Source: a virus (taxonomy: Duplodnaviria > Caudoviricetes). From it: a DNA stretch of 64,000 bases. The stretch's first letter is position 1, and every line of letters starts with the position of its first letter. The translations under genes were made by a program, and so were the position numbers. Positions 1 through 64,000 of the stretch are shown here, one piece after another. The stretch is from IMG/VR virus record IMGVR_UViG_3300026549_000039, positions 32,001 to 96,000 of that record; one strand, given 5' to 3'. The notes under the pieces were generated by a model that was given only the letters and a program-made list of their open reading frames with translations, ran no database searches and was not told the origin of the DNA.

Positions 1-1
1 T

Positions 2-3000
2 AGTAGTGTCGCCGCTCGGGTGGTTGTTGAGCTCCAAAACCTTAACCTTATCGGCATCTTGACCCGTCCAAGACAAGTACAGCATATCGCTACCTGGTAA
101 GTCAGCGGGGTCTGGCACTATCAGCTCTACGTTCGACAATCTATCACGTAGCAGATTGTTTTTCAGTCGGCACTTCCTAAGCAGCTTTGTGCCATTTGAT
201 GCATCTGTAACATCAATACCAGCCCCATAGCTGTTCGGTGGCAGACCATCTCCAATGCACACATGGAAGAATGGATGTACCGTATAGAAGTGTTTTCCTC
301 CAAACAGAGAAATAGCTGATACCAGGTCCCCATTTGATGCTACGTTAGAATTAAACGGATAGCTAAACGGGAATATGTTAGTGCCTAGAGTTTCAACAGC
401 CCCTGTTAGAGGATTGATTAGCACCAGCTTCTCATGGTAGTTCGAGAACGCCATCAGCTGTCCCGACACATGGCAGATACCAGCAAGGCTTGGGAACTCA
501 TAAGACTTACTGATCTTAGGAAGTTCAGTGGATACAGGCAGCTTGTTGGTGTTGTCAGGACCAAAGCTATACTTCCTAACTGCCCCAAGAGTGTTGTAGT
601 CGCTGCGGTACATTCTATTTGCTTCCTTGTTTAGAGCTGGTATGCCATAGGTGTACCTAAACGTTGCTACATCGCGTAGGGCTATTACATCGTTGATGAT
701 TCCACTGGTGATATCAACCTTCCACAGAGCCATCTGCCATCCTTCACCAGTAATCTCAATACCGTCAGCCACAAGAGGATCTATGATGGGCTGTTTCGGG
801 GCAACCTCCCAATGGAACCCAAGGATGTAAGTATAAGGATACATAACAGCAATACCTTTAGGCCAGTTAATGTCATCATCGATCTGGAAATCCTCTGGCA
901 TAACATCGCTGATTCGTACCCTAGACATTGTATCCTTGTGCAGGTCCCACTCCATGTACGTCCGGCAAGTACCAACCACCAAGTTGGACCCCTCGACCTT
1001 AGCGCTATCAGCATACTCAGTACGGCCATACAGAACCAGGTGGTCATCCTCTTCACCATCAAGGTAATGGATGTCTCTGGTATGACATAGGCCATATACA
1101 TCTACCAGTCTGCCATAGGGTGTATCAAATAGCTCCTTGGAGTCAATGACCTCTTTAAACCTGGTTACATACCGTCCTACGTACTCCTTTGGATCACTGG
1201 CGGTGACACCATCCACGTCATTGACCTCAACTCTTATCCTGTAGAACTTCTGCATCTGAGCTGAAGCAGCCACCACAACCCAATCCTTTATATCAGGATC
1301 GTAGAACGGTGTGGTCATAGCTAGGTCGCCCACGTCGCAGGCCTTATCCCCTGTCCAGTCATCCAGGTCCATCATCATAGGCTTATCTGCTATGGGATAC
1401 CCAACCAGCGGTACAGTATCCTGATCAATGGTCATAAGAATAGTCCCAGTAATCTGCGTTGGTTGTAGATTGTTGAGCTGAACCATCTTCATAACTTGCC
1501 AGTACTTGTAATCACCGTCAGAGTCTTGCCTCTGCTCAGCCAGCCAGTCTATACTCGGACCCTCAGCCGTTAAGATGTTCATACCAAGATAGGGTGCCAT
1601 CGTAGTTGCTGGCTTCAGCTTTGCCTGCATAGAGGTAGGCATATGTTCGCTGTTTACTACAGACAAGCAATCCGGCGCTGTTTCAACAGACCAGAACGGT
1701 TTCCATAGATATGTACCAGCAGGGGTACCCTGGGGTAAGAACCCTACAAATGCCATAATCATTCCACCAAGTATTACTCCCTGCGTTTTAGTATTACTAT
1801 TAGAATCCAAGCCAAAAGTAGGGTTCATCGAAGGATTACACCAGTTGATATAAGCCGTACCATGCCATGTGTACCCCACCTGTGCGCCTCCACTAACATA
1901 ATCCGCCATACCTATATGGTACCCAAACTGATCCCTGTCATACCCACCCATTGGATTATTGCGGCTTCCATAGCTCATAGTTGGATCCATAGATATCTTC
2001 TTTGGTACATACAGGTCTGCGTTACCGTTAGTGTGATTATTAGTAGTAACCTGAGTCCACGAAGAATCAGCTTTAAGCACTAGATTTACCTCATCCTCAA
2101 GGTCGTAGGCCTGAAGGATAGTGACACGGGTTGCTGTATTAAAATTTAGAACTGGGCTATAGCAATGTTGACCTATAGCTACTGGAATATACGTTGGTGT
2201 GATAGAAGAAGGCAGCAATGTGTTATGGTACATGTAAGTATAGTTGTACTGTGGATCAGAGGGCATTCTAAATGAACCGGCAGGACCTTCCCTATGGCTG
2301 ACGTATTCTAACTCGGAAGCACAAAAGGGTAATACCATGCCGTCAGGTAAGTAGTCTGCTTCAAAGCCAACTTTAGCAACTTGCTCAAAATATTGATCAC
2401 CGCAGTCTAACATATCACCCATTTTTGCGGACTTGAACACACCATTAGCTTGTGAGGCAATATGCTTATGTGTTATACCAGAACCGGCCTTACCATAGGA
2501 CAGTGCGCACGGTTTATTGGTATCTCTGACAAAGATACCTGTGCCTACAGTAGTGCATCCAGTTTTATACCCACACGCATACCACTCAGTCTCGTCGTCA
2601 ACCATACCCTTTATGATCTGGTAGTGAGGTAAGTTGTGCAGAGTATCTGTTTCCACTACTTTGTACCAGGCAGCCGGTTGCTGACCACCCTGGCTACCCG
2701 ACTGGCGGTATAGGGTCATCGTACTCTGAGTGATCGCATTCAGCTGGTCTCCTGTTACAAGGTATGTCCCACTCTTGGAATCCAGCACAACCTCACCACG
2801 CATCTTAATAAGACCTGCTGTAGCTCCAGGAGGTAATGTACTTTCATAACCCATCTTTCCCCAGGTTGTGTTGGACATACCTTTAGCACTGCTTACAGGT
2901 ATATAGAACCACTGGTCCTGACTAAGATTGCTCTTCACCTCTATCTCATACTCAAAGGGGGACAAGCATGTTACCTCAACAGCGTCCTCGTCAATAATTT

Positions 3001-3457
3001 TTGACAGAAAGGTTTTATACCCAGTCTGACCAGGCTTCTTTGTCTCTAACGCTTCACCATAGTAGTGTATAGGAATGTTATCCATAGCCAGTAGGCTGAT
3101 TGAAGACGGAGCAGAAGCTCCAGCCATAGTCCTAGCCTGACCAGCCTTCTTAGAATTAGGTACAAACACATTAGCGGGTATACCCAGATCGGCTCGATGC
3201 TGCCTAAAACTGGCTGTCAGGCGCACCGAATCATCGTCATAGTGCAGACCGGAATGCAGCCAAGCTGGGTGTGTTGCAATAATTTTCAGTGCTATGATGT
3301 CACCCTGCTTAAGCGTGTATGAATTTGGGGCAGCCATTATACGCCCAATACCAGGGTACATAAATTCTCGAACATCAGCAGCACTGCCTAGCTGAACAAA
3401 ATCCTCCAGCTGAAACAGTGAATCTACTGGGCGTATTACTTCAGGTCTAACTGGCAT
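2..3457 (-). CDS. Large virion/tail-associated protein (>1150 aa, runs off the left edge), beta-rich with an Ig-like C-terminal module
   Basis: Missing from the ORF track because it has no stop in the window. Its ATG at 3457 overlaps the TAA of the upstream gene (TAATG). Manual translation (MPVRPEVIRPVDSLFQLEDFVQLG...) stays open to the edge, ending ...GIDVTDASNGTKLLRKCRLKNNLLRDRLSNVELIVPDP...LYLSW, which resembles the C-termini of neighbouring proteins. Confidence 0.75.
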   Translation of the reverse strand, partial: MPVRPEVIRPVDSLFQLEDFVQLGSAADVREFMYPGIGRIMAAPNSYTLKQGDIIALKIIATHPAWLHSGLHYDDDSVRLTASFRQHRADLGIPANVFVPNSKKAGQARTMAGASAPSSISLLAMDNIPIHYYGEALETKKPGQTGYKTFLSKIIDEDAVEVTCLSPFEYEIEVKSNLSQDQWFYIPVSSAKGMSNTTWGKMGYESTLPPGATAGLIKMRGEVVLDSKSGTYLVTGDQLNAITQSTMTLYRQSGSQGGQQPAAWYKVVETDTLHNLPHYQIIKGMVDDETEWYACGYKTGCTTVGTGIFVRDTNKPCALSYGKAGSGITHKHIASQANGVFKSAKMGDMLDCGDQYFEQVAKVGFEADYLPDGMVLPFCASELEYVSHREGPAGSFRMPSDPQYNYTYMYHNTLLPSSITPTYIPVAIGQHCYSPVLNFNTATRVTILQAYDLEDEVNLVLKADSSWTQVTTNNHTNGNADLYVPKKISMDPTMSYGSRNNPMGGYDRDQFGYHIGMADYVSGGAQVGYTWHGTAYINWCNPSMNPTFGLDSNSNTKTQGVILGGMIMAFVGFLPQGTPAGTYLWKPFWSVETAPDCLSVVNSEHMPTSMQAKLKPATTMAPYLGMNILTAEGPSIDWLAEQRQDSDGDYKYWQVMKMVQLNNLQPTQITGTILMTIDQDTVPLVGYPIADKPMMMDLDDWTGDKACDVGDLAMTTPFYDPDIKDWVVVAASAQMQKFYRIRVEVNDVDGVTASDPKEYVGRYVTRFKEVIDSKELFDTPYGRLVDVYGLCHTRDIHYLDGEEDDHLVLYGRTEYADSAKVEGSNLVVGTCRTYMEWDLHKDTMSRVRISDVMPEDFQIDDDINWPKGIAVMYPYTYILGFHWEVAPKQPIIDPLVADGIEITGEGWQMALWKVDITSGIINDVIALRDVATFRYTYGIPALNKEANRMYRSDYNTLGAVRKYSFGPDNTNKLPVSTELPKISKSYEFPSLAGICHVSGQLMAFSNYHEKLVLINPLTGAVETLGTNIFPFSYPFNSNVASNGDLVSAISLFGGKHFYTVHPFFHVCIGDGLPPNSYGAGIDVTDASNGTKLLRKCRLKNNLLRDRLSNVELIVPDPADLPGSDMLYLSWTGQDADKVKVLELNNHPSGDTT

Positions 3458-4026
3458 TAGAGCTCCTCCTGTTCATCCTGAGTCGGTATAATTCTAAACT
3501 TGCAGCGAAGAGTGTATGACCACTCTCCACGCTGTAACTTAACAGGCTCTACGGTAGCCGACTCAGCAAACGCTACATTGTAGGTCATGCCACTAGGCAG
3601 AGTCAGCACGTAATCTTCTTCGCGAATTACCAGGTACTCAGTAGGGAATGGTTCGTCATCACCAATCAGGTTGCTATGGTATATCTTAATAAAGTTTACA
3701 TAGTCCTGTTTGGACAGGAATATCCCGTTCCCTACTTCAATAACTCGCAGATAGTTCAAAGGCCTGTTGAGCTGTATAGCCTCGCCCTTGATGAGCTTTA
3801 TCCGTGATAGCCTAGCAGGCACATGATAGTCGGGCAGAAAAGTATCATCATAGAACCTGCACTTCGTTACATCATCAGCACTAGGGTGAGCCAAGGCGCT
3901 CAGGATGAACGGCTTGGCTCCAGTGCTGCTGATATTACCATAATACTGAGGGTCGATAGAATTAGGCACCTGTATCGTCACCTCCAGTAAACGGATCACT
4001 GGCCTTGTTCCAGTACATCTGTACAT
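3457..4026 (-). CDS. Putative tail/baseplate protein (Dit-like C-terminus); true start probably GTG near 3970
   Basis: Coupled to both neighbours, with a GGAGG SD before GTG-CCT-AAT. C-terminus YVLTLPSGMTYNVAF...YTLRCKFRII parallels that of 18197..19246. Confidence 0.5.
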   Translation of the reverse strand: MYRCTGTRPVIRLLEVTIQVPNSIDPQYYGNISSTGAKPFILSALAHPSADDVTKCRFYDDTFLPDYHVPARLSRIKLIKGEAIQLNRPLNYLRVIEVGNGIFLSKQDYVNFIKIYHSNLIGDDEPFPTEYLVIREEDYVLTLPSGMTYNVAFAESATVEPVKLQRGEWSYTLRCKFRIIPTQDEQEEL

Positions 4027-5689
4027 TACTCAACCAATCCTGAACGGATGGTGAACCATACCCTGTACTGTTGTCAGCCGGTATATATCCTACGCCCTTG
4101 AACGGATCCTCAACCCAACCGCCCTGCCACTGCCTAGATGGAACAGGAGGAATAGGTCCAATAGGATCAACATCGCCAAGATCAAAAATGACTTCGTTAC
4201 CCTTACCGTAGTTGGATATACGGCCACCATGGATAAACCACTGTATGATTGAGGACATCTCATGGCTGCATGTAGACATCCTAACATTGATCTCCCCAAG
4301 CAGCTCATCAGGTACGAAGTTCAAGTAAGCCAGCACCCACGTTTCACATACAGTTATCATAACGTTAGCCCTAGCAGCCCGAGGAAGGTTATCTGGATTG
4401 AACTTAACGTAGGCTTCACCCAGCCACGATATAGGGTTCATCTCCAGCAGCACATCCTCCTCACGGAACTGTTCAGTATGTATGAACAACGTGGTCTTGG
4501 CCCTGAAGGACTCAGCCCTAGTATGCACATCCACTGTGCGCTCTATCTTTTCGGGCGCACTCCAAATGCGCAGAGCTGTATTCTTAATAGAACGCATCAG
4601 GCTAAAGCTAAGTAGCTTCTGGAACGCAGACGCTGTAAGCTGAATAATAGTCCAGATATTCTCCTTTATATCTCTTCGTACAGCATGGGCTTTAACAGCA
4701 ACTTCCTTCTTGTGCGTCTGGGCTTCTACATGGATCATGTTCTTCATATTCTGTACATTCTGTGAGGCTGTAGAATGCACTCCTATAGTGTGCTCGACAT
4801 CATAACCCTCAAGCAGGAACTGAATGTAGGATAGAATCCCCACCAGGTCCTTACCAGTCAGGTCCACACTCAGCTTGAACATAGCTTCAAGCTGAGTGTT
4901 TAATGTCCTAACACACATCTTGAACATAGATTCCAGCTCTACGCTCCATAGATGTACCTGTAGTTTGGCTATGTTGCGTAGATCTGATGTTCCAGCATTA
5001 GCTATCAGCTTAGCAATATGAACATGGTCCTGATTCCTGGTATGAACCAGCATATTGCACTGCCTAACTATCTCATCCAGCACATTGCTAACCCTTAGAG
5101 CAATCATCCTATTGGTACTGAGAGTATTAACACTGACCCTAGCTTTGTTGATTATCTCGTTCATAAGCGTGCTGAACTTCAGTTTGTACTGTTCATGCAG
5201 AGTATGGCTGTGGTTAAACATAGTAAATATTAACCGCTTAATACCTGTTACAGTAAAGCATAGTTTAATCCAGTCAGTAGTCTCAATACCACCCATGTGC
5301 ATGTAAGCATGATGCAATTCGCCTGTGTTGTGGCTGCTGGTAGCAATAACCTCCACCCGATCATTTGCTGATATGATGTTAGCTATGACATTTATGCCTG
5401 TCAGGACATAATTCCATATCCTAACAATCAGTGGAATCCTGAACCTGGTTGCACCTACCATAGACTGAACAGGTAGGTGGAAACCATGTATGTATATCCT
5501 CCCCCGATGATCCAAACCTGTATAACGGACAGGGATAAACAGGACAATCTGTGTTCCTGCTATCACACTACCATATACTGGTAGGAGGGTAGCGGTTCCT
5601 ACCACATTACCGCGCATACTTATTGCAGACAACGAGGGCTGCCAAACATATACGGGCTGGTTAGGAACCGGAACAACTACAGATGCCAT
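3962..5689 (-). CDS. Hypothetical structural protein, 575 aa
   Basis: Long ORF with AGGAGG SD, inside the tail operon; no recognisable motif. Confidence 0.6.
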   Translation of the reverse strand: MASVVVPVPNQPVYVWQPSLSAISMRGNVVGTATLLPVYGSVIAGTQIVLFIPVRYTGLDHRGRIYIHGFHLPVQSMVGATRFRIPLIVRIWNYVLTGINVIANIISANDRVEVIATSSHNTGELHHAYMHMGGIETTDWIKLCFTVTGIKRLIFTMFNHSHTLHEQYKLKFSTLMNEIINKARVSVNTLSTNRMIALRVSNVLDEIVRQCNMLVHTRNQDHVHIAKLIANAGTSDLRNIAKLQVHLWSVELESMFKMCVRTLNTQLEAMFKLSVDLTGKDLVGILSYIQFLLEGYDVEHTIGVHSTASQNVQNMKNMIHVEAQTHKKEVAVKAHAVRRDIKENIWTIIQLTASAFQKLLSFSLMRSIKNTALRIWSAPEKIERTVDVHTRAESFRAKTTLFIHTEQFREEDVLLEMNPISWLGEAYVKFNPDNLPRAARANVMITVCETWVLAYLNFVPDELLGEINVRMSTCSHEMSSIIQWFIHGGRISNYGKGNEVIFDLGDVDPIGPIPPVPSRQWQGGWVEDPFKGVGYIPADNSTGYGSPSVQDWLSNVQMYWNKASDPFTGGDDTGA

Positions 5690-5713
5690 TTGTTCTTCCC
5701 CTCCTACTCTATA

Positions 5714-6787
5714 CTACGGTAACTTTGTATAGTCCACCACTAACTCAATAGCAAACGTGCCAAGATCAATGCCATACTCAGGATGGAATCTCACAAAGAA
5801 GTCTATAACAGAGTGACCAGACACATCACCCAGAGAGATGGTCTTCTCCCACGGTCCTACCTGCGTCGTAGACAACCAGGTCCTGTCATCAGCCATTATC
5901 TTGGGATCATCAGTCACGCTGATTGTGATTGCCTGTCTCATGAGGTCTGTCTTATTGTCCAGACGCAGGTGCTTGACAACGTTCTCGCCAACTTCAACGT
6001 TGTCCATAATGATCGCCTCAATCTCTACAGCCGTACCTGTCAGATCGTCTACCTCGTACAACTTGTACCAAGGCTCACCATACTGGAGGATCAGATTGTC
6101 CACACACGCCAGGAAGAAATCCTTCCCAGGCTCGCTGGGTAGAGGTACTCGACTCCAGGTGATGTCTCCATCAAAGCACCTGTTATAAATCTCGTAGGTA
6201 TACCGCTCGCGCCCAGTCTCGTTAAACACATCCGTCATGTATACGAGGTCACCCTTGACTGGATCAACTACCACAAACCGTCCATTCACACCGTCCCAAG
6301 AGATAGCAGCAGGAGGGTATGGAGACTGTGTGGGTACACCTGTATACCCCTGATCCACAACAGCTAAGGTGCCAAGAGCCAGCTTTCGGATCATATTGAA
6401 CTGAGGAAAAGTAACCCAAAGGGAGTTATCCTTATACTCCACTCCTGAAGCTCCTCGGCACTCAGGGAAGTCGGAGAGTGGGTCGCCCCACTTCTCCTCT
6501 GTAAAGTCAACCAGGTCCTTGCGCCACACTTCCCCATTCTTCAACAGCATAATTATACTAGGATGATAGGCTGCTGCTTCGAGATAGCATATACTCTGTA
6601 CTTCACAGAATGTGGCGTACCCTAAAGCATTTGCACTCCACATAATTGCGTCGGAGAGAAGGTCATAGCAGACCAGCTTGTTGCAGCCATTTACAACAAC
6701 AAACAGCTCGTTCTTGGATGTCAGGCATAATCCACCATAATTATACCTGTTACCCATCAGTGCTATGCCTTTGACTGGTGTTCTCAT
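5714..6787 (-). CDS. Beta-propeller (NHL/YncE-like) plus C-terminal Ig-like domain tail protein
   Basis: Blade-like repeats (GVEYKDNSLWVTF, AISWDGVNGRFVVVD); C-terminal VVKHLRLDNKT...WLS...ISLGDV...FFVRF. Confidence 0.55.
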   Translation of the reverse strand: MRTPVKGIALMGNRYNYGGLCLTSKNELFVVVNGCNKLVCYDLLSDAIMWSANALGYATFCEVQSICYLEAAAYHPSIIMLLKNGEVWRKDLVDFTEEKWGDPLSDFPECRGASGVEYKDNSLWVTFPQFNMIRKLALGTLAVVDQGYTGVPTQSPYPPAAISWDGVNGRFVVVDPVKGDLVYMTDVFNETGRERYTYEIYNRCFDGDITWSRVPLPSEPGKDFFLACVDNLILQYGEPWYKLYEVDDLTGTAVEIEAIIMDNVEVGENVVKHLRLDNKTDLMRQAITISVTDDPKIMADDRTWLSTTQVGPWEKTISLGDVSGHSVIDFFVRFHPEYGIDLGTFAIELVVDYTKLP

Positions 6788-7233
6788 CAGATAACCCCCT
6801 CAACCCAAACAGTGTCCTCCTCACGGTCAATGGCTACAACTGCCCAAGTGATAGCTTTAACTCTACGCCCCTGAGCATCTGGATCACCTGAAGAGACCTG
6901 CTGCATTGGAACATTCTCAAGCTCCTGCTTTGTGATATCCTGTAGCAGAGTGCTCTTAATGCTGCGGTCATTTAAATCCAAAGCAGCGCCGACTACCGAC
7001 GAGTTCCAGTTACCAGATGGATGTGTTCCTAGTACCATCTGACGCGCTTCATCTGTTGGATAAATAACGCCCTCCAGCAGGAAGTGTCCTGTATCCTTAT
7101 CCCTTAGTGTGTAATGTAGCTTCTTCAGATTAAGACAGCCGTCTGTCTCAGTTCTGTAGTCGATGAAATCTACAGTGGTGGCATTACACCTCATACTAAA
7201 TCCCTCCCTACTATATCGACAGTGGTACTTCAA
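6787..7233 (-). CDS. Hypothetical protein, 148 aa
   Basis: ORF overlapping both neighbours (TGATG coupling at 6787) in the operon. Confidence 0.6.
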   Translation of the reverse strand: MKYHCRYSREGFSMRCNATTVDFIDYRTETDGCLNLKKLHYTLRDKDTGHFLLEGVIYPTDEARQMVLGTHPSGNWNSSVVGAALDLNDRSIKSTLLQDITKQELENVPMQQVSSGDPDAQGRRVKAITWAVVAIDREEDTVWVEGVI

Positions 7234-10200
7234 ACCTAGGAATGTACATACACTCCTTAACCATGTTGATATACTTCGATTCCCAGTAAGTATAATGGAA
7301 CCTAAACGTTACCTCAAGCTCAGCCACGTCTCCTGGAGCCAAGGTAGGATTGGTGTTGATCGTGACATCCTGGATCGATATACCATGCACCACAGAGGCC
7401 CCATACATCAGCTTCAGCGGTAGTGTTCTAGTACCACGATTCTTCACGTACAGTGTCCTCTTAAAGATGTAGTCATTCTCTGTAGCCAGCTTCTTTACCG
7501 ACTCCTCAAAATCCCCAGAGACAGGCCAGAAGTCCTCCAGAAGCCAACCAGCTAGTTCAGTCCCTCCAGAATCACACGGTATAAGTTCGGAACCTGGATC
7601 ATCATACACATTAAAGTCCATAACCATAACGTTAGCTACGGTCTCAGACTGCAACACAACGTTCCCAACAAACAGCGTTGCCATGTAAGGATCCGAGTAT
7701 ATCTTATTGAATGGCGTCAGCTGGTAGGGATTCGGAGTATCGCCATTAAACAGGAACTCGGGGTTTGGCCTAAACTTGTGGTCAATATATGCAGGAAGTA
7801 TAGGAAGACCGGAAGCTGGGCTTAGCCACTCAACATACGCAAACATATCCTCTGGTTTAACTCCAGGAGGAATAAGCAGGTCGTTGACAGAATCATCATC
7901 CCTGATTCCTCCCCATATACCACCCGGAATCAGCCACCTGAATTTATCCGGCACAGTATCCAGATCAACATCAAGGTACGTCATAGTCTCGTAGACATTA
8001 TCACCGAGCAGCTTAACGTCAAACTTCTGTAGCGGCTGGTCTGGCTTCACTGGGATATCCATACCATCGCCTTTAATCTTTTCAGAATAAAGGTGTGTCA
8101 ACCTAGCAGTCATACCAGTAGGCATGGTATAGATAATATGGTTGAAGAATCCTGGATTCTGATCCCATATAGTGCCGACAGCACCATCCTGGCTATTGTT
8201 GTTGATGGTGTAGTCCTCTACCTTATGTGTCATCTCTTCTCCAGACGGGTTAAAGATAGCCTGCCAATACATCTCAACAGGGACAGACTGGCCGGGCTTG
8301 ATAATGTTACCCTCCGGGTAGTTAATAAGGATGAATCCCATACCGGCATGGTTGGGTAAAGAATCCTGTGTAAGAACAACGTGCCCAACGTAGGACCTAG
8401 AGTCAGACTGGTTGACTATGTACCACGTCTTCTTGTTGTACTTCAGTTCATAGTCCCTGTTTGTCTCCCAGTAAAGAGGCCCGCGCACTTTCAACCAGCA
8501 GCATCCAGTGGTGCTTATATTCTGACCAGCAATTCCATTTATAGACCCTGGAGAAATACTCTCATACTTCTTGCTCTGTAGGATTTTATCTGTCAGAACA
8601 TAAAGCCTCTTGTTAATCCAAGACTGCTGATAGGTAGCGTCTCCCTCTTCATAGGAAGTAGCTGTCACATAGGCCAGTGTGTAGAGAGGATCAAAGGCTA
8701 TCTGCTTGCTCAACCCAGGTATAAAGTTCCCCTGCTGAGTATCCTCAACAAAGTACAGGTCATAGAACGGCTGCTCGTAGTCCGGTACAGCTCCACCATA
8801 GGCGCACGATAAGATGTGCTGCATCCAATAGGATACTTTGTAATGGATATCCAGATGCCTAGTACCAGCGTCAGTATTTGATGGATTATAGGCTACCTCT
8901 ACAGCAAGGACCGCTGTTTCCTTTGGGCCAAGCTCTGTCGGAAAACCGTTAAGCGTAACAGTAACATCATCCGGTTTGTCAAGCAGCTCTATCTCCATAC
9001 GCTTCATCGTTCCTGTGTTGGACTCATTACGCACCAGGAACGACATATTCATAGTTTCACCAGGTATCAAACCGGGGCAGTAAAGGCTATCCTGTGGCCT
9101 TCCTCCAGATGCTGGATAGTCATCATAGATGGTGAGGAAGTTCACCGTGTTCCTATAAACAGACCCGTTCGATATGTAGCTGATGTTCTCATGGTAGGCA
9201 GTTACATAGCTATTGGTTGCAAAATCAGTGGCTGGCGTATACTGGTACAGGATCGTAGGCTGCCAGGCAGCTGCTACTGTAGACCACCAATCTTGGGTTT
9301 CTCCAGAAGCTCCAGCCTCAACAGCAATCTTCTCAGCCATATCAAAAGCCATAACTGGACCCCAAGCTCCAGCCATGCTGGTTAGAGTTCCACCAGTTTG
9401 GGTAAACAACGGGTCAAAATACTTGCCAGGGTTGTTGCCTACCACACAGACCTTAATATCCTGATCGTTTAAGTAAGCAATAGCGGACGCCATAGAAATC
9501 GGGTCATCTTCATCACCAGCATCCGTTATCAGGATAATGTACTTGGTCCTGGACTTCATTGTCCTGTACTTGTACTGGGATGCAGCCCAAGTTAAGGCTG
9601 ACCAGTGCCAAGCCTGTGAGCCTGAATTGATGTAACCAACCCTCAGTGTATCTGCCATAGACTGAGCCCCTGAAGTAGAGGTTGTCCACATGGACATGCT
9701 TGCTGTAGACGTATCGTATATAGATCGCTGTCTGGTAGTATAAGCAGCCACTCCTATACGCAAGTCCGTAACATGTAGGGCGTGTAGTGTGTTCATGAAG
9801 TTTTTGATGTTGCCCTGTATCTGGGAGATATGGGGACCCATCGATCCAGACGTATCAACCAGGAATACGATGTCAGCCTGGTAAGGAGCAGTAGGAGGCT
9901 GTAGCTCAGGGCTAAGACCCGCAAACAGGTCGCATACATCAATGATAGTCCACACAGCCTCGCGCTCGGTAGGCTCTGGATTGGATGTGGCCTCCCATTC
10001 CGTAGCATATCCAATATAGGTTACATTTCCACCACCAGGAGGCCCAGCTGATATTTCCCTAGCTGGGTAGTACTTATCAGCAACAGCACCCCCACCCCAG
10101 GCTTTGTCACTAAAGATGTAGGAATCATGAGGGTCGTCAGTGTTAGCACCCATGGATACTCGCTTCGGATTCAAGAACCTTGACTTTTTATCCTCCAGCG

Positions 10201-11128
10201 TAAGGATGTACCTACCGTCAAACATAGTAAGACTGTATTTATATGGCTGGTGCTCTTCGCCTTCATCGAAGCTGAGACAGTTATGCGTCGGCCCCAGCAG
10301 GGCAAAACGCATATTCATACCACCCTTATCCAGCACAACAATATACTGCGTGTCTACATTAGCCGAGAGATGTGGCCCAAGCCATACCTTTATGCGGCTG
10401 CCAATCAGCACTACATACCTTCCGGCCTCGTCTATGGCTATATTGCAGTACTTGGTATTGAAGGTGCCTACAAAGAACGACGACTTCAAGATGTTTACGA
10501 TTGTGTCAACCTTGGGTTCTGGGTACACACAGGTTCGACCTGGCGCTGATGCAGTCTTCAACTCGTAGCCTAAAGCAATCTCATCGGGCTTACCCGAAGC
10601 TACAAGATTAGCGAAGAACTGTAGACCGCTCAGCTTAATCTGGTAGCGGGGGTTGGTGGAATCGGCGTCATGCTCAAGCCCCATATCCTTGAAGTCAAGC
10701 TGATACCTAGCAATAGAAGCCGTTCTGGTATAGCTGTTGCATATCAGGAAGGACACAGTTATCTTATCAAACGACTCCTCATGATGAACACACATATCAG
10801 TGATCTCATCATACTGTGTGTAGTTTGGGCATGTTTCGACAAGGTAGGTATAGCTACCAACTACCTCATGCGATTCACCGTTTACCAGGTAGATCGTAGC
10901 CATGGTGGGCTGCGCCAAATCCAAAATGAGGTAGTGTTTTATCTCGTCAATGTAAATACACCGCCTAGGCTGGAAGTGCCAGTCCTGTGGAACATTCCCG
11001 TGAATCTTAAATGTCTCTTCTATATTAAGAGACACAGGAAGATACTGCCCAAAGAAGTTATAAGGCAGTAGCCTGGACGGATCCACAGAATTAGCATTTC
11101 TGGATCTGTAAATTAGGTCCTTAAGCAT
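7211..11128 (-). CDS. Large tail adhesin with a von Willebrand factor A domain and Ig-like (ASH/CARDB-type) modules
   Basis: MIDAS motif DIVFLVDTSGSM and later ILITDAG. Ig-like segments SFLVRNES...ELGPKETAVLAV and LYVKNRG...LAPGDVAELEVTF. Confidence 0.7.
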   Translation of the reverse strand: MLKDLIYRSRNANSVDPSRLLPYNFFGQYLPVSLNIEETFKIHGNVPQDWHFQPRRCIYIDEIKHYLILDLAQPTMATIYLVNGESHEVVGSYTYLVETCPNYTQYDEITDMCVHHEESFDKITVSFLICNSYTRTASIARYQLDFKDMGLEHDADSTNPRYQIKLSGLQFFANLVASGKPDEIALGYELKTASAPGRTCVYPEPKVDTIVNILKSSFFVGTFNTKYCNIAIDEAGRYVVLIGSRIKVWLGPHLSANVDTQYIVVLDKGGMNMRFALLGPTHNCLSFDEGEEHQPYKYSLTMFDGRYILTLEDKKSRFLNPKRVSMGANTDDPHDSYIFSDKAWGGGAVADKYYPAREISAGPPGGGNVTYIGYATEWEATSNPEPTEREAVWTIIDVCDLFAGLSPELQPPTAPYQADIVFLVDTSGSMGPHISQIQGNIKNFMNTLHALHVTDLRIGVAAYTTRQRSIYDTSTASMSMWTTSTSGAQSMADTLRVGYINSGSQAWHWSALTWAASQYKYRTMKSRTKYIILITDAGDEDDPISMASAIAYLNDQDIKVCVVGNNPGKYFDPLFTQTGGTLTSMAGAWGPVMAFDMAEKIAVEAGASGETQDWWSTVAAAWQPTILYQYTPATDFATNSYVTAYHENISYISNGSVYRNTVNFLTIYDDYPASGGRPQDSLYCPGLIPGETMNMSFLVRNESNTGTMKRMEIELLDKPDDVTVTLNGFPTELGPKETAVLAVEVAYNPSNTDAGTRHLDIHYKVSYWMQHILSCAYGGAVPDYEQPFYDLYFVEDTQQGNFIPGLSKQIAFDPLYTLAYVTATSYEEGDATYQQSWINKRLYVLTDKILQSKKYESISPGSINGIAGQNISTTGCCWLKVRGPLYWETNRDYELKYNKKTWYIVNQSDSRSYVGHVVLTQDSLPNHAGMGFILINYPEGNIIKPGQSVPVEMYWQAIFNPSGEEMTHKVEDYTINNNSQDGAVGTIWDQNPGFFNHIIYTMPTGMTARLTHLYSEKIKGDGMDIPVKPDQPLQKFDVKLLGDNVYETMTYLDVDLDTVPDKFRWLIPGGIWGGIRDDDSVNDLLIPPGVKPEDMFAYVEWLSPASGLPILPAYIDHKFRPNPEFLFNGDTPNPYQLTPFNKIYSDPYMATLFVGNVVLQSETVANVMVMDFNVYDDPGSELIPCDSGGTELAGWLLEDFWPVSGDFEESVKKLATENDYIFKRTLYVKNRGTRTLPLKLMYGASVVHGISIQDVTINTNPTLAPGDVAELEVTFRFHYTYWESKYINMVKECMYIPRFEVPLSI

Positions 11129-11145
11129 CTAGCTACCATCCTTTC

Positions 11146-12375
11146 CTAGCTAAATTCATAATCTGCCTTCTGCTTGGGCAGGAAGTTAATCTTATCGTAG
11201 TACTGGTAGGGCGTAAAGCTGTCATCATTGACAACTGGAGCTGTCAGACATACACAGAATGTAAACACATCACCTGGACGCAGCGGTCCTGGTATGGATA
11301 TGGTATCGTTGTACCTATTTATATCAGAACTCTCATCCCTGGACAGTAACAGCATAGAATCCCGAGACGTGATAACCATATCATAATAAGTAGTAACAGG
11401 AGCTATATTCTTACAGCGGACCCTCCTAAATGCCACCTGAGCAGAAGAAAGGTTTCCAAGATCAAGAGTATTCGTATTAGGCCAGCCGTCTTCCATTTCC
11501 AGTTTGATCATCATTATTTCAGACTTATATATCCGACCCTCTATCAAGCTGTATACCCATCTACCAGCTGCAAGGATATCCGATCCCTTCATTAACTCCC
11601 CAGACACATACCACGATGTATCATAGGATAGTGGCGAGCCTAATTTATATTTCAACGAGTGTATCACATTAGGCTGGCTAGTAACGACCTCACGACACAG
11701 CAAGTCCATAACGCCATCATGGTATGTACAAGCAACAGCTGTACCATTAGGCTTATCTATAGTGTACCCTCTGTTACCACGAGTGCTGAGATCTATCAGG
11801 ACTGGATTACGAAATAACCCGATCAAATCAAACTCAACTATATACTGACCAAGGTTAGCTGGTACCGTGTCAGACTCTATATCATCTGACAAACCAGCGA
11901 GCAGATATACAGTTGGGCCAATGTTGAATATGTTCGTATACTTCGGATGGTACTTAAGGTATCTGGTAACAGCTGCATGTGTCATATTCCAGACATTGTT
12001 ACCGGGCGGTACCCTGTCGCTGAATGGTACCTCAAATCGCGATACACGCATCACACCATCCGACCGCCCCTGCTGTAGAGAGCCTGTATAAACGGCCATC
12101 TTGCCACCGCCCTCGTGGTTGAGGATGTAGCAGTAGTCGTTGAATTGACTGATACCCAACACATCATCTACTGGACTATCCACAAGGCAGGATGCTCTGA
12201 CAGACGCATCGTCGCGAGATATCCACATCAGCTTGGTCTCTACAGTATCATACGTTATTATTGAATGATCCGTATAATCATAGGCTAGACCTCGCAGATC
12301 AGCTGTTTCTGGAATCTGGTACTCAGCATTATAAGAACCTATAGGCCACAACAGCCTAGTATTTGCATAGTACAC
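11146..12375 (-). CDS. Beta-propeller plus C-terminal Ig-like tail protein
   Basis: LRGLAYDYTDHSIITYD blade; C-terminal LDLGNL...VRCKNI...GPLRPGDVFTFCV; SD AAAGGGGAG. Confidence 0.55.
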   Translation of the reverse strand: MYYANTRLLWPIGSYNAEYQIPETADLRGLAYDYTDHSIITYDTVETKLMWISRDDASVRASCLVDSPVDDVLGISQFNDYCYILNHEGGGKMAVYTGSLQQGRSDGVMRVSRFEVPFSDRVPPGNNVWNMTHAAVTRYLKYHPKYTNIFNIGPTVYLLAGLSDDIESDTVPANLGQYIVEFDLIGLFRNPVLIDLSTRGNRGYTIDKPNGTAVACTYHDGVMDLLCREVVTSQPNVIHSLKYKLGSPLSYDTSWYVSGELMKGSDILAAGRWVYSLIEGRIYKSEIMMIKLEMEDGWPNTNTLDLGNLSSAQVAFRRVRCKNIAPVTTYYDMVITSRDSMLLLSRDESSDINRYNDTISIPGPLRPGDVFTFCVCLTAPVVNDDSFTPYQYYDKINFLPKQKADYEFS

Positions 12376-12427
12376 CTGCCAACTCTCCCCTTTCTTCCAT
12401 CAGACATAATATACATCCCGGTCTCCT

Positions 12428-12452
12428 ATTATACCGGCATACAAGCTATAAT
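12428..12452. promoter_or_regulatory. Back-to-back -10 (TATAAT) elements for the two divergent structural operons
   Basis: TATAAT on the minus strand at 12428-12433 and on the plus strand at 12447-12452, in the only intergenic gap between the operons; no -35 match. Confidence 0.45.
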
Positions 12453-12478
12453 TAACCTATAAGATCTAAGAAAGGCGT

Positions 12479-15400
12479 GTGGTATCTATGCCGGGTTATC
12501 AGCGTCAGAGGATATGGGACGAAAGACCTCTAACTGACGAAATAAAAGCAAGCATCCTGGCGAAGCCAGATGCACACATTATAGCATCCTCAACCTCCAA
12601 TGCTCAGTTTGAGCCTTGCTGTCTGGTAGTGGTGGATCATTCCTACCCGCTGATAGGAGTACTGTCTGTAACTGTCAAACGAAGCAGGAATACTGAGAGT
12701 AACACAGCATCTATTTCTCTGCTTAATACTGGTGTTCGCTATTCTGGTCCTAACAAACAGAAGATATCAGCGAACACGCCCATATCTATTTATATGGGCT
12801 ACTCGAAACGCTACATCCAGAGGTTTGAGGGGTATATAGACTCTACCTCTATGTCTACAACAGGGGACGGGTCTACCATACAGATTGAGTGCAGGGACAG
12901 AGCTAAGGACCTGATTGAGAATGAAATATCTTGTGGCATATACTCGGACAAATCTGAATATCTAGGCGAAGGCGACTGGCATTTCCAGATGGGATATGAC
13001 CGGTTCTCTACTCAGATGAACCCAGAACCTAGAGCCTGGAAAGTATCTGATGTTCTTAGGGATGTTTGCTATGTACTTGGGCTTAGGGATATTGTTCCTT
13101 TTATACATATAGAAGAGAACTACAACACGGTTACAGGATTTACTACCTACGACCGTGTAGTTACCTATGGGCCTGAGTACGTGTTAGACATTGACCCAGA
13201 GTGGGATAAGGAGATCGTTTGCAACTTCGTGGAAGAGAACGCCCTCGATGTGATAGCTCAGCTTGCTCAGAGTATCTGCCATGAAGCCTTCTTTGACCAG
13301 CTGGGCCGTCTTGTCGTGCGTAAGGTTCAAACAGCAGCCGACCCATCCGTCTTCTATTATAAGGAAGAAAGGGATATTGAGTCCCTAACCAATAAGGTAG
13401 ACGATGATAATGTTTCTAATATTATAACCATCACAGGACAGACCGCTGATGAAACAGCTGTCATCTACCCGTTCGGCGCTGTGGCTGTTACGGATAATGT
13501 ATCTCTTGAGAAGGGCCAGGATAAGTATGGCTGGACTATGACATACCCCAAGATTGTCGGCCCAGAGAACATTAACACTCTGAAGCACCCATCTCTCTAT
13601 GCCCACACCATGGCCCCTGGTGCTGAACCTGTTACGGACTACCATGACAACCCAGAGAACGGACCGTCTTACGACGTGAGGATACACTATCCTAACTTCG
13701 CTCAGCCTTATGAAAAGCAGCTGTGCCTTGAGGCCACCTGCCCTATTATCACGGACGAGGCGGCCAAAGCCAACACCAATAACCTTAGAACATGGGGCTA
13801 TCATGGTGAAGTAGATAGTGCTGTTTCATATGAGAACCAGCCCATCATGCTGGAGGACAGATTCCGTAAACCGCTGTTGGTGGTATGTAAAGAGCGGTCT
13901 ATGGATGACGATCTAATAAAGGCCTGTGATGCTACAGTCAGTAACCCAGAGGCTAAAGATGATCCAGATGAGGATGCTGATCCAGTACCGATGCCGTCTG
14001 TCCTGGACCACATTACCTATTCGGTAGACGGTGGTACTATCTACGACTACAATACGGATCCTAACTACCCGTCCAACCCATTACCTACGCCTAATTATGG
14101 TGGACTGCCTACCCCCGGTGTAGCAAACTCCTACTATCTAGTAGGTACAAAGGACGTAGACAGCTTACCTTCTGACGCAACAGCATTTGTGCCTAAAGGT
14201 TTGACAGCGGCAGACTTCCAAGGTAAAGGTAAAGAAATAACGCAGTTTTCTGTGGTGCAGGGTGTGTCACCCTGGGCATCTCTGCCTAACTACATATATG
14301 ATATGGCATCCATGTCCACACTTACGCCATACATAGCCATGGTGAAGGTAAAGCGTAAGATCAAAACTAAGATGTATCAGGACCCAACAAATCCTGCTGT
14401 CACGTATCGGGCTGTTGAGAATCTTATCGATCCTACTGCTTACGATGAGATCGAAGTGATCCCGTTTGACCTGAATCCACAGAACCTGTACGTGAACTGC
14501 CAGGTTGTTGACAACCAGATTGAGTCTATGTATACACCTTGGCGAGATCTACCAAGTGGAGCTATAGACATGGGTGGAGATCAGGTTGAAGAGATAGAAT
14601 ACCCGTTGATCTATCATAACCCATTGGCTGGTTTGACAGGTACACAACCGAACTATTTGCTGGCTCCCATCTCTGATGACTGGATGGATACCATTACCAG
14701 CATCAAGGATAGCTGTGGCAAGTCTATGGAAGTATTCATAACCAAGATAGACCCTAGGTATGTGTCTAACAGTGACCCAGATGTAAACTGTGTCTACTGG
14801 AAATGGCGTGGCACCTACAAGAAGGACCCAACAAAATCGGACAGAGGCGTCGTTGTTCAAACCGACATGGGTGCTGATGCCAATGGCAACCCAAAGGTCA
14901 GCATAAAGAAGGACGAGTTCTACAGGCTGGCCGCTGATCCTAATACTGTAGTTATTGAATGCACAACAGCTGGTATTGACCATAAGTCCTGGGCAGAGGT
15001 AGTAGAGCTGAACGAGTACAACATCATCTGCAAGGGGCATAACCAGTATGGCAGTATGAAAGACTCTTGGGAAAAATTTATTAAGGAACTGGAAAAGATA
15101 CTTACTCTGATTGGAGCAGCTCTGGTAATTATAGGTATAGCATTCTTATGTATGCCATTTGGAGGAGCAGCAGCCTCTGGAGTGGCACAAGGTGGTATTG
15201 CACCTGTTACAGCAGCACTAGCAATACTATTGGGTGTATTCCTAATACTGCTTGACCTCGACGATAACATAGGGGCTAATATCTCTAAGGTAATGGAAGA
15301 TATGTCCTGCCGTCTGACGGGTGTGCGCCGACCTGAGATCGAACTCTGGCATAACTCTTCTAAGGCAGCACAGTGGTATATCAGGGATCAATCTAATCAG

Positions 15401-18193
15401 GTGGCAGGGAGTATGGCTGCTGATACCACAGCTACACCTCCTAGTCCGTTTGGTGTACCTGATGGCTACTTTGGGTATGAAGAGGGGTCCACGCTTAATA
15501 CTATATACCAACCGAATAATCAGGAGAGCGTGGCCTCGACTGGTCTGTCTAGGGCTTACACCTGGGTGTTCCTTATGGACCTGACCAAAGCTGGTTCGTC
15601 TGGGCCTGCTCTTTGGCCCAATGGCCCTTGGGTCACTGCTGTCGGCTGGGAGACACCCGAGGTTGGAGACCGCAGACCTATTGAGTACTACACTCAAAAG
15701 GACTACGACGGTAACGAGTTGGAGAAGAAGGAGATCATTACCCGGTTCGCTATTGAAGCCTTCGGTGATGATACCAGGGACCCGATCTACACCGCTGAGG
15801 AGCTGGTTGGCCTTAGATTCGAGAACAATACAGACATAGGCATCGTTCCTGGAACTGCTGAGACCTGGTACAACTCTACTGGTTATGAACTTCTGGTTGA
15901 TAGGTCTATGAATGAAATGGCCGTCTCAGACAACGGGTTCTGGTTTGATTTCTTTGAAAAGAAAGATAACTTTGTTGACCGCAGGTACAAGTACATCGCC
16001 TTGGTTATCTATTCTTGGAGAGTGAAAACCTACAATCCTGACGGCACACTCAAGGATGATACCGAGTACATAACAAGAGGTAGTACACCTGACCCGAAGG
16101 TAATATTTGCTCACACTGATGCTGGTGAGCCTTGCCGCTGGGGCCTGTTTGTTCCTCGTGGATTGAACCCACAACACTATAACCGCTGGAGATGGCTAGA
16201 ACAGGATACTTTAGGTAATGACAAAGAAGAGCAAAACTACACACACGTAAGCATACTGTGGGCAGGTCAGGAGAAGCTGATTGCTAACCTGATCAACAAC
16301 TTTAAGTACTCAGCGGTACAGCTGGACTTCAGAGTATGGGGCAAGGCTTATGGTACGTTTGCGCCTACTATTGTGTACTACTCCGAAGCCAATCTTCTCT
16401 CTTGGGGATCCTATGGGAACAGGGAGCTGTCTTTGAATAACAACTGCATCAACGACTTCAAAACAGCTCGTAAGCTGGCTAACATGCTTACAGCCCAGTC
16501 CAATGAGACGTACAACATGGTGACCACTGGCAAACCGTATGTCTTTGAGGGCGATGTAGTCATGGTGAAAGAGGAGACATCAGGATCAATAGCCGGTATG
16601 TTCAGAAACTGGGAGAACATATGGAAGGATCCCGAGAGGAAGAACTGTGTCGATCCTGGCAACCAGCTCACCTTCAGAAGTATACCTGGAGTATACCAGC
16701 CTCAGTACTCTACACCCACCTACGGTAATAATACCTTGGTGGCATGTAGTGACGGGACCAGGAACACATACTTGGTGGAGATTGATAAAGCATACAATCC
16801 CATCTGGTATGCCATAGACACAGCCAACACTAGACCAGTGTTCTGTATGCGCTGGGAAGGTGTTGGTGGACAGTATAATGCAAATGTAGCGACACATACC
16901 CTGGCTGGACTAGCTGACGGATCATTCATCCAGATTGATTACACCATAGCCAATCTGGTAAACAGCCTCACCCTACCTGCTGTGCCCACCTGTGGTACCA
17001 TGGATGAGGAACAGCTTTGGGTCTTTGTTGGTTCTGACACTGGCGTGTACGGCATCAACCTGGCGACATTCACGGTTGATATCATAGATAACTCAGGAGG
17101 ATGTACTGGTATATCAGCAGCCCAGTGGAAGGTTTATGATCCCATACTAGAGGAGGAAGCCTACCGAGAGTACGGCGTGCTGTTTACCGTAGGTTCGGGT
17201 GGAATCACATGCAGGCAGTTGTACCAGGATAGGAACCGCACTGCAATAGGGCCAGTATTGGCTACCTATACAGGCAACCTACCATTTGATGAGCCTGGAA
17301 CACTTGAGTATGACAAGAGCCTTGGTGAGCTGATCTACGTACACAAGGCACAACCTAACAAGGCAGCGTCCATACACAGCATAAAGGTTGAGGTGGAGAT
17401 TGACCCTTCGTATCCTGACGCTGGTTTCGACGTTGAGTTTATAGGCGAGCTGTGGAAGATTGACTATATGGATGACGGCGAGCTGATAGCTACATTCCCC
17501 AATACAGCAGACCGTACAGCTTACATCAATCAGTTCTTCAGGCCAGTTCATGCTATCTATGATGTAAACAAAGACCTGCTGATTACTGATGAGCACAACA
17601 ACAGGGTGTACAAAGTTAATCCTAGTGGTAAGTTCTACATTACATCTATCACTGATAACTTTGACATTGGAGACAACGCTGTTACCTATAAGCAGCAGGT
17701 AGAAATGGTAACAGTGGCTGCCGCTGGGTCACTTCAGCTCACAAACTTTGGTAAGAACTTCCTCAATACCAAGACAGACCAGCAGATAACAGCTGCCATG
17801 AACACTGGTATGGGAAGAATCATCAGTGAGCTGGGTAGAGACAAGTACCTGTGCAAGCTGCTAACATCAGCAACCGTAGTCGAGGCCATCAACAACTCTG
17901 CACAGGCTCTTAGGGTGCGCGACACTGTTATAATCATGTTTGGCTTCAATGGCGATATGTCCGGCGTTGGTACAATCATAGCTAAGAAGGCATTGAATGA
18001 CTGGCTGGTTGAGACTGGTGATCCCTATGTGTACACCGATGCTACGTCCATTGATGTAACAAAATATGGACAGGCGGCTACGGAGACAACATCAGGAGGC
18101 AGCACGGCAGACCTCACAGTGTATAATTCTAGGATACGCACCATAGAGAACAGGCTGAAGACACTTGCTGGCCTGCATGGATTGAGGTGGTAG
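12479..18193 (+). CDS. Baseplate hub/spike protein (gp27-like hub plus gp5-like OB region; VgrG/Tal-like) with large insertions
   Basis: N-terminal hub motifs (SVTVKRS...ASISLLN...ISIYMGY...FEGYID...IECRDRAKDL; FFDQLGRLVVR; NIITITG), later YGNREL...TGKPYVFEGDVVMV...FYITSITDNF. NHL repeat LLITDEHNNRVYKV; C-terminal OB-like GRIISELGRDKY...LRVRDTVIIMF. Confidence 0.65.
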   Translation: MVSMPGYQRQRIWDERPLTDEIKASILAKPDAHIIASSTSNAQFEPCCLVVVDHSYPLIGVLSVTVKRSRNTESNTASISLLNTGVRYSGPNKQKISANTPISIYMGYSKRYIQRFEGYIDSTSMSTTGDGSTIQIECRDRAKDLIENEISCGIYSDKSEYLGEGDWHFQMGYDRFSTQMNPEPRAWKVSDVLRDVCYVLGLRDIVPFIHIEENYNTVTGFTTYDRVVTYGPEYVLDIDPEWDKEIVCNFVEENALDVIAQLAQSICHEAFFDQLGRLVVRKVQTAADPSVFYYKEERDIESLTNKVDDDNVSNIITITGQTADETAVIYPFGAVAVTDNVSLEKGQDKYGWTMTYPKIVGPENINTLKHPSLYAHTMAPGAEPVTDYHDNPENGPSYDVRIHYPNFAQPYEKQLCLEATCPIITDEAAKANTNNLRTWGYHGEVDSAVSYENQPIMLEDRFRKPLLVVCKERSMDDDLIKACDATVSNPEAKDDPDEDADPVPMPSVLDHITYSVDGGTIYDYNTDPNYPSNPLPTPNYGGLPTPGVANSYYLVGTKDVDSLPSDATAFVPKGLTAADFQGKGKEITQFSVVQGVSPWASLPNYIYDMASMSTLTPYIAMVKVKRKIKTKMYQDPTNPAVTYRAVENLIDPTAYDEIEVIPFDLNPQNLYVNCQVVDNQIESMYTPWRDLPSGAIDMGGDQVEEIEYPLIYHNPLAGLTGTQPNYLLAPISDDWMDTITSIKDSCGKSMEVFITKIDPRYVSNSDPDVNCVYWKWRGTYKKDPTKSDRGVVVQTDMGADANGNPKVSIKKDEFYRLAADPNTVVIECTTAGIDHKSWAEVVELNEYNIICKGHNQYGSMKDSWEKFIKELEKILTLIGAALVIIGIAFLCMPFGGAAASGVAQGGIAPVTAALAILLGVFLILLDLDDNIGANISKVMEDMSCRLTGVRRPEIELWHNSSKAAQWYIRDQSNQVAGSMAADTTATPPSPFGVPDGYFGYEEGSTLNTIYQPNNQESVASTGLSRAYTWVFLMDLTKAGSSGPALWPNGPWVTAVGWETPEVGDRRPIEYYTQKDYDGNELEKKEIITRFAIEAFGDDTRDPIYTAEELVGLRFENNTDIGIVPGTAETWYNSTGYELLVDRSMNEMAVSDNGFWFDFFEKKDNFVDRRYKYIALVIYSWRVKTYNPDGTLKDDTEYITRGSTPDPKVIFAHTDAGEPCRWGLFVPRGLNPQHYNRWRWLEQDTLGNDKEEQNYTHVSILWAGQEKLIANLINNFKYSAVQLDFRVWGKAYGTFAPTIVYYSEANLLSWGSYGNRELSLNNNCINDFKTARKLANMLTAQSNETYNMVTTGKPYVFEGDVVMVKEETSGSIAGMFRNWENIWKDPERKNCVDPGNQLTFRSIPGVYQPQYSTPTYGNNTLVACSDGTRNTYLVEIDKAYNPIWYAIDTANTRPVFCMRWEGVGGQYNANVATHTLAGLADGSFIQIDYTIANLVNSLTLPAVPTCGTMDEEQLWVFVGSDTGVYGINLATFTVDIIDNSGGCTGISAAQWKVYDPILEEEAYREYGVLFTVGSGGITCRQLYQDRNRTAIGPVLATYTGNLPFDEPGTLEYDKSLGELIYVHKAQPNKAASIHSIKVEVEIDPSYPDAGFDVEFIGELWKIDYMDDGELIATFPNTADRTAYINQFFRPVHAIYDVNKDLLITDEHNNRVYKVNPSGKFYITSITDNFDIGDNAVTYKQQVEMVTVAAAGSLQLTNFGKNFLNTKTDQQITAAMNTGMGRIISELGRDKYLCKLLTSATVVEAINNSAQALRVRDTVIIMFGFNGDMSGVGTIIAKKALNDWLVETGDPYVYTDATSIDVTKYGQAATETTSGGSTADLTVYNSRIRTIENRLKTLAGLHGLRW

Positions 18194-18196
18194 GAA

Positions 18197-19246
18197 GTGT
18201 ATTACAACAAATACTTACGTAAACCAGATGTACCTGGTGCATCACGATGCTCATTTACATTTGATGCTAATGCAGACCTGCTCACTCGGGATGATAACTA
18301 CCGAGGTAAGAAACGGTATAGGTTCAACAAATGGCAACCTATATCTGAAGCGTTTCCCAAGCCCTCTTCGGGGGGCTTGATATTTAATCCTAATCAGGAG
18401 CATCCACTAGCTGGCATCATATCAGCATGGCATATCAACCCAGCGGATGAGGGCTATGTGGATTTCCTGATTAGCCCCATAACGGTTAATAAGTTTGATG
18501 CAGCCGCTGGGGATGCAATAGAGGTTGGGGTTGGGTTCCTTAAATACATATCGGACTACTGGGCTCTGGTACAGGGTTGCGAGTTTGTGTGCAGGCGTAG
18601 GTCAATGCTACCCAGCGCACAGCGTCAATACTATACGATTGGGAACAACGAGATACCATTTACTCAGCAGGTGTTCAACCCAGATAACTATGCCAGCTTT
18701 CAGCTCAGGTACGACGTGACCGGGATGGATATAGTCTATACAGAGTATGACGCAACTGGTACAGCGTTATCTTCTGATGCTACCCACCTGGATTATGATA
18801 ATACGGTAGGAAACCTATACAGGCCTGTACTATACTTCTATGCTAATGGAGATTGCAATTTTGAGTGCAGCTTGATTAGAAGCAAGATAGAGTTCCCAAT
18901 GCTAAGGTTGGCACATAGTGAGACCATATGGTTCCTAGAGAATCCCAGCACTTATGTACCACCTGTGGCTCCTATCAGGGACCCTGGTAATCATATGTAC
19001 TACCAACCAACCAAAGCTATGATAGAGGACGCTACGATTAGGGTAGCCAATAACTGGTGCAGCCACGAATGGTTACGCACCATAGACTACCTTATATCCG
19101 CTGGATTGGAAACATTTATATTTACAGATCCAGATGGTAGACGCTTTAGATGCTGCTTTGAGGATCTACAGGCTAATACAGCTAGATTGACTGGCACCAA
19201 GGGTGTGGGGTATGAACTTACCATGCCCGTTATGGTTTTACATTAG
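18197..19246 (+). CDS. Putative distal-tail/baseplate protein
   Basis: Follows the hub gene; C-terminus FIFTDPDGRRFRCCF...YELTMPV is typical of Dit/tube-initiator folds. Confidence 0.45.
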   Translation: MYYNKYLRKPDVPGASRCSFTFDANADLLTRDDNYRGKKRYRFNKWQPISEAFPKPSSGGLIFNPNQEHPLAGIISAWHINPADEGYVDFLISPITVNKFDAAAGDAIEVGVGFLKYISDYWALVQGCEFVCRRRSMLPSAQRQYYTIGNNEIPFTQQVFNPDNYASFQLRYDVTGMDIVYTEYDATGTALSSDATHLDYDNTVGNLYRPVLYFYANGDCNFECSLIRSKIEFPMLRLAHSETIWFLENPSTYVPPVAPIRDPGNHMYYQPTKAMIEDATIRVANNWCSHEWLRTIDYLISAGLETFIFTDPDGRRFRCCFEDLQANTARLTGTKGVGYELTMPVMVLH

Positions 19247-19249
19247 GAG

Positions 19250-21487
19250 GTGTTGGGTGTGCCTGTAACAAAGGTAGACAATGTAGATTATCAAAATAAT
19301 ATCCCAATAGATAATATTGTGCGCGGCGTACAATTTCACAACCAGTCTATAGGGCTAGATGCTGGGAGCTGGTGGTGGCTAGTACCAAAAGGATCCAGAA
19401 ACATTCAATTCTATACACCGTTTGCTAGTAGCCTACCGGGTGGTGACCAGTATATTAAGCTGCCTAAAAGTCCAACTATAAAGTTAGAAGATGTCGCTTC
19501 GACTCCTGGTACCGTTACCATACCACGCTCCAACATACAATTTACTTTCACAGGTAATAATACTTGGCACTGTTGGGGTGTTTATGGTGTACCTGATACT
19601 GACTTCTACTGGTTGAACCATTCTGGGCCTGGGGGCCAGCCATGGCCAACCTCTGTTCCGATTCCTGAAGCAGACGTTGTTGCTTATGGATTTGGGTACT
19701 GCCCTCTACATAACGCGAGTATACAAGTTTTTCATATGGATGGAGCACAATTAGTAGGTACACCATTTACAGGATTCAATGAGGATTGGGTTTGGGAACA
19801 GGGTGATAACTTTATTGGTAACCCATCCGACCCAGCTGATTGGGTCAAATATCACAAAACTAGTATATGGTCTAGGATACTAGGATCAGCATTACGATCT
19901 GCTAATGCCTACAACGGAAACGCTGTTCTTCCAAATAACACCAGCTTTGAAGTAGGTATGGTGGTGCCTGTGCAAGAATTGACAGACTTCTTGCGTCTAA
20001 TAAACCCGTCTTTGTTTACATCTACGTTTACATTTGACGACTCGAAAACAAATGGGTTTGGTGGAGAGCTGATAAAACATGATGATGTTAATTTCTATAA
20101 GATTCTTGTTAATGGTGAAGAAATATACTGGACTGGTAATAATGCAGGGGTATGTTGTAATAGCATAAACAGGTCGCAGTACGAAAACCTATTTTGGGGT
20201 ATAAATGGATACTACGCACCTCACACCACTACCGATGCTTTAGCAATCAAACAAGTATCAGCCCCATTTGAAATGTTATATATCCCTGAAGCTCAAGACG
20301 ATCTGATTATAGGAATGATAACATCTCATACTGGTTTCGTATATGGGCAATGGGAAGATGCCTCCGACCCACTAGATCCGTTTCTACCACCTTACATTGA
20401 GCCTCCAGAGCCTCCTAAGCCTCCTGAGCCTCCAAAGCCTGTACCCGTTCCGGCTAAGTGTGACAGACCTAGAGTGTATGCAGTATCAACACCCTCCTCC
20501 TCACAGTCACACTTTGGTTTATCATCATGTGTGGATGAGCACCTTGTGGGTCCAACTTTGGTATCGATGGCATCTAAAAGGTGCAAGTGTGGTCGTATGA
20601 TGCCTAGCAAGATACCGGCTATACGAACCACTACAGGCAACAAAGTAGAGCTCAAGGATTTCAACACATCCACTGTAATGCCTGAAATCCATTATATTCC
20701 AAAGGGGTCAAAGAATATAAAGTTTACTGGCACACCCGCCTGCCTAGTGGACTGTGTAGTGGTGCCCCAAGTATTCCATTTGGATGGTAAGCTGCTTGTT
20801 GGATCACCTGTGATACAGGATCCTAGAGTTTCTAATCGTAACTACAATGGATCAAATGTATGGGGCTTTGTTACAGGCGCAACAGCATCACCTGACCCAA
20901 GACCCGTGCAGGACATAAAGGACGCTGTTACACAGTATGTAAAGACAAATGCTCCTGCCAGGTACACCAGGAGCTTTGTATTTGATGATTCACAGGTCAA
21001 CGGCACAGGTGCCTTCATGGCCTACTCCACTTCAATGTATACCGTTACGGTGGCTGGAGAAACTATACAGTGGAATGGTGATCAGCTTGACACTTGGCCT
21101 GGGCGGGGCGATTCCCTTCAGGACAACATCGTCAATATCTCTACGTGGCTGTCTAACTTCGGCACTAACCCTGATTATGATCCACCAGCAGCAATAAAGT
21201 GCAAGCTGAGTATAGATGAGGCCAAGGACGACCTGTTCATAATGATGATTGGTACATGCTGGCATGTGTATGTCGCTTCCTGGGATTTACCATCCTCTGA
21301 TCCCCCAGAGCCTCCAGAGCCTCCTGAACCACCCGAGCCTCCAGAGCCTCCTGAACCTCCAGAGCCCCCCGAACCACCAGAGCCTCCTGAACCCCCAGAG
21401 CCTGTACCTGTTCCAGCTACGTGTGCCAGGCCTAGGATGTGGCAAAAACGAGAAGCTAACGAAGGTAAACACCATTTTGGAATATAG
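19250..21487 (+). CDS. Tail appendage protein with two copies of an uncharacterised repeated domain and Pro-rich linkers (start likely GTG 19259)
   Basis: Internal duplication (VPKGSRNIQF/IPKGSKNIKF...QVFH.DG.LLVG.P...F.FDDS..NG...GE.I.W.G...EA.DDL); (PPE)n linkers. Confidence 0.65.
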   Translation: MLGVPVTKVDNVDYQNNIPIDNIVRGVQFHNQSIGLDAGSWWWLVPKGSRNIQFYTPFASSLPGGDQYIKLPKSPTIKLEDVASTPGTVTIPRSNIQFTFTGNNTWHCWGVYGVPDTDFYWLNHSGPGGQPWPTSVPIPEADVVAYGFGYCPLHNASIQVFHMDGAQLVGTPFTGFNEDWVWEQGDNFIGNPSDPADWVKYHKTSIWSRILGSALRSANAYNGNAVLPNNTSFEVGMVVPVQELTDFLRLINPSLFTSTFTFDDSKTNGFGGELIKHDDVNFYKILVNGEEIYWTGNNAGVCCNSINRSQYENLFWGINGYYAPHTTTDALAIKQVSAPFEMLYIPEAQDDLIIGMITSHTGFVYGQWEDASDPLDPFLPPYIEPPEPPKPPEPPKPVPVPAKCDRPRVYAVSTPSSSQSHFGLSSCVDEHLVGPTLVSMASKRCKCGRMMPSKIPAIRTTTGNKVELKDFNTSTVMPEIHYIPKGSKNIKFTGTPACLVDCVVVPQVFHLDGKLLVGSPVIQDPRVSNRNYNGSNVWGFVTGATASPDPRPVQDIKDAVTQYVKTNAPARYTRSFVFDDSQVNGTGAFMAYSTSMYTVTVAGETIQWNGDQLDTWPGRGDSLQDNIVNISTWLSNFGTNPDYDPPAAIKCKLSIDEAKDDLFIMMIGTCWHVYVASWDLPSSDPPEPPEPPEPPEPPEPPEPPEPPEPPEPPEPPEPVPVPATCARPRMWQKREANEGKHHFGI
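21298..21420 (+). repeat. In-frame 9-bp Pro-Pro-Glu tandem repeat (about 11 units)
   Basis: cccccagag cctccagag cctcctgaa... Shorter Pro-rich tracts occur at ~20395-20450 and ~22665-22725, and (PPT/PPD)n at ~23940-24065. Confidence 0.9.
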
Positions 21488-21500
21488 GTGGTGAGCAGAG

Positions 21501-22796
21501 GTGGCTTTAATTAAACAATCTTGGTCCTCTCTAAAGCAGCTTGGTACACCGAGTATTCCGTATGGATTCTCAGATTTTGTGACTGTACCAAAAGGGGCCA
21601 AATATATACACTTTGAAATAGCTTATGGAGAAGGGTCGAGTAGTATAGTTGACCAGCTTATTCAGATAGACCAAGATATACAACTAGAAGTTATACAGGA
21701 CGCTATAAATGGGCGTCTGCCGTTTGATACTTCTGACCCCAACTACATGCAGCTTATTGAGGAGGAAACCCAACGTAGAGTGGATGCTGATCCACGAGCA
21801 ATAGACCTGTACAATCAATGGGACGGGCGAATTTATCCTATTGGTGGTATTGTGGACAACCTTGTAGGTTTTCCCGACCTCAAAAATGGATGGACTACCC
21901 TAGTACATCGTCTAGGTATGGGTGTCAACTGCGCCTTTAATACTGTACCTATAGCAACAGTTATATCAATGTGTTTTGACCATAGTTGTTCATTACAGGT
22001 ATTTCATCCAGATGGTACTCTGTTGGTTGGATCCCCTCTACACCAGCGGGACTGGTGTAGAGGGGAGCCGTATGGTGATTCATCTGGCCCGTCTGCATTG
22101 AGATGGCCTGCTGGTATAGAGTATGATAAGAGTGGGCAATGGGCTGAGTGGTACAGTTGGGCTACCGCAGGTTTGATAGCTATGGCTACTGATGGTAATC
22201 TAAACAATATAGTGCGGTATTTTCCATCGAGAGGCACCATTGCCACACCATCAGATATAACTGATGTGTTAAAAACAAAGCACCCAACTGTATTTTTACC
22301 GTCTTTCCAATTTAACGATTCACAAGTTAATGGGAATCGGAAAGTACTTGTAAAGATGGACGATACAACCTTCTACAACTTGACAGTGGACGGCGAGCAG
22401 ATATCCTGGACAGGAGACCCTACAGCAGATGCCCCGCTTCTTTTTCCTCATCAAATGTTAGCACTAGGTTTATATCCGTCTCTAGTCATTCATCCAACTG
22501 ATCCGCCAGATGTAGCCTCAGCAATGAATAATATGACCAGGGAGAAGATAAGATCAAGGCCCTTCCAATCTCTGGATATCGAACAAGCTACAGAGGATTT
22601 AATAATCGGTACTGTCTCATGTGACATGGGAACTGTTTATGGAGAATGGTATATCGATGACGGGACACCAGAGCCCCCTCCATGGCCCCCTGAACCCCCA
22701 GAGCCCGCACCTGTACCTGTTCCAGCTAGGTGTGACAGGCCTAGGATGTGGCGGAAACGTGATGCTAATGAAAACAAACAACATTTTGGATTATAG
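21501..22796 (+). CDS. Paralogous tail appendage protein (one copy of the repeated domain, Pro linker, C-terminal CDRPR...HFG motif)
   Basis: Clear homology to 19250..21487 and to the N-terminus of 22810..26967. Confidence 0.7.
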   Translation: MALIKQSWSSLKQLGTPSIPYGFSDFVTVPKGAKYIHFEIAYGEGSSSIVDQLIQIDQDIQLEVIQDAINGRLPFDTSDPNYMQLIEEETQRRVDADPRAIDLYNQWDGRIYPIGGIVDNLVGFPDLKNGWTTLVHRLGMGVNCAFNTVPIATVISMCFDHSCSLQVFHPDGTLLVGSPLHQRDWCRGEPYGDSSGPSALRWPAGIEYDKSGQWAEWYSWATAGLIAMATDGNLNNIVRYFPSRGTIATPSDITDVLKTKHPTVFLPSFQFNDSQVNGNRKVLVKMDDTTFYNLTVDGEQISWTGDPTADAPLLFPHQMLALGLYPSLVIHPTDPPDVASAMNNMTREKIRSRPFQSLDIEQATEDLIIGTVSCDMGTVYGEWYIDDGTPEPPPWPPEPPEPAPVPVPARCDRPRMWRKRDANENKQHFGL

Positions 22797-22809
22797 GTGG
22801 TGAAGCAGT

Positions 22810-25800
22810 ATGGCATGGGTTAAGACTAGTGTACATAATGATCCTGTACAACCTGGGGCTCCTGGAACTATAGCATTGTCTGGCCATCGAATTAGCTACT
22901 TTTGGACAGTGCCTAGAGGATCTAAAGATATAAGGTTTGAGATACCCTACATGGTTAGAACACCCGAGGCTGCTAATGCCGAATCGGCCTTGCTAGGTAA
23001 GTACGATTCTGAAGTTAGGGATGATATTATATCCGGGGTTCTAAATTTTGATTCCAATGACCCTAACTATATGAACCTTATAGAAGAAGAAGTGAAGAGA
23101 AGGTTTGAGGCAGACCCAGATTATTACAGAATTGTAACTGATGGCTATACCGTGTATCCTAGAAACGGTATAGCGGAATCACTATTTGATCCACCTTCCC
23201 AGTATCTTGATACCTATGGATCTCTTCGGTATGGGGGATCTACTTCGTATCAAGATTACTGGATTATGCCGTTCATGTGTTATAGCCATGGAGCCAGCAT
23301 TCAAGTTTTTCATACCAATGGTAAGCTACTAACAGGAAGTCTACTTACAGGGTATGACAAAAGTAGAGGCGGTCTATATGATGATTCGCACTACCCAGTA
23401 AACGTTTCTACATACTATACAGATGGTAGAAAATGGTTTGCATCCGGGTTGTGGGCAGATTTTCATGACTTCCATACTGTGGACAGGAATTTGCCACCGG
23501 GCGCACCTAGCAGCAGTTACGTTTGGCCCACCCCAGGTAGAACAGTTACACCTTCCATGGTAACTGATGTCCTACGTGAAAGACATCCGAATGTCTTTGG
23601 TTCTGCATTTAATTTCGATGACACATTAGTCAATCAGGGAAGAGGAGAACAGATTAAGTATGATGACTCTACAGAGTATGCATTTACCGTAGATGGTGAA
23701 GAAATAATATGGACCGGGTGTATATTTGGTACAGGACCTTGCAATCTCTCAGCACGGGCCTATATGCTGGGTTTGTATCCATACCTGGAAGACCTGGGTG
23801 TTGGTTATCCGGTAGACCCAATCATATCCAGACCATATGAAGTCCTGCGCATCTCTGAAGCAAAAGAGGACCTTATTATTGGATTCATATCAGACGATGG
23901 TGGGTACGTGTATGGGGAATGGTACACAGATGACGGGACACCAGATCCAGAGCCTCCAGAACCTCCTGAGCCACCAACTCCGCCAGATCCTCCTACACCT
24001 CCGGATCCTCCTACACCTCCTACACCTCCGGATCCTCCTACGCCTCCTACTCCCGAACCTCCAGCCTACCCCAATCAGATCAGGTATACGAATCTGGAAG
24101 AGGTTACACCTGTCCGAAGAGGAGACGATATAGTAATACCACAACCATATGCAGGTATAGCTGTATTTAGGGATGGTAGGTACATCGTAGCAGGTAGAGA
24201 GAAGGGCCGACTTGTCCTGGTAGGTCCTGACGATCTAGTCATCTCTTCTGGTGATCCATTCTCCCTACGCCATGACTACGATAAGCTCATCTGCTATGGC
24301 ATAGCTATGCACGTCAGTGAAGAAAGCCTGTACCTACTAGTAGGAGAAGAAGGTTCCACTGATCTCTACATAACCAGGATAGAGATAATTGGCAGACCAT
24401 CAGGTTGCAGCGCAAAGTGTGACTGTGATGATGATTGTGACTGTACCACTATGTCCAAAATACCTGCTGACGCTGTAGCGTTCCAAGGGAACTATTACAA
24501 AGTCTATGACCAGGTTGTAACCTGGGAAGAAGCCAGGATTGAATGCGAGCGCTTAGGAGGCCATCTCTGCACAATTATGTCCAAAGAGGAGAATAATTGC
24601 GTTAAAGAGCTGGTGACAAAGGCGATTGGAACACCGCCTAGCCGATGGTATGGTGCCTGGATTGGATGCTATGGTGATCGAACACAATGGTATTGGGTAA
24701 ACGGTGCAAAGGTTAATTATGCAAGCTGGACTCCAGGCCAACCTGATTATGTTGGCAGTGGCCCAGTGTACCAGGGAGTAATAATGGTTGATGGTCTATG
24801 GCATGACTACTCCATAGGTGGCAAATGCAACCACTTCGTATGCAAATGGACTGGGTACCCACAGCCTAAGAGCATACCTCACGATGCAGTTAAGTTCCAG
24901 AGACACTACTACAAGGTCTATAAACAAAACGTGACCTGGGAAGAAGCACGTACACTGTGTAGTGATTTGGGTGGACATTTGGCCATAATTACATCTCAGG
25001 AAGAAAATAATTTAGTCCAAAGTCTAGTCTCCAAAGCTATAGGTACACCCACTGGTCGCTATTATGGTGCCTGGATAGGGTGTGAGAGGCGCGACAATGG
25101 ATGGTATTGGGTAGATGACTCTAAGGTAAACTACACAAATTGGGATGCTGGACAACCTGATGCTGCTGGTGGAACAGAATGCTATGGAGAAATAATCGTT
25201 GATGGTCATTGGAATGATTACCATCCATACACAAAGTTGGATTACTTCGTCTGTGAATGGCCTGAAATTGATCCTGGTTCCCCTAGATTCAAATGGAATC
25301 CTGCCTTTGATATCAGGCTGCCATCAATGACTGCTAAGAACATCGACTACAACGACTTCCAGCCCATATATTGGGGTCAGGGCTGGGAACTTGGTGGGTA
25401 TTCTCCTAATGGATTACAGTGGATAACCCACCTACTTAAGAAGAAACAGCCAGAGGTTAAGAATGACTGGTCAAAACTTCATGACGATCTGGCTGTCAAC
25501 CTTACCCAGTTCCCTATGATTGGTCCAGTACTACCCGAGTACAAACCCTGTATTACCGGAGTAGGCGCTAGGGTTATGGTCAGCGTAGTCAATGTTCAGG
25601 TGTACCAGTGCAGCTTCGATATGAAAGTGTGGTACGAAAACACAGCATGGAAGGATGAACCCTGGAGGTGGAGAAATTCACCAAGCAGCATACGGTCAAT
25701 GTGGGAGTCTACGCTAAGATCCATTCTAAAGAAGCGTAAACTGATTGATGAAACAAAACAGCAGACTACCTTAGATGGACCTGGAATCAGAACTCCGCCG

Positions 25801-26967
25801 GTACTGGAAGATTGGTTCCCAGAGGGTAAAGACAAGTCATGGTGGGTCGAGCCTATCTACACATACAACAAGTATGGTGAGATCGTTTACTATTATGGCT
25901 GCTGGTTACACCAGAAGGTAACATTCCAGTACCCATTCCCGGCTTCCTCTGTTGTCACAGTCTACCCAGACTTAGGTATGATTGATGGCATTGCACATGT
26001 CGGTAGTGGTACAGTGTGTGCTGTTCCTCGCGATGTCGATGTTACAGAGGAGTTCTCGTGGTCTAGGTATACTAAGTATCCAGCATCGTTAGATGCAGAC
26101 CACAAGGATCTCAACAAGTATATGGCAACAGGCATCATGGCAGCTGAGGCAGATATTGACCTTATGCTATCCCCGCTGGATTACTACATACCGTCGAACG
26201 TACTGGCATGGGCTGATGGCATCTTGCCCTTGAAGTGGAAGGGTGGTGAAGTAACAACAACCACAGCCCTAACACAGTTCATGGAAGAGTACTGGCTTGA
26301 TGTATACTTGTATCAGCAAAAGTTGGACCCTGTTGCCTATGTTAGAAAGAGACAGCAGGATACAACCCTAGCAAAACTTGGTAGTCTAAAAGAGAACAAA
26401 CTCTGTAGGACTCGAAGAGATGGGGCGCGTAAAGGAGAAAGCGCTGCTGAAGACTATGTTGCTGGTCCATTAGTCTATCCATGGTCAGCTATAGATGGTA
26501 TACAGTCAGCCTGCACTGAAATATGCTCTGGTGTCATAATGGCAGTTACCCCAACAAAGATTTACCGTGGGGACATAGCCCTCCACAAGTTCATCTCGAT
26601 ATACAATGATCGAGTAATAGGTGAGGGGCTGGACATCTACATTGGGAAGGTTCTAATTGGTAAGGAGAAGATCGTGAAGGTGAAGCTACAGCACGCCGGT
26701 TACTCATTGATGCAGCTGAAGAACTTCAAGATTGAAATCATACCTGATATGAACTTCCCCTACTGGCAGTACGTTGAGTTGTCCCTGGATAAGACTACCT
26801 GGAGCAGAAGTTTCACATGGAATAAGCGACAGTTGATGCCTGTGTCTGAGCTGTACAACGCAGAGCATTATGAGTTCGAGTTCTGGGTGAAGGTGCTATG
26901 CTCTTCTACCTATGATGATCCAAAACCTGTAAAGGTTAAAACTACTTACGAAAGGACGGGAAGCTGA
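22810..26967 (+). CDS. Multidomain adhesin: repeated domain, Pro stalk, beta-propeller segment, two tandem C-type lectin domains, C-terminal Ig-like module
   Basis: Two CTLDs with FQG/RHYYKVY...TWEEAR..C..LGGHL..I.S.EEN...AWIG...WYWV...Y..W..GQPD...W(H/N)D...FVC(K/E)W at ~24460-25260. Confidence 0.8.
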   Translation: MAWVKTSVHNDPVQPGAPGTIALSGHRISYFWTVPRGSKDIRFEIPYMVRTPEAANAESALLGKYDSEVRDDIISGVLNFDSNDPNYMNLIEEEVKRRFEADPDYYRIVTDGYTVYPRNGIAESLFDPPSQYLDTYGSLRYGGSTSYQDYWIMPFMCYSHGASIQVFHTNGKLLTGSLLTGYDKSRGGLYDDSHYPVNVSTYYTDGRKWFASGLWADFHDFHTVDRNLPPGAPSSSYVWPTPGRTVTPSMVTDVLRERHPNVFGSAFNFDDTLVNQGRGEQIKYDDSTEYAFTVDGEEIIWTGCIFGTGPCNLSARAYMLGLYPYLEDLGVGYPVDPIISRPYEVLRISEAKEDLIIGFISDDGGYVYGEWYTDDGTPDPEPPEPPEPPTPPDPPTPPDPPTPPTPPDPPTPPTPEPPAYPNQIRYTNLEEVTPVRRGDDIVIPQPYAGIAVFRDGRYIVAGREKGRLVLVGPDDLVISSGDPFSLRHDYDKLICYGIAMHVSEESLYLLVGEEGSTDLYITRIEIIGRPSGCSAKCDCDDDCDCTTMSKIPADAVAFQGNYYKVYDQVVTWEEARIECERLGGHLCTIMSKEENNCVKELVTKAIGTPPSRWYGAWIGCYGDRTQWYWVNGAKVNYASWTPGQPDYVGSGPVYQGVIMVDGLWHDYSIGGKCNHFVCKWTGYPQPKSIPHDAVKFQRHYYKVYKQNVTWEEARTLCSDLGGHLAIITSQEENNLVQSLVSKAIGTPTGRYYGAWIGCERRDNGWYWVDDSKVNYTNWDAGQPDAAGGTECYGEIIVDGHWNDYHPYTKLDYFVCEWPEIDPGSPRFKWNPAFDIRLPSMTAKNIDYNDFQPIYWGQGWELGGYSPNGLQWITHLLKKKQPEVKNDWSKLHDDLAVNLTQFPMIGPVLPEYKPCITGVGARVMVSVVNVQVYQCSFDMKVWYENTAWKDEPWRWRNSPSSIRSMWESTLRSILKKRKLIDETKQQTTLDGPGIRTPPVLEDWFPEGKDKSWWVEPIYTYNKYGEIVYYYGCWLHQKVTFQYPFPASSVVTVYPDLGMIDGIAHVGSGTVCAVPRDVDVTEEFSWSRYTKYPASLDADHKDLNKYMATGIMAAEADIDLMLSPLDYYIPSNVLAWADGILPLKWKGGEVTTTTALTQFMEEYWLDVYLYQQKLDPVAYVRKRQQDTTLAKLGSLKENKLCRTRRDGARKGESAAEDYVAGPLVYPWSAIDGIQSACTEICSGVIMAVTPTKIYRGDIALHKFISIYNDRVIGEGLDIYIGKVLIGKEKIVKVKLQHAGYSLMQLKNFKIEIIPDMNFPYWQYVELSLDKTTWSRSFTWNKRQLMPVSELYNAEHYEFEFWVKVLCSSTYDDPKPVKVKTTYERTGS

Positions 26968-29900
26968 TGCCTGGTGATGAAAACCTCCTTAAGATCATAA
27001 ACTACCCAGCACCGTGCTATCCGTTTGGTATGCGGTATCATCCCACCCATACCTACACGTTCCCTTATAGGGTACAAGCATTCGCTTATACCGATAGGCT
27101 GCATGGCAAATCGGCTATCTATTACCCGGATAGGGACAAGACGGGTGTCATTGAGATAACTACCTTCAAAGAGGGTAGCACTGTAGCGCCAGTGAGGAAA
27201 AGATTCCATGTGGATCATAGCACTTGGTATGAGTCTGATATCGGTGATGTGGTAGCAGTAGATATGGCCTTTGGGTACGACTACCAAAGGCTGTATATAC
27301 TGTTTAAGCAGAACCTATCCAATGGCAAAACCTACAGAGCATGGCTGTCCATGTACGATACCAATAAACCCTCAGAAACCCTGTTTGACCACTCGTGGGG
27401 CATACCTATGTATGGGTTTATCAAGGATATGGTACACCTGCATCCGTTCTCACCAGAGAATTTGGATACGGTTATAGACTACATCAAGGTCTGCGGTATG
27501 ACAGGAGATCTGATCCAGCGTCCAGAGCTGGATCAGACCTTCAACCTACTCTGTGCTCACGATAAGATTTTTGTTACCTTACCGGTAATGTTTAAGCCTA
27601 GAACAATGCCGTGGGATAAGGAAACAGAATGGACTGCCATGGACGCTAGGTGTCTGTATCAGGTATTGTTTATGTTCGACGAGACGGCTGCTACATTCAA
27701 CGCAGCAGCCGTCATCGGCGCTCTTTCTACGTGGCCCGAAGGCTGGGAAACGCCTATACCTGATATATTCCCTAGGCAACCATTGAAGACTAGGATGTTT
27801 TTTATGGATGACTGCGTAGGCTGGCAGCTTGCCCATTGTAGGGTGTTCCCTAAAGAATGGTTCACTGATAGAACTACTAGGTACAACAACTACAACATAT
27901 GGTACCTGAAGGGTGAATGGGATGCAGCTAATATGGTTGACCACTACTGGCAACCCTTGACCACTGAGGCTGTTCACATTGATGATCTAATCAGCACCCT
28001 TACTAAAGAGGGATCCACATTCCTAAAGCCTATGTCCTTTAGAACCCAGCAGTACTACGGTCAGACACCATTAGTTTCTGATTTGTACTATAAGGCTGCT
28101 TCGGATTGGAGCTTCCAGAGGGTGTATGGGTCTTGGGACCATCATATCCAGGAGTACGAAGTAAAGTATCATAATTTCAAGAGGAAGATACTGACTGGAT
28201 TTGAGGTTGAAACCACAGAGGTACGAACTGACTATACTCTCGAAAAACAGGAGTTCCATGTCTTACCTGGAGCTGGATTAGACCTTGCTGATCATATGCA
28301 AACAGTAGAGCTCCGCCAAGGCCACTATAGGGTAGAAATGCGTGGGGCAGACGGCGGCCCATCAAGGTACGTAGAAGGTAGTGACCCTGAGACTTTCCCA
28401 TCTTCGGGTGGAGCCGGTGCATCCGTATCCTTCGAGTTTGATATAAGTAGTACATCTCAGGCTCAGATATATGTTGGGCAAGCCGGGCAGGTTCGTGTAG
28501 GAGGAGTCTGTGGTGGCGGGAATGCTGGTACTTACCCAGCAGATCCTGTAGATCCAAACGGTATACCATCGATTGATGGCTTCTTGGTAAACCGTGGTCT
28601 AAAGTCTGGAAACCCAAGTATTGAAGGAGACTGCAAACTACTAAGGGTTCCAGCTGGCTACAAGCATATACGCCTTGTTTTAGCCGGTGTCTGCCCTGGT
28701 CATGGTATTACTCTTGTTGCCCTTAATCTAAATGGTTATCTATTGGTTGGGGCACCCGCTACACGGTACCCATCCCAGTATACAAACTGGCCCAACCGAG
28801 ACCTTGTACGGGCGTCTAGTCCAACCAGACCACCAAAAGACCCATCCTGGCGTGCAGCATGGTCTAGTCTAGGAAACGAGTATTTATATGGTATAGGTTT
28901 GGATAGCGTTCGTAACGAATACTGTAATGCCTGGTATCCGTACCTGTATATGAAATACTCACCAACTAGCTCGTTCCTAGACCCTACAACACTAGCACCT
29001 GATCTACCACCAAGTGCTGATTTAATCTCAGAGATTCTAAAGGCTCAGTTTCCTGGAACTATACCGTCTACATTCTCTTTTAATGACCGGATAGTAAATG
29101 GTACTGGTTCAGAAGCTCCTTATGTAATTCCAACCACGTCAATAGTTCCTCCTGCTTCACCATATACATTGGGATCCCTACCCAGTTACCTAGTAGGCGG
29201 AGAAACCATTGAGTGGAGTGGATCCGTAAAAGGATCTAACATAATAGCACCTGGTGTGCCTAACGGTTCTGTCTGGGAAGAAATGTACATTGATGAGGCT
29301 AAAAATGATATTCTGATAGGTCTAGTTGGCCTTCACCACTGGACTATGTATGCTGAATGGGAACCGCCAGAACCGACACCGCCCAACGCTGACATAATGG
29401 GTGGAGGAGGAGGAGGGTTCACAGGGTTCTTCCTGAATGGTATACCTTTGGGTATAGCCGGTGCAGGTGGTGGGGCTGGAGGCTCATTTGGTACCGGCGA
29501 CGCAAACGGTGGGCACGGAGGAGGAGTATCAGGAGGCTGGGGTCAGTATGATAACAAGGATGCACAGGAGCCTGGAACACAATCTACAGGATACGGTCTG
29601 TACAAGGGCCAGAGTGCTGTCACAGATGAGAACTCAAATGGCGGTGGAGGTGCTGGTTTTTACGGTGGAACAGCCAACAGGTCCAATGGATCCAGAATAG
29701 GATCTGGTGGTGGAGGTGGATCCTCGTTTGTACTGGGCGCATCTGGATATAATACAGGATACGCCTATCCTGATGTAACCATGAGCAATATAAGCGTTAC
29801 CCCTGGGTCTGGTACACCTGGTACCAACCCACAGGATGGATGGGTTACTATTGAAGGTTCCTACTATGAAATAAACCATCAGTACAAACCTATCTACTCA

Positions 29901-31175
29901 TTATTTGATCATGAGCTAGGCGACTTCTATTATCAATGCGCTGGTAAGTTTATCACACCAGACCGAATGCCGGTTCCTCCAGCTCCTCCACCTAGTCCAT
30001 CAATCTTTCAATGGAAAGACGGAGGATGTACTTACCCAGATCCAATAGAGGATCCAGGTGTACCAGTTACACCAATAGCTTATTTTGAGTATACGCCGCC
30101 TACTCCACCGTTACCAGACTTGGATATTATGTTCCTGGCAGACATGACTGGTTCTATGGATGCGCTCGTGTCAACCATTGGCTCATCCATGAAGTCCTTT
30201 GTTGACAAAATGCAGGCCAAAGGTTACATCAATACACAGTACGCCTTTGGTGTGTTTAACGACAACAATATACGACATATACCAATGACTGGTGGCGCTG
30301 TCTTTACCAAGGATGGACAAGAATTACAGAATGCTTTCAGTAGAGCTAGGTCAGCAGCGGGTTCAGCTGGTGGTCTTGAAAAGGGGGGGCAAGCTATATT
30401 AGATATGTATAATGTGGCACGGCCCACCATGATAAACCCGACTGGATCCCCAGGACAACCCAGCAAGTTGGTCCACTTTGTGATGATCACGGATGAGCCA
30501 TGCGACGATTCTGGGGCAACTACAGATGCAAACGCCGTCACCTTGCTGACTAGCCTAAATGCTGGTATACACTGGATTGTACCAGCGGCCACTGGTAGTT
30601 ATTTGTCTAGCACTCCATTTATCAATCGTACAGTAAATGCCGTCAATGGTTCTGTGATACCAGTAATGCAGATGGGTGGGTCTTGGGGCAATGAAGCAGC
30701 AGAGCGCATTATACAATCTATTGAGTCCACTATAGAGATCATAGAGGATGATACCAAGTATCAAGATTGGGCTCATGCTTTCCCTGGATTACCCGTGTTA
30801 GACTTAACACCCCCAAATACCGTTACATTCAAAAAGCATACTGCATTCAAGTTGGACCCTCCAGGACCTGAAGAGCGGCCAGTTGTACCGGGTTACACAG
30901 TGTATCACACATTCGCCATAGAGAATCTGGCCTGCCATGCCTACATGGTGGATGTACACTTGAAATCAAGAAGTGATAAACTGAAGCTAGGGTATCTTGC
31001 TGAATATGATCCAAACAAACCTGATCCAATCTTACCCCCCGACAAGAGCGAGGTGTCGTGGGATGAAATACCGCCTCATAGTGAAGCAGTTTTCACCATA
31101 CACACTGAGCTTGAGGGCTGCAACATTGAGGACATGCTGGAGTTCAGCTACCACCTTGAATTGAGGGATGATTGA
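26967..31175 (+). CDS. Multidomain adhesin: glycine-rich (ALK/LTK-like) domain split by the repeated domain, vWA domain, Ig-like C-terminus
   Basis: GHYRVEMRGADGG...GGAGA...IYVGQAG and GGGGGGFTG...IAGAGGGAG...GGGGGSSFV; MIDAS DIMFLADMTGSM...VMITDEP. Confidence 0.75.
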   Translation: MPGDENLLKIINYPAPCYPFGMRYHPTHTYTFPYRVQAFAYTDRLHGKSAIYYPDRDKTGVIEITTFKEGSTVAPVRKRFHVDHSTWYESDIGDVVAVDMAFGYDYQRLYILFKQNLSNGKTYRAWLSMYDTNKPSETLFDHSWGIPMYGFIKDMVHLHPFSPENLDTVIDYIKVCGMTGDLIQRPELDQTFNLLCAHDKIFVTLPVMFKPRTMPWDKETEWTAMDARCLYQVLFMFDETAATFNAAAVIGALSTWPEGWETPIPDIFPRQPLKTRMFFMDDCVGWQLAHCRVFPKEWFTDRTTRYNNYNIWYLKGEWDAANMVDHYWQPLTTEAVHIDDLISTLTKEGSTFLKPMSFRTQQYYGQTPLVSDLYYKAASDWSFQRVYGSWDHHIQEYEVKYHNFKRKILTGFEVETTEVRTDYTLEKQEFHVLPGAGLDLADHMQTVELRQGHYRVEMRGADGGPSRYVEGSDPETFPSSGGAGASVSFEFDISSTSQAQIYVGQAGQVRVGGVCGGGNAGTYPADPVDPNGIPSIDGFLVNRGLKSGNPSIEGDCKLLRVPAGYKHIRLVLAGVCPGHGITLVALNLNGYLLVGAPATRYPSQYTNWPNRDLVRASSPTRPPKDPSWRAAWSSLGNEYLYGIGLDSVRNEYCNAWYPYLYMKYSPTSSFLDPTTLAPDLPPSADLISEILKAQFPGTIPSTFSFNDRIVNGTGSEAPYVIPTTSIVPPASPYTLGSLPSYLVGGETIEWSGSVKGSNIIAPGVPNGSVWEEMYIDEAKNDILIGLVGLHHWTMYAEWEPPEPTPPNADIMGGGGGGFTGFFLNGIPLGIAGAGGGAGGSFGTGDANGGHGGGVSGGWGQYDNKDAQEPGTQSTGYGLYKGQSAVTDENSNGGGGAGFYGGTANRSNGSRIGSGGGGGSSFVLGASGYNTGYAYPDVTMSNISVTPGSGTPGTNPQDGWVTIEGSYYEINHQYKPIYSLFDHELGDFYYQCAGKFITPDRMPVPPAPPPSPSIFQWKDGGCTYPDPIEDPGVPVTPIAYFEYTPPTPPLPDLDIMFLADMTGSMDALVSTIGSSMKSFVDKMQAKGYINTQYAFGVFNDNNIRHIPMTGGAVFTKDGQELQNAFSRARSAAGSAGGLEKGGQAILDMYNVARPTMINPTGSPGQPSKLVHFVMITDEPCDDSGATTDANAVTLLTSLNAGIHWIVPAATGSYLSSTPFINRTVNAVNGSVIPVMQMGGSWGNEAAERIIQSIESTIEIIEDDTKYQDWAHAFPGLPVLDLTPPNTVTFKKHTAFKLDPPGPEERPVVPGYTVYHTFAIENLACHAYMVDVHLKSRSDKLKLGYLAEYDPNKPDPILPPDKSEVSWDEIPPHSEAVFTIHTELEGCNIEDMLEFSYHLELRDD

Positions 31176-33007
31176 TGCACTTTTCATTCACCAGGGAGAG
31201 ACACCTTCTTCACCCACTAGGTACCCCTGATGATAACTATGTTATGGCAGCAGCAAAGATGCCTTGTTCATCTTTGCTGCTGGTCACTGACTCCCATCTC
31301 CACCGTATGTACCTGTACGACATGCGCAATCCGAACCTTGAAGTGCAGGACGAGAGGGAAGGTTATCACAGGAACGACCTGTCAATATCCAGCATACAGC
31401 TTCGTGATGAAATAGATGGCGAAGCTGTATGTGCTGATCTCTGCGTAGATGATGCGGGCTATAACATCTACGCCCTTATGCTTAGCACAAACAATGGTGG
31501 AGCTTGGATCAAGGTATACAGGCACATCAACAGGAAGCTGTATGACCTTAATTTGAGATACAGGCTAACTGAGAACAGGACACCTCTGACAGTTGTTAGA
31601 GATAAATGTTCTGACCTGGACCTGATAGGCCCCACCACACACATAGGCGAACCGTTCAGATACAATGACCTATGCTATGGAGCAGGCATAACGATTCTAA
31701 ATGGATATCTCTATGTACTTACAAGGCGTAGGGTACAAGCCGAATTTGTAACACGCGCTAGATATAATATGATTGGTCATGATCAGACCGTTACCTTAAC
31801 CCAAGAGGAAGCTGAAGGGCAACAGGGTGAAGAGAAGTATCGTGGATCCAGCAAACTTTATAAGCTCAGGCTGTATGAAAAGAGAACAGCAGAGTTACAA
31901 TTCAGCCTACTAACAAAGATGACGGCAGACTCTGGAGAGGTGATGGGTAATTACTACCTGTCTTATCCTGGTACAACAGATAATTTTAGTAAGGATGCTG
32001 TATTCCACGGACTATCCCATGTAGATGGTATGCTGTTAGCCGGTATAAGATGGGACCATGCGCTGGTCCCATCTGACCTAGGACTGTGGCATCTGGATGA
32101 AGCTAAATACCACTGTGCTCTGAAAAAAGAACTCGAATGGATTGTTGAGTGGGGTGAACCTGATGAAAATGGCAAAAAGAAACTGAAGAAAGGCCAAACC
32201 AAAGGCCAGGTAGCGGGCTTCATAAACCATCCATCAGGAGATTTAGGCGAGGACACAAAAGGTATATCTGTAAGTTCTGGGGCATGGCTGAGTCAAGACA
32301 GGGTAAAATGCACAAAAATGGTCAACGATCTCATACGGCGCGTAAACAGCATTGATCTATCTTCACTGAGACAGTCCACACCCATACTACAAACCCGAGG
32401 TCAAACCGCTCTGGTTTCTATCAAAGAACCAGACTCCTATAATATGAAGGATATACCTATAGGTCTGCCATTGTTAGAATATAAGGTCGAGAATAACCAT
32501 TACCCGTATGGGGTAGCAATGCCATACTCCCTAACTACAGACGGGTCTATGAGAACCATGTATGGGGTATTTGGTAATCAGCTGTGGATATTTGATGTAC
32601 TGGACTACACCCTAATAGTAAGGCACCCTGTCCTGGATGAATCAGGACAGGTGGATCACTATGACTACTTTGAGGGCGACATTATCGACATGGCTGATAT
32701 ACTAGAAGCAAATCGTTCCGAGCTTCAATGTTTCATAAGGAACGATTCTGAGTTTGATATGCTGGATGTTCACCTTATAATAGAGGTGGACAGGCACGAC
32801 GATAACAGCAGGACACATGATGTGTTCTTGTCACACACGCAAGGCGCAACAGGAACAAAAGACCTAGCTGTTGGAGACATAGTGCCCGGAGGGTCAAAGG
32901 AGTTCTGGATCGAAGTACACCCACTATATGTGCAAGTGTGGGAGAGGGGCTCAACTTTTTCGCTGCCCCTTCGTATCCAGTACACCACAGACTCAGACCT
33001 ATACTAA
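31172..33007 (+). CDS. Beta-propeller plus C-terminal Ig-like tail protein
   Basis: Blade-like LLLVTDSHLHRMYLYD and ADLCVDDAGYNIYAL; C-terminal CFIRNDS...DVHL...FLS...VGDIVPGGSKEFWIEV. Confidence 0.55.
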   Translation: MMHFSFTRERHLLHPLGTPDDNYVMAAAKMPCSSLLLVTDSHLHRMYLYDMRNPNLEVQDEREGYHRNDLSISSIQLRDEIDGEAVCADLCVDDAGYNIYALMLSTNNGGAWIKVYRHINRKLYDLNLRYRLTENRTPLTVVRDKCSDLDLIGPTTHIGEPFRYNDLCYGAGITILNGYLYVLTRRRVQAEFVTRARYNMIGHDQTVTLTQEEAEGQQGEEKYRGSSKLYKLRLYEKRTAELQFSLLTKMTADSGEVMGNYYLSYPGTTDNFSKDAVFHGLSHVDGMLLAGIRWDHALVPSDLGLWHLDEAKYHCALKKELEWIVEWGEPDENGKKKLKKGQTKGQVAGFINHPSGDLGEDTKGISVSSGAWLSQDRVKCTKMVNDLIRRVNSIDLSSLRQSTPILQTRGQTALVSIKEPDSYNMKDIPIGLPLLEYKVENNHYPYGVAMPYSLTTDGSMRTMYGVFGNQLWIFDVLDYTLIVRHPVLDESGQVDHYDYFEGDIIDMADILEANRSELQCFIRNDSEFDMLDVHLIIEVDRHDDNSRTHDVFLSHTQGATGTKDLAVGDIVPGGSKEFWIEVHPLYVQVWERGSTFSLPLRIQYTTDSDLY

Positions 33008-33022
33008 GCTGATGTAGGAAAG

Positions 33023-34099
33023 GTGGTTTTGTTAATGGCTGATGAAGTCACTGTATTTAAGCGATTAAAGTGGGCTCGGCGTGCGTCTGGTCAAGATCCT
33101 ATCTTGGCTCTTGGCGAAGTCATGATCGACCATACAGCCAAGGAGATGCGGATTGGGGATGGTATAAAGAAGTTCTCTGAACTGACAGACATTGTTCCTT
33201 TGGATGTAACACAATTTGGTCTTGAAGCGACCGGAACTTTGGGAGGATTAAAAGATGATGTTAAAAATGGTCCTGCTTATGTTTCTAATAAGTATCCCCT
33301 GGGCACTCAGATCGTAGTTGATTGGAAGTCCTCAGACGGCACAGTATATCAGTGCCCCTGGGACATTGTGAATTATCAGACGGTGACTCTTGAAGGTGGC
33401 ACAACCAGCAATGCCATGATTATACAGTGCCACTACGCATTACCTGTAAGTGGAATAGTATTTGATGCACCCGAGCCTACTAATACTAATACCACCAGAA
33501 ATACCGGTGGTAATAACAGGTATCTGCACTCCGCTGTGAGACAATGGTTGAACAGTGATGCTGATGCTGGCGAATGGTGGACTGCACAGCACTCGACTGA
33601 CGCTGCACCAGCCTATGCTGCTACAGAACCTGGGTTCTTAGCTGGGTTCTCCGCTGAATTTGTAGAGCTTCTTTCTCCTGTTAGGGTTAAGACCGCTACC
33701 GCAGACTTAGATAACAACGTGGTAGACACTACCTACGACAGGGTATGGCTACCATCCAAAGAAGAGCTATATAGTGTGGTGGACACCACAAACAGTAGTG
33801 TGTCTATTGATAATGTAGAGGGTCCCTACTGGGAGTATTGGAAAACACGGATGGGTACTAACAGCCCTGCTATAGATAATGACTCTAGCAATATTACAAA
33901 CAGGGTCACCTATGTGATCAGTGACCATTCCTCTGCACATGTCATATGGTTACGATCTGCCTATCGCAGCAACCCCGACCGAGCATGGTGCATACGTTCC
34001 GACGGAACCCTTAATTATGCAACAGTCAGTAACAATGTCAGTGGTATTCTAACCACACCAGCTGCGGCTATACTACTAGGTGACGATCCCACACCCTAA
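33023..34099 (+). CDS. Tail fibre / receptor-binding protein (Mtd N-terminal-like domain plus DUF6273), paralog 1; start likely ATG 33035
   Basis: DPILALGEVMID...MRIGDG..KFSEL (Mtd_N-like); FDAPEP...GNNRY..SAVRQWLNS, DRVWLPSKEE, WLRSA (DUF6273-like). Confidence 0.75.
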   Translation: MVLLMADEVTVFKRLKWARRASGQDPILALGEVMIDHTAKEMRIGDGIKKFSELTDIVPLDVTQFGLEATGTLGGLKDDVKNGPAYVSNKYPLGTQIVVDWKSSDGTVYQCPWDIVNYQTVTLEGGTTSNAMIIQCHYALPVSGIVFDAPEPTNTNTTRNTGGNNRYLHSAVRQWLNSDADAGEWWTAQHSTDAAPAYAATEPGFLAGFSAEFVELLSPVRVKTATADLDNNVVDTTYDRVWLPSKEELYSVVDTTNSSVSIDNVEGPYWEYWKTRMGTNSPAIDNDSSNITNRVTYVISDHSSAHVIWLRSAYRSNPDRAWCIRSDGTLNYATVSNNVSGILTTPAAAILLGDDPTP

Positions 34100-34126
34100 A
34101 TCTAGTTAGAAAGAGGTGATATAACA

Positions 34127-35203
34127 ATGGCTGATCCTGTGGTTATTCACAGAAGGCTGCTTATAGCAGAACGCGCTGCTAATACCAACCCTACCCTCCT
34201 TGATGGTGAGTTAATGATGGATCGCAGCATTGAAGGAGGACATTACCTGAAGGTTGGGAAACCAGGTGATGCTACAACATTTGATTCAAGCAACACTATG
34301 GTTTACTCAAATCCTGAAAAATACCGTCCAGCAACTGAGAGTACTACAACTGAGGATACTACATTTACCGATATCAAGGCGGCTATTGCTGGTGGTACAG
34401 CCTCCACGCTGTACCCCATTGGAGACCAGGTGGTTGTAACCTACACGGATCCTGTAGACAATAACGAGTATGAGCTTCCTTGGGACATAGTGTCGTATAG
34501 GACTGTGTACACGCAGGATAATGTAGCGCACCAGGCTATGATTCTACAGGCCCACTACGCTATACCCACTACCACCATCCAGTTCGATGCACCTGAGCCA
34601 TCCAACTCTGACGACTCTGACCGCAAGAACTACGGTAGCAACCGGTGGAGAGACTCTGCGATCAGACAGTGGTTGAACAGCAGTGCAGCAGCCGGATCGT
34701 GGTGGACAGCACAGACTAACACCGATGCAGCTCCAACTAGACCTACAGGTTGGGTAGACTGGCCCGGTTTCCTGAAGTGTTTGCCAGAAAGTCTGGCATC
34801 TTTCCTCCAGCCTGTAAAAGTACAGACTGCAACTGCCAACGTAGACTCCAGCGTAGTAGACACCACTTACGATAAGGTATGGTTACCATCCAAAGAGGAG
34901 CTGTATTCGGTAGTGGATACTACCAACACCAGTGTGAGCATCAGTGGCGTAGAGGGGCCGTACTGGGAGTACTGGAAAACACGCATGGGTACCGACAGCC
35001 CGGCGGCGGATAACAATAGCAGCACAAACTCAAAACGTATCACCTACCACATAGGGGACCCCACCAGTACCAGCCGTGTGTGGCTCCGTTCAGCTTGCCG
35101 TTCCTACCCTTGCATTGTGTGGTTTCTGGACATCAATGGCGTTCTCAACTACAACTACACTAGCAACATTTATCGGGCCGCGCCCGCTTGTGCCATCTTC
35201 TAA
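34127..35203 (+). CDS. Tail fibre / receptor-binding protein (Mtd_N-like plus DUF6273), paralog 2; probable DGR target
   Basis: Same architecture; C-terminus WLRSACRSYPCIVWFLDINGVLNYNYTSNIYRAAPACAIF has the codon pattern of a DGR variable repeat. Confidence 0.8.
   Translation: MADPVVIHRRLLIAERAANTNPTLLDGELMMDRSIEGGHYLKVGKPGDATTFDSSNTMVYSNPEKYRPATESTTTEDTTFTDIKAAIAGGTASTLYPIGDQVVVTYTDPVDNNEYELPWDIVSYRTVYTQDNVAHQAMILQAHYAIPTTTIQFDAPEPSNSDDSDRKNYGSNRWRDSAIRQWLNSSAAAGSWWTAQTNTDAAPTRPTGWVDWPGFLKCLPESLASFLQPVKVQTATANVDSSVVDTTYDKVWLPSKEELYSVVDTTNTSVSISGVEGPYWEYWKTRMGTDSPAADNNSSTNSKRITYHIGDPTSTSRVWLRSACRSYPCIVWFLDINGVLNYNYTSNIYRAAPACAIF
35081..35203 (+). other. Putative DGR variable repeat with a 14-nt G/C tract and IMH-like 3' end
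   Basis: 26 of 31 codons at 35081-35173 end in C/T and only one ends in A; CGGGCCGCGCCCGC at 35174-35187. Confidence 0.7.
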
Positions 35204-35269
35204 TCTCTTCATTTGGGTTGATGAATCGGTAGCAGGTAAAAACATACGGGTAATGATATACTAGGTAAA

Positions 35270-35323
35270 GACAAGCTGCTAGATTGCTGCCAAAGCTGGT
35301 AGATCATATCTAAGCAGCTTGTC
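35270..35323. repeat. 11-bp perfect inverted repeat in the non-coding gap after the VR-bearing gene
   Basis: GACAAGCTGCT (35270-35280) and AGCAGCTTGTC (35313-35323). Confidence 0.85.
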
Positions 35324-35368
35324 AAGGCAGTGGGTAGAACCTACACCAAAATAGTGGAGGGATATTAG

Positions 35369-35548
35369 ATGTCTGATGTACGAATACGTCACCTCAATAC
35401 CAGCATTCAGGAAGCTGTTGCTCAAGAGTCTATGAAGGCTAGAGTTGCAAAGCTGGAGGCCAGTCTGGACTATTTGGCTATGATGTCCGACATCGATCTT
35501 GCTTCGGACAGCGAGATGGAAGGCGAGGGGGCTGAGCCTAATGGCTAA
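35369..35548 (+). CDS. Small phage tail-associated protein, 59 aa (typical XkdX partner)
   Basis: Below the ORF-track cutoff. SD GGAGG; MSDVRIRHLN...LEASLDYLAMMSDIDL...; overlaps the xkdX start. Confidence 0.7.
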   Translation: MSDVRIRHLNTSIQEAVAQESMKARVAKLEASLDYLAMMSDIDLASDSEMEGEGAEPNG

Positions 35549-35702
35549 GAAGAAAACCGCAGAGAGCGTAAAGTTTCAGTCTGTAAAATACTATTATGAC
35601 AACCATCTGTGGTCAAAGCGGCAGGTTAAGAATGCTGTTGCCAAAGCCAGGATTACCGAAGCCGAGTACGAGCAGATCACAGGCGAGACCTATACTGCTT
35701 AA
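35541..35702 (+). CDS. XkdX family protein
   Basis: KFQSVKYYYDNHLWSKRQVKNAV...ITEAEYEQITGETY. Confidence 0.85.
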   Translation: MAKKKTAESVKFQSVKYYYDNHLWSKRQVKNAVAKARITEAEYEQITGETYTA

Positions 35703-35717
35703 GGACGGTGAAGACTA

Positions 35718-36521
35718 ATGGCTGAACCAGGCATGAGAGATATTTACTTTTTCGACATGCGCACAAAGGAGTTCCTCAGAGCTGACCAGGCTTCAGTATC
35801 AGAATCTGGGGGTATCATGGTACCAGCTAACACTACATTAACTCCTCCTCCCAGTATGGAAGACATGCCGCCAAACACAACCTACATTTGGGATGTTAAG
35901 GGTAATGAGTGGCAACTGACGCATGATTACAGAAATGTACCTGTATATAACATCAATACTAAGGAGCGCCTGTCTCTCAAACTTGGAGAATTTCCTGATC
36001 CTGCTATAACTACACTTGTAGAACCGGCAGATCCACGTATGGAATGGGATGAATCCATTAGAAACTGGAGGTTCCCTCTGGAGGTCCTAAAGGAAATCAA
36101 GAATGCAGAGCTGAAACAGGCATACCTTGACGCTGAAAATGGACCATTCCACACTGGAGTTAAAGGTACTGCTGTTAAGAAGGGCGAAATGGAAGACACC
36201 GAAGAAATTGAGATCGTAATTCGATCCAACCTCACTAGCAGGGACCATATCCAGCTCCTTCTTGAGACACCTGCTGTCAAAAAGGAAGGAAGTGAAAAAG
36301 CTGACGACCTTGTTGTGCTACGTGACTTTGATAACAGATACATACAGATTACAAGGGAACAGCTTGCGGAAGTATTGAAAGCCCAAAAGGCTGCTGCTAT
36401 TGGTTATCTACATAGGAAGTGGATGCTCCAGGAGAGAGTAAACGATGCTCAGACAAGGGAAGAAGTAGAGGCCATAACCTGGGATTCTGACTGGAGTGAC
36501 GTTGATTCCAAAGGAGAGTGA
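35718..36521 (+). CDS. Tail fibre assembly chaperone (lambda Tfa-like N-terminus plus DUF4376-like C-terminus)
   Basis: YFFD..TKEFL...PANTTLTPPP...WQLTHDYRN.PVY; C-terminal VLRDFDN...AQTREEVEAITW. Confidence 0.75.
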   Translation: MAEPGMRDIYFFDMRTKEFLRADQASVSESGGIMVPANTTLTPPPSMEDMPPNTTYIWDVKGNEWQLTHDYRNVPVYNINTKERLSLKLGEFPDPAITTLVEPADPRMEWDESIRNWRFPLEVLKEIKNAELKQAYLDAENGPFHTGVKGTAVKKGEMEDTEEIEIVIRSNLTSRDHIQLLLETPAVKKEGSEKADDLVVLRDFDNRYIQITREQLAEVLKAQKAAAIGYLHRKWMLQERVNDAQTREEVEAITWDSDWSDVDSKGE

Positions 36522-36526
36522 ATTGA

Positions 36527-36721
36527 ATGGCAATAGGAAGACGAGTCAAAGGCAAATCAAGTAAAAAGCGTGACGAGAAAAGCCAGAGTCTGTCTTCTGG
36601 GCGGTCTGCAAAGAACCTTTCCGTTAAGGGAAACGACGCCACAATTCACCAGCGTAAGAACACTCAAAAGAAGTACTACCAGGCCAAGCGCAGAAGTAAC
36701 AGGGACCTGAAAGAGAAGTGA
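36527..36721 (+). CDS. Small, very basic (K/R-rich) protein
   Basis: SD AAGGAG; 64 aa dominated by Lys/Arg/Ser. Confidence 0.6.
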   Translation: MAIGRRVKGKSSKKRDEKSQSLSSGRSAKNLSVKGNDATIHQRKNTQKKYYQAKRRSNRDLKEK

Positions 36722-36727
36722 CGTAGG

Positions 36728-37108
36728 ATGGCTAAAGTTTTTGATCCAGGAACCACACCAAGATCTGGGCATCACGGGTTCCCAATACCAGAAGTACTTA
36801 GAGATCTGTTCAATAAAATATTCAGGAAGGAACAGAGCTTCTACACCAGGACAGAAGAACCTGCCTTAATGATACCTGAGTTCAGAACTTACTCATACCG
36901 AAACGTTCCTGTTAAACTGCTGTCCAGGATCATATTCGTCTATGATGATCCCATTATGCCTACAGAAGTGTACACCATACACAGAACAGGCGATGAAGGA
37001 CAGCTCCTTAAGGTAACAAAGGTTCTAACCAACAAGACGTTGGTACAGCTTGGTATTACAGAACCGCCAAATGATGATAAACTATCTCCAGATGCTACAA
37101 ACGTTTAA
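36728..37108 (+). CDS. Hypothetical protein, last gene of the rightward structural operon
   Basis: ORF followed immediately by a terminator hairpin. Confidence 0.6.
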   Translation: MAKVFDPGTTPRSGHHGFPIPEVLRDLFNKIFRKEQSFYTRTEEPALMIPEFRTYSYRNVPVKLLSRIIFVYDDPIMPTEVYTIHRTGDEGQLLKVTKVLTNKTLVQLGITEPPNDDKLSPDATNV

Positions 37109-37116
37109 CACAAATA

Positions 37117-37138
37117 AGGCCGGGCGTTTGCCCGGCCT
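37117..37138. terminator. Intrinsic terminator between convergent operons
   Basis: AGGCCGGGC-gttt-GCCCGGCCT, a 9-bp GC stem. Confidence 0.75.
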
Positions 37139-37147
37139 CACTGTTTT

Positions 37148-37219
37148 CTACTCCCAATGCTTGCTTAGCCACCAACCATATACCACGCCAATTACAAAGA
37201 TACCAAACTCGCGCCACAT
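37148..37219 (-). CDS. Small hydrophobic peptide, 23 aa (MWREFGIFVIGVVYGWWLSKHWE)
   Basis: Fills the gap between 37227 and the terminator; single TM-like segment; GGTGA SD-like element upstream. Confidence 0.4.
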   Translation of the reverse strand: MWREFGIFVIGVVYGWWLSKHWE

Positions 37220-37226
37220 GGTCACA

Positions 37227-37754
37227 TCACCAGAAGAACTCAGCAAACCTTGGATCAAAAGTTGGCTGAATACCATACTCGCTCTTTTCAGTTTTGTAAC
37301 GCACAGTATTAAACTGAATCTGGATGTACTCCTGTTTATCATAGTCTTTGGTTTGCCGCCACCACACACCAGACCAGTATTGAAAAATAGCCAACGAGAG
37401 TCCACTAGATATAGTAGTTGCAGTAATATTATAAATTATTTCATCACGCAACAGCGAAGCGTCAATGTGTGTCCTGTTCCCAACCATCCTGTAGCCAAGT
37501 GTCGGGGTAGTACCATACCTAGGTATATCAATGTTGTACAGTGTCAGATTCGTAGATGGATCCCTGCGTCTAGCCAGAGTATCCGAATCAAAGTTAGCAT
37601 ATGACAGCCTTCCAGTCTTTGAGAAAGCAGATAGTGTACCCTCTAGGTACTGAAACAGGTTGTCAGGAGAGTCATTTGGATCTGTCTCAAGAGCCATATC
37701 AGACAGTATAGCTACCCCAGTAAGGTACGTTCCTAGCCTGGCCATGCTCCTCAC
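37227..37754 (-). CDS. Hypothetical protein
   Basis: ORF coupled to the upstream gene. Confidence 0.6.
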   Translation of the reverse strand: MRSMARLGTYLTGVAILSDMALETDPNDSPDNLFQYLEGTLSAFSKTGRLSYANFDSDTLARRRDPSTNLTLYNIDIPRYGTTPTLGYRMVGNRTHIDASLLRDEIIYNITATTISSGLSLAIFQYWSGVWWRQTKDYDKQEYIQIQFNTVRYKTEKSEYGIQPTFDPRFAEFFW

Positions 37755-38452
37755 CCCACATGATCACTCATGGTGATTATAGCTAGATTTCTTTCTTCAC
37801 CCAGCGCTGTATTCCTTAGCACAACATTCTCACGTACCAGCACCAGACCAGCCTCTTCCAAGAACTCAACCTTGTCCCATATTGGCTGATACTGTTCCGT
37901 CTTCGCTGGAACAAACGCAGTATGACCTGAAGGATCGGCTATGTCATCATTGTACTTATCCTTAATGTAGGTACGCAAGTCTGCAAACGCTGGATCATTA
38001 CCATACTTCAATCGGATCTGATTCAAATAAGACAGCCACAAATAATGAGGGATATGCTCCAGGACACCTTCATCCAAATCAGCAATCAGCTTTGGAATAT
38101 ACTTGTCACCCAAGCTGGTTGCCCTTTGAACCATTGGACCAAGGTTCTTCATTAGAACATTCTTTACCAGAGGTGGTAGAATCATCTTCGGTAGCGTTGG
38201 TACCTTGCGTTCTAGCTTCGCTACTAATGGGGCTAGTTTAGGACTTGTGTAGTCCTTCCTAAACATACGCTGCCTAGTATCTCGAAGGGCTTCCTGTATC
38301 TCTGAAATATACTCTGATACATCGTTCAGTGTAGGATCTCGGTCTGCATCATCAGAGTCCACTTCGTAGCTGGAAGTTTCAGCATCATCAGTAGGCCAAT
38401 TTATATCAGTCTTAGGGTTGCCCTTCCTCTTGTACTTGTCAAACCAACTCAC
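37751..38452 (-). CDS. Hypothetical protein
   Basis: 233-aa ORF with 4-bp overlaps on both sides. Confidence 0.65.
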   Translation of the reverse strand: MSWFDKYKRKGNPKTDINWPTDDAETSSYEVDSDDADRDPTLNDVSEYISEIQEALRDTRQRMFRKDYTSPKLAPLVAKLERKVPTLPKMILPPLVKNVLMKNLGPMVQRATSLGDKYIPKLIADLDEGVLEHIPHYLWLSYLNQIRLKYGNDPAFADLRTYIKDKYNDDIADPSGHTAFVPAKTEQYQPIWDKVEFLEEAGLVLVRENVVLRNTALGEERNLAIITMSDHVG

Positions 38453-39558
38453 TCATGTTCACCTCCAGCTTCATTTACAGTTTGAACAATGCTGTTAAAC
38501 TCATCCATAATACCTTTAAACAGCTCTGGGTTTGACTCATAGTAAGCACTACTTGTGCCCTTAATATAAGTCTCTAGCATCTGCTGTGGAGCTGTGCTCT
38601 CCTTCATCAACGAAGCCTTTTTTAGATCATTAAAAAACGTCCGCTCTGACTTTGGTAGTATGGATATAACACTACACTCATCCAACCGCTCCCTATAGAC
38701 TTCCCTAACAGCAGCCCTGATCTCAGCCAGCTGATTCGATCTCGCCTTGCCCTCTACAGACACCGACACATGGTAATACGTATTAGGTGCTGGAGATGGC
38801 AAACGCTTCACAAGATCATCAGCTAAGGACTTCCCAGCCTGAACATCAACACTCAGCCTGTTAAGATAGAACTGATCCTTGAACGATATCAGCTGGAAAT
38901 CAGAAGGATCTTCGACAGTCCAGCAGCCAAACTTGCGCTCAATCATGGGATCCGAGTACCTAGTCTGGTAAGGAGCACCTAGCAGGTAGATATTCTTATC
39001 CTGAACAATAAGTGGTGTATGGACGTGACCAATAAGAGCAAGCTCCTTACCATACAACTCAGCATCCGTAACAGCGTCTGGCTTCTCACCATAAAGCCTA
39101 TTACCATACAGTGGAGCCCTGTCATAGCCCTGGTGTAGAAACACCTGTGGATGAGACCTGATCGTATGCTTAGTCTTTGGGTCCAAGGACCTCCTGTATG
39201 GAACAAACAGGAGGTCCATGAACTCTGTAGGTTCATTGAATACAAGAATATTTTGGCTTGCTGCTATGTCATCCAGATAGTCCACAGCCGTACTGTCATT
39301 GTAACCATCAATATCATGGTTGCCCGGTATGATCAATACATGCTTTACATATCTAGCTAAAGCTGAAAACCACTGAGCCGCATACTCGATTATGTTGGCT
39401 GTTGGCTTCTTAGTATTGAACACATCGCCTAGACAAATCACAACATCAGGCTGTATCTCGCCCACAATTTGTGTAAGGAAGCTATTTAGGGCGTCAACCA
39501 TGCGCTCATGAAACATAGGGATCCCCAAATGGGGATCCGTAAAGGCAACAGCAATCAT
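38449..39558 (-). CDS. sbcD: SbcD/Mre11-like metallophosphoesterase nuclease
   Basis: Motifs TDPHLG, LGDVF, GNHD, FLHQ, GHVH; SbcC partner at 55828. Confidence 0.85.
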   Translation of the reverse strand: MIAVAFTDPHLGIPMFHERMVDALNSFLTQIVGEIQPDVVICLGDVFNTKKPTANIIEYAAQWFSALARYVKHVLIIPGNHDIDGYNDSTAVDYLDDIAASQNILVFNEPTEFMDLLFVPYRRSLDPKTKHTIRSHPQVFLHQGYDRAPLYGNRLYGEKPDAVTDAELYGKELALIGHVHTPLIVQDKNIYLLGAPYQTRYSDPMIERKFGCWTVEDPSDFQLISFKDQFYLNRLSVDVQAGKSLADDLVKRLPSPAPNTYYHVSVSVEGKARSNQLAEIRAAVREVYRERLDECSVISILPKSERTFFNDLKKASLMKESTAPQQMLETYIKGTSSAYYESNPELFKGIMDEFNSIVQTVNEAGGEHE

Positions 39559-39566
39559 TTGACAAT

Positions 39567-39860
39567 CTACCTGTTCTGGGCGCTAGGCTCGTAAGGAACT
39601 ATGTGCATCCGATCCATGATGCTTAGATCTGGGTTCTCACTAACAGCGGCAAGCCCCTCAAGCACCATAGCCCTAGCAATGTAGGAATCAGACCTATCAT
39701 TCGCCTTAGCCATAACCGACATCCAATTCCGCACACTATGAGGTATGCGAACATGGATCCAGTCCTCACCATTCTTAACACGTCTGCCTACATGTTTAGG
39801 CTTAACCTCAGTCTTAAATCCAACCTCATCCGCTACCCTTTCCATCTCATCAGGCATCAT
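39567..39860 (-). CDS. Ribbon-helix-helix (Arc/CopG-like) DNA-binding protein
   Basis: IHVRIPHSVRNWMSVMAKANDRSDSYIARAMVLEGL matches the RHH pattern; start reassigned to ATG 39860 after GGAGG. Confidence 0.6.
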   Translation of the reverse strand: MMPDEMERVADEVGFKTEVKPKHVGRRVKNGEDWIHVRIPHSVRNWMSVMAKANDRSDSYIARAMVLEGLAAVSENPDLSIMDRMHIVPYEPSAQNR

Positions 39861-39861
39861 A

Positions 39862-42804
39862 CTAATCATCCTCCACAGTATAAGTATAGTTTGAGTAGTC
39901 TCCATGGTCTACAATATCAACCTTAGCGCCTTTGAGACTACCATAATTTGGACCAACTTCCAGGTCGCCCCTCATGTCGATGTAGTACTCCTTACCACCA
40001 AAAAGCTCGGCGCACCACTCATTCATCGAATCCATAGCCTCATAGTAGAAACGGATCAGATGCTCCTCATAGCCCTTTCTAACCTCAAATACTATAGAGT
40101 CATGAACTGTGTTCACCATACGTATTTTATCCCGCAAGCCCTTCTCCTTGACCTGGCCCATAATAAGCAGGATGAGGAAACAGTTGAAGTCAGATGCGAA
40201 CCCCTGTATAGGACTGTTACCAGCCTGGCGCTTCAGGTCTGCAAGATCTGCCTCCTTAGACAGTATAGCTGGTAGCCTGCGCTTCAGACCCCACAAACCG
40301 GTAACAAACCCCTGAGTCTCCACATCCGTACCACGTGCTTCCATCCAGGGCTTCACATTAGCATAGAAGCCAAACCACTTGTCCATAGCATCCTGCGCTT
40401 CAGCTATAGGAACACCGGCGTTGGCTGCTACAGTTGCAGCATTTGCACCATATACCAACGAAAAGTTTATTGTCTTACTAATCTGACGTTTCTGTTTTTC
40501 AACGCGACTTAGATCACCATTATAAAACATATTTGCCGCTGTATAGCTATGAAGGTCTAAGCCTTGATCGTAAGCGTGCTTCAGTTTGGGGTCTTTAGTA
40601 AACGACCCAAGACCACGCAACTCAGCCTGCGACAGGTCGAATTGCATAAACAGGTTTCTGCTATCGCGTGTTACGAACATCGACTTAATAGCCTTTGCTG
40701 TATCACCACGAGGGTAATTCTGCGCGTTGGGCCTAGTACTACTAAGCCTACCTGTTGCAGCTCCGTCCACATTCCACTGGCTGCGTACAGCCCAATCACT
40801 CCACGTCATCTTAACCATACCCTCTAGGTACGTACCATGTATCTTAACCAGCTTCTTGAACTCAGCGACCTTTTGCATCCCCTCTACTAAATGAACGTAC
40901 TTCTGGTCCTTACGACCAAACATATTCTCATTATTAGAAAGGATCTCACATATCTTCTCAAGGTTGTCCGCATTCAAAGACAGCTTACCTGTAGAAGTTT
41001 TTCCCTTACGACCCAGCTTCTTAAGCAGGCCCAGCTTCGCTGCATCGTCCAGGACAGCGGCTATCAAAGCTGCTAAATGATGCGCCGAGTTTGGATTGAA
41101 CACATGCTTCTCCGGGTTGTAGTCCTCAACCAGTGGGAAGGAGCACAGCGTTGTTGTAACAGCTGCCTTCATTTCCTTATCCATCTGCTCTATAGATGCC
41201 ACTATACGCTGGTACAAAGGCTGCCTGAACCAATCCCGTATCTCTGACATCTTTGATTCGTACTCCTTCATAAGACCGCCCATTACTTGCGGGTTGATCT
41301 TGAACCCGTTAATAGAAGCCTGCATAAGCTCCTTATTTAGACGGTGCTTGAAGTCAACGTAATCAATAACCCAGTAAGCTGAAACTTCATCCTCCTGACA
41401 CATCTCAGCAAACTTGTAATAGAGCTTAAGGTTCCAATACAAATCTCCTCTGTGGTACTTAAGCAGCGTATCAGCTGGTATCTTAGAGAAGTCAAGCTGC
41501 CCAGCAGCATTCGTAAACTGGTTTAGCTCCATAGACCAATCAGGAACTCCAAAGTACTTACCAACCAAGAACTTCAATTTGTTGTCTGTTGAGTTCTCAT
41601 CAATCAGCTTGTGCATTACTCTGGTGTCCCTGTGCTCTGGAAGGTCATCTACAGACTCAAACACTCTCTCCTTCCAGCACATCATAAGATCAAACCAAAG
41701 ATTATGACCGCAGACTTTAAACCCATCATCCCTAAGCCTTTTAAATATCTCACCCAAAGACCCAATAGCCTGATCCTTGAACTGGAACGTATAGCTTCCA
41801 ACAGCTCCAATACCAGCCACAATGATGAAGTTTGTCGGGTCTGCTGTGTTGATTGATTTCGTCTCAACGTCAAACGAAACAGTCTTATCCTCATAATCCT
41901 CATACAGCTGGTTGAGAGCGGCCATAAACAGGTCAAGTTCAGGAGGGGTAAGCATCTTATCATAGATAGCAGCATTCAAGTCTGTATCCAAATTGATGGT
42001 GTTCTCATCCCTACCGTCAATAATACTCTCACCAGGCTGGGCATTCTGGAGCTTTGTGTAATAGGCATACACCTTCTCGAAGTCCTGAATAATCTCAGGT
42101 AGCCTATCTGGATTATGAAGACCAGCAGCAGGATGCAGCGTAGGAAGCACATTAAATGTTCTGGCGGCATCCTCGTAACTAAACGTAAGCTCTGTAGGAA
42201 TACCATGTGCTGCTGATATACTCGTGATGGTTGCATTGTCGTCAGCCGCATCATGGATCATCTTATAGGGTACAGCACCCGTAACCACGATGAGACAGTT
42301 ATCAGCAACTAATGTCTTATCACATAGTATCCTAGGCCAGAACTTACCACCACAATTCCTATACCATCCAGCCGTAGGTGTCTTGTTGTCCGTAGGCCAG
42401 CACAGGACGGAATTGCCTAGCATGAGGTCAGGCATTGTATCCTTCCACATCTGTGTCAGCATACTGAACAGCAGCCTTCCAGCATCACCCACATAACCAA
42501 GACCACTTTCGTCTTCTCCTCGACCTGGAGCCTCACCTATCACAATTAAAGACACAGGTTTTACTTCATCAGCGTTTCGTGATACAGGCCTAACAATAGA
42601 TGGAAACACATACTGCTTCCTATGCCCATCCAGCTTGCACTTGTCACAATGGCTCCACAACGCCGGTTCTGTTCGTAGCTCATGCTTAAACAGATCCGAC
42701 AGACTGTACATAGCAATCTTACAACCATCAGCTTCAACTAAATAATCATTGTATTCTGGTTCAAACGGATCCCCAAGAGCTTCATTTGGAAACCAGTCAA
42801 GCAC
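39862..42804 (-). CDS. polA: Family A DNA polymerase with N-terminal family-4 uracil-DNA glycosylase domain and 3'-5' exonuclease (SPO1-type)
   Basis: UDG: CDKC, GEAPG..ED, NSVLCWP, LHPAA. Exo: FDVET, GHNLWFD. Pol: TGRLSS..PNAQN, DLSQAELR, KTINFSLVYG, VHDSI. Start placed at GTG 42804 after GAGGTGG. Confidence 0.92.
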   Translation of the reverse strand: MLDWFPNEALGDPFEPEYNDYLVEADGCKIAMYSLSDLFKHELRTEPALWSHCDKCKLDGHRKQYVFPSIVRPVSRNADEVKPVSLIVIGEAPGRGEDESGLGYVGDAGRLLFSMLTQMWKDTMPDLMLGNSVLCWPTDNKTPTAGWYRNCGGKFWPRILCDKTLVADNCLIVVTGAVPYKMIHDAADDNATITSISAAHGIPTELTFSYEDAARTFNVLPTLHPAAGLHNPDRLPEIIQDFEKVYAYYTKLQNAQPGESIIDGRDENTINLDTDLNAAIYDKMLTPPELDLFMAALNQLYEDYEDKTVSFDVETKSINTADPTNFIIVAGIGAVGSYTFQFKDQAIGSLGEIFKRLRDDGFKVCGHNLWFDLMMCWKERVFESVDDLPEHRDTRVMHKLIDENSTDNKLKFLVGKYFGVPDWSMELNQFTNAAGQLDFSKIPADTLLKYHRGDLYWNLKLYYKFAEMCQEDEVSAYWVIDYVDFKHRLNKELMQASINGFKINPQVMGGLMKEYESKMSEIRDWFRQPLYQRIVASIEQMDKEMKAAVTTTLCSFPLVEDYNPEKHVFNPNSAHHLAALIAAVLDDAAKLGLLKKLGRKGKTSTGKLSLNADNLEKICEILSNNENMFGRKDQKYVHLVEGMQKVAEFKKLVKIHGTYLEGMVKMTWSDWAVRSQWNVDGAATGRLSSTRPNAQNYPRGDTAKAIKSMFVTRDSRNLFMQFDLSQAELRGLGSFTKDPKLKHAYDQGLDLHSYTAANMFYNGDLSRVEKQKRQISKTINFSLVYGANAATVAANAGVPIAEAQDAMDKWFGFYANVKPWMEARGTDVETQGFVTGLWGLKRRLPAILSKEADLADLKRQAGNSPIQGFASDFNCFLILLIMGQVKEKGLRDKIRMVNTVHDSIVFEVRKGYEEHLIRFYYEAMDSMNEWCAELFGGKEYYIDMRGDLEVGPNYGSLKGAKVDIVDHGDYSNYTYTVEDD

Positions 42805-43159
42805 AAATACCCACCTCACTTGCAATACCTGGTATACGCAATGAACCACTAAGACGGTTCAATAATTCAATCGCATTCGCATGAGCTGCTGCTTCCTCAA
42901 GTACAGCCATATGTAGCCGTGGTACATTGTCTAGTTCACTAAGAGCTGCTATATGCTCCGTATGAGCAGCAGCAACTCTAACTAATGCCTCCAGTAGATC
43001 AGGCGCGCTCGAAATTAAAACAGCGTCACCATCAGGATTGTCACCTGAGTACTTGCTTACATCCATAGGAACACCTGATGGTACTCCACAAAACGACCCT
43101 GTTGGGATCAGAACCTTAGTTCCATCACAAACCCATGGACCCGGTGTATAAGTCCACAT
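42797..43159 (-). CDS. Phage hypothetical protein (TPGPW...APDLLEAL family)
   Basis: YTPGPW and DAVLISSAPDLLEAL, a common phage small-protein signature. Confidence 0.65.
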   Translation of the reverse strand: MWTYTPGPWVCDGTKVLIPTGSFCGVPSGVPMDVSKYSGDNPDGDAVLISSAPDLLEALVRVAAAHTEHIAALSELDNVPRLHMAVLEEAAAHANAIELLNRLSGSLRIPGIASEVGICA

Positions 43160-43188
43160 ATATACCAGCCCCTTACCAAAGCATACGC

Positions 43189-43653
43189 CTAAGCTGCATA
43201 CAGTACCTTCAGGCCTAGTTTCCTTATGGCATAAACATCCCAGATACTGCCGATAATACCAGACGGATAAACTCCATGAAGAGTGTCAATGCCAAAACTC
43301 CTATACCCACACTGATCTGTAGGCCACATGATGTAATCCCTGAACTGTGGGCGGTAGCAAAGGCTACGGTCCCTTACGCACAAAGTACGCTTCTTTGTAT
43401 CGACAGCGATTCTCCTTATGCTACCGTAAAAAGGCGGCTCCTTCCCGTCATCATCACGATAATGTGTAGAATCGAACACTTCCAGCCAACTCTGACTATC
43501 ACTAGTTATCCTGTAATCATTGCTGGCTAGACGCTCATATATAACCCTACAGTCTGTCTCGTACAGCTTATTCTGGCTAATATCAACGTAAGCATAGTAT
43601 TTAGTAAAACTAGCATAAACAAGATCACCGTCATAAATCTTCATTTCGCTCAT
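43189..43653 (-). CDS. YopX-like protein
   Basis: KIYDGDLV...IIGSIWD resembles YopX EIYEGDIV...VIGNIYE; SD AGGAGG. Confidence 0.45.
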   Translation of the reverse strand: MSEMKIYDGDLVYASFTKYYAYVDISQNKLYETDCRVIYERLASNDYRITSDSQSWLEVFDSTHYRDDDGKEPPFYGSIRRIAVDTKKRTLCVRDRSLCYRPQFRDYIMWPTDQCGYRSFGIDTLHGVYPSGIIGSIWDVYAIRKLGLKVLYAA

Positions 43654-43682
43654 TCAACTCAGCCTCCTAATGTTTAACACCC

Positions 43683-44504
43683 TTAAACGTTACCTAACTC
43701 CATCTGAACATGTAGCCATCTCCTAACCGCCGAAGGCCCATACTTCAGCAAAGACAGCTTATTGTCATAAACAGATTGAGGCTCTACCGAACACATCTTA
43801 AAAATCCAAGACGGATCACTACGCCCCTTCTTACCAGCAAACCCAATAGCATCAGCAACACTATGAGGAAAAAATATTGTTAAGTACAAGAATGCTAAAA
43901 CATTGGGCTGCTTCACATACAATGCCATATTCCTTATCCACCTAGCAAAGTTGCGAGGATTCTCAGGTGCCTGTATAGTGTTTTCAGATGATGCTTCGTA
44001 GTAAAAGTCAGAGATAGCCTCACCTAAAATACAAAATACATCTATGGAATCTTCACCAAGCCAATGACCATCCACAGGAGGGTTGTAACTCAAAGCATTC
44101 CCGTATATAGCCAGCACTACAGGATACAGACTGCTCATCATATGCTTGTGTTTACTGTACTGGGGTTTGAAAACAGGTGGCATAGGCCACATCCCAGCCT
44201 TTGAATGGTTAGTGGCGTACTTCTTCAACAGATGCAACACACGAATGGAATCCCAGTATTCTGGTCTCCTCTCATGGCCCAAGAACTCATAATACAGGGG
44301 AGCCATAAGATAGTATGTACCAGTAGCCCCAGCATTCCTCATAGCATCAGCAAGCATAAAGGAACAGGACAACAGCTCATCAACATTGCCATCTGTTATG
44401 TCTCTACCAAACAGAGGATGGTTTAGGTTACGATGGACATTAGCACACCCCTCAAGTATGTTTAGCCCTAAAGATATATTAGGGTCTACATCAGAGTTCA
44501 TCAT
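43683..44504 (-). CDS. Hypothetical protein, 273 aa
   Basis: ORF coupled to the upstream gene; SD GGAGG. Confidence 0.6.
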   Translation of the reverse strand: MMNSDVDPNISLGLNILEGCANVHRNLNHPLFGRDITDGNVDELLSCSFMLADAMRNAGATGTYYLMAPLYYEFLGHERRPEYWDSIRVLHLLKKYATNHSKAGMWPMPPVFKPQYSKHKHMMSSLYPVVLAIYGNALSYNPPVDGHWLGEDSIDVFCILGEAISDFYYEASSENTIQAPENPRNFARWIRNMALYVKQPNVLAFLYLTIFFPHSVADAIGFAGKKGRSDPSWIFKMCSVEPQSVYDNKLSLLKYGPSAVRRWLHVQMELGNV

Positions 44505-45037
44505 CTGTTAGCCTCCCTGCGTGACTTCTCCTTGTTAGGATCAGTGCTTCCACCCTGCTTCCCACCCGATCTAAGATATGTGATAAGCTGGTTGGCGTCC
44601 CCATAATACATCTTCTGCTTCTTTACATCCTTCCATTTGTTCTTGGCTGCACAGAAGTCAACCCATGGAGAATGCTTATGCTTCAAACGGATTATCCACA
44701 TCAACGAATCTGGATGAAACTTAACACCCTCAGACGTAGGTGTTATACCATTCTTGGCTAATATAGCAGCATTCCTGTCTGCTAAATCAGATGGTGTAGA
44801 GCTAGGTTTATTCTCACTATTCTCACTATCCTCATTACTAAGCCTATCTGGATCCCACCTGCAATGAGACTGACCATCATAGATACCTGCAATCTCATCG
44901 GCATAAGCGCAGGAACCATCACCAGAGCTACTGGGCTTATATCCAATGCACTCACAAGCATCTATTGCACTAAAAGCACCACAAAATGGAACAAGAACCC
45001 GGAACCTAACATGACCAGCCATCAGCTCACCTCTCAA
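44501..45037 (-). CDS. Hypothetical protein with an N-terminal Cys cluster
   Basis: Directly downstream of the helicase; likely start MAGHVRF after GAGGTGA. Confidence 0.55.
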   Translation of the reverse strand: MRGELMAGHVRFRVLVPFCGAFSAIDACECIGYKPSSSGDGSCAYADEIAGIYDGQSHCRWDPDRLSNEDSENSENKPSSTPSDLADRNAAILAKNGITPTSEGVKFHPDSLMWIIRLKHKHSPWVDFCAAKNKWKDVKKQKMYYGDANQLITYLRSGGKQGGSTDPNKEKSRREANR

Positions 45038-47712
45038 TACATAGCATCCTGGCTATTCATCTCACCCTGCTGTAGAGCTTTAGGTGGTGTCTTTGCTACT
45101 GGTGTTGGCTTCTTTGCCTGGTTCACATAAAGCGCATGTGGACGATCAGGCCGCTTGTACATAGGAACCATAACTTTCTCAGCCTTCACCTTGCGCTGTA
45201 GCTTGTTCATCTGCTCAAGCTCAAGTTCTGTAGCTCTCAGAAGATCATTAACTATATCGACACAATCACCATCCCCTTCATTCGGCAGTACACCCAAAGA
45301 CTTGATAGTAGACTTGGAGTAATCCATAGTGCAAGCAAAGTCATAAAACTCCTCACCATAGCGGTTCTTAATAGTGCTGATGACACCAGCTGCAAGCCTG
45401 GGGTGGTCCCTACTACGCAAGAACGATAAACCTAGCACAAGCGAAGCATCCTGCAACACTTCCTTTGAACCATACAAATCATTTCCGCGCATAGGTTTGA
45501 AGTTTGTTGGGTTTGATGTTGTAACCGTGTGTGCCTTCTCACCACCAGCCTGAGCTGCAACCCATATGGTTATACCTAGGCTCTTAGCTACAGCTGACAA
45601 CTCCTTAAGGATCACGCCTGTATATCCCCAGCCTATCTCCTCCCTACCAGTACCTGCATTTGTCTTCATAAGGGCTGCATAGTCAATAATCATGACTGGA
45701 ATATTAACCTTCTCCCTAAAATGCAAGTTCCTAAGATACAGAGCAAGTTGTGCTGGTGACACTTCTCCAGCAGGAAGATCTAAGAAATACACATTATGCC
45801 TGTTCTTAATCTCAGTACGGGCTGCTTCCTTCGCATACTTAACAGCATCACGCTCGTTATCGTCAACAGCTCTAGGGTCAAGGAACACATAGCTAGAAGG
45901 CACAGCTCCACCAGTACAGTTCGACATAACGCGGAACGCTAATGACTCCGCTGGGGTCTCAAGAGTTACATACAGCACATTGTGCTTTTTGCACAATTCT
46001 GCGGCCATTGTGCATAATGTGGATGTGTTGTGGGTGACTATGAAATCGTTCGTCAGGTACAACCCATCAGGATTAGCCACCTGTATGCACATACACTCCT
46101 CTTTCTTATCCAACTTCTCGATAGAGTCGATCCATCGTGTAAGATACCGAGCCTGGCACTGAGGCTTATTACGGTCCAACCGATTTGGTACAGAGCGAAA
46201 CGGAACAATAGTATTAGGCAATGCGAAGTTAATCCTGTAAAAATCTCGGCACGGTACTCTCTGGCCGTCTTTCTTATACCACGTATGCTTAACCCGTATC
46301 GGATGCACCTTTCCTGCAAGGCTACGAATCAAGATTGCTACTGCCTCACACAGGTTTCTGCTCGTTGAACCATAACAATAACCTAGACTATAACCAGAGC
46401 ATTCCCCATCAGAATCCATCAAACCCCGCAGGAGCTCAATTCGATCCTCAACAGAAGCCTTAAGATACATTGTTGGTATGTACTTCTCATAAGAGTGCAA
46501 ACCTAGCATCCCAAGTTCCCTAAGCTGTGCCCTAATACCCTTAACAGAAACATATGCCACTGTTTTCCTCCTATTGTCATAGTACGTTGAGAAAGAGCAG
46601 ATATGCTTCAGATAATCTAATACTGTTGTGTGGGCAGCATTTAAGCACAACCTTCCTTCTGTATCCCCATCGCCCAGCCACAATCCCATAATGTAAGGAT
46701 GAATAGGCAGCGTATGGTTGGAGCAGTAATGAACAGGCTGATAAGATGGAATCTCCCACTGCCGTAGAGGTGAGCATTTACCATGTGGTAAACGTACACC
46801 CAGCTTCATTATTTCAGCTGTAGTAAGAACTTGCCAGGTTTTAGTAACCGAATGGTGTCTCCTGTCCATCGTGCGAGCATTCTGCCCGCGAACTGTCCAT
46901 AGATGATCGGCACCACACAAGGTGGAACTACCGTCATCAAATGTAACTCGATAGATATCCTTCAATCCGTTATCAAAAACTTTAAGAACCTGTGTTGGTT
47001 TTCCATCTACACCAAATACCCAATCACCAGGCCTGAGAGAGCCCCACAACCTGTCCCCATCAGGAGTCGGTACAACAAGGCTTTTAGGCTGCTCTTTCCC
47101 GCTGCCATAAGACCCAACGATTACATTAACTGAACCCACAGGCGTACCAGCCATAAAACCTAAACCTGGTATCGGTATTGGAATCCTAGGCTTCTGCATC
47201 TGGAGCTTACCATCCATCCAGGTTTCAAATACAGAAGCCATGTCGCCTTCCTCTGTATTTGATGCAGCCCTCTCAATGATAGAGAGCTTGGTGTAAACGC
47301 TGTCTATAGCCTTTCGCGCCTTATCATTGTCAACCTTACCGTCTTCATATATCTCAGCCAGCTTACTGCTAACCTGCTTGAACACATTAGCTTTCATAGT
47401 ATCAGCAAACGTATCAAGGATAAATGAAGCCCTTGTCTCCTCTGATCCCGCTACCGCTATACCAAGCTCTAGGTTTTCTGATCCTTTTTCACCGAATACA
47501 GAAACAAAGTCACACTCATCAGGCAGTGCATTGTACTTGGTGTAGTACAAATACAAGGCTCGCCATATACTCTTAGCAGGCTCGGTGGATATCATGTGGT
47601 TTGTCTCAACAAAAGTAGCATAGCGAGCCATTTGAGGTGGATCCACAAACATGTTGCCTATAAACACCAGTTCCTGTGTCTTCAGCTCGACAGTCTGATC
47701 ATTAACAGGCAT
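45034..47712 (-). CDS. dnaB: DnaB-like (SF4) replicative helicase containing an intein
   Basis: Walker A GSYGSGK/T split by the intein; VLYVTLE, IIDYAALM, WVAAQ, QDASLVLG, KNRYG. Start set at ATG 47712 (MPVNDQ). Confidence 0.88.
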   Translation of the reverse strand: MPVNDQTVELKTQELVFIGNMFVDPPQMARYATFVETNHMISTEPAKSIWRALYLYYTKYNALPDECDFVSVFGEKGSENLELGIAVAGSEETRASFILDTFADTMKANVFKQVSSKLAEIYEDGKVDNDKARKAIDSVYTKLSIIERAASNTEEGDMASVFETWMDGKLQMQKPRIPIPIPGLGFMAGTPVGSVNVIVGSYGSGKEQPKSLVVPTPDGDRLWGSLRPGDWVFGVDGKPTQVLKVFDNGLKDIYRVTFDDGSSTLCGADHLWTVRGQNARTMDRRHHSVTKTWQVLTTAEIMKLGVRLPHGKCSPLRQWEIPSYQPVHYCSNHTLPIHPYIMGLWLGDGDTEGRLCLNAAHTTVLDYLKHICSFSTYYDNRRKTVAYVSVKGIRAQLRELGMLGLHSYEKYIPTMYLKASVEDRIELLRGLMDSDGECSGYSLGYCYGSTSRNLCEAVAILIRSLAGKVHPIRVKHTWYKKDGQRVPCRDFYRINFALPNTIVPFRSVPNRLDRNKPQCQARYLTRWIDSIEKLDKKEECMCIQVANPDGLYLTNDFIVTHNTSTLCTMAAELCKKHNVLYVTLETPAESLAFRVMSNCTGGAVPSSYVFLDPRAVDDNERDAVKYAKEAARTEIKNRHNVYFLDLPAGEVSPAQLALYLRNLHFREKVNIPVMIIDYAALMKTNAGTGREEIGWGYTGVILKELSAVAKSLGITIWVAAQAGGEKAHTVTTSNPTNFKPMRGNDLYGSKEVLQDASLVLGLSFLRSRDHPRLAAGVISTIKNRYGEEFYDFACTMDYSKSTIKSLGVLPNEGDGDCVDIVNDLLRATELELEQMNKLQRKVKAEKVMVPMYKRPDRPHALYVNQAKKPTPVAKTPPKALQQGEMNSQDAMY
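46027..47094 (-). mobile_element. Class-3-type intein (356 aa) with a LAGLIDADG homing endonuclease
   Basis: Begins EQPKSLVVPTPDG right after the P-loop Lys. Block B ADHLW; GLWLGDG and RGLMDSDG; block F CMCIQV; ends IVTHN/T. Confidence 0.92.
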
Positions 47713-47716
47713 TCTG

Positions 47717-47947
47717 TCACCTACCACCAACAGTAGACGGTATTGCAAACTTCGCAAGCCTAAAGCAGGAATCAGAAGTCTGATACAAAGGCACAGGTCT
47801 ATTACCATACCTGAGATCATATCCTAGCTTCCTACCGCTTATACGGCACGTGAACACCCTATCTCTTTGATCTCTACCTACAGCCATGGAAGCTACATTT
47901 GCACAGGACTCACAACTACCATTCCTAGGACAGCTTCGCAATGACAA
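47717..47947 (-). CDS. Small Cys-rich hypothetical protein
   Basis: CPRNGSCESC...C...C; fills the gap upstream of the helicase. Confidence 0.5.
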   Translation of the reverse strand: MSLRSCPRNGSCESCANVASMAVGRDQRDRVFTCRISGRKLGYDLRYGNRPVPLYQTSDSCFRLAKFAIPSTVGGR

Positions 47948-47962
47948 GCACCCCCTGTCAAA

Positions 47963-48178
47963 TCACTTATCCGTATCACTCAAACCAAGGTAATCCCTAA
48001 CCCTTTCTAAAAGAACACTAACACAATGCTCTGAATCTTCCTTGAGCTTATCATAACTGCATCCGGGAAGATGTAGGTTAGTGGAAAACGTCTCGTCTAC
48101 ACCAGGCTCTTTAAACACATCAACCTTAAAGTCGATTACAAAACTTGCCATGTTCTCCCTACAATCCTCATAGCACAA
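47963..48178 (-). CDS. Small hypothetical protein (likely start MASFVIDF)
   Basis: SD AGGGAG before the internal ATG; same strand as the operon. Confidence 0.5.
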   Translation of the reverse strand: MCYEDCRENMASFVIDFKVDVFKEPGVDETFSTNLHLPGCSYDKLKEDSEHCVSVLLERVRDYLGLSDTDK

Positions 48179-48305
48179 AAAGGCTTACCTAATGCCAGCT
48201 AAAAATACCCCCGTAGTGGCCCGTAGGAGGCCAGTACGGACACGAAAAATGGTTGGACATATAATCACACCAACCCACACTCCTGGCACCCCTCTGAGGC
48301 CATTT

Positions 48306-48941
48306 TTATAGGGTAGGGTTCCTGTCTGCTGAATAAACATCCAGTACAGACAGGTACACCAGGCCCAATATTCGTGTTTTGGCATCCGACCACGGATGCG
48401 TAACGACCTCCATAAGCCTATGCTTGTCGCTGTATTCAAACAACTGGACATTTTTACGGTCTACAGTTGGCTCAAACCACATACGGTGAACCAGATCCAT
48501 AATCTCCTCTGTAGATGGCACAATAGGACAGCTGCGGAGTACATTCTGACCGCCGGTCATAAAAAGTATGGCGTGGATTGTTGACATAGCCAAAGCCTTA
48601 TCGATCCTACGTGGAACCCAAGCATACTCTACGTCAAGATTTGCAAACCTTGCCCACTCCTTAGCCTGTGGAGCCAGGCCACACATCAAGTACATACTAG
48701 CAGCCATCCATGCCTGACTAGTACGAATGTCATCAATGGTATCCCTAGACGGTATGCGCAGAGTAGCGTCGCGCATGGCTAGGTACATAGTATCTAAATT
48801 TGCCCTAGCTATATCAGCATCTGGTAGGTCAAATCGAATCCTGTTGCTGCACTCACAATAGCGGTAAAGTGGAGAGCGCTCATCAAGGTTCAGGAACGTT
48901 AAACCATTACCATCTGTGCTGTCGTCACGCATCCGCCCCAC
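48306..48941 (-). CDS. Hypothetical protein
   Basis: 211-aa ORF overlapping the upstream gene. Confidence 0.6.
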   Translation of the reverse strand: MGRMRDDSTDGNGLTFLNLDERSPLYRYCECSNRIRFDLPDADIARANLDTMYLAMRDATLRIPSRDTIDDIRTSQAWMAASMYLMCGLAPQAKEWARFANLDVEYAWVPRRIDKALAMSTIHAILFMTGGQNVLRSCPIVPSTEEIMDLVHRMWFEPTVDRKNVQLFEYSDKHRLMEVVTHPWSDAKTRILGLVYLSVLDVYSADRNPTL

Positions 48942-49413
48942 CGCTTACAACACGAATGACAGCCGACTCAGAAGACGCACCCTCGCCAGTAGACTCAGGC
49001 TTCGCATCACCAACATTCATCACAGACTGTGCAACCTTTGTAGCCTGCATGTCAGCCAGGGACACAAACCCAACAGGAAACAGCAAGACCTGGGCCATAA
49101 GCGATGCGCTTGGAATGTCCATAATGACTTCAGAATGCACAACGCACACACTCATGCCGCTGTAGTCAGACATCTCAGGCATAAGGTCTTCCTTCACCTT
49201 CTGGAGAAGGGACGCGCCGTCCTCCACAGATGGAGCAATGATGGCATTCACAGGGGTGTTAAGCATGGACTTCACAGGCTCAAGTGCCAGTCCTCCATTC
49301 TCGCCATGCACAACCCAGCTGCCTTCAAAACCAGGATCGTTGGGCTTGCACGTACTCTTAGTAGCCATAACTGCACATACACGTGTTGCTGCAAACTGAT
49401 TACCTGCGTTCAT
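48925..49413 (-). CDS. Hypothetical protein
   Basis: SD AGGAGGG before ATG 49413. Confidence 0.65.
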   Translation of the reverse strand: MNAGNQFAATRVCAVMATKSTCKPNDPGFEGSWVVHGENGGLALEPVKSMLNTPVNAIIAPSVEDGASLLQKVKEDLMPEMSDYSGMSVCVVHSEVIMDIPSASLMAQVLLFPVGFVSLADMQATKVAQSVMNVGDAKPESTGEGASSESAVIRVVSGGADA

Positions 49414-49467
49414 AGAAAATCCCTCCTAAAATTTGTGGGAATTACCCACTACTCCCCAATAGTACCA

Positions 49468-50169
49468 CTAACTGTCACTGGTGTCAACAGCTTGGTAATC
49501 TGGATCACATTCCTTCCAAGCCTCCTCACACTGACACAGGAAGCAGTCAGAGACGCCGACCTGGCTTGGATTGCGTTCCTGGTAATAACACTGGAACCTG
49601 TTACCTTCCTCCGGGGCTTCCCAGTGTGTGCAAGTAGTTCTACCTGATACTGGCTGGTTACAAAGATACGCACCACCAGACTTTTTGCACGCATTACCCT
49701 TCAGCTTTTCCATACGAGCCTGCAATGTTTCTATATCAGCCTGTATATCTGAGCTTGCCTGCTGCTTAACGAGTGCCTCAAGGTCATAATACATACCAGG
49801 AGAAGCGTAGGCTAAAAAATCCTGGTTGTTACCCTGTGGATCTGTGAAGATCACAGTGTAGTAGTTTTTCATAACGGTATCGAAAACCTTCTTCAGGCTC
49901 TTCATCGCATCCGTATCCAGATTGGTGAAGGCGGTTTCGTACAATTCATCCAGGCAACGCGGCCCTGTGTAGGCCACACCATTAGCCTCAGCCTTGCGCA
50001 CCTTCGGTCCGAGCACGTCACCGGCGGCCATTTCTGTAGCGTCCCTGATAGAGAGAAGCAGGTTTCCTTCCACGGAACCAGGAGACAGGTCGGGTATGTC
50101 GCCGCCTGGTTTCCAAGCCCTCCAGGAATACTGTGTCACGTGCTGCGTCCGAACCGTTTGATCCAGCAA
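49468..50169 (-). CDS. Hypothetical protein with coiled coil and Cys-rich C-terminus
   Basis: SD AAGGAG before TTG; eight Cys in the C-terminal ~75 aa. Confidence 0.65.
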   Translation of the reverse strand: MLDQTVRTQHVTQYSWRAWKPGGDIPDLSPGSVEGNLLLSIRDATEMAAGDVLGPKVRKAEANGVAYTGPRCLDELYETAFTNLDTDAMKSLKKVFDTVMKNYYTVIFTDPQGNNQDFLAYASPGMYYDLEALVKQQASSDIQADIETLQARMEKLKGNACKKSGGAYLCNQPVSGRTTCTHWEAPEEGNRFQCYYQERNPSQVGVSDCFLCQCEEAWKECDPDYQAVDTSDS

Positions 50170-50204
50170 TTTTTACACTCCTTTTGCAGCCGCCGCGCCG
50201 CCCT

Positions 50205-50337
50205 TTTTTAAACCAGCAATCTGGTAGCGGCGGCGGGTAAATTTTTAAACCAGCAATCTGGTAGCGGCGGCGGGTAAATTTTTTAAACCAGTCGTAGGTA
50301 ATGCTTGCCAGCCGCTGCCAGATTATTAAACCAGCAA
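50205..50337. repeat. Two exact tandem 37-bp repeats plus partial direct and inverted copies
   Basis: TTTTTAAACCAGCAATCTGGTAGCGGCGGCGGGTAAA at 50205-50241 and 50242-50278; partial TTTTTAAACCAG to 50291; imperfect inverted CAGCCGCTGCCAGATT at ~50309-50324; TTAAACCAGCAA at 50326-50337. Confidence 0.9.
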
Positions 50338-50418
50338 CCAATACTTTCACGCATGGGTAGCATTGCGTAGTTTCGTATACCCGCTACCCGTAAAAATTTT
50401 TCCTGATCGGCGAAGCCG

Positions 50419-50470
50419 TTTTCTTTTAAAAAGACTTTTATAATATACTTTACTTTATAAAATGAAAAAT
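50419..50470. other. AT-rich tract (candidate DNA-unwinding element) of a putative replication origin
   Basis: TTTTCTTTTAAAAAGACTTTTATAATATACTTTACTTTATAAAATGAAAAAT, about 40 bp from the iterons. Confidence 0.7.
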
Positions 50471-50510
50471 CCGCGTAAAACGTTCAGCCGCAACCACTTA
50501 CGCGTTTACG

Positions 50511-50640
50511 CCCCACATCAGATAGACCAGATCCCCACATCAGATAGACCAGGCTCCCCACATCAGATAGACCAGGCCCCACATCAGATAGACCAGATCC
50601 CCACATCAGATAGACCAGTCCCCCACATCAGATAGACCAG
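50511..50640. repeat. Iteron array: six identical 20-bp direct repeats
   Basis: CCCCACATCAGATAGACCAG starting at 50511, 50533, 50556, 50577, 50599 and 50621 (periods 22, 23, 21, 22, 22). Confidence 0.93.
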
Positions 50641-50681
50641 GCTGACTTTAGATTGGAGTACGTATTTATACCTAGACGATC

Positions 50682-51602
50682 TTACTTTTGCTGTTCAACT
50701 TCTAGCTGTTTAGAAGTAACCGCCAGGTGTACACCATTGCTGGTCACATCGAGTAGCGTATATGCACCACACCCTTCAATAGCTGGTCTAAGGGTATAGT
50801 CTACCCAGCTCACCATACCTCTCCTCCACCCACGGTTATCATGGGTAGCTGTTTCAAAGGGAGGCAGCGTTGTGAATCTATACAGCAGATTGAATGGCAT
50901 TATGTATTCATTCTGTCTCTGCTCATAGTTCATTTTCCTGTCTAATAACAGGAACCTGTTTACGGAGAAGGCATGAATGCTGCGTTTCCTACCAAACTGG
51001 TACATCTCCCTATGTACTACTAGAGGAGACGGTGTTTGTGCTTCCTGCAATCGGGCTACTATGTCATAAGTAAGGGTTACTTTATAAGCATAACCATCAC
51101 ACGTAGCAGCAGACACCACACTAATAGGCTGCTCAATCGCGTGCAGGGTATTGTAAGCCGCATCAAGCCTGGTTTTGTACTTTCTTCTGGATCGTGTAAC
51201 AGCATCACTAGATGGGCCTGATCCTTTCGGATAGACCATCTCAGCAATACCGTTCAAGTTTAGATCCACAGTAGGGATCCAGTTTTGGTTTGGAGAGTTT
51301 ACTGAATTGAGTTTGATGATTGCTGACATAAGAAAATCAGCAATCATAGCAACATCCTCCTTACACCCTGCTGTTAAGAGAGCGTGAAGAATGTCGTTTC
51401 CAGCTTTGTTTTGGTACACTTCTATCCTGTTGTTCATCGAGTCCACCACCAGATAACAGCACAATATTTTGTCCTGCTTTTCAGAAGGATAAAACTTCTG
51501 TTCTATGTTATGAACCCGTTGATATCTATGGAGTTTTGGTTTATAATAAGCTCCGTACTCGGGTCCAGCTCCTGAGTGCGTCGCCTTCCTCAGCTGACCC
51601 AC
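50682..51602 (-). CDS. Putative replication initiator (Rep, winged-helix-like)
   Basis: Ends about 40 bp from the iterons; 306 aa; TVDLNLNGIAEMV...RRKYKTRLDAAYNTL resembles the first WH of plasmid initiators. Start codon uncertain (no SD). Confidence 0.55.
   Translation of the reverse strand: MGQLRKATHSGAGPEYGAYYKPKLHRYQRVHNIEQKFYPSEKQDKILCCYLVVDSMNNRIEVYQNKAGNDILHALLTAGCKEDVAMIADFLMSAIIKLNSVNSPNQNWIPTVDLNLNGIAEMVYPKGSGPSSDAVTRSRRKYKTRLDAAYNTLHAIEQPISVVSAATCDGYAYKVTLTYDIVARLQEAQTPSPLVVHREMYQFGRKRSIHAFSVNRFLLLDRKMNYEQRQNEYIMPFNLLYRFTTLPPFETATHDNRGWRRGMVSWVDYTLRPAIEGCGAYTLLDVTSNGVHLAVTSKQLEVEQQK
51519..51547 (+). promoter_or_regulatory. Sigma70-type promoter antisense to the putative rep gene
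   Basis: TTGATA (51519-51524), 17 bp, TATAAT (51542-51547). Confidence 0.7.
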
Positions 51603-51663
51603 TGAGGTGGCAACTATAGGCCCGATTTGAGCAATCCCTTTTGGGCCTATTTCTTACTATTGC

Positions 51664-51672
51664 ATTATAGCA
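51664..51672 (-). promoter_or_regulatory. Extended -10 promoter candidate for the putative rep gene
   Basis: TGCTATAAT on the minus strand, about 60 bp upstream of GTG 51602. Confidence 0.45.
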
Positions 51673-51730
51673 TACCAGCTCTTCTGCTGTGTGGGCTGAC
51701 CCTCGCGTAGTAGACTAGCGGTATTGATGA

Positions 51731-51756
51731 GCCGGGCTTTCACCCCGGCCTTTTTT
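51731..51756 (+). terminator. Intrinsic terminator with the U-tract on the plus strand
   Basis: GCCGGG-ctttcac-CCCGGC-cTTTTTT. Confidence 0.75.
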
Positions 51757-51967
51757 ATACCTTCAAGCATTCATGGTCCCTAAACCACATACATGACCAT
51801 ACACCGTCAAAGACCTGTTTACCTTTTCTGTAATGTACACACCTGTTTTGTGCAAAGTAACCTAAAGGGCAGGTAGGCAGGTCTAAATCCAACCCTAACC
51901 TATAGTCATTGGCTTTTTTAGGCTTTACTGTACCACCTATGTCACGATTCTGCCTTAATAAGTTCAA
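51755..51967 (-). CDS. Small Cys-rich hypothetical protein
   Basis: Coupled to the primase gene; CPLG...C...C...C. Confidence 0.55.
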   Translation of the reverse strand: MNLLRQNRDIGGTVKPKKANDYRLGLDLDLPTCPLGYFAQNRCVHYRKGKQVFDGVWSCMWFRDHECLKV

Positions 51968-52950
51968 ATATCAGCACCTACCTGTTCCATTACCTGTCTA
52001 AGCGTAGATATCTTGTGGCATGATGTAGAGGTGCAGAAGAACATACCAAAGTAGTCCGAGTTTGGGTTAATATCCAGGTATGCTGATGGATGCCTGTCAT
52101 CATGAAACGGGCAGCAGCATATCACTTTACCACCTGCTCTACCGTAAGCCTTATAACCAGCACCATTTAGAACACCAACTACATCCACATGTTCAATGAT
52201 ACTCATGGCATCCTCTTTTACCTTCATACGCCTGGAAGTGAACTCGGCATCCATAGGCTTGAACTTCTGGTACATGTTCTGCCTAAGTTTCTGTAGCTCC
52301 TTACTCTCACACCTACCCAGGGCTGACTTCATATCATCTACCTTATAATAGTATGTCCTATTAGGAAACACTGGAAGAGACTTATTGATTGACTCAAACA
52401 CCATTGTGTCAACCATAACAGCTGGTTTCCTGGTATTCCTGGAATAGAAGTTCAAGCACTGCATGGGTAGTATACTCCTGGTATCAGCCTTTATACTAGC
52501 CTTCATCAGTGAAGCAGGATAGGCATAATCAAAGGCAGACATGGGCCTGTCCAGCACCCAGTACAGATGCCATCCGTTACCAGTTCGCACAGCAGAGGTA
52601 GGGGGTATCCAATCACAGAACTCATAGAGGGTAGCATCCTGTACCTGCCTCTTCTTACCTGCCCACTCCCCTCTATCATAATCAAAGTCCATAGCAACAC
52701 ACCATGCCTTCTCGACGCCTACAAGGCTCCTGTTAGGGGTATTGTACAGTCCCGCTGTACTCCTAACAACCTCTAGTATCTTCTTCAGGCCTGGATAACG
52801 TTTAGGCATCTCGGCCACAGAATAGAAGAAAGCAGGGTTGTTTGCACCAGTATCAGGACCAGCAAACATCTTGTCAGACTCTCCAGCAAAGTGCTGTGAT
52901 AAAAACTCCATAAACAGAATGTCTACTCCCTTGTCCACAACATCCATCAA
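51964..52950 (-). CDS. AEP-superfamily (RepB'-like) primase with a C-terminal CHC2 zinc finger
   Basis: Motif I AMDFD, motif II PPTSAVRTGNGWHLYW; C-terminal CPFHDDRHPSA...FFCTSTSC. Confidence 0.78.
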   Translation of the reverse strand: MMDVVDKGVDILFMEFLSQHFAGESDKMFAGPDTGANNPAFFYSVAEMPKRYPGLKKILEVVRSTAGLYNTPNRSLVGVEKAWCVAMDFDYDRGEWAGKKRQVQDATLYEFCDWIPPTSAVRTGNGWHLYWVLDRPMSAFDYAYPASLMKASIKADTRSILPMQCLNFYSRNTRKPAVMVDTMVFESINKSLPVFPNRTYYYKVDDMKSALGRCESKELQKLRQNMYQKFKPMDAEFTSRRMKVKEDAMSIIEHVDVVGVLNGAGYKAYGRAGGKVICCCPFHDDRHPSAYLDINPNSDYFGMFFCTSTSCHKISTLRQVMEQVGADI

Positions 52951-52965
52951 GATGCCTCTCCTCTC

Positions 52966-52994
52966 TTGACAAGTGTAAGTATTTTGCTTACAAT
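52966..52994 (+). promoter_or_regulatory. Sigma70 promoter with an overlapping palindromic operator
   Basis: TTGACA (52966-52971), 17 bp, TACAAT (52989-52994); GTAAGTA-ttt-TGCTTAC at 52975-52991. A possible divergent TTGCTA-16-TATAAT lies at 52998-53025. Confidence 0.8.
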
Positions 52995-53032
52995 ATCATT
53001 ATACACCGCAAGGTGAATTTAGCAAGAAGGAG

Positions 53033-54079
53033 TTGGGTATTAAAATGATCGATGGAACTGCTTTTGGGTCTGACAAACCTGTTTCCTATAGGTCTAAGGT
53101 AGCAGAAAAGCTATTGAGGCAGGCTAGTCAATTTGTATCAGACCACCCGCATATGCTTAGTGATATTGACAACACGCTTAACAAGGCCATCTCTTGCGCT
53201 ATGGACTCTGTTGGTGTGTACCCTCCTGATATTTTAGGTGGTGATGGTAAGTACAAGATGCGTCTACCTACTATCAGTAATGGAAAGCTCTATATGGTCA
53301 CCATTACTATAAGAGGCAAGATCCCAGAAAGCATGGACGAGACTGATGTAGTTGAGTCAAATGTGGTATCCGTGGATCGTGTTCCTCTGGCTCAGTGGGC
53401 AAGCACAAATCTCAATGACGATCATAGGCAAGCTACCTATGAAGCCATCGAGCATGAGGTGATTGATTCAGCTATAAGTACCATACGGAAGCTAAGCACA
53501 GTAACGTGTGGCGATATGGCTACAGCTAAAAGAGCAGAAGAAACTCTAGCGGGTATGCTAGAGAACTACACTGCTGCTGCGAGCAACCTAAGCATGAGTG
53601 AGCGCCAGCTTATTGCCTATCTTCCTGATCGTGACTATGACGCAGAAAAGGCTAGGGTCGTTGTATCATTTCAGTATTTTGATGGGAAAACCAGGGTATA
53701 CCGTGTGCAAGCTGAGACGTGGGATGATGCTGATTCGACTTGGAGACCGCATATAGGTGATGATGATGACCTCTGCTCAGATGAGACAGTGCGCACTATG
53801 ATTGCAGCTGGTGAGCAAGGCCAGAACAGTATGGTCGATCATCCACAGCATTATGGTGGTGCTGATAATCCTTATGAGGCCATTAAGGTTATTGAAGCCT
53901 GGATGGATCCTAGCGCAAGCTATGGATTTTGTATAGGAAATGCTCTAAAGTATATATGTAGGGCTGGTAAGAAGAGTGGGTCAAGCACAAGGCAGGACCT
54001 TGAGAAAGCAATATGGTATTTGAACAGGGCATGTGAGGAGGCGAAGACCAATGAAGAAGAAACAGCAGACAAGAAGTGA
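53033..54079 (+). CDS. Protein with a C-terminal DUF3310 (T7 gp1.7 nucleotide kinase/SaV-like) domain
   Basis: VDHPQHYGG...EAIKVIEAW...GFCIGNALKYICRAGKK...DLEKAIWYL. Confidence 0.8.
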   Translation: MGIKMIDGTAFGSDKPVSYRSKVAEKLLRQASQFVSDHPHMLSDIDNTLNKAISCAMDSVGVYPPDILGGDGKYKMRLPTISNGKLYMVTITIRGKIPESMDETDVVESNVVSVDRVPLAQWASTNLNDDHRQATYEAIEHEVIDSAISTIRKLSTVTCGDMATAKRAEETLAGMLENYTAAASNLSMSERQLIAYLPDRDYDAEKARVVVSFQYFDGKTRVYRVQAETWDDADSTWRPHIGDDDDLCSDETVRTMIAAGEQGQNSMVDHPQHYGGADNPYEAIKVIEAWMDPSASYGFCIGNALKYICRAGKKSGSSTRQDLEKAIWYLNRACEEAKTNEEETADKK

Positions 54080-54431
54080 GGCTGAAGCACGGCAGGTCAT
54101 TAGCGACCTGAGTGGTTTTGTGGATGAGTACAGGAAGAAGCCAGCTAGGCTGAAGACGTACAATCCTTGGGTTTTGGACAAGCGTTTCGATAAGATGAAC
54201 CGCGAGTACTGGGATATTGAAGACACCAATGGTGGTATGTGCGTTATAGTAGCTCAATCTATGCGCGATGAATTTGAAGCAAGAATGGTTGCCAAGACAC
54301 CTGCTATGTTTAACATTATAGCTGGTATACTTGATGATACAGATGCCTCTGACTGGATGGACAAGAACAAGCCCGAATTGCTTGCGCAGATTATTGAAAC
54401 GCTTAAATCAATATTTAGCAGAAGGGATTGA
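54051..54431 (+). CDS. Phage hypothetical protein
   Basis: SD GAGGAGG before ATG 54051; YNPW...EARMVAKTPAM echoes the TPGPW family. Confidence 0.6.
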   Translation: MKKKQQTRSEAEARQVISDLSGFVDEYRKKPARLKTYNPWVLDKRFDKMNREYWDIEDTNGGMCVIVAQSMRDEFEARMVAKTPAMFNIIAGILDDTDASDWMDKNKPELLAQIIETLKSIFSRRD

Positions 54432-54862
54432 GTATCATGCAGACGAAATTTCCACAGTGGACCAAGGTACTTGTAGTTCTTGCTGTTTTATGGGTAGCAT
54501 ACCGAATCTTAATGATTTGGTTCCCAGACCCACTCCAGAGTTTCATGGCCCTGTTTGGTATAGGTGCTGGTGCGTCTATGCTTGCTAGTAACCATAAGTC
54601 TCTGCGAAGCAAAGAAAAAGAGGATACGGCAGCAGATAGGGCTGAACTTGAAGCCAACAGGGAGACTATCAACAGCCATAAGGAAGAAATACGGCTCCTC
54701 AATCAGCAGATGCAGCAGATACCAATAACTGTAAATGAGGAACTGAAGGCAGAGTGGGATAACTTAGCTGATACCAAGAAGCAGATAGCTGAGCAGGAGA
54801 TGACTGAGGCTGAAGCCGTTAGCTTTCTTCGTCAGCGTCTAAACCAGCGTAAGCAGGGATGA
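54428..54862 (+). CDS. Membrane-anchored coiled-coil protein (possible spanin/lysis accessory)
   Basis: Two N-terminal hydrophobic segments followed by a heptad-rich tail. Confidence 0.5.
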   Translation: MSIMQTKFPQWTKVLVVLAVLWVAYRILMIWFPDPLQSFMALFGIGAGASMLASNHKSLRSKEKEDTAADRAELEANRETINSHKEEIRLLNQQMQQIPITVNEELKAEWDNLADTKKQIAEQEMTEAEAVSFLRQRLNQRKQG

Positions 54863-54866
54863 TGCC

Positions 54867-54932
54867 ATGTGGTCAGATATTATGTTTTTATTTTTGGCCG
54901 CTGTCTTAGCTTACACATTTGGTAGAAAGTAA
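54867..54932 (+). CDS. Small hydrophobic peptide, 21 aa (MWSDIMFLFLAAVLAYTFGRK)
   Basis: Exactly fills the gap between two membrane-protein genes. Confidence 0.4.
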   Translation: MWSDIMFLFLAAVLAYTFGRK

Positions 54933-54944
54933 GAGGTGTTTTCC

Positions 54945-55358
54945 ATGTGGATCAAGAGGGTGCTAACAACTGCTGTTATAGCTCTGCTGCTTATCAACCA
55001 GGCATGTGCCCAACAGCTCACCAGTGAGGAAGTCAAGGAGCTGGCTAAGTACGTTCAGGAGCTAGAGGCTGAGAACGCAAGCCTAAAGAAGCAGGTCAAC
55101 ATCCTGTCTGGTGGCCTGGACAAGATGAGTGATACTGCTATCAAAGTGGATATGCAGACGCAGGCTCTAATTGCCAGGTACGAACACAGCATTGGGGTCA
55201 TGGAGAAGATGTCCCAGAGATACGAACAGTCTATAGTTCGTGCTGATACTGTTATTGACAGACTTGAGAGGAGAGTAAATAACTTGGAAGGTCAGAGGAC
55301 ATTGTGGCAGGTTCTTGGTATTGCTGGTATCGCTGTCGGAGTGGCAGCGAGTAGATAG
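54945..55358 (+). CDS. Exported coiled-coil protein with a C-terminal membrane anchor (possible spanin)
   Basis: Signal peptide MWIKRVLTTAVIALLLINQACA, coiled coil, C-terminal LWQVLGIAGIAVGVAASR. Confidence 0.55.
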   Translation: MWIKRVLTTAVIALLLINQACAQQLTSEEVKELAKYVQELEAENASLKKQVNILSGGLDKMSDTAIKVDMQTQALIARYEHSIGVMEKMSQRYEQSIVRADTVIDRLERRVNNLEGQRTLWQVLGIAGIAVGVAASR

Positions 55359-55367
55359 GTGACACGC

Positions 55368-55538
55368 ATGGCTGAACCAAACGTTTGCTGCGGGCTTGCT
55401 CCGAAGGGTATGTTTGATACCAAACTGAAGAAGTGGTTCTTTAGGTGTTCTGGTGCCTGTGGGCGTTCCACCACAGGCCACAGTTCAAAAAAGAAAGCTG
55501 TTGAGGCGTGGAATCGCGTAACTGTTGAAAGGTGGTAG
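55368..55538 (+). CDS. Lar-family (restriction alleviation)-like zinc-ribbon protein, 56 aa
   Basis: Not in the ORF track; MAEPNVCCG...FRCSGACG.ST...KAVEAWNR. Confidence 0.6.
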   Translation: MAEPNVCCGLAPKGMFDTKLKKWFFRCSGACGRSTTGHSSKKKAVEAWNRVTVERW

Positions 55539-55543
55539 ATTAG

Positions 55544-55831
55544 ATGGGGGATCGTATGTACCGAGCAACGTTATCCATCAGGAAGACGGTAGACTTGTGG
55601 TCAACTATTGATGTTTTGGTTGATAGTGAGACTGAGATGGGTGCTGGAATCAAGTTGTCCGAGCTAATTGCAGAATTTGAGAATACTGCAACTTACGACG
55701 ACGCTACCGGCCTGGATGAGTTACTCTGTGATTCTGATTTTGATCGTAATGCAGATGAGAAATACGATGTTGTGACTACAGAGTACAAAATAGAAGTAGA
55801 GTCTATCGTTGAAGAGGACGAGCTGGAATGA
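55544..55831 (+). CDS. Small acidic hypothetical protein
   Basis: D/E-rich 95 aa; overlaps the sbcC start (ATGA). Confidence 0.6.
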   Translation: MGDRMYRATLSIRKTVDLWSTIDVLVDSETEMGAGIKLSELIAEFENTATYDDATGLDELLCDSDFDRNADEKYDVVTTEYKIEVESIVEEDELE

Positions 55832-58032
55832 TCCGGTCAATATCAGTAGCTAATCTTGGTCCATTTAAGGGTGAGCAACACGTAGATCTCAAACCAGGAA
55901 TACTATCTGTTGAAGGTAGGTATGTTGACAAACCGGGTGAGTCAAACCGGTCTGGTAAGTCGGCATTCATAGACCTAATAAGGTTTGGGTACTTTGGGGT
56001 GCATCGCCATAGGTCTGTACAGAATTACATACATAGGGGTGCTGATACCAGAAACGACCCAATCTACCTGTCTATGGAAGTTGAAGACCCAAACGGCGAT
56101 GTGTACCACATAATACGTGAGTTTGATTACAACAAGCAGGGATTCACCACGAGAATACCAGAGATGGGTGACATTGTTACTCAGATGAAGCAGCCTGAGC
56201 TCCAGCGTTATATAGAGGATAAGCTGCTTGGGTGTTCCTACAATGATGCCATCAAAACATGGATGGTACTACAGGATGACGCTAGAGGACTGATGAACCT
56301 ATCGGTTGCTGATAGGAAGAGGTTTCTACTGGACTTATTCTCTCCGACTATGTTTCCTTGGGACAGCTACTTCTCAGAGGCATCAGCAAGGTACATATTA
56401 TGCAAAACTAGACAGTCTGAGATAATGTCCAGGATAAACAACCTACGCAATAGGCTGTACGAGATATCTGACATGGACTTCTCTTCTCTACTAGCTTCTA
56501 CGAAGGCTGAAATACTAGAGCTGCAACAGCGGAGAGACAAGGTTGTACAGCTTATTACAGACCTCGAAGCTACATCGTCTCCAAAGGCCCTAGATGATCT
56601 GGCTAGGAAGGTAGCACAGTACAATAAGAAGCTGAACGATATGCACGCTTCGTTGCTCTTGTCCAGGAAGACCCTAGACAAACTAGAGCATGATGTTGAG
56701 AGGTTGAACTCTAGGAACCAATCTCTTGCTGACCTACAGACTAAGAAGAAGAAACTAGAAGACAAAGCAGAAAAACTTAATATTAAGGGGGTCGAGGATG
56801 AGTATGGTAGGGTCTATGACCAGCACAAAGAGCTAAGCACACAGCTTAGCCTTGATGTACAGAAGTTCAAGCAGATTGACAAGTTCAGGGGATTGTGCCC
56901 GATTACACACGAGGATTGCCCGTCTGGCAGCGATATTAAAAAGGCTAAAGCTGCATTAAAGAAAGCTATAGAGTCAGCTACCGAGCAGGTTGACGCTCTA
57001 CAAACTAAACTTGACAAGCTGGTAGCTGTTATGGATGCTAATGATACTATCCGTAGAGATATGGATGTCATACAGCATAACATAGCAGCTACTGAGGCTG
57101 CTATATCTGCTTTGGATGGCGTTGCTCAGATGTATGAGGAGCACAGAAACCAGAACAAAAAGGATGAGAAGGAGTATGTGCTGTTCAAAGCTGAAGCGGA
57201 TAAGCTATCTAATGAGCTGGAAGCTAGACGGTCAGACCATGATCTTACGCACCATCGTAGGATACGTGAGCTGAAGCAGGAACAGGACACCATTACAAAG
57301 AAGCTGGACGAACTTGATTCTCGTCTGACTACCCTTATAGCTGACCAGCAGCGTAAGGATATACTAGAGCAAGACTTAGCTGACAGCCAGAAGGAGTACA
57401 ACTCTTTAGAGCTTAGGGAAAGGGCTTTGAGAAGCCTGAAGCCTATGCTTAGTCAGGATGGTATACCATTCACAAACCTGCTATCGTCGATCATAGACTT
57501 TGAAGCTGAGATCAACAAGGCGCTGGTGGATCTAGGAGACGACCTACTAATTGACATCGAACCCTATACCATTACCAATTCGCGGGCTCCTATTTGTCAG
57601 GTATGTGGGTATGAGTTTGGTAAGAGCCAAGCAAGCAAGTGTCCTGTAACCACTTGCCAGGCTCCTAGAGAGTATAAGAAAAAAGAAACACTAGAAGTTC
57701 GCATGAAGGGGCGTGTTTTTGATGTAGATTTCGACGAAGATTCTGGTGGTGGGAAGCAGAAGGTAGCTATGGCTATCAGGTTGGCCCTATTTAATGTTCT
57801 CAGGGATAGAGGCCTGTTAGGAAATGTGGATATGTGGTGCTTAGATGAGATATTTGCACCGCTGTCTGATGTAGGAAAGTTCAACATGCTTAACTCGTTT
57901 GAAAGTGTCTGCAACCAGTACAATATCAGGCAGCTGTTCTTAGTAACGCATACTGACATAAGCTCCATCATTCCACCTGCTGTTATAATCCAACGGTCAG
58001 ATTCAGACCAGGAATCAAGAATAATATCATAG
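55828..58032 (+). CDS. sbcC: SbcC/Rad50-like SMC ATPase
   Basis: IRSISVANLGPF; Walker A SNRSGKS; Q-loop VLQD; long coiled coils with central CPIT; signature DSGGGK; Walker B CLDE; H-loop VTH. Confidence 0.88.
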   Translation: MIRSISVANLGPFKGEQHVDLKPGILSVEGRYVDKPGESNRSGKSAFIDLIRFGYFGVHRHRSVQNYIHRGADTRNDPIYLSMEVEDPNGDVYHIIREFDYNKQGFTTRIPEMGDIVTQMKQPELQRYIEDKLLGCSYNDAIKTWMVLQDDARGLMNLSVADRKRFLLDLFSPTMFPWDSYFSEASARYILCKTRQSEIMSRINNLRNRLYEISDMDFSSLLASTKAEILELQQRRDKVVQLITDLEATSSPKALDDLARKVAQYNKKLNDMHASLLLSRKTLDKLEHDVERLNSRNQSLADLQTKKKKLEDKAEKLNIKGVEDEYGRVYDQHKELSTQLSLDVQKFKQIDKFRGLCPITHEDCPSGSDIKKAKAALKKAIESATEQVDALQTKLDKLVAVMDANDTIRRDMDVIQHNIAATEAAISALDGVAQMYEEHRNQNKKDEKEYVLFKAEADKLSNELEARRSDHDLTHHRRIRELKQEQDTITKKLDELDSRLTTLIADQQRKDILEQDLADSQKEYNSLELRERALRSLKPMLSQDGIPFTNLLSSIIDFEAEINKALVDLGDDLLIDIEPYTITNSRAPICQVCGYEFGKSQASKCPVTTCQAPREYKKKETLEVRMKGRVFDVDFDEDSGGGKQKVAMAIRLALFNVLRDRGLLGNVDMWCLDEIFAPLSDVGKFNMLNSFESVCNQYNIRQLFLVTHTDISSIIPPAVIIQRSDSDQESRIIS

Positions 58033-58044
58033 GGGGTTTTCGTT

Positions 58045-58500
58045 ATGGATGAAATGTTTTCTGTAATGCCTGACCAGACCAAGGCTATACTTATGAGGGA
58101 GGCTATTGCGCAGGCTGAGGCCACAGTTGATATGATGAAACAGGCTGCCGATTCCTTTAGGAGCAATGATCTGGATGATGTTCCAGAGCAGGCTCGTGAG
58201 CTGGCTAGTGAGTTCTTCACTAACTTTGAGGAGGCAGACCACAAGATACTTACATCACTGTACATACACGGTTTCTTCGCGGGTGTATCCCACCTGTTCC
58301 GCACAATGAGTGTGTTGGACGCAATGTCTGAGTTCCTGAATAGCGACTGCCAGCATATGGCTGACATAGAGTTTGTTGAGGATGACGATGACACGGATCG
58401 AGCGGGTCTGCCTAAGCAGAAGCCTGGCTTGTCCAGTATGGGAGACGATGAGATACACCAGCTGATAAATAACATGACTCTGTGGAGGGGGCTGAAGTAG
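58045..58500 (+). CDS. Hypothetical acidic protein
   Basis: 151-aa ORF in the operon. Confidence 0.6.
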   Translation: MDEMFSVMPDQTKAILMREAIAQAEATVDMMKQAADSFRSNDLDDVPEQARELASEFFTNFEEADHKILTSLYIHGFFAGVSHLFRTMSVLDAMSEFLNSDCQHMADIEFVEDDDDTDRAGLPKQKPGLSSMGDDEIHQLINNMTLWRGLK

Positions 58501-58758
58501 TTGAAAACAAACAGCTACACAGTAACGCTAGGTGTAAAGACTCCAAGCACGCAGGTCCAGTACAGAATGTTGAACGCAGAAGTATCAGTTTCAGGAGAGG
58601 ACCCTGATGCTGTACTGATGGAAGCATCCAAGCATCTTGTGTGTGCTATAGCTAAAGTAGCCAACGTGCTTGGCGAAGCCCCGCCTGACGAGATCCGTGA
58701 CGACCTTGAGCAGATAATTGGTAGTGAATCGGCAGCTGTTATGTACGGTGAGGACTAG
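58501..58758 (+). CDS. Hypothetical protein
   Basis: SD GGAGGGG before TTG. Confidence 0.55.
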   Translation: MKTNSYTVTLGVKTPSTQVQYRMLNAEVSVSGEDPDAVLMEASKHLVCAIAKVANVLGEAPPDEIRDDLEQIIGSESAAVMYGED

Positions 58759-58802
58759 CTTCTAACACGTGTCTTTTAATTTGAATTAACTCGGAATACG
58801 AA

Positions 58803-58832
58803 TAAGAGGGGGCGGTTTAACGCCCCCTCTTA
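58803..58832. terminator. Bidirectional terminator between convergent genes
   Basis: TAAGAGGGGGCG-gtttaa-CGCCCCCTCTTA, a 12-bp perfect stem; one arm is the last codons of the SLT gene. Confidence 0.8.
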
Positions 58833-59551
58833 ATTATCCTGTTCATAGATTTTATTTCACTCTGGTGGGCATCGCGTATTTGGTCAATACGAATCAGCCC
58901 ATGCTCCATTTGCTCAAACGCCATATAGGTGGTAAGAACCTGCTCTAACACGTAACTCTTGCTAGGTACAGAAAAGAATCGTATCAGGCCACCTATAATA
59001 GACTGTTCATACTGTATGTACCGTCTGAGTAAACAGCATCCTACCTTTACGCCTCCGTCTGCTGTTAGAATTGTTACATGATTCACGCCTAAAGATTGAG
59101 CTAACTTTCTGTGCAAAGGCCACATCACCTGCATAGCTCCTTTAGCTCTGCCTGCTTTAGTCTTTCTACCAACGGCATCAGCTTTGAAAGTACTTTCAAC
59201 ATCAACGACACCTACAACAAGACCGATAGGCAGGCAGTACATATGAGAATACCTTATGATTGCCTTTGCCATATCCTCCCTTTGCTGCTGAGTAAGGTTT
59301 GGGTTCACATAGTGTATATAGGACATAATATCTATGTAGGTCTTGAAGGTTTCAGCTGTCATTCCCAGCTTTTGACCTTCCTCTTGATGAAACCTATCAA
59401 GAACCATCTGGTACATTGGTTTTGTGTCTGATGCCTCGGCAGGTTTCGCAAATATGAGGTTGTTTGCTTTAACCAACATGTTATAGGCGCTGACCCAAAA
59501 TACAGCGGACAGAATCAGAACAAGTAAGCATAACCATCCTGCAAATGCCAT
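58817..59551 (-). CDS. Lytic transglycosylase (SLT domain) with an N-terminal TM/signal anchor
   Basis: VVDVESTFKADAVG (catalytic Glu), AKGAMQVM; start ATG 59551 after AAAGGAG; hydrophobic N-terminus. Confidence 0.8.
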   Translation of the reverse strand: MAFAGWLCLLVLILSAVFWVSAYNMLVKANNLIFAKPAEASDTKPMYQMVLDRFHQEEGQKLGMTAETFKTYIDIMSYIHYVNPNLTQQQREDMAKAIIRYSHMYCLPIGLVVGVVDVESTFKADAVGRKTKAGRAKGAMQVMWPLHRKLAQSLGVNHVTILTADGGVKVGCCLLRRYIQYEQSIIGGLIRFFSVPSKSYVLEQVLTTYMAFEQMEHGLIRIDQIRDAHQSEIKSMNRIIKRGR

Positions 59552-59826
59552 TTCGTTGTCTCCTTTCAGATCCTTATAGGTAAGTTTTCGTAAATACATG
59601 ATAGGTACCTCCCATTAGTTTGTGTCTGATAATTATAGCACAGTGATACCAAGGTTATACGGAGCACCATTGGTTGTCTGTATAGTAAATCTCTTTTAGG
59701 TCTACAGGACCAGCTATATTGGGCACGACAGATTTGGTGGCTAAAAGCTATAATGGTTCGAGGTCGGCGCAGATAATAAGCAGTGATATCTGCGCCTTTA
59801 TTCTACTACAAGGTGGCGGAACAATC

Positions 59827-61794
59827 ATGTCATTATCAAAGGAAACACTAGTCAGCATGGGTTACAACACATCGTTCTCGGAAAAGATAGCAGGATATCC
59901 AGACAGGCTTTTGGAGTTGAACGGGATCTCAGACCATCAATTAGGATTGGCTCAGTTCTATGAGAATCTAATGAAGCGAACGTCTAGGCTGGCTGATACC
60001 TCGGTGGACTCTAATGCTAACGTAGGTAGCAAAACGACAGCAGCTATCCTCCAGGAGATTGACAAGCCAAGGCAGAGGTTGTACGCATTGAATGGTATTT
60101 GGGAGTACCTGATTAAGAATGACGGGTATGAGCGTGCTGTAGAGGTAATGGACGCTATAATCGGGGGCTTGATCTACCCGCATGACTTACCACTGTTCAT
60201 GTATGACCACTACTGTTATGCCTTCTCTGCTGAGAAACTCATGAAGGATGGCCTGCCGTTTATCCCAAGGCTACCGTCTAAACCAGCCCAGCACGCACGC
60301 AGCTTCATCGCACATGTAAACCAGTTTATCCAGTTTGCGTCAAACCATCAGGCTGGTGCAACTGCTATACCTGGATTGTGGGTAGCTTATGCGTACTACG
60401 CCAAGAAGGACGGCCTCACACTGGAAGGCAGGCAGCAGGATTATCAGGAGTTCATATTTACCTGCAATCAGCCTGTTAGATACTCAGCTCAGAGCCCGTT
60501 CGTGAACGTATCACTCCTGGATAAGTACTACATGCAGGGGCAGTATGGTGATATCTACGACGAGGACGGGCGCGTTGTGGGTCACAAGTTCACCTATCCT
60601 GACGGTTCTTTACCAGACTGGAAGTTTGTGGATCAGATCCAGCGGGAATTTTATGAGTACTTTAATAAGTGTATTGATGACAATGGCAGACCTATTACCT
60701 TCCCTGTTATAACAGCGGCTATGATTAAGGACAAGAAGACTGGGATGCCTGCTGATAGGGAGTTCCTAGAGTGGTTCTGTAGCGAGAATGTCAAGCATTG
60801 TTCTGCAAACATACTTCTTAACTACGATCCGAACAACTTTGCGTCTTGCTGCCGTATGATGAACTACACTGATCCGCTCAAGTACACAAATTCGTTTGGA
60901 GCAGGCGGAGATTCTATTGGATCTTGGGGTGTGGCCACATTGAATTTGGCCGGAATTGCAGGAGAAGGGTTGAAAAAGGACAAAACGGGCTACTCCTACT
61001 CTAAGTTCCTGTCAGACGTTAAGAAGTATGCTGATATGGCTCGCGAGATTGTGGGCATACGCAGGCATTATGTCACCCAGAATATCCAGCGTGGTCTACT
61101 TCCTCTCTTCACGATGGGGTATGTAAAGCCCGAATCGCTGTACTTAACAGTGGGTATTGTTGGGGCATATGAAGCATTGGAGCAGCTTGGCTGTTTCAGC
61201 AGGGATAGAGTTGATAACTGCCTGCATTACTATGTTGACATGCTGGATGTGCTTAATGCCGGTAACAAGGAAGCCAATGATGAGCAGACCAATACTATCT
61301 ACAACCTTGAGCAGGTTCCGGCAGAGAATGCAGCTGTCAAGCTGGCTACGATTGACAGAGTGTTGGGTAGGCACGATTACCAGCTCCTGTCCAACCAGTG
61401 GCTTCCTCTATCCTACAACACAGACATCTTCTCTAGGTTGGAGGTATCTGGCGCTTTGGATACAGCTATGTCTGGCGGCGCTATCGTTCACATATCAGCG
61501 GGGCAGGAGCTAGATGCTAACTCGATGCAGTCCCTTATAGACTATGCGTCAAAGACAGAGAATGTCTACTTTGCTGTTAATTATATGTTTAGCTGCTGCC
61601 ATGATTGCCACTCTATATCTCACTCGGCAAACACTATAGCGTGCCCAAAGTGCGGTGGGAGCAATCTTGATAAGTTTACTAGGGTAGTAGGCTTTATTAC
61701 ACCCCTCGATACCTGGTCCACCCCTAGAAAGGAGGAGAAGAGGATCCAGCTGGATTTACAGATGAAGAATTATGTAGCAGGCAGGGCAGGTTAG
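59827..61794 (+). CDS. nrdD: Anaerobic (class III) ribonucleoside-triphosphate reductase
   Basis: IYPHD, ITFPV, SCCR, LEQVPAE, CHDC...CPKC, glycyl-radical loop TRVVGF; start at ATG 59827 (MSLSKE); no ATP cone evident. Confidence 0.93.
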   Translation: MSLSKETLVSMGYNTSFSEKIAGYPDRLLELNGISDHQLGLAQFYENLMKRTSRLADTSVDSNANVGSKTTAAILQEIDKPRQRLYALNGIWEYLIKNDGYERAVEVMDAIIGGLIYPHDLPLFMYDHYCYAFSAEKLMKDGLPFIPRLPSKPAQHARSFIAHVNQFIQFASNHQAGATAIPGLWVAYAYYAKKDGLTLEGRQQDYQEFIFTCNQPVRYSAQSPFVNVSLLDKYYMQGQYGDIYDEDGRVVGHKFTYPDGSLPDWKFVDQIQREFYEYFNKCIDDNGRPITFPVITAAMIKDKKTGMPADREFLEWFCSENVKHCSANILLNYDPNNFASCCRMMNYTDPLKYTNSFGAGGDSIGSWGVATLNLAGIAGEGLKKDKTGYSYSKFLSDVKKYADMAREIVGIRRHYVTQNIQRGLLPLFTMGYVKPESLYLTVGIVGAYEALEQLGCFSRDRVDNCLHYYVDMLDVLNAGNKEANDEQTNTIYNLEQVPAENAAVKLATIDRVLGRHDYQLLSNQWLPLSYNTDIFSRLEVSGALDTAMSGGAIVHISAGQELDANSMQSLIDYASKTENVYFAVNYMFSCCHDCHSISHSANTIACPKCGGSNLDKFTRVVGFITPLDTWSTPRKEEKRIQLDLQMKNYVAGRAG

Positions 61795-61807
61795 GTGGTG
61801 TACTACC

Positions 61808-62362
61808 ATGTTTTATGATTTGACGGTAGACTATGGAGGAGTGAACTTCCCGAAACCATATAGGAAGAAAGATGTTATCTATATCGGCTTCATAGCTGTT
61901 TTTTCTGGGTGCAATAGAGCTGTTAGTGGGAATCCGTGTCCTGATTGCCAAAACTCTAGCCTGTGGGAACATGCTTGTAAGTCTAGGTTTGATTCTATAA
62001 AGGATATAACAGCATTTGTACATAAGAAGGTTAGCATATTTGATGGAATCAGTGCTGGTAGAGCAGTAAAGTACTTCTACGCTGTTCTAGGTGGGGAGCC
62101 TCTGGATCAAGAAGCTGATGACCTGCGCATTGTGCATAGAGCAGTGCGAGCTGGTTTGGAAAGGCCGGTTCCTAGTGTGCTGTTTACAGGTTACTCATCA
62201 TTGAACCAGAACGGTATAAACGATGGAACCAAGCGTTACGTACTCGAACAGATCAATTATGTTAAGGTTGGGTCGTACCTAGGCGACGCCTACAAGGTTG
62301 ATGGCCTAGAATCTGGACTAGCAACAGCTAACCAGCGTTGGATAATAGTAAACCCTATTTAG
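61808..62362 (+). CDS. nrdG: Anaerobic RNR activating protein (radical SAM)
   Basis: FSGC...CPDCQN, LGGEPLDQ, LFTGY, VKVGSY, LATANQR; directly follows nrdD. Confidence 0.88.
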   Translation: MFYDLTVDYGGVNFPKPYRKKDVIYIGFIAVFSGCNRAVSGNPCPDCQNSSLWEHACKSRFDSIKDITAFVHKKVSIFDGISAGRAVKYFYAVLGGEPLDQEADDLRIVHRAVRAGLERPVPSVLFTGYSSLNQNGINDGTKRYVLEQINYVKVGSYLGDAYKVDGLESGLATANQRWIIVNPI

Positions 62363-62372
62363 AATAAGACAA

Positions 62373-62399
62373 GCCCCGTTCCATAATGGATACGGGGCT
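62373..62399. terminator. Hairpin terminator between convergent nrdG and HU genes
   Basis: AGCCCCGT-TCCAT-a-ATGGA-t-ACGGGGCT. Confidence 0.75.
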
Positions 62400-62418
62400 G
62401 TTCCTTTAATGGATAGCT

Positions 62419-62781
62419 TTACTCAGCGTTCAGGTCTGCCTTCAGGGCTTTACCGACCTTCAGCCTCACCGTCCACTGGGCCGGAATGTCGATAATCTCA
62501 TCAGGTTTCTGAGGATTCCTTCCCTGCCTCGGCTGGCGGTAAACAGGCTCCAAGAGGAACAGGTTGTGGGCCGACACAGACTTCTTTTTGGCTAGAGCGT
62601 CACCAATGCATCTGAACGTAGACCTCACGACATCAGCAATCTGAGCCTTAGTAAGATCGTGGTCAGTGCTGGAGGAAACAAGATTTGCCACCTCGTCAAT
62701 CAGCTCACCGTACCCCAATCTCCCATTCAGCTCTTTTGTCGCGGCCTTCTTGGGCTCAACTTTCTTTGCCATAGCAACCAC
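62419..62781 (-). CDS. HU/IHF-family DNA-binding protein
   Basis: ELIDEVA...LTKAQIADVV...IGDAL...RQPRQGRNPQ.P.E.IDIPA...V.LKVGKALK. Confidence 0.88.
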   Translation of the reverse strand: MVAMAKKVEPKKAATKELNGRLGYGELIDEVANLVSSSTDHDLTKAQIADVVRSTFRCIGDALAKKKSVSAHNLFLLEPVYRQPRQGRNPQKPDEIIDIPAQWTVRLKVGKALKADLNAE

Positions 62782-62897
62782 ACTACTCCTTTCGAGTATA
62801 AAAATTTAGCGCTACCAACGCTAGTAGCCTAATACTACTACATAACCCTGATTCTATCAAGTGTTTAGATATGGGTATAAAATGTAAGAAAAAGGAC

Positions 62898-62932
62898 TTG
62901 ACAAAGCAGTCATGGGTAAGTATAATACTTAC
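62898..62932 (+). promoter_or_regulatory. Perfect-consensus sigma70 promoter with a palindromic operator over the -10
   Basis: TTGACA (62898-62903), 17 bp, TATAAT (62921-62926); GTAAGTA-taa-TACTTAC at 62916-62932. Confidence 0.85.
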
Positions 62933-62968
62933 ATCGTCCAGTGAGGGACGGAGTATTGGGGGTTAAAT

Positions 62969-63199
62969 ATGAAGTTAAAGCAGCTGTTGTGGTTGGGTAT
63001 GGGTTATATCTGGGAAGATGAAGAGTTTATGGAAAAGTTCTGCGCTGATTGCCCGAAGCGTTGTGCATATGGTGAACCAGCACCTGGATGTTTCAGGCTT
63101 GGAACTTACAACGAAATACAGGGGGTGTTATATGAAGCAGCTGAGAAATGTGTTTGTATTCTAACAAGGTATGGAGTACCAGATGAGGATGGTGACTAA
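62969..63199 (+). CDS. Small Cys-containing hypothetical protein
   Basis: First ORF after the strong promoter; CADCPKRC. Confidence 0.6.
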   Translation: MKLKQLLWLGMGYIWEDEEFMEKFCADCPKRCAYGEPAPGCFRLGTYNEIQGVLYEAAEKCVCILTRYGVPDEDGD

Positions 63200-63201
63200 A
63201 A

Positions 63202-63615
63202 GTGTCAGGGTATAACTTAGGCATCGAAGTAAACGATGAAGAGTATTGCACTGCACTACGAATTGATGATTCTGTAGATCATCTTGAAGCAATGAACCGG
63301 GCCTTTTGGGCTATTAAGAAGGAATTTTATCCTGAAGGGAAGGATGAAAATCGAGCAAAGTGTAGTTTTAAGTACCTTATCAAGAGTGTGAATTATATTC
63401 GAGCTGCTGTTGAAGCTATTAAGGATGCTCGCTATGAGCTGCACAATGCTATCTATGATCCTGAGTATTATGAAAATTCTCTCTCTACTACGCTTGCTGA
63501 GGAGAGGCTCAAGAAGTTGGACAAGATGTTGTTCTCTCTCGAAAGCTGGGTAGCATACGTCATGTCAACATTGGAGATTACTGAAGATGAGCTCAACAAT
63601 TCAAGAGATGGCTAA
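63202..63615 (+). CDS. Hypothetical protein
   Basis: 137-aa ORF in the operon. Confidence 0.6.
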   Translation: MSGYNLGIEVNDEEYCTALRIDDSVDHLEAMNRAFWAIKKEFYPEGKDENRAKCSFKYLIKSVNYIRAAVEAIKDARYELHNAIYDPEYYENSLSTTLAEERLKKLDKMLFSLESWVAYVMSTLEITEDELNNSRDG

Positions 63616-64000
63616 CAAGTTTTCTATCTTAGATGTTGCGTGTGGTGGGCGGACGTTTTACTACAACAAGAACGATCCTGATGTTCTGTTTGTAGATAAC
63701 AGGAACGAGTGCTTTGAACTGTGCGACGGTAGGACTTTCAACATAAGCCCCGATTTAACACTGGACTTTACGAATCTTCCATTTCCGTCTAACAGTTTCA
63801 AGATGGTTATATTTGATCCGCCACATCTTACAAGAGCAGAGGTGAATGGATGGCAGTACAAGAAGTATGGCGTCTTGCCTAAAGATTGGAAGCCTTACAT
63901 TAAGGCAGGGTTCAAAGAGTGCTTCAGGGTTTTGGAGGAAGGTGGTTCGCTGATATTTAAATGGTCTGAGGTACATGTTTTGCTAAATGAAGTGCTGCCA
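63608..64000 (+). CDS. SAM-dependent (amino-type DNA) methyltransferase, partial
   Basis: Not in the ORF track (runs off the right edge): MANKFSILDVACGGRTFYYNK...DFTNLPF...VIFDPPHL...GFKECFRVL...LIFKWSE. Confidence 0.82.
   Translation, partial: MANKFSILDVACGGRTFYYNKNDPDVLFVDNRNECFELCDGRTFNISPDLTLDFTNLPFPSNSFKMVIFDPPHLTRAEVNGWQYKKYGVLPKDWKPYIKAGFKECFRVLEEGGSLIFKWSEVHVLLNEVLP

Follow-up and report, generated by a model that had tools for sequence, protein, structure and literature searches.

The window, by which we mean the whole 64,000-nucleotide stretch of DNA analysed here, very probably contains an iteron-type origin for phage replication, belonging to the RepE/pi structural class and served by a phage-encoded replisome. 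This reading is drawn from sequence analysis and structure prediction. The putative origin lies between the primase gene and the helicase-to-PolA genes, in one minus-strand block. An earlier suggestion, of a plasmid-type replicon whose iterons are paired with their own initiator inside a phage replication block, has held up, both in the fold of the initiator and in the repeats found beside its relatives. The design is already known; what is new is the Rep protein family and the doubling of the module in one genome.

The DNA comes from a large uncultured rumen phage, whose record is 146,263 bp long and about 86% complete. Origins are almost never defined in large uncultured phages. Here the putative origin, initiator, unwinding element and downstream enzymes can all be named from the sequence, and the origin is therefore directly testable in vitro.

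Layout of the putative origin region

The non-coding region contains the following elements.

50511..50640, minus strand: iteron array (6 x 20 bp, 21-23 bp period), the first iteron lying 42 nt past the rep stop codon in gene orientation
50475..50494, no strand assigned: box of 20 bp, with the AT tract on one side and the iterons on the other
~50420..50475, no strand assigned: AT-rich tract, candidate DNA unwinding element, with a core that is kept across origins with differing iterons
50157..50392, no strand assigned: 37-bp direct repeats, inverted repeats and hairpin, upstream of the 233-aa gene

The repeats, hairpins, AT tract and six 20-bp iterons of the preliminary description were all recovered where it had placed them. 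The iterons are six exact copies of one 20-mer (unit 50511-50530), starting at 50511, 50533, 50556, 50577, 50599 and 50621, with a spacing of 22, 23, 21, 22 and 22 bp. Allowing up to 2 mismatches, no further copy of the 20-mer turned up anywhere in the 146,263 bp of the record, and its reversed sequence, run as a control, gave 0 matches. Outward from the array come the AT tract, the inverted repeats and the two 37-bp repeats.

The AT tract reaches 88% AT in a 50-bp window, which is the maximum of the record, and it is the sole place in the 146 kb with at least 84% AT. Its core can be aligned in five origins, namely those of the window, the genome's ori1, and the relatives' loci L008, L015 and L016. 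The 20-bp box has two matches in the 146 kb at up to 4 mismatches, both of them confined to iteron origins and at the same relative place and strand, and it was also aligned in L008. It could be a putative site for a shared factor.

The 37-bp repeat is present in two exact copies (50205-50241 and 50242-50278), one of which is missing from one strain contig, and degenerate copies of its 13-nt core occur at 50157, 50279 and 50325. There is a GC-rich inverted repeat at 50182-50241 and a hairpin at 50352-50392, and the single-strand folding of this region is stronger than that of shuffled sequences (z -3.2). Neither inverted repeat is kept in L008. Priming signals, operators or a promoter region are candidate roles for 50157..50392.

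No DnaA box was seen in the origin at up to 1 mismatch, an absence that carries little weight. The only match in an Rfam scan of 49900-53100 was a chance snoRNA-like one, below threshold. A 57-aa plus-strand ORF spanning the iterons (50462-50635) was taken as an artefact of the repeats. GC skew had been proposed as a check on the origin, and it did not single out this site: the curve reaches its local minimum 2.4 kb off, close to 53.0 kb, where the genes switch direction and diverge, and skew is uninformative as an origin marker here because it tracks gene orientation.

The Rep protein

The gene next to the array encodes an initiator-like protein.

50682..51437, minus strand: rep, 251 aa, with two winged-helix domains according to the AlphaFold model and fold matches

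Counted from a GTG at 51602, the reading frame runs through 306 codons without a stop, and the flanking gene had been described as 306 aa. That reading is probably an artefact, and the length was revised: homologues are 251-256 aa long and start at the ATG at 51437. In the near-identical relative L010 the sequence just 5' of this ATG is replaced, with the divergence beginning within the leader, and in two strain contigs the match stops exactly at 51437, the upstream sequence being replaced. The true start is most likely the ATG at 51437, giving 251 aa.

Rep is matched by no Pfam, PHROG or NCBIfam model. When 15 members of the family were compared with Pfam-A at E values up to 1 there was again no match, including to RepC (PF06504), Rep3_N, Rep3_C and TrfA; a six-frame scan of the genome with Rep3_N (PF01051) gave nothing, and a Rep profile found nothing among PDB sequences, with a best E of 1. 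A genome scan with PF06504 was also empty, as were its controls. Because no Rep_3, TrfA or RepC sequence model matches, the kinship of Rep rests on its predicted structure.

The AlphaFold2 model has a pLDDT of 90.4 and a pTM of 0.87. The winged-helix initiator fold had been suggested as a check, and it was found: the model superimposes on pi (2nra_C) with Z 12.3 and an rmsd of 3.8 over 208 of its 251 residues, followed by the RepA WH1 domain (Z 8.2), RctB (Z 8.0) and the RepE dimer (Z 7.0), against Z 5-6 for generic winged-helix proteins. The Foldseek list is filled by RepE54, pi and a Rep-iteron/DUE complex, with probability 1.00 to RepE54 and pi, and the PDB entries that fit best are structures of iteron initiators bound to iteron DNA. 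No RepC structure is among the fold matches. Language-model features placed Rep with Rep3_N clusters (score 0.93). In the Atlas the fold matched Rep3 and TrfA with a TM of 0.54-0.57 by query, and unnamed viral clusters with a TM of 0.66-0.72; the BFVD matches were to phage proteins annotated 'replication initiator'. Going by its predicted fold, Rep very likely shares a structural class with the WH1-WH2 initiators pi, RepE, RepA and TrfA, from which it has diverged very far.

In sequence, Rep is a member of a new and very small family, comprising 11 clusters among 1.8 billion representatives. This family, invisible to Pfam, PHROGs and NCBIfam, widens the known range of WH1-WH2 initiators.

Repeats beside the relatives of rep

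Flanking sequence could be read for ten family genes at nine loci. The preliminary description had named, as a finding that would speak against it, relatives carrying the gene without adjacent repeats. Direct repeats adjoin the gene in eight of the nine loci (L007-L011 and L014-L016), starting between -109 and +42 nt relative to the stop codon; L011 has two tandem family genes, with the repeats after the second. The period is 21-25 bp in seven of these eight. The iteron units of the family are direct repeats of 19-21 bp, approximately two helical turns apart, and in the relatives' loci the repeat sequence changes wherever the Rep sequence changes. These diverged pairs, with a common unwinding core, are a natural set for studying the evolution of initiator specificity, and are potential orthogonal replication parts.

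At the DNA level the region had no match among 50,697 phage records, tblastn of Rep against phages likewise gave none, and tblastn against PLSDB (72,556 plasmids) gave only chance-level matches (E 0.2-0.5). Pattern scans for the family, made with two alignments against IMG/VR, GTDB species genomes and JGI metagenomes, found no confirmed relative.

A rival reading is that the array is not an origin but the target of a winged-helix transcription factor, serving for regulation or as a roadblock, as a sink for copy control in the manner of P1 incA, as a centromere or as a packaging site. Winged-helix folds are common in regulators, and the array is 3' of rep within a long co-directional transcription unit, where a protein sitting on it could keep transcripts from running on into the genes from helicase to PolA. 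However, the fold match covers both winged-helix domains of the initiators, at a Z of 12.3 rather than the 5-6 of generic winged-helix proteins, an extreme AT-rich conserved element always adjoins the array, and wherever the module is found again its repeats are new while its AT core stays the same, which is the behaviour of an origin. A role other than as an origin is therefore considered very unlikely, and an iteron origin remains the preferred reading.

Primase, helicase and polymerase

The surrounding genes, all on the minus strand, are as follows.

51964..52950, minus strand: primase, with an AEP catalytic domain (approximately residues 5-230) and a C-terminal DnaG-type CHC2 zinc ribbon (approximately 250-316)
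51755..51967, minus strand: 70-aa ORF separating primase from rep, matched in position by a predicted 69-aa gene in L007-L009
49468..50169, minus strand: 233-aa gene, the first beyond the origin, in a position kept in L008, L010, L015 and L016
45034..47820, minus strand: replicative helicase of the DnaB family (SF4), with an inserted intein of LAGLIDADG type
39862..42849, minus strand: DNA polymerase A, carrying UDG and 3'-5' exonuclease domains at its N-terminus

The AEP domain of the primase, proposed earlier, was not detected by Pfam, but membership of the AEP superfamily is confirmed by the predicted fold (AlphaFold2 pLDDT 85). The catalytic domain matches the S-2L PrimPol with Z 12.5 and RepB' with Z 11.4 (3h20, rmsd 3.5, 168 residues aligned) and 11.1. 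The acidic and histidine motifs are represented by D88, D90 and H128, which do not vary among 17 homologues. The zinc ribbon matches the zinc domains of T4 gp61, Twinkle and DnaG (1d0q) with Z 6.3-6.8, and PF01807 with E 5e-5, short of the model cut-off. A more distant primase relative, L018, has no Rep gene adjoining.

An SF4 helicase had been placed about 2.5 kb away, and the DnaB-family gene is indeed found 2.35 kb from the non-coding region. The relatives' helicases are 536-539 aa and have no intein insert. The 233-aa protein has no Pfam, PHROG or NCBIfam match and its Atlas features are at noise level (0.85); that it is a helicase loader or organiser is only a guess, and two proteins of 162 and 211 aa are further candidates for a loader.

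The region had been called IncQ-like, after plasmid RSF1010, whose design is described in PMC8567376. The phage resembles RSF1010 in having its own initiator, primase and SF4 helicase gene beside 20-bp iterons (with spacers of 1-3 bp) and an AT-rich region, and in a catalytic domain similar to RepB' (Z 11.4). The GC-rich inverted repeats that adjoin the AT tract also count in favour of an IncQ reading. A strict IncQ replicon would further need a RepC-family initiator and a RepB'-type primase acting on ssiA/ssiB-like hairpins, a pair of 40 nt each placed on opposite strands, with replication of the leading strand only. In contrast, the phage initiator is not recognisably RepC, no family member matching any Pfam model, RepC included, at E values up to 1, and its structural relatives are pi, RepE, RepA and TrfA. 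Where RepB' needs a helix bundle (PMC8567376), the primase has a DnaG-type zinc ribbon as its accessory domain, and RepB' fits no better than the S-2L PrimPol. In L008 the inverted repeats are not kept, and the hairpin counterpart at the second origin of this genome (below) reads as the terminator of a convergent gene. The helicase also differs, being a long DnaB-family protein with an intein. A strict IncQ replicon is thus highly improbable; the layout and the RepB'-like catalytic domain stand as a likeness, which is one of analogy only, and the iteron origin of RepE/pi class is retained.

Putative signals for Rep expression

Two features were noted in the rep leader.

51616..51672, minus strand: probable rep promoter and inverted repeat, with a TG-extended -10 at 51664-51672 and the inverted repeat at 51616-51650
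51519..51760, plus strand: candidate antisense RNA of ~205 nt over the rep leader, with a near-consensus promoter at 51519-51547 and an intrinsic terminator at 51731-51760

The promoter and inverted repeat are kept from the window to relatives with 52% protein identity, and hairpins of differing sequence are at the equivalent leader position in L014, L015 and L011. The inverted repeat is taken to be an operator or, in the rep mRNA, a 5' stem-loop. Initiators of the Rep_3 class repress their own gene by way of a promoter inverted repeat that has part of the iteron in common; the one here, by eye, shares 6 of 7 bases with one iteron end, and the leader of the second origin retains a similar inverted-repeat arm despite unrelated iterons; no clear iteron-like operator was seen in the rep promoter. 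The candidate antisense RNA has a fold z of -5.1; L007-L009 retain its promoter, whereas L010 does not. Positions 51568-51736 are spanned by a 169-nt contig that came from an RNA library and carries no strand information.

A second module in the same genome

A second, paralogous Rep/iteron module is located 68 kb away, its putative origin lying near 14.6 kb of the genome and that of the first module near 82.5 kb. Its Rep gene (G000:C1:14820-15578) matches the profile with E 2.8e-86, and the paralogue, of 265 aa, has 25% identity to the first Rep. Its iterons are 19 bp, five direct and two inverted, and differ in sequence from the first array. Both modules contain the 20-bp box and the AT core; in addition, the 13-nt core of the 37-bp repeat occurs twice at the second origin. 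Since each module has its own iterons and its own Rep, comparison of the two suggests that the phage most likely has two origins, each with a specific initiator. This raises the question of the phage's need for two orthogonal origins.

One answer would be a phage-plasmid or plasmid-like carrier state, with one module for low-copy maintenance and the other for lytic amplification. The presence of two modules of differing specificity in one genome is consistent with this, as is the candidate antisense RNA over the rep leader, antisense RNA being a common plasmid copy-control device. No integrase was found, the search for tyrosine and serine recombinases covering the 146 kb of the ~86% complete record, and any dormancy would therefore be episomal. 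Against this, no ParA-, ParB- or ParM-type gene was found above threshold in the 146 kb (PF02195, PF13614 and PF01656 for partition, and PF06406 for ParM, for which the controls also gave no match), an absence that is provisional because the record is only ~86% complete. The Rep family was not found in 72,556 plasmids or, with pattern scans, in bacterial species genomes, and the module is inside a full lytic-style replication block. Such a carrier state is accordingly judged unlikely, and the earlier idea that the phage may persist as a phage-plasmid is unsupported. A fuller version is also doubtful: that the two orthogonal origins, with a common unwinding and loading design, split their tasks (for example between a low-copy episome in the rumen host and lytic amplification), with antisense RNA setting the level of the second Rep, giving a plasmid-like life without recognisable partition genes in a lineage that has no cultured member.

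Proposed mechanism

In the preferred reading as a phage origin, Rep monomers would bind the six 20-bp iterons just past their own stop codon. The bound monomers would all be on one face of the DNA, because the iterons are approximately two helical turns apart. The Rep-iteron complex would strain and then melt the adjoining conserved AT-rich element, after which the phage DnaB-family helicase, AEP/zinc-ribbon primase and PolA would take over; host DnaA, DnaB and DnaG are probably dispensable. Transcription of rep is probably from the extended -10 promoter, and the conserved leader hairpin, and possibly the ~205-nt antisense RNA, may modulate Rep expression. At the second module, the paralogous Rep would act on the different iterons as a separate origin.

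The points counted against an origin are that Rep has no Rep_3, TrfA or RepC sequence match, that the iterons are 3' of rep, that there is no clear iteron-like operator, that the GC skew minimum is 2.4 kb off, and that L018 lacks Rep.

Comparison with known systems

The general design of iteron plasmids, with repeats and an adjoining AT-rich unwinding element, has been described (PMC4980987). With pi (R6K, 2nra), RepE (F, 1rep), RepA (pPS10, 1hkq), TrfA (RK2) and RepA (phage-plasmid P1), the phage Rep has in common two winged-helix domains over the whole predicted protein. The origins are alike in their cognate 19-21 bp direct repeats, approximately two helical turns apart, and in an AT-rich unwinding element, with a conserved core, adjoining the iterons. 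The phage Rep differs from the plasmid initiators in having no detectable sequence similarity to them (Rep3_N PF01051, Rep3_C PF21205, TrfA). Its iterons are just 3' of rep, whereas those of F, R6K, P1 and pPS10 are upstream, and its origin has no DnaA box. Unlike the plasmids, the phage encodes its own partners (DnaB-like helicase, AEP primase and PolA) and has two paralogous modules in one 146-kb virus.

Two initiators from uncultured phages, annotated as plasmid-type (BFVD A0A6J5MGL1 and A0A8S5MSG4), have the same fold as Rep, with Foldseek E of 4e-4 to 3e-3. These and the unnamed viral Atlas clusters have 11-12% identity to Rep and belong to other sequence families. Because these viral proteins have the same fold, the occurrence of Rep3-like initiators in tailed phages is not in itself a novelty.

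Among cultured phages, lambda O with ori-lambda and SPP1 G38P likewise have a phage-encoded initiator acting on direct repeats by an AT-rich region. In lambda the O gene itself contains the iterons, and there is a single origin with a single initiator protein. In SPP1 there are two origins, oriL and oriR, as is proposed here, but both are served by one protein, G38P, whereas in the rumen phage each putative origin has its own paralogous initiator and its own iterons.

The iteron region and the extent of rep

The window corresponds to bases 32001-96000 of an IMG/VR virus record. The region at 50170-50681 is without a credible gene, and the genes that surround it are on the minus strand. Its elements, and the gene beside it, are as follows.

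50205-50278: two exact 37-bp repeats, which belong to a set of copies of a 13-nt core (the first element in plus-strand order)
50182-50241: GC-rich inverted repeats
50352-50392: hairpin
~50420-50475: AT tract
50475-50494: 20-bp box
starts at 50511, 50533, 50556, 50577, 50599 and 50621: iterons, six exact copies of a 20-mer
50682-51437, minus strand: rep, an initiator-like gene

The preliminary description of repeats, hairpins, AT tract and iterons was correct, because all of these elements were located, no further match to the 20-mer with up to two mismatches exists in the 146,263-bp IMG/VR record (classed as linear and ~86% complete), and the AT tract reaches 88% AT in a 50-bp window, the highest of the whole record. 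Strains differ in how many copies of the 37-bp repeat they have: at 50256-50292 one cattle-metagenome contig lacks 35 bp.

The open reading frame at 50682-51602 runs through 306 codons, and had been taken as a 306-aa gene. The gene is almost certainly shorter, encoding 251 aa from the ATG at 51437, because the homologues are 251-256 aa long and all begin at the matching methionine; because in the contig L010, from a relative with 98% identity, much of the stretch upstream of this ATG differs in sequence; and because in a pair of strain contigs, both recovered from other cattle samples, the sequence is replaced from exactly 51437 upward.

From the rep start codon to the conserved hairpin near the promoter, the leader (51438-51640) is a swap-prone cassette. 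In the two strain contigs it is exchanged for 146 or 203 unrelated bases, and in L010 it is a different stretch containing a 35-bp tandem repeat.

Predicted structure of Rep

Rep has no match in Pfam, PHROGs or NCBIfam, nor among PDB sequences, 50,697 phage records or the PLSDB plasmids. When 1.8 billion cluster representatives were searched exhaustively with HMMER, the family comprised only 11 clusters.

AlphaFold2 was used to model Rep from a 15-sequence alignment, with high scores (pLDDT 90.4, pTM 0.87). Nearly all matches found by Foldseek in the PDB are iteron initiators, namely RepE54 of mini-F, the R6K protein π bound to iteron DNA (2nra) and the Rep-iteron/DUE complex (8aan). An aligner independent of Foldseek placed π first (Z 12.3, rmsd 3.8 Å, 208 of 251 residues), followed by RepA WH1 of pPS10 (Z 8.2), RctB domains 2-3 (Z 8.0) and the RepE dimer (Z 7.0), while generic winged-helix proteins scored below the initiators, at Z 5-6. 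Independently of the fold search, language-model features placed Rep beside Rep3_N clusters (score 0.93). Rep3 and TrfA models in the Atlas gave TM 0.54-0.57 by query, and three mostly viral Atlas clusters gave 0.66-0.72; in one of these a fifth of the members carry Rep3_N, and the other two are unnamed. The BFVD matches are 'replication initiator' proteins from uncultured phages.

On the basis of these matches Rep is predicted to share its WH1-WH2 fold with the iteron initiators of plasmids, with a sequence outside every existing model. The winged-helix initiator fold that the preliminary description had proposed looking for is thus seen in the model as matches to π, RepE and RepA, and Rep would belong to the RepE/π structural class, yet to a new sequence family.

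Linkage of rep and repeats

The preliminary description had named, as a result that would count against it, related phages with the gene but no adjacent repeats; the relatives' loci answer this check in favour of the description. Ten Rep-family genes are present at nine relatives' loci with readable flanks, and direct repeats lie at or just past the rep stop codon at eight of these nine loci, with a period of 21-25 bp in seven of the eight.

Repeats beside rep in contigs from relatives
L010: Rep 98% identical to the window Rep; same six iterons
L007: Rep 55% identical; a distinct unit that is related to the window's, at least 10 copies
L008, L009: Rep 52% identical; again a distinct, related unit, with 3 copies in L008 and 2 in L009, where the contig end truncates the array
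L014: Rep ~25% identical; another unit, from 5 nt past the stop codon, truncated by the contig end
L015: Rep 20% identical (hhalign probability 99.9%); unrelated 21-22-mer, 3 copies
L016: Rep 27% identical (hhalign probability 100%); unrelated 21-22-mer, 6 copies
L011: two tandem Rep paralogues; three 13-mers with a 10-bp period after the second gene

The repeat sequence changes together with the Rep protein across the relatives. Despite the differing iterons, an AT-rich core can be aligned between the window, L008, L015, L016 and the second module described below. An exception to the linkage is L018, a more distant relative by its primase (48% identity), which has no Rep gene beside the primase. 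The conserved linkage of gene and repeats is the strongest evidence for the origin/initiator reading, and we consider it very likely that the region is a real, well-defined iteron origin with Rep as its initiator.

Tandem pairs of Rep-family paralogues occur at L011:509-2262 and, in a further contig, at L021:3431-5271. At L007:3073-3307 the array's units, at least 10 in number, are grouped into a 90-bp higher-order repeat extending to the contig end; array expansion or a collapsed assembly may explain this.

A family profile search located a second Rep-family gene in the same genome (G000:C1:14820-15578 of the whole record; E 2.8e-86). It encodes 265 aa with 25% identity to the window Rep, of which it is a paralogue. 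The module (G000:C1:14400-15600, equivalent to L020:1080-2300) is located 17 kb before the window. Two of its 19-bp iterons touch the rep stop codon and five more are in the opposite orientation, at spacings of 21-24 bp. Beyond them are the window's 20-bp box, which occurs only twice in the genome, once per module; an AT-rich tract that contains the shared core; and the 13-nt core known from the window's 37-bp repeats, here in two copies. The leader of this gene also resembles that in the window, with a hairpin after an extended -10.

Replication neighbours and proposed mechanism

The replication genes nearby are as follows.

51964-52950, minus strand: primase
45034-47820, minus strand: DnaB-family helicase, 928 aa, with a LAGLIDADG-type intein
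39862-42849: PolA with UDG and exonuclease domains, one 995-aa gene

Relatives share the gene order of the window (primase, 70-aa ORF, rep, origin, 233-aa gene), and the helicase comes next wherever the contig extends far enough. Helicase orthologues in L010 and L016 are intein-free (536-539 aa). At L010:17155-20179 PolA is called as two ORFs (620 and 303 aa), both with DNA_pol_A matches; the gene could be split or interrupted by an element, or the assembly or the frame could be at fault. A related phage contig has an IS605-family OrfB/TnpB (Cas12f-like) gene inserted into its replication block (L015:10929-12050).

The N-terminal two thirds of the primase have no Pfam match. The predicted fold (pLDDT 85) bears out the proposed AEP primase, matching cyanophage S-2L PrimPol (Z 12.5) and RepB' of RSF1010 (Z 11.4 and 11.1), and for the C-terminal 80 residues the matches are the zinc-binding domains of T4 gp61, Twinkle and DnaG (Z 6.3-6.8). 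The accessory domain is a helix bundle in RepB' and other primases of the Pri type, and a zinc domain in DnaG-type primases (PMC8567376). The model therefore suggests a combination of both types, an AEP catalytic domain with a C-terminal DnaG-type CHC2 zinc ribbon where AEP primases usually have a helix bundle. Membership of IncQ is not supported, given this difference from RepB' and the lack of a RepC match.

By analogy with well-studied iteron plasmids (PMC4980987), Rep monomers would bind the iterons on one helix face and the AT-rich element would be opened. The phage helicase would be loaded there, perhaps with one of the small uncharacterised proteins encoded between origin and helicase, with priming by the AEP/zinc-ribbon primase and extension by PolA. 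The origin would thus serve a phage-encoded replisome, and appears to be duplicated as the paralogous module. In contrast to the plasmid paradigm, the replisome is encoded by the phage, the window origin has no DnaA box, and the iterons come after the 3' end of rep, so that rep transcription enters the origin.

The proposed GC-skew check was neutral: cumulative skew tracks gene orientation, and its local minimum near 53.0 kb falls at a divergent switch, so it argues neither for nor against the window origin. A phage-plasmid lifestyle, which had also been suggested, is unsupported: the 146 kb of the ~86% complete record contain no ParB, ParM, ParA-type ATPase above threshold, or tyrosine or serine recombinase, and the Rep family was not found in the plasmids or bacterial genomes searched.

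Control of rep and distribution

On the minus strand, a TG-extended -10 (51664-51672) and an inverted repeat just after it (51616-51650) are conserved above the level of the Rep protein itself, and in diverged relatives the equivalent leader position is occupied by hairpins that differ in sequence. The inverted repeat fits either a 5' stem-loop of the rep mRNA or an operator. Two further features point to a candidate antisense RNA over the rep leader.

51519-51547, plus strand: near-consensus promoter
51731-51760, plus strand: intrinsic terminator

The predicted RNA is ~205 nt long (folding z -5.1) and is plausible. An isolated 169-nt cattle metatranscriptome contig, which may come from either strand or from DNA carry-over, covers 51568-51736; no contig in its library crosses rep or primase. 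The promoter is absent from L010 and kept in L007-L009.

PolA has at most 35% identity to any deposited phage, and the phage has no close relative among them. The window stretch or close variants are present in bovine gut and rumen metagenomes from at least 13 studies.

Follow-up and report, generated by a model that had tools for sequence, protein, structure and literature searches.

A candidate antisense small RNA gene in the leader of a plasmid-type initiator gene of a large uncultivated phage

Does the spacer upstream of a phage replication initiator gene encode an antisense RNA, and what might such an RNA control? Antisense control of initiator genes is a textbook theme for plasmids, with lambda oop as the phage example. 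Large uncultivated phages have, to our knowledge, so far yielded very few small RNAs. The question was raised by a 64-kb stretch of DNA, referred to here as the window, which corresponds to positions 32001-96000 of an IMG/VR virus record; this record is 146 kb long, and its completeness is put at 86%. An earlier note on this DNA had described a structured antisense RNA of about 200 nt lying over the 5' end of a putative initiator gene, with its promoter inside the rep open reading frame. Long open reading frames near the RNA gene lie on the minus strand, an arrangement that ends at about 53.0 kb with a divergent junction. For comparison, related metagenomic phage loci were used, which are designated by L-numbers.

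The initiator gene (50682-51437, minus strand) encodes a RepE/pi-type protein of 251 amino acids with an ATG at 51437. Homologues of this protein are 234-256 aa long, as against 306 aa for an over-extended reading frame. Eight related initiator proteins align from residue 1 at ATG 51437 and have the N-terminal VYQN motif in common. In L002 and L015, the in-frame extension up to GTG 51602 is blocked by stop codons three to five codons upstream. These data place the initiator start at ATG 51437 and not at GTG 51602, and hence the promoter is situated 82 nt upstream of the gene, rather than inside it as had been proposed, and the RNA covers no start codon. The spurious GTG (51600-51602, minus strand) falls within helix 2 of the RNA; the CCUCAG/CUGAGG stem that had been drawn over the rep start codon is present in the minimum-energy fold but does not cover the true start.

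The RNA gene lies within a 317-bp spacer (51438-51754) between a small Cys-rich gene and the initiator gene and is antisense to both. A distance of 117 nt separates its 5' end from the initiator start downstream, ATG 51437, and it overlaps neither the ribosome-binding site nor the ATG. Consequently, of the claim of an antisense RNA over the initiator 5' end, the RNA gene itself is upheld by the comparative analysis described below, whereas its position shifts to the untranslated spacer, at least 117 nt upstream of the ATG. The small Cys-rich gene (51755-51967, minus strand, 70 aa) has a TTG start that overlaps the primase stop, and at its other end its stop codon runs into the RNA terminator tail, of which it includes the final two T. 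The sequence of the 70-aa protein is kept in the distant loci L006, L009, L012, L013 and L015. The DNA of 51757-51963 is more conserved than the RNA gene because this protein is encoded there, and a second non-coding element at 51757-51963 was therefore ruled out. The adjoining primase-like gene (51964-52950, minus strand) encodes a protein of 328 aa assigned to PHROG 47, DNA primase, and has 19 homologues. The protein displays a CHC2 zinc-ribbon match (E 5e-05, 23.5 bits) just below the Pfam cut-off of 24.9.

The signals that delimit the RNA were found as the earlier note had described them. The antisense promoter, P(as), reads TTGATA-17-TATAAT (51519-51547, plus strand) and matches the consensus at 11 of 12 positions. 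Such sites are rare: only four with a match of at least 11/12 occur on both strands of the 64-kb window, where first-order Markov resampling gives an expectation of about one. The hairpin with a plus-strand T6 tail some 200 nt downstream is an intrinsic terminator, GCCGGG-7-CCCGGC followed by T6 (51731-51756, plus strand; stem 51731-51749, T6 51751-51756). It consists of six G-C pairs and a 7-nt loop, a G+C-rich hairpin directly before a U run on the transcribed strand, and is restricted to the plus strand, the minus strand having no T run. The predicted small RNA extends over about 203 nt (51554-51756, plus strand), with an uncertainty of 2 nt in either direction at the 5' end.

In the minimum-energy fold, helix 1 (51554-51580, plus strand) begins at the predicted transcription start and is followed by helix 2 (51583-51611, plus strand; GCC..CCUCAG / CUGAGG.GGC), helix 3 (51616-51650, plus strand; AUAGGCCC.../...GGGCCUAU) and helix 4 (51672-51724, plus strand). 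The stems GUACUCGGG/CCUGAGUGC, with two G-U pairs, and AUAGGCCC/GGGCCUAU, both noted earlier, are present in this fold. The distal multibranch had been described as closed by AUACC/GGUAU; this closing helix forms, but it bounds a single long irregular hairpin, helix 4, which contains five G-U pairs in the window. The alternative pairing proposed earlier, GGGUCCAGCU/AGCUGACCC, is found in the window only and is not conserved: L011 and L014 have the helix 2 loop in inverted orientation, and in L002 and L015 the whole helix has been exchanged. On the plus strand, the 205 nt between promoter and terminator fold with -82.9 kcal/mol (z -5.3), and none of 200 shuffled sequences folded as well. The minus strand is also well beyond shuffles (z -4.5), so that fold energy in the window alone cannot pick the strand. 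Taken as predicted from these elements, 51554-51756 (plus strand) is a non-coding RNA gene of its own, about 200 nt long with five hairpins, a host-type promoter and an intrinsic terminator, and its expression is likewise a prediction.

The close comparative set is small and comprised five loci, the window, L011, L014, L002 and L015, with an effective number of sequences of 1.19. By blastn, the RNA block is 95% identical to the window in L011, 89% in L014 and 78% in L002 and L015. Against these 78-95% across four loci, identity of the initiator protein falls to 52-55% for L002 and L015. The spacer between the initiator ATG and the RNA is essentially unalignable; still, a -35 GTTG and a -10 TAnAAT remain in register in L011, L014, L002 and L015. 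In these four loci the promoter, the hairpin at the predicted RNA start and the terminator are all retained, as is each of the helices, in some cases with changed sequence. In each of the five loci the first hairpin begins about 7 nt after the -10 box, including L011 and L014, which carry a 71-nt insertion that contributes two extra tandem copies of hairpin 1. A covariance model of the RNA, R1, scored the four homologous loci at 208-243 bits.

The helices differ in how they have changed. As pair 3 of helix 1 the window has A-U, L002 has G-U, and the extra copies of L011 and L014 have G-C; pair 2 is U-G, U-A or C-G across loci, and the loop varies between 7 and 12 nt. In L002 and L015 another hairpin, GCCUACCAG/CUGGAUAGGC, takes the position of helix 2, and in L011 and L014 the loop of helix 2 is inverted. 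The stem of helix 3 is invariant in the five loci and the terminator is conserved in all of them. Helix 4 exists in two unrelated sequence versions, each a long hairpin, of which L014, L002 and L015 carry the one that differs from the window. All three substitutions between the window and L011 in this helix retain pairing through G-U. Pairs were counted in an alignment fitted to the covariance model, which leans toward structure; in this alignment of five loci, 9 pairs are changed on both sides, 5 of them in helix 4, and 89.7% of cells are paired, versus 32-46% when the partners were slid. As regards stem-loops that might offer their loops for kissing contacts, helices are kept with compensating changes and loop sequences are not conserved.

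The comparison also bears on the strand. The plus strand is more stable than the minus strand in five of five loci, by 3-18 kcal/mol (plus/minus: -82.9/-80.2, -118.4/-102.2, -127.7/-109.2, -88.4/-76.6 and -88.8/-75.8 kcal/mol). Folding of both strands, which the earlier note had called for, hence separates them across the loci, while in the window each strand exceeds its shuffles. G-U pairs number 9-13 on the plus strand versus 5-6 on the minus strand. The kept promoter, terminator and helices, together with the G-U strand bias, support a candidate small RNA gene on the plus strand that is separate from its neighbors.

The protein encoded next to this RNA was modeled with AlphaFold2 on the basis of nine homologues (pLDDT 88, pTM 0.86). 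Using the model as a Foldseek query, about the top 43-44 matches were all pi, RepE or Rep, with a probability of about 1. VIA-align gave a Z of 12.4 and an rmsd of 3.9 Å over 196 residues (of 216) to RepE54, and a Z of 11.6 to pi, whereas unrelated folds appear only from about Z 6 downward; the head of both searches consisted of iteron initiators only. At the level of sequence, no Pfam family was found at E <= 0.01, and a profile found no PDB sequence match at E <= 10. After the initiator gene, at about 50511-50640 (plus strand), lie six exact 20-bp repeats with a 22-bp period, adjoined by an AT-rich tract. The initiator label given previously therefore holds, backed by the predicted RepE/pi fold and the adjacent iterons: the 251-aa protein is probably a RepE/pi-type two-winged-helix iteron initiator, and the repeats are its putative cognate sites. 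Repeats of the same 22-bp period, but of other sequence, are found at the same place in L014, L009 and L004, and across relatives the iteron sequence changes as the initiator protein changes. The initiator evolves fast, with 24-31% identity where the primase keeps 64-76%.

RepE of mini-F and pi of R6K resemble this protein in the two-winged-helix fold and in 20-bp repeats at a 22-bp period adjoining the gene. Unlike them, the phage initiator has no Pfam or PDB sequence match and no half-iteron operator at its promoter. RepE represses itself at a half-iteron operator. In the leader of the phage gene, neither an iteron-like nor a half-iteron operator was found. The usual site of Rep self-repression is thus not evident, which leaves room for control by RNA.

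If the RNA is to act on the initiator gene, the sense transcripts have to be considered. A probable sense promoter of the initiator gene was identified by eye as an extended -10 element, TATGCTATAAT (51664-51674, minus strand), without a good -35. It falls in a 16-nt block (51660-51675) that is invariant in the five close loci, and a minus-strand TATAAT, mostly after TGn, is present at the matching place in L006, L013, L009, L010, L012 and L059. According to this promoter prediction, the sense transcript would have its start near 51657 and share about 103 nt, corresponding to helices 1-3, with the region of the RNA. No minus-strand terminator was found between the small ORF and the initiator gene, and read-through transcripts would hence be complementary to the whole RNA. 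A search of the initiator leader for an attenuator-like terminator on the sense strand found none, and the complementarity in trans between the RNA and the translation start region of the initiator was not better than in shuffled sequences. The access to an initiator ribosome-binding site, leader peptide or attenuator that characterizes countertranscripts is accordingly absent here.

More distant relatives show a similar arrangement. In L006, L013, L009, L010, L012 and L059 the primases are 64-66% identical, and the spacer has no sequence similarity to the window. These six loci nonetheless have unalignable predicted RNAs of about 75-144 nt in the same layout, orientation and spot, with an extended -10 promoter, one to three hairpins and then a G+C hairpin with a U tract. 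The RNAs are about 140 nt long in L006 and L013 and about 75 nt in L009, L010, L012 and L059. In L006 and L013 the hairpin of the rank of helix 3, GGCCC/GGGCC, is similar to helix 3 of the window, and the terminators, of the same rank, are hairpins unlike that of the window followed by a U tract; between L006 and L013 the terminators differ at two pairs changed on both sides. The RNA strand of L006 has a z of -5.5 versus -3.5 for its complement. The R1 model matched only the five close loci and found neither a second copy in the window nor any of the distant analogues; the likeness of the three RNA classes is therefore one of layout, and homology among them is not supported by the model. In sum, a promoter and a terminator on the strand opposite to the adjacent initiator gene were found in the window, in four homologous and in six analogous loci. 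L003, with a primase 76% identical, has the initiator gene, and other genes replace the RNA and the small ORF, indicating that the RNA is dispensable for this type of replicon.

Database searches returned no known family for the RNA. At gathering thresholds Rfam gave nothing in the window or in nine related loci, and for 1.3 kb around the RNA, with E up to 10, no ctRNA family appeared (best 14-22 bits versus cut-offs of 43-50). CopA, RNAI and other curated Rfam families did not match the RNA, and the window contains no tRNA or tmRNA. The suggestion of a novel phage sRNA family is thus a fair one. Public phage records yielded no blastn match to the region, and scans of IMG/VR with single proteins gave nothing. 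The invariant 16-mer had 43 matches in IMG/VR, none of which (0/43) matched the region by blastn, and these were taken as chance. The primase profile retrieved only remote primases from IMG/VR, and a metagenome scan with this profile added only L059 and L060 (33% identity). No relatives, prophages included, were found in 185,579 bacterial and archaeal species genomes.

Several other identities for the locus were considered and dismissed. Against a plasmid-prophage lifestyle, the 146-kb record, at its 86% completeness, has no ParA (AAA_31 family), ParB or tyrosine integrase; together with the missing prophage relatives, this leaves copy-number control in the plasmid sense, as once proposed for this RNA, without backing. 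The 35-nt tandem hairpin copies had brought to mind a ToxI-like toxin-antitoxin RNA, but no plus-strand ORF follows the terminator. An IS200/IS605 guide RNA or transposon end, considered because of a TnpB gene in L002, was ruled out; the TnpB insertion is situated on the far side of the small ORF, and the other loci lack it. A primer RNA for the iteron origin is unlikely, as the RNA is terminated and directed away from the origin.

In phage lambda, pO/oop directly precedes O, the initiator gene, and pO is convergent with pR (PMC3985674). Activity of pO lowers the transcription from pR that runs toward the origin, while the oop transcript works as an antisense RNA that depends on RNase III (PMC3985674). 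As in lambda, the locus described here would produce a short, terminated antisense transcript from a promoter just upstream of an iteron-binding initiator gene, convergent with the operon that reads into this gene, and the 3' end of the RNA meets the end of the upstream gene. Unlike oop, which is 77 nt long and covers the 3' end of cII, the RNA here comprises five hairpins in about 200 nt, and its overlap with the upstream ORF amounts to about 2 nt. In addition, an internal sense promoter faces the antisense promoter, sequence similarity to pO/oop is lacking, and the initiator has the RepE/pi fold, with iterons after the gene rather than inside it.

Plasmid systems offer a second comparison. 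In copB-copA-repA of plasmid R1 and copG-RNAII-repB of pMV158 (PMC5717011, PMC4485353), a small upstream gene is co-transcribed with rep, an internal sense promoter is present, and the antisense RNA arises from the leader between the small gene and rep and has 5' stem-loops and an intrinsic terminator. The order of small gene, internal promoter, antisense RNA and rep is the same as that predicted here. However, CopA, at about 90 nt, and RNAII, at about 48 nt, act by blocking a leader peptide or the ribosome-binding site of rep, neither of which is reached by the phage RNA; the element is a phage of at least 146 kb and not a plasmid, and nothing marks the Cys-rich protein as a repressor. The repABC countertranscript of the repB-repC spacer and the Rfam ctRNAs of pGA1, pND324, pT181 and p42d are likewise terminated antisense RNAs in a spacer just upstream of an initiator, within an operon. 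They differ in being about 50-90 nt long with one or two hairpins, and none matched. Hence the kind of element is known; new are the sequence family, which has no Rfam match, and the unusual host element.

How, then, might the RNA act? We favor, with modest confidence, a cis-antisense countertranscript that, together with its convergent promoter, holds down initiator synthesis, a role assigned from position only. Initiator mRNAs from the internal minus-strand promoter would begin with about 103 nt complementary to helices 1-3, and transcripts reading through from the primase operon would be complementary to the whole RNA. The RNA may pair with these sense transcripts through its hairpin loops, and the duplex may then be cut or may block expression. 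The strong antisense promoter would also interfere head-on with sense transcription. By duplex formation, transcriptional interference or both, initiator synthesis, and hence origin firing, might be held down or timed. The 117-nt gap to the ATG, the lack of an attenuator and of complementarity in trans, and the existence of L003 without the RNA weaken this negative-control mechanism.

The same gap would be expected of an RNA whose position is incidental, a real plus-strand small RNA with a host or phage mRNA as its target in trans, or with the function of a multi-hairpin protein decoy, since the initiator ribosome-binding site is beyond its reach. The triplication of hairpin 1 in L011 and L014, as expected of a protein- or RNA-binding module, is in line with this, as is the fact that L003 lives without the RNA. 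A pyrimidine-rich CUCCUUUCC-like motif complementary to the Shine-Dalgarno sequence is kept in the short RNAs of L009, L012 and L059, and CCUUCCUC is present in helix 2 of the window; the motif is, however, lost in L002 and L015. Moreover, a search of the 146-kb genome for a second copy of the RNA or a target in trans revealed complementarity at chance level only (best 13 nt, E 0.35), and three RNA classes that cannot be aligned have retained the position, the orientation and the facing sense promoter, which argues that location matters. We regard action in trans as unlikely. If location matters, the target might instead be the upstream operon, with the RNA pairing with, ending or processing the 3' end of the primase/small-ORF message, in the manner of oop and without affecting initiator levels. 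In the window the terminator abuts the small ORF stop codon, and in L006, with reading frames judged by eye, it lies inside the last codons of the small ORF, resembling oop over cII; furthermore, lambda oop leaves the stability of the O-P mRNA unaltered (PMC3985674). Yet the overlap with coding sequence is only 2 nt in the window, and the RNAs of L009 and L012 do not extend as far as the facing sense -10 box and leave a wide gap to the small ORF, which makes this target quite improbable.

It is also conceivable that no plus-strand RNA is made, promoter and terminator being incidental, and that the hairpins act as DNA, as single-strand initiation or protein-binding sites, or as the minus-strand leader of the initiator mRNA. 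The region belongs to a replication module, the minus strand folds far beyond shuffles, with z values of -4.5 (window), -4.2 (L002) and -3.5 (L006), and the inversion of the helix 2 loop in L011 and L014 is an event typical of DNA palindromes. Nevertheless, promoter boxes and a hairpin with a U tract occur on the plus strand in every lineage, with terminator sequences that differ, and the greater stability is in all cases that of the plus strand. On the minus strand, many of the G-U pairs would turn into A-C mismatches, and observed substitutions pass through G-U. In addition, the gene separates the RNA from the iteron/AT-rich origin, which is some 0.9 kb distant, and transcription of the RNA leads away from this origin. 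We therefore consider this reading very unlikely. There is also a broader and rather speculative proposal, to which we give little credence: the RNA, the facing promoters, the fast-evolving initiator and the iterons may form one swappable specificity cassette, with the RNA as an incompatibility determinant between co-infecting phages. The three unalignable RNA classes and the module swaps (helices 2 and 4, copy number of hairpin 1) would then travel with lineage-specific iterons, the RNA of a resident phage would shut down the initiator of an incoming relative with the same leader, and the small Cys-rich protein might be a CopB-like third component.

The locus constitutes a well-bounded, conserved candidate RNA gene within a replication module in which the primase and helicase of the phage itself occur alongside iterons and a plasmid-type initiator of the RepE/pi kind. 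Should the RNA throttle the initiator, it would show how such phages time or limit origin firing and would add a compact RNA regulator with naturally diverged variants. Should it not, it would still be a candidate for a new family of phage small RNAs.

In two related metagenomic phage loci, L011 and L014, an insertion of 71 nt directly follows the -10 box of the antisense promoter (L011:3852-3922 and L014:2818-2888, on the minus strand of the loci; window counterpart, 51548-51553). It consists of two additional tandem copies of hairpin 1, the first hairpin of the predicted antisense RNA, of approximately 35 nt apiece and with compensating changes, and the antisense RNA of both loci has three consecutive 5' hairpins. 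The 8-nt loop of helix 2 (window 51594-51601) reads CTGACCCA in the window versus TGGGTCAA in L011 and L014, the latter being the exact reverse complement of the former at 7 of the 8 bases, and the flanking sequence is near-identical. On comparison of the sequences, the exchange looks like a palindrome-mediated loop flip.

The antisense promoter of the same two loci carries a perfect 10-bp palindrome, GAAGCGCTTC, between its -35 and -10 boxes. This spacer aligns to window 51525-51541, where only GATATC is present at the corresponding position; the palindrome was found in L011 and L014 only and may be an operator. Besides the antisense promoter, three promoter matches of at least 11/12 were found in the window, all on the plus strand (52966-52994, 62898-62926 and a third at 32754). 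Judged by their position near divergent gene junctions, the matches at 52966-52994 and 62898-62926 are consistent with strong early promoters.

On the side of the iterons that faces away from the initiator gene, the window contains a 37-bp tandem repeat of 2.3 copies (50204-50291) and an AT-rich tract (50420-50470), which are probably part of the origin. In the related locus L004, the 22-bp iterons (L004:5050-5163) start within the 3'-terminal part of the initiator gene and encode a repeated GISEGG peptide tail of the protein; thus, the origin repeats overlap the protein C-terminus.

The small Cys-rich gene (51755-51967, minus strand) encodes a conserved protein of 59-81 aa with the pattern C..G...C..Y.K...C.WF...H.C, which had no match in Pfam or PHROG. 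Between the primase stop and this ORF, L002 harbors an IS605-type TnpB gene (415 aa; L002:4027-5274, minus strand of the locus; OrfB_IS605 and Cas12f1-like domain), an insertion seen in this one relative and lacking in the window as well as in L011, L014 and L015. In the window, the TTG start of the Cys-rich gene overlaps the primase TGA, and translation of the gene appears to be coupled to that of the primase. The Cys-rich protein might act as an accessory to the primase or, alternatively, regulate the neighboring promoters.
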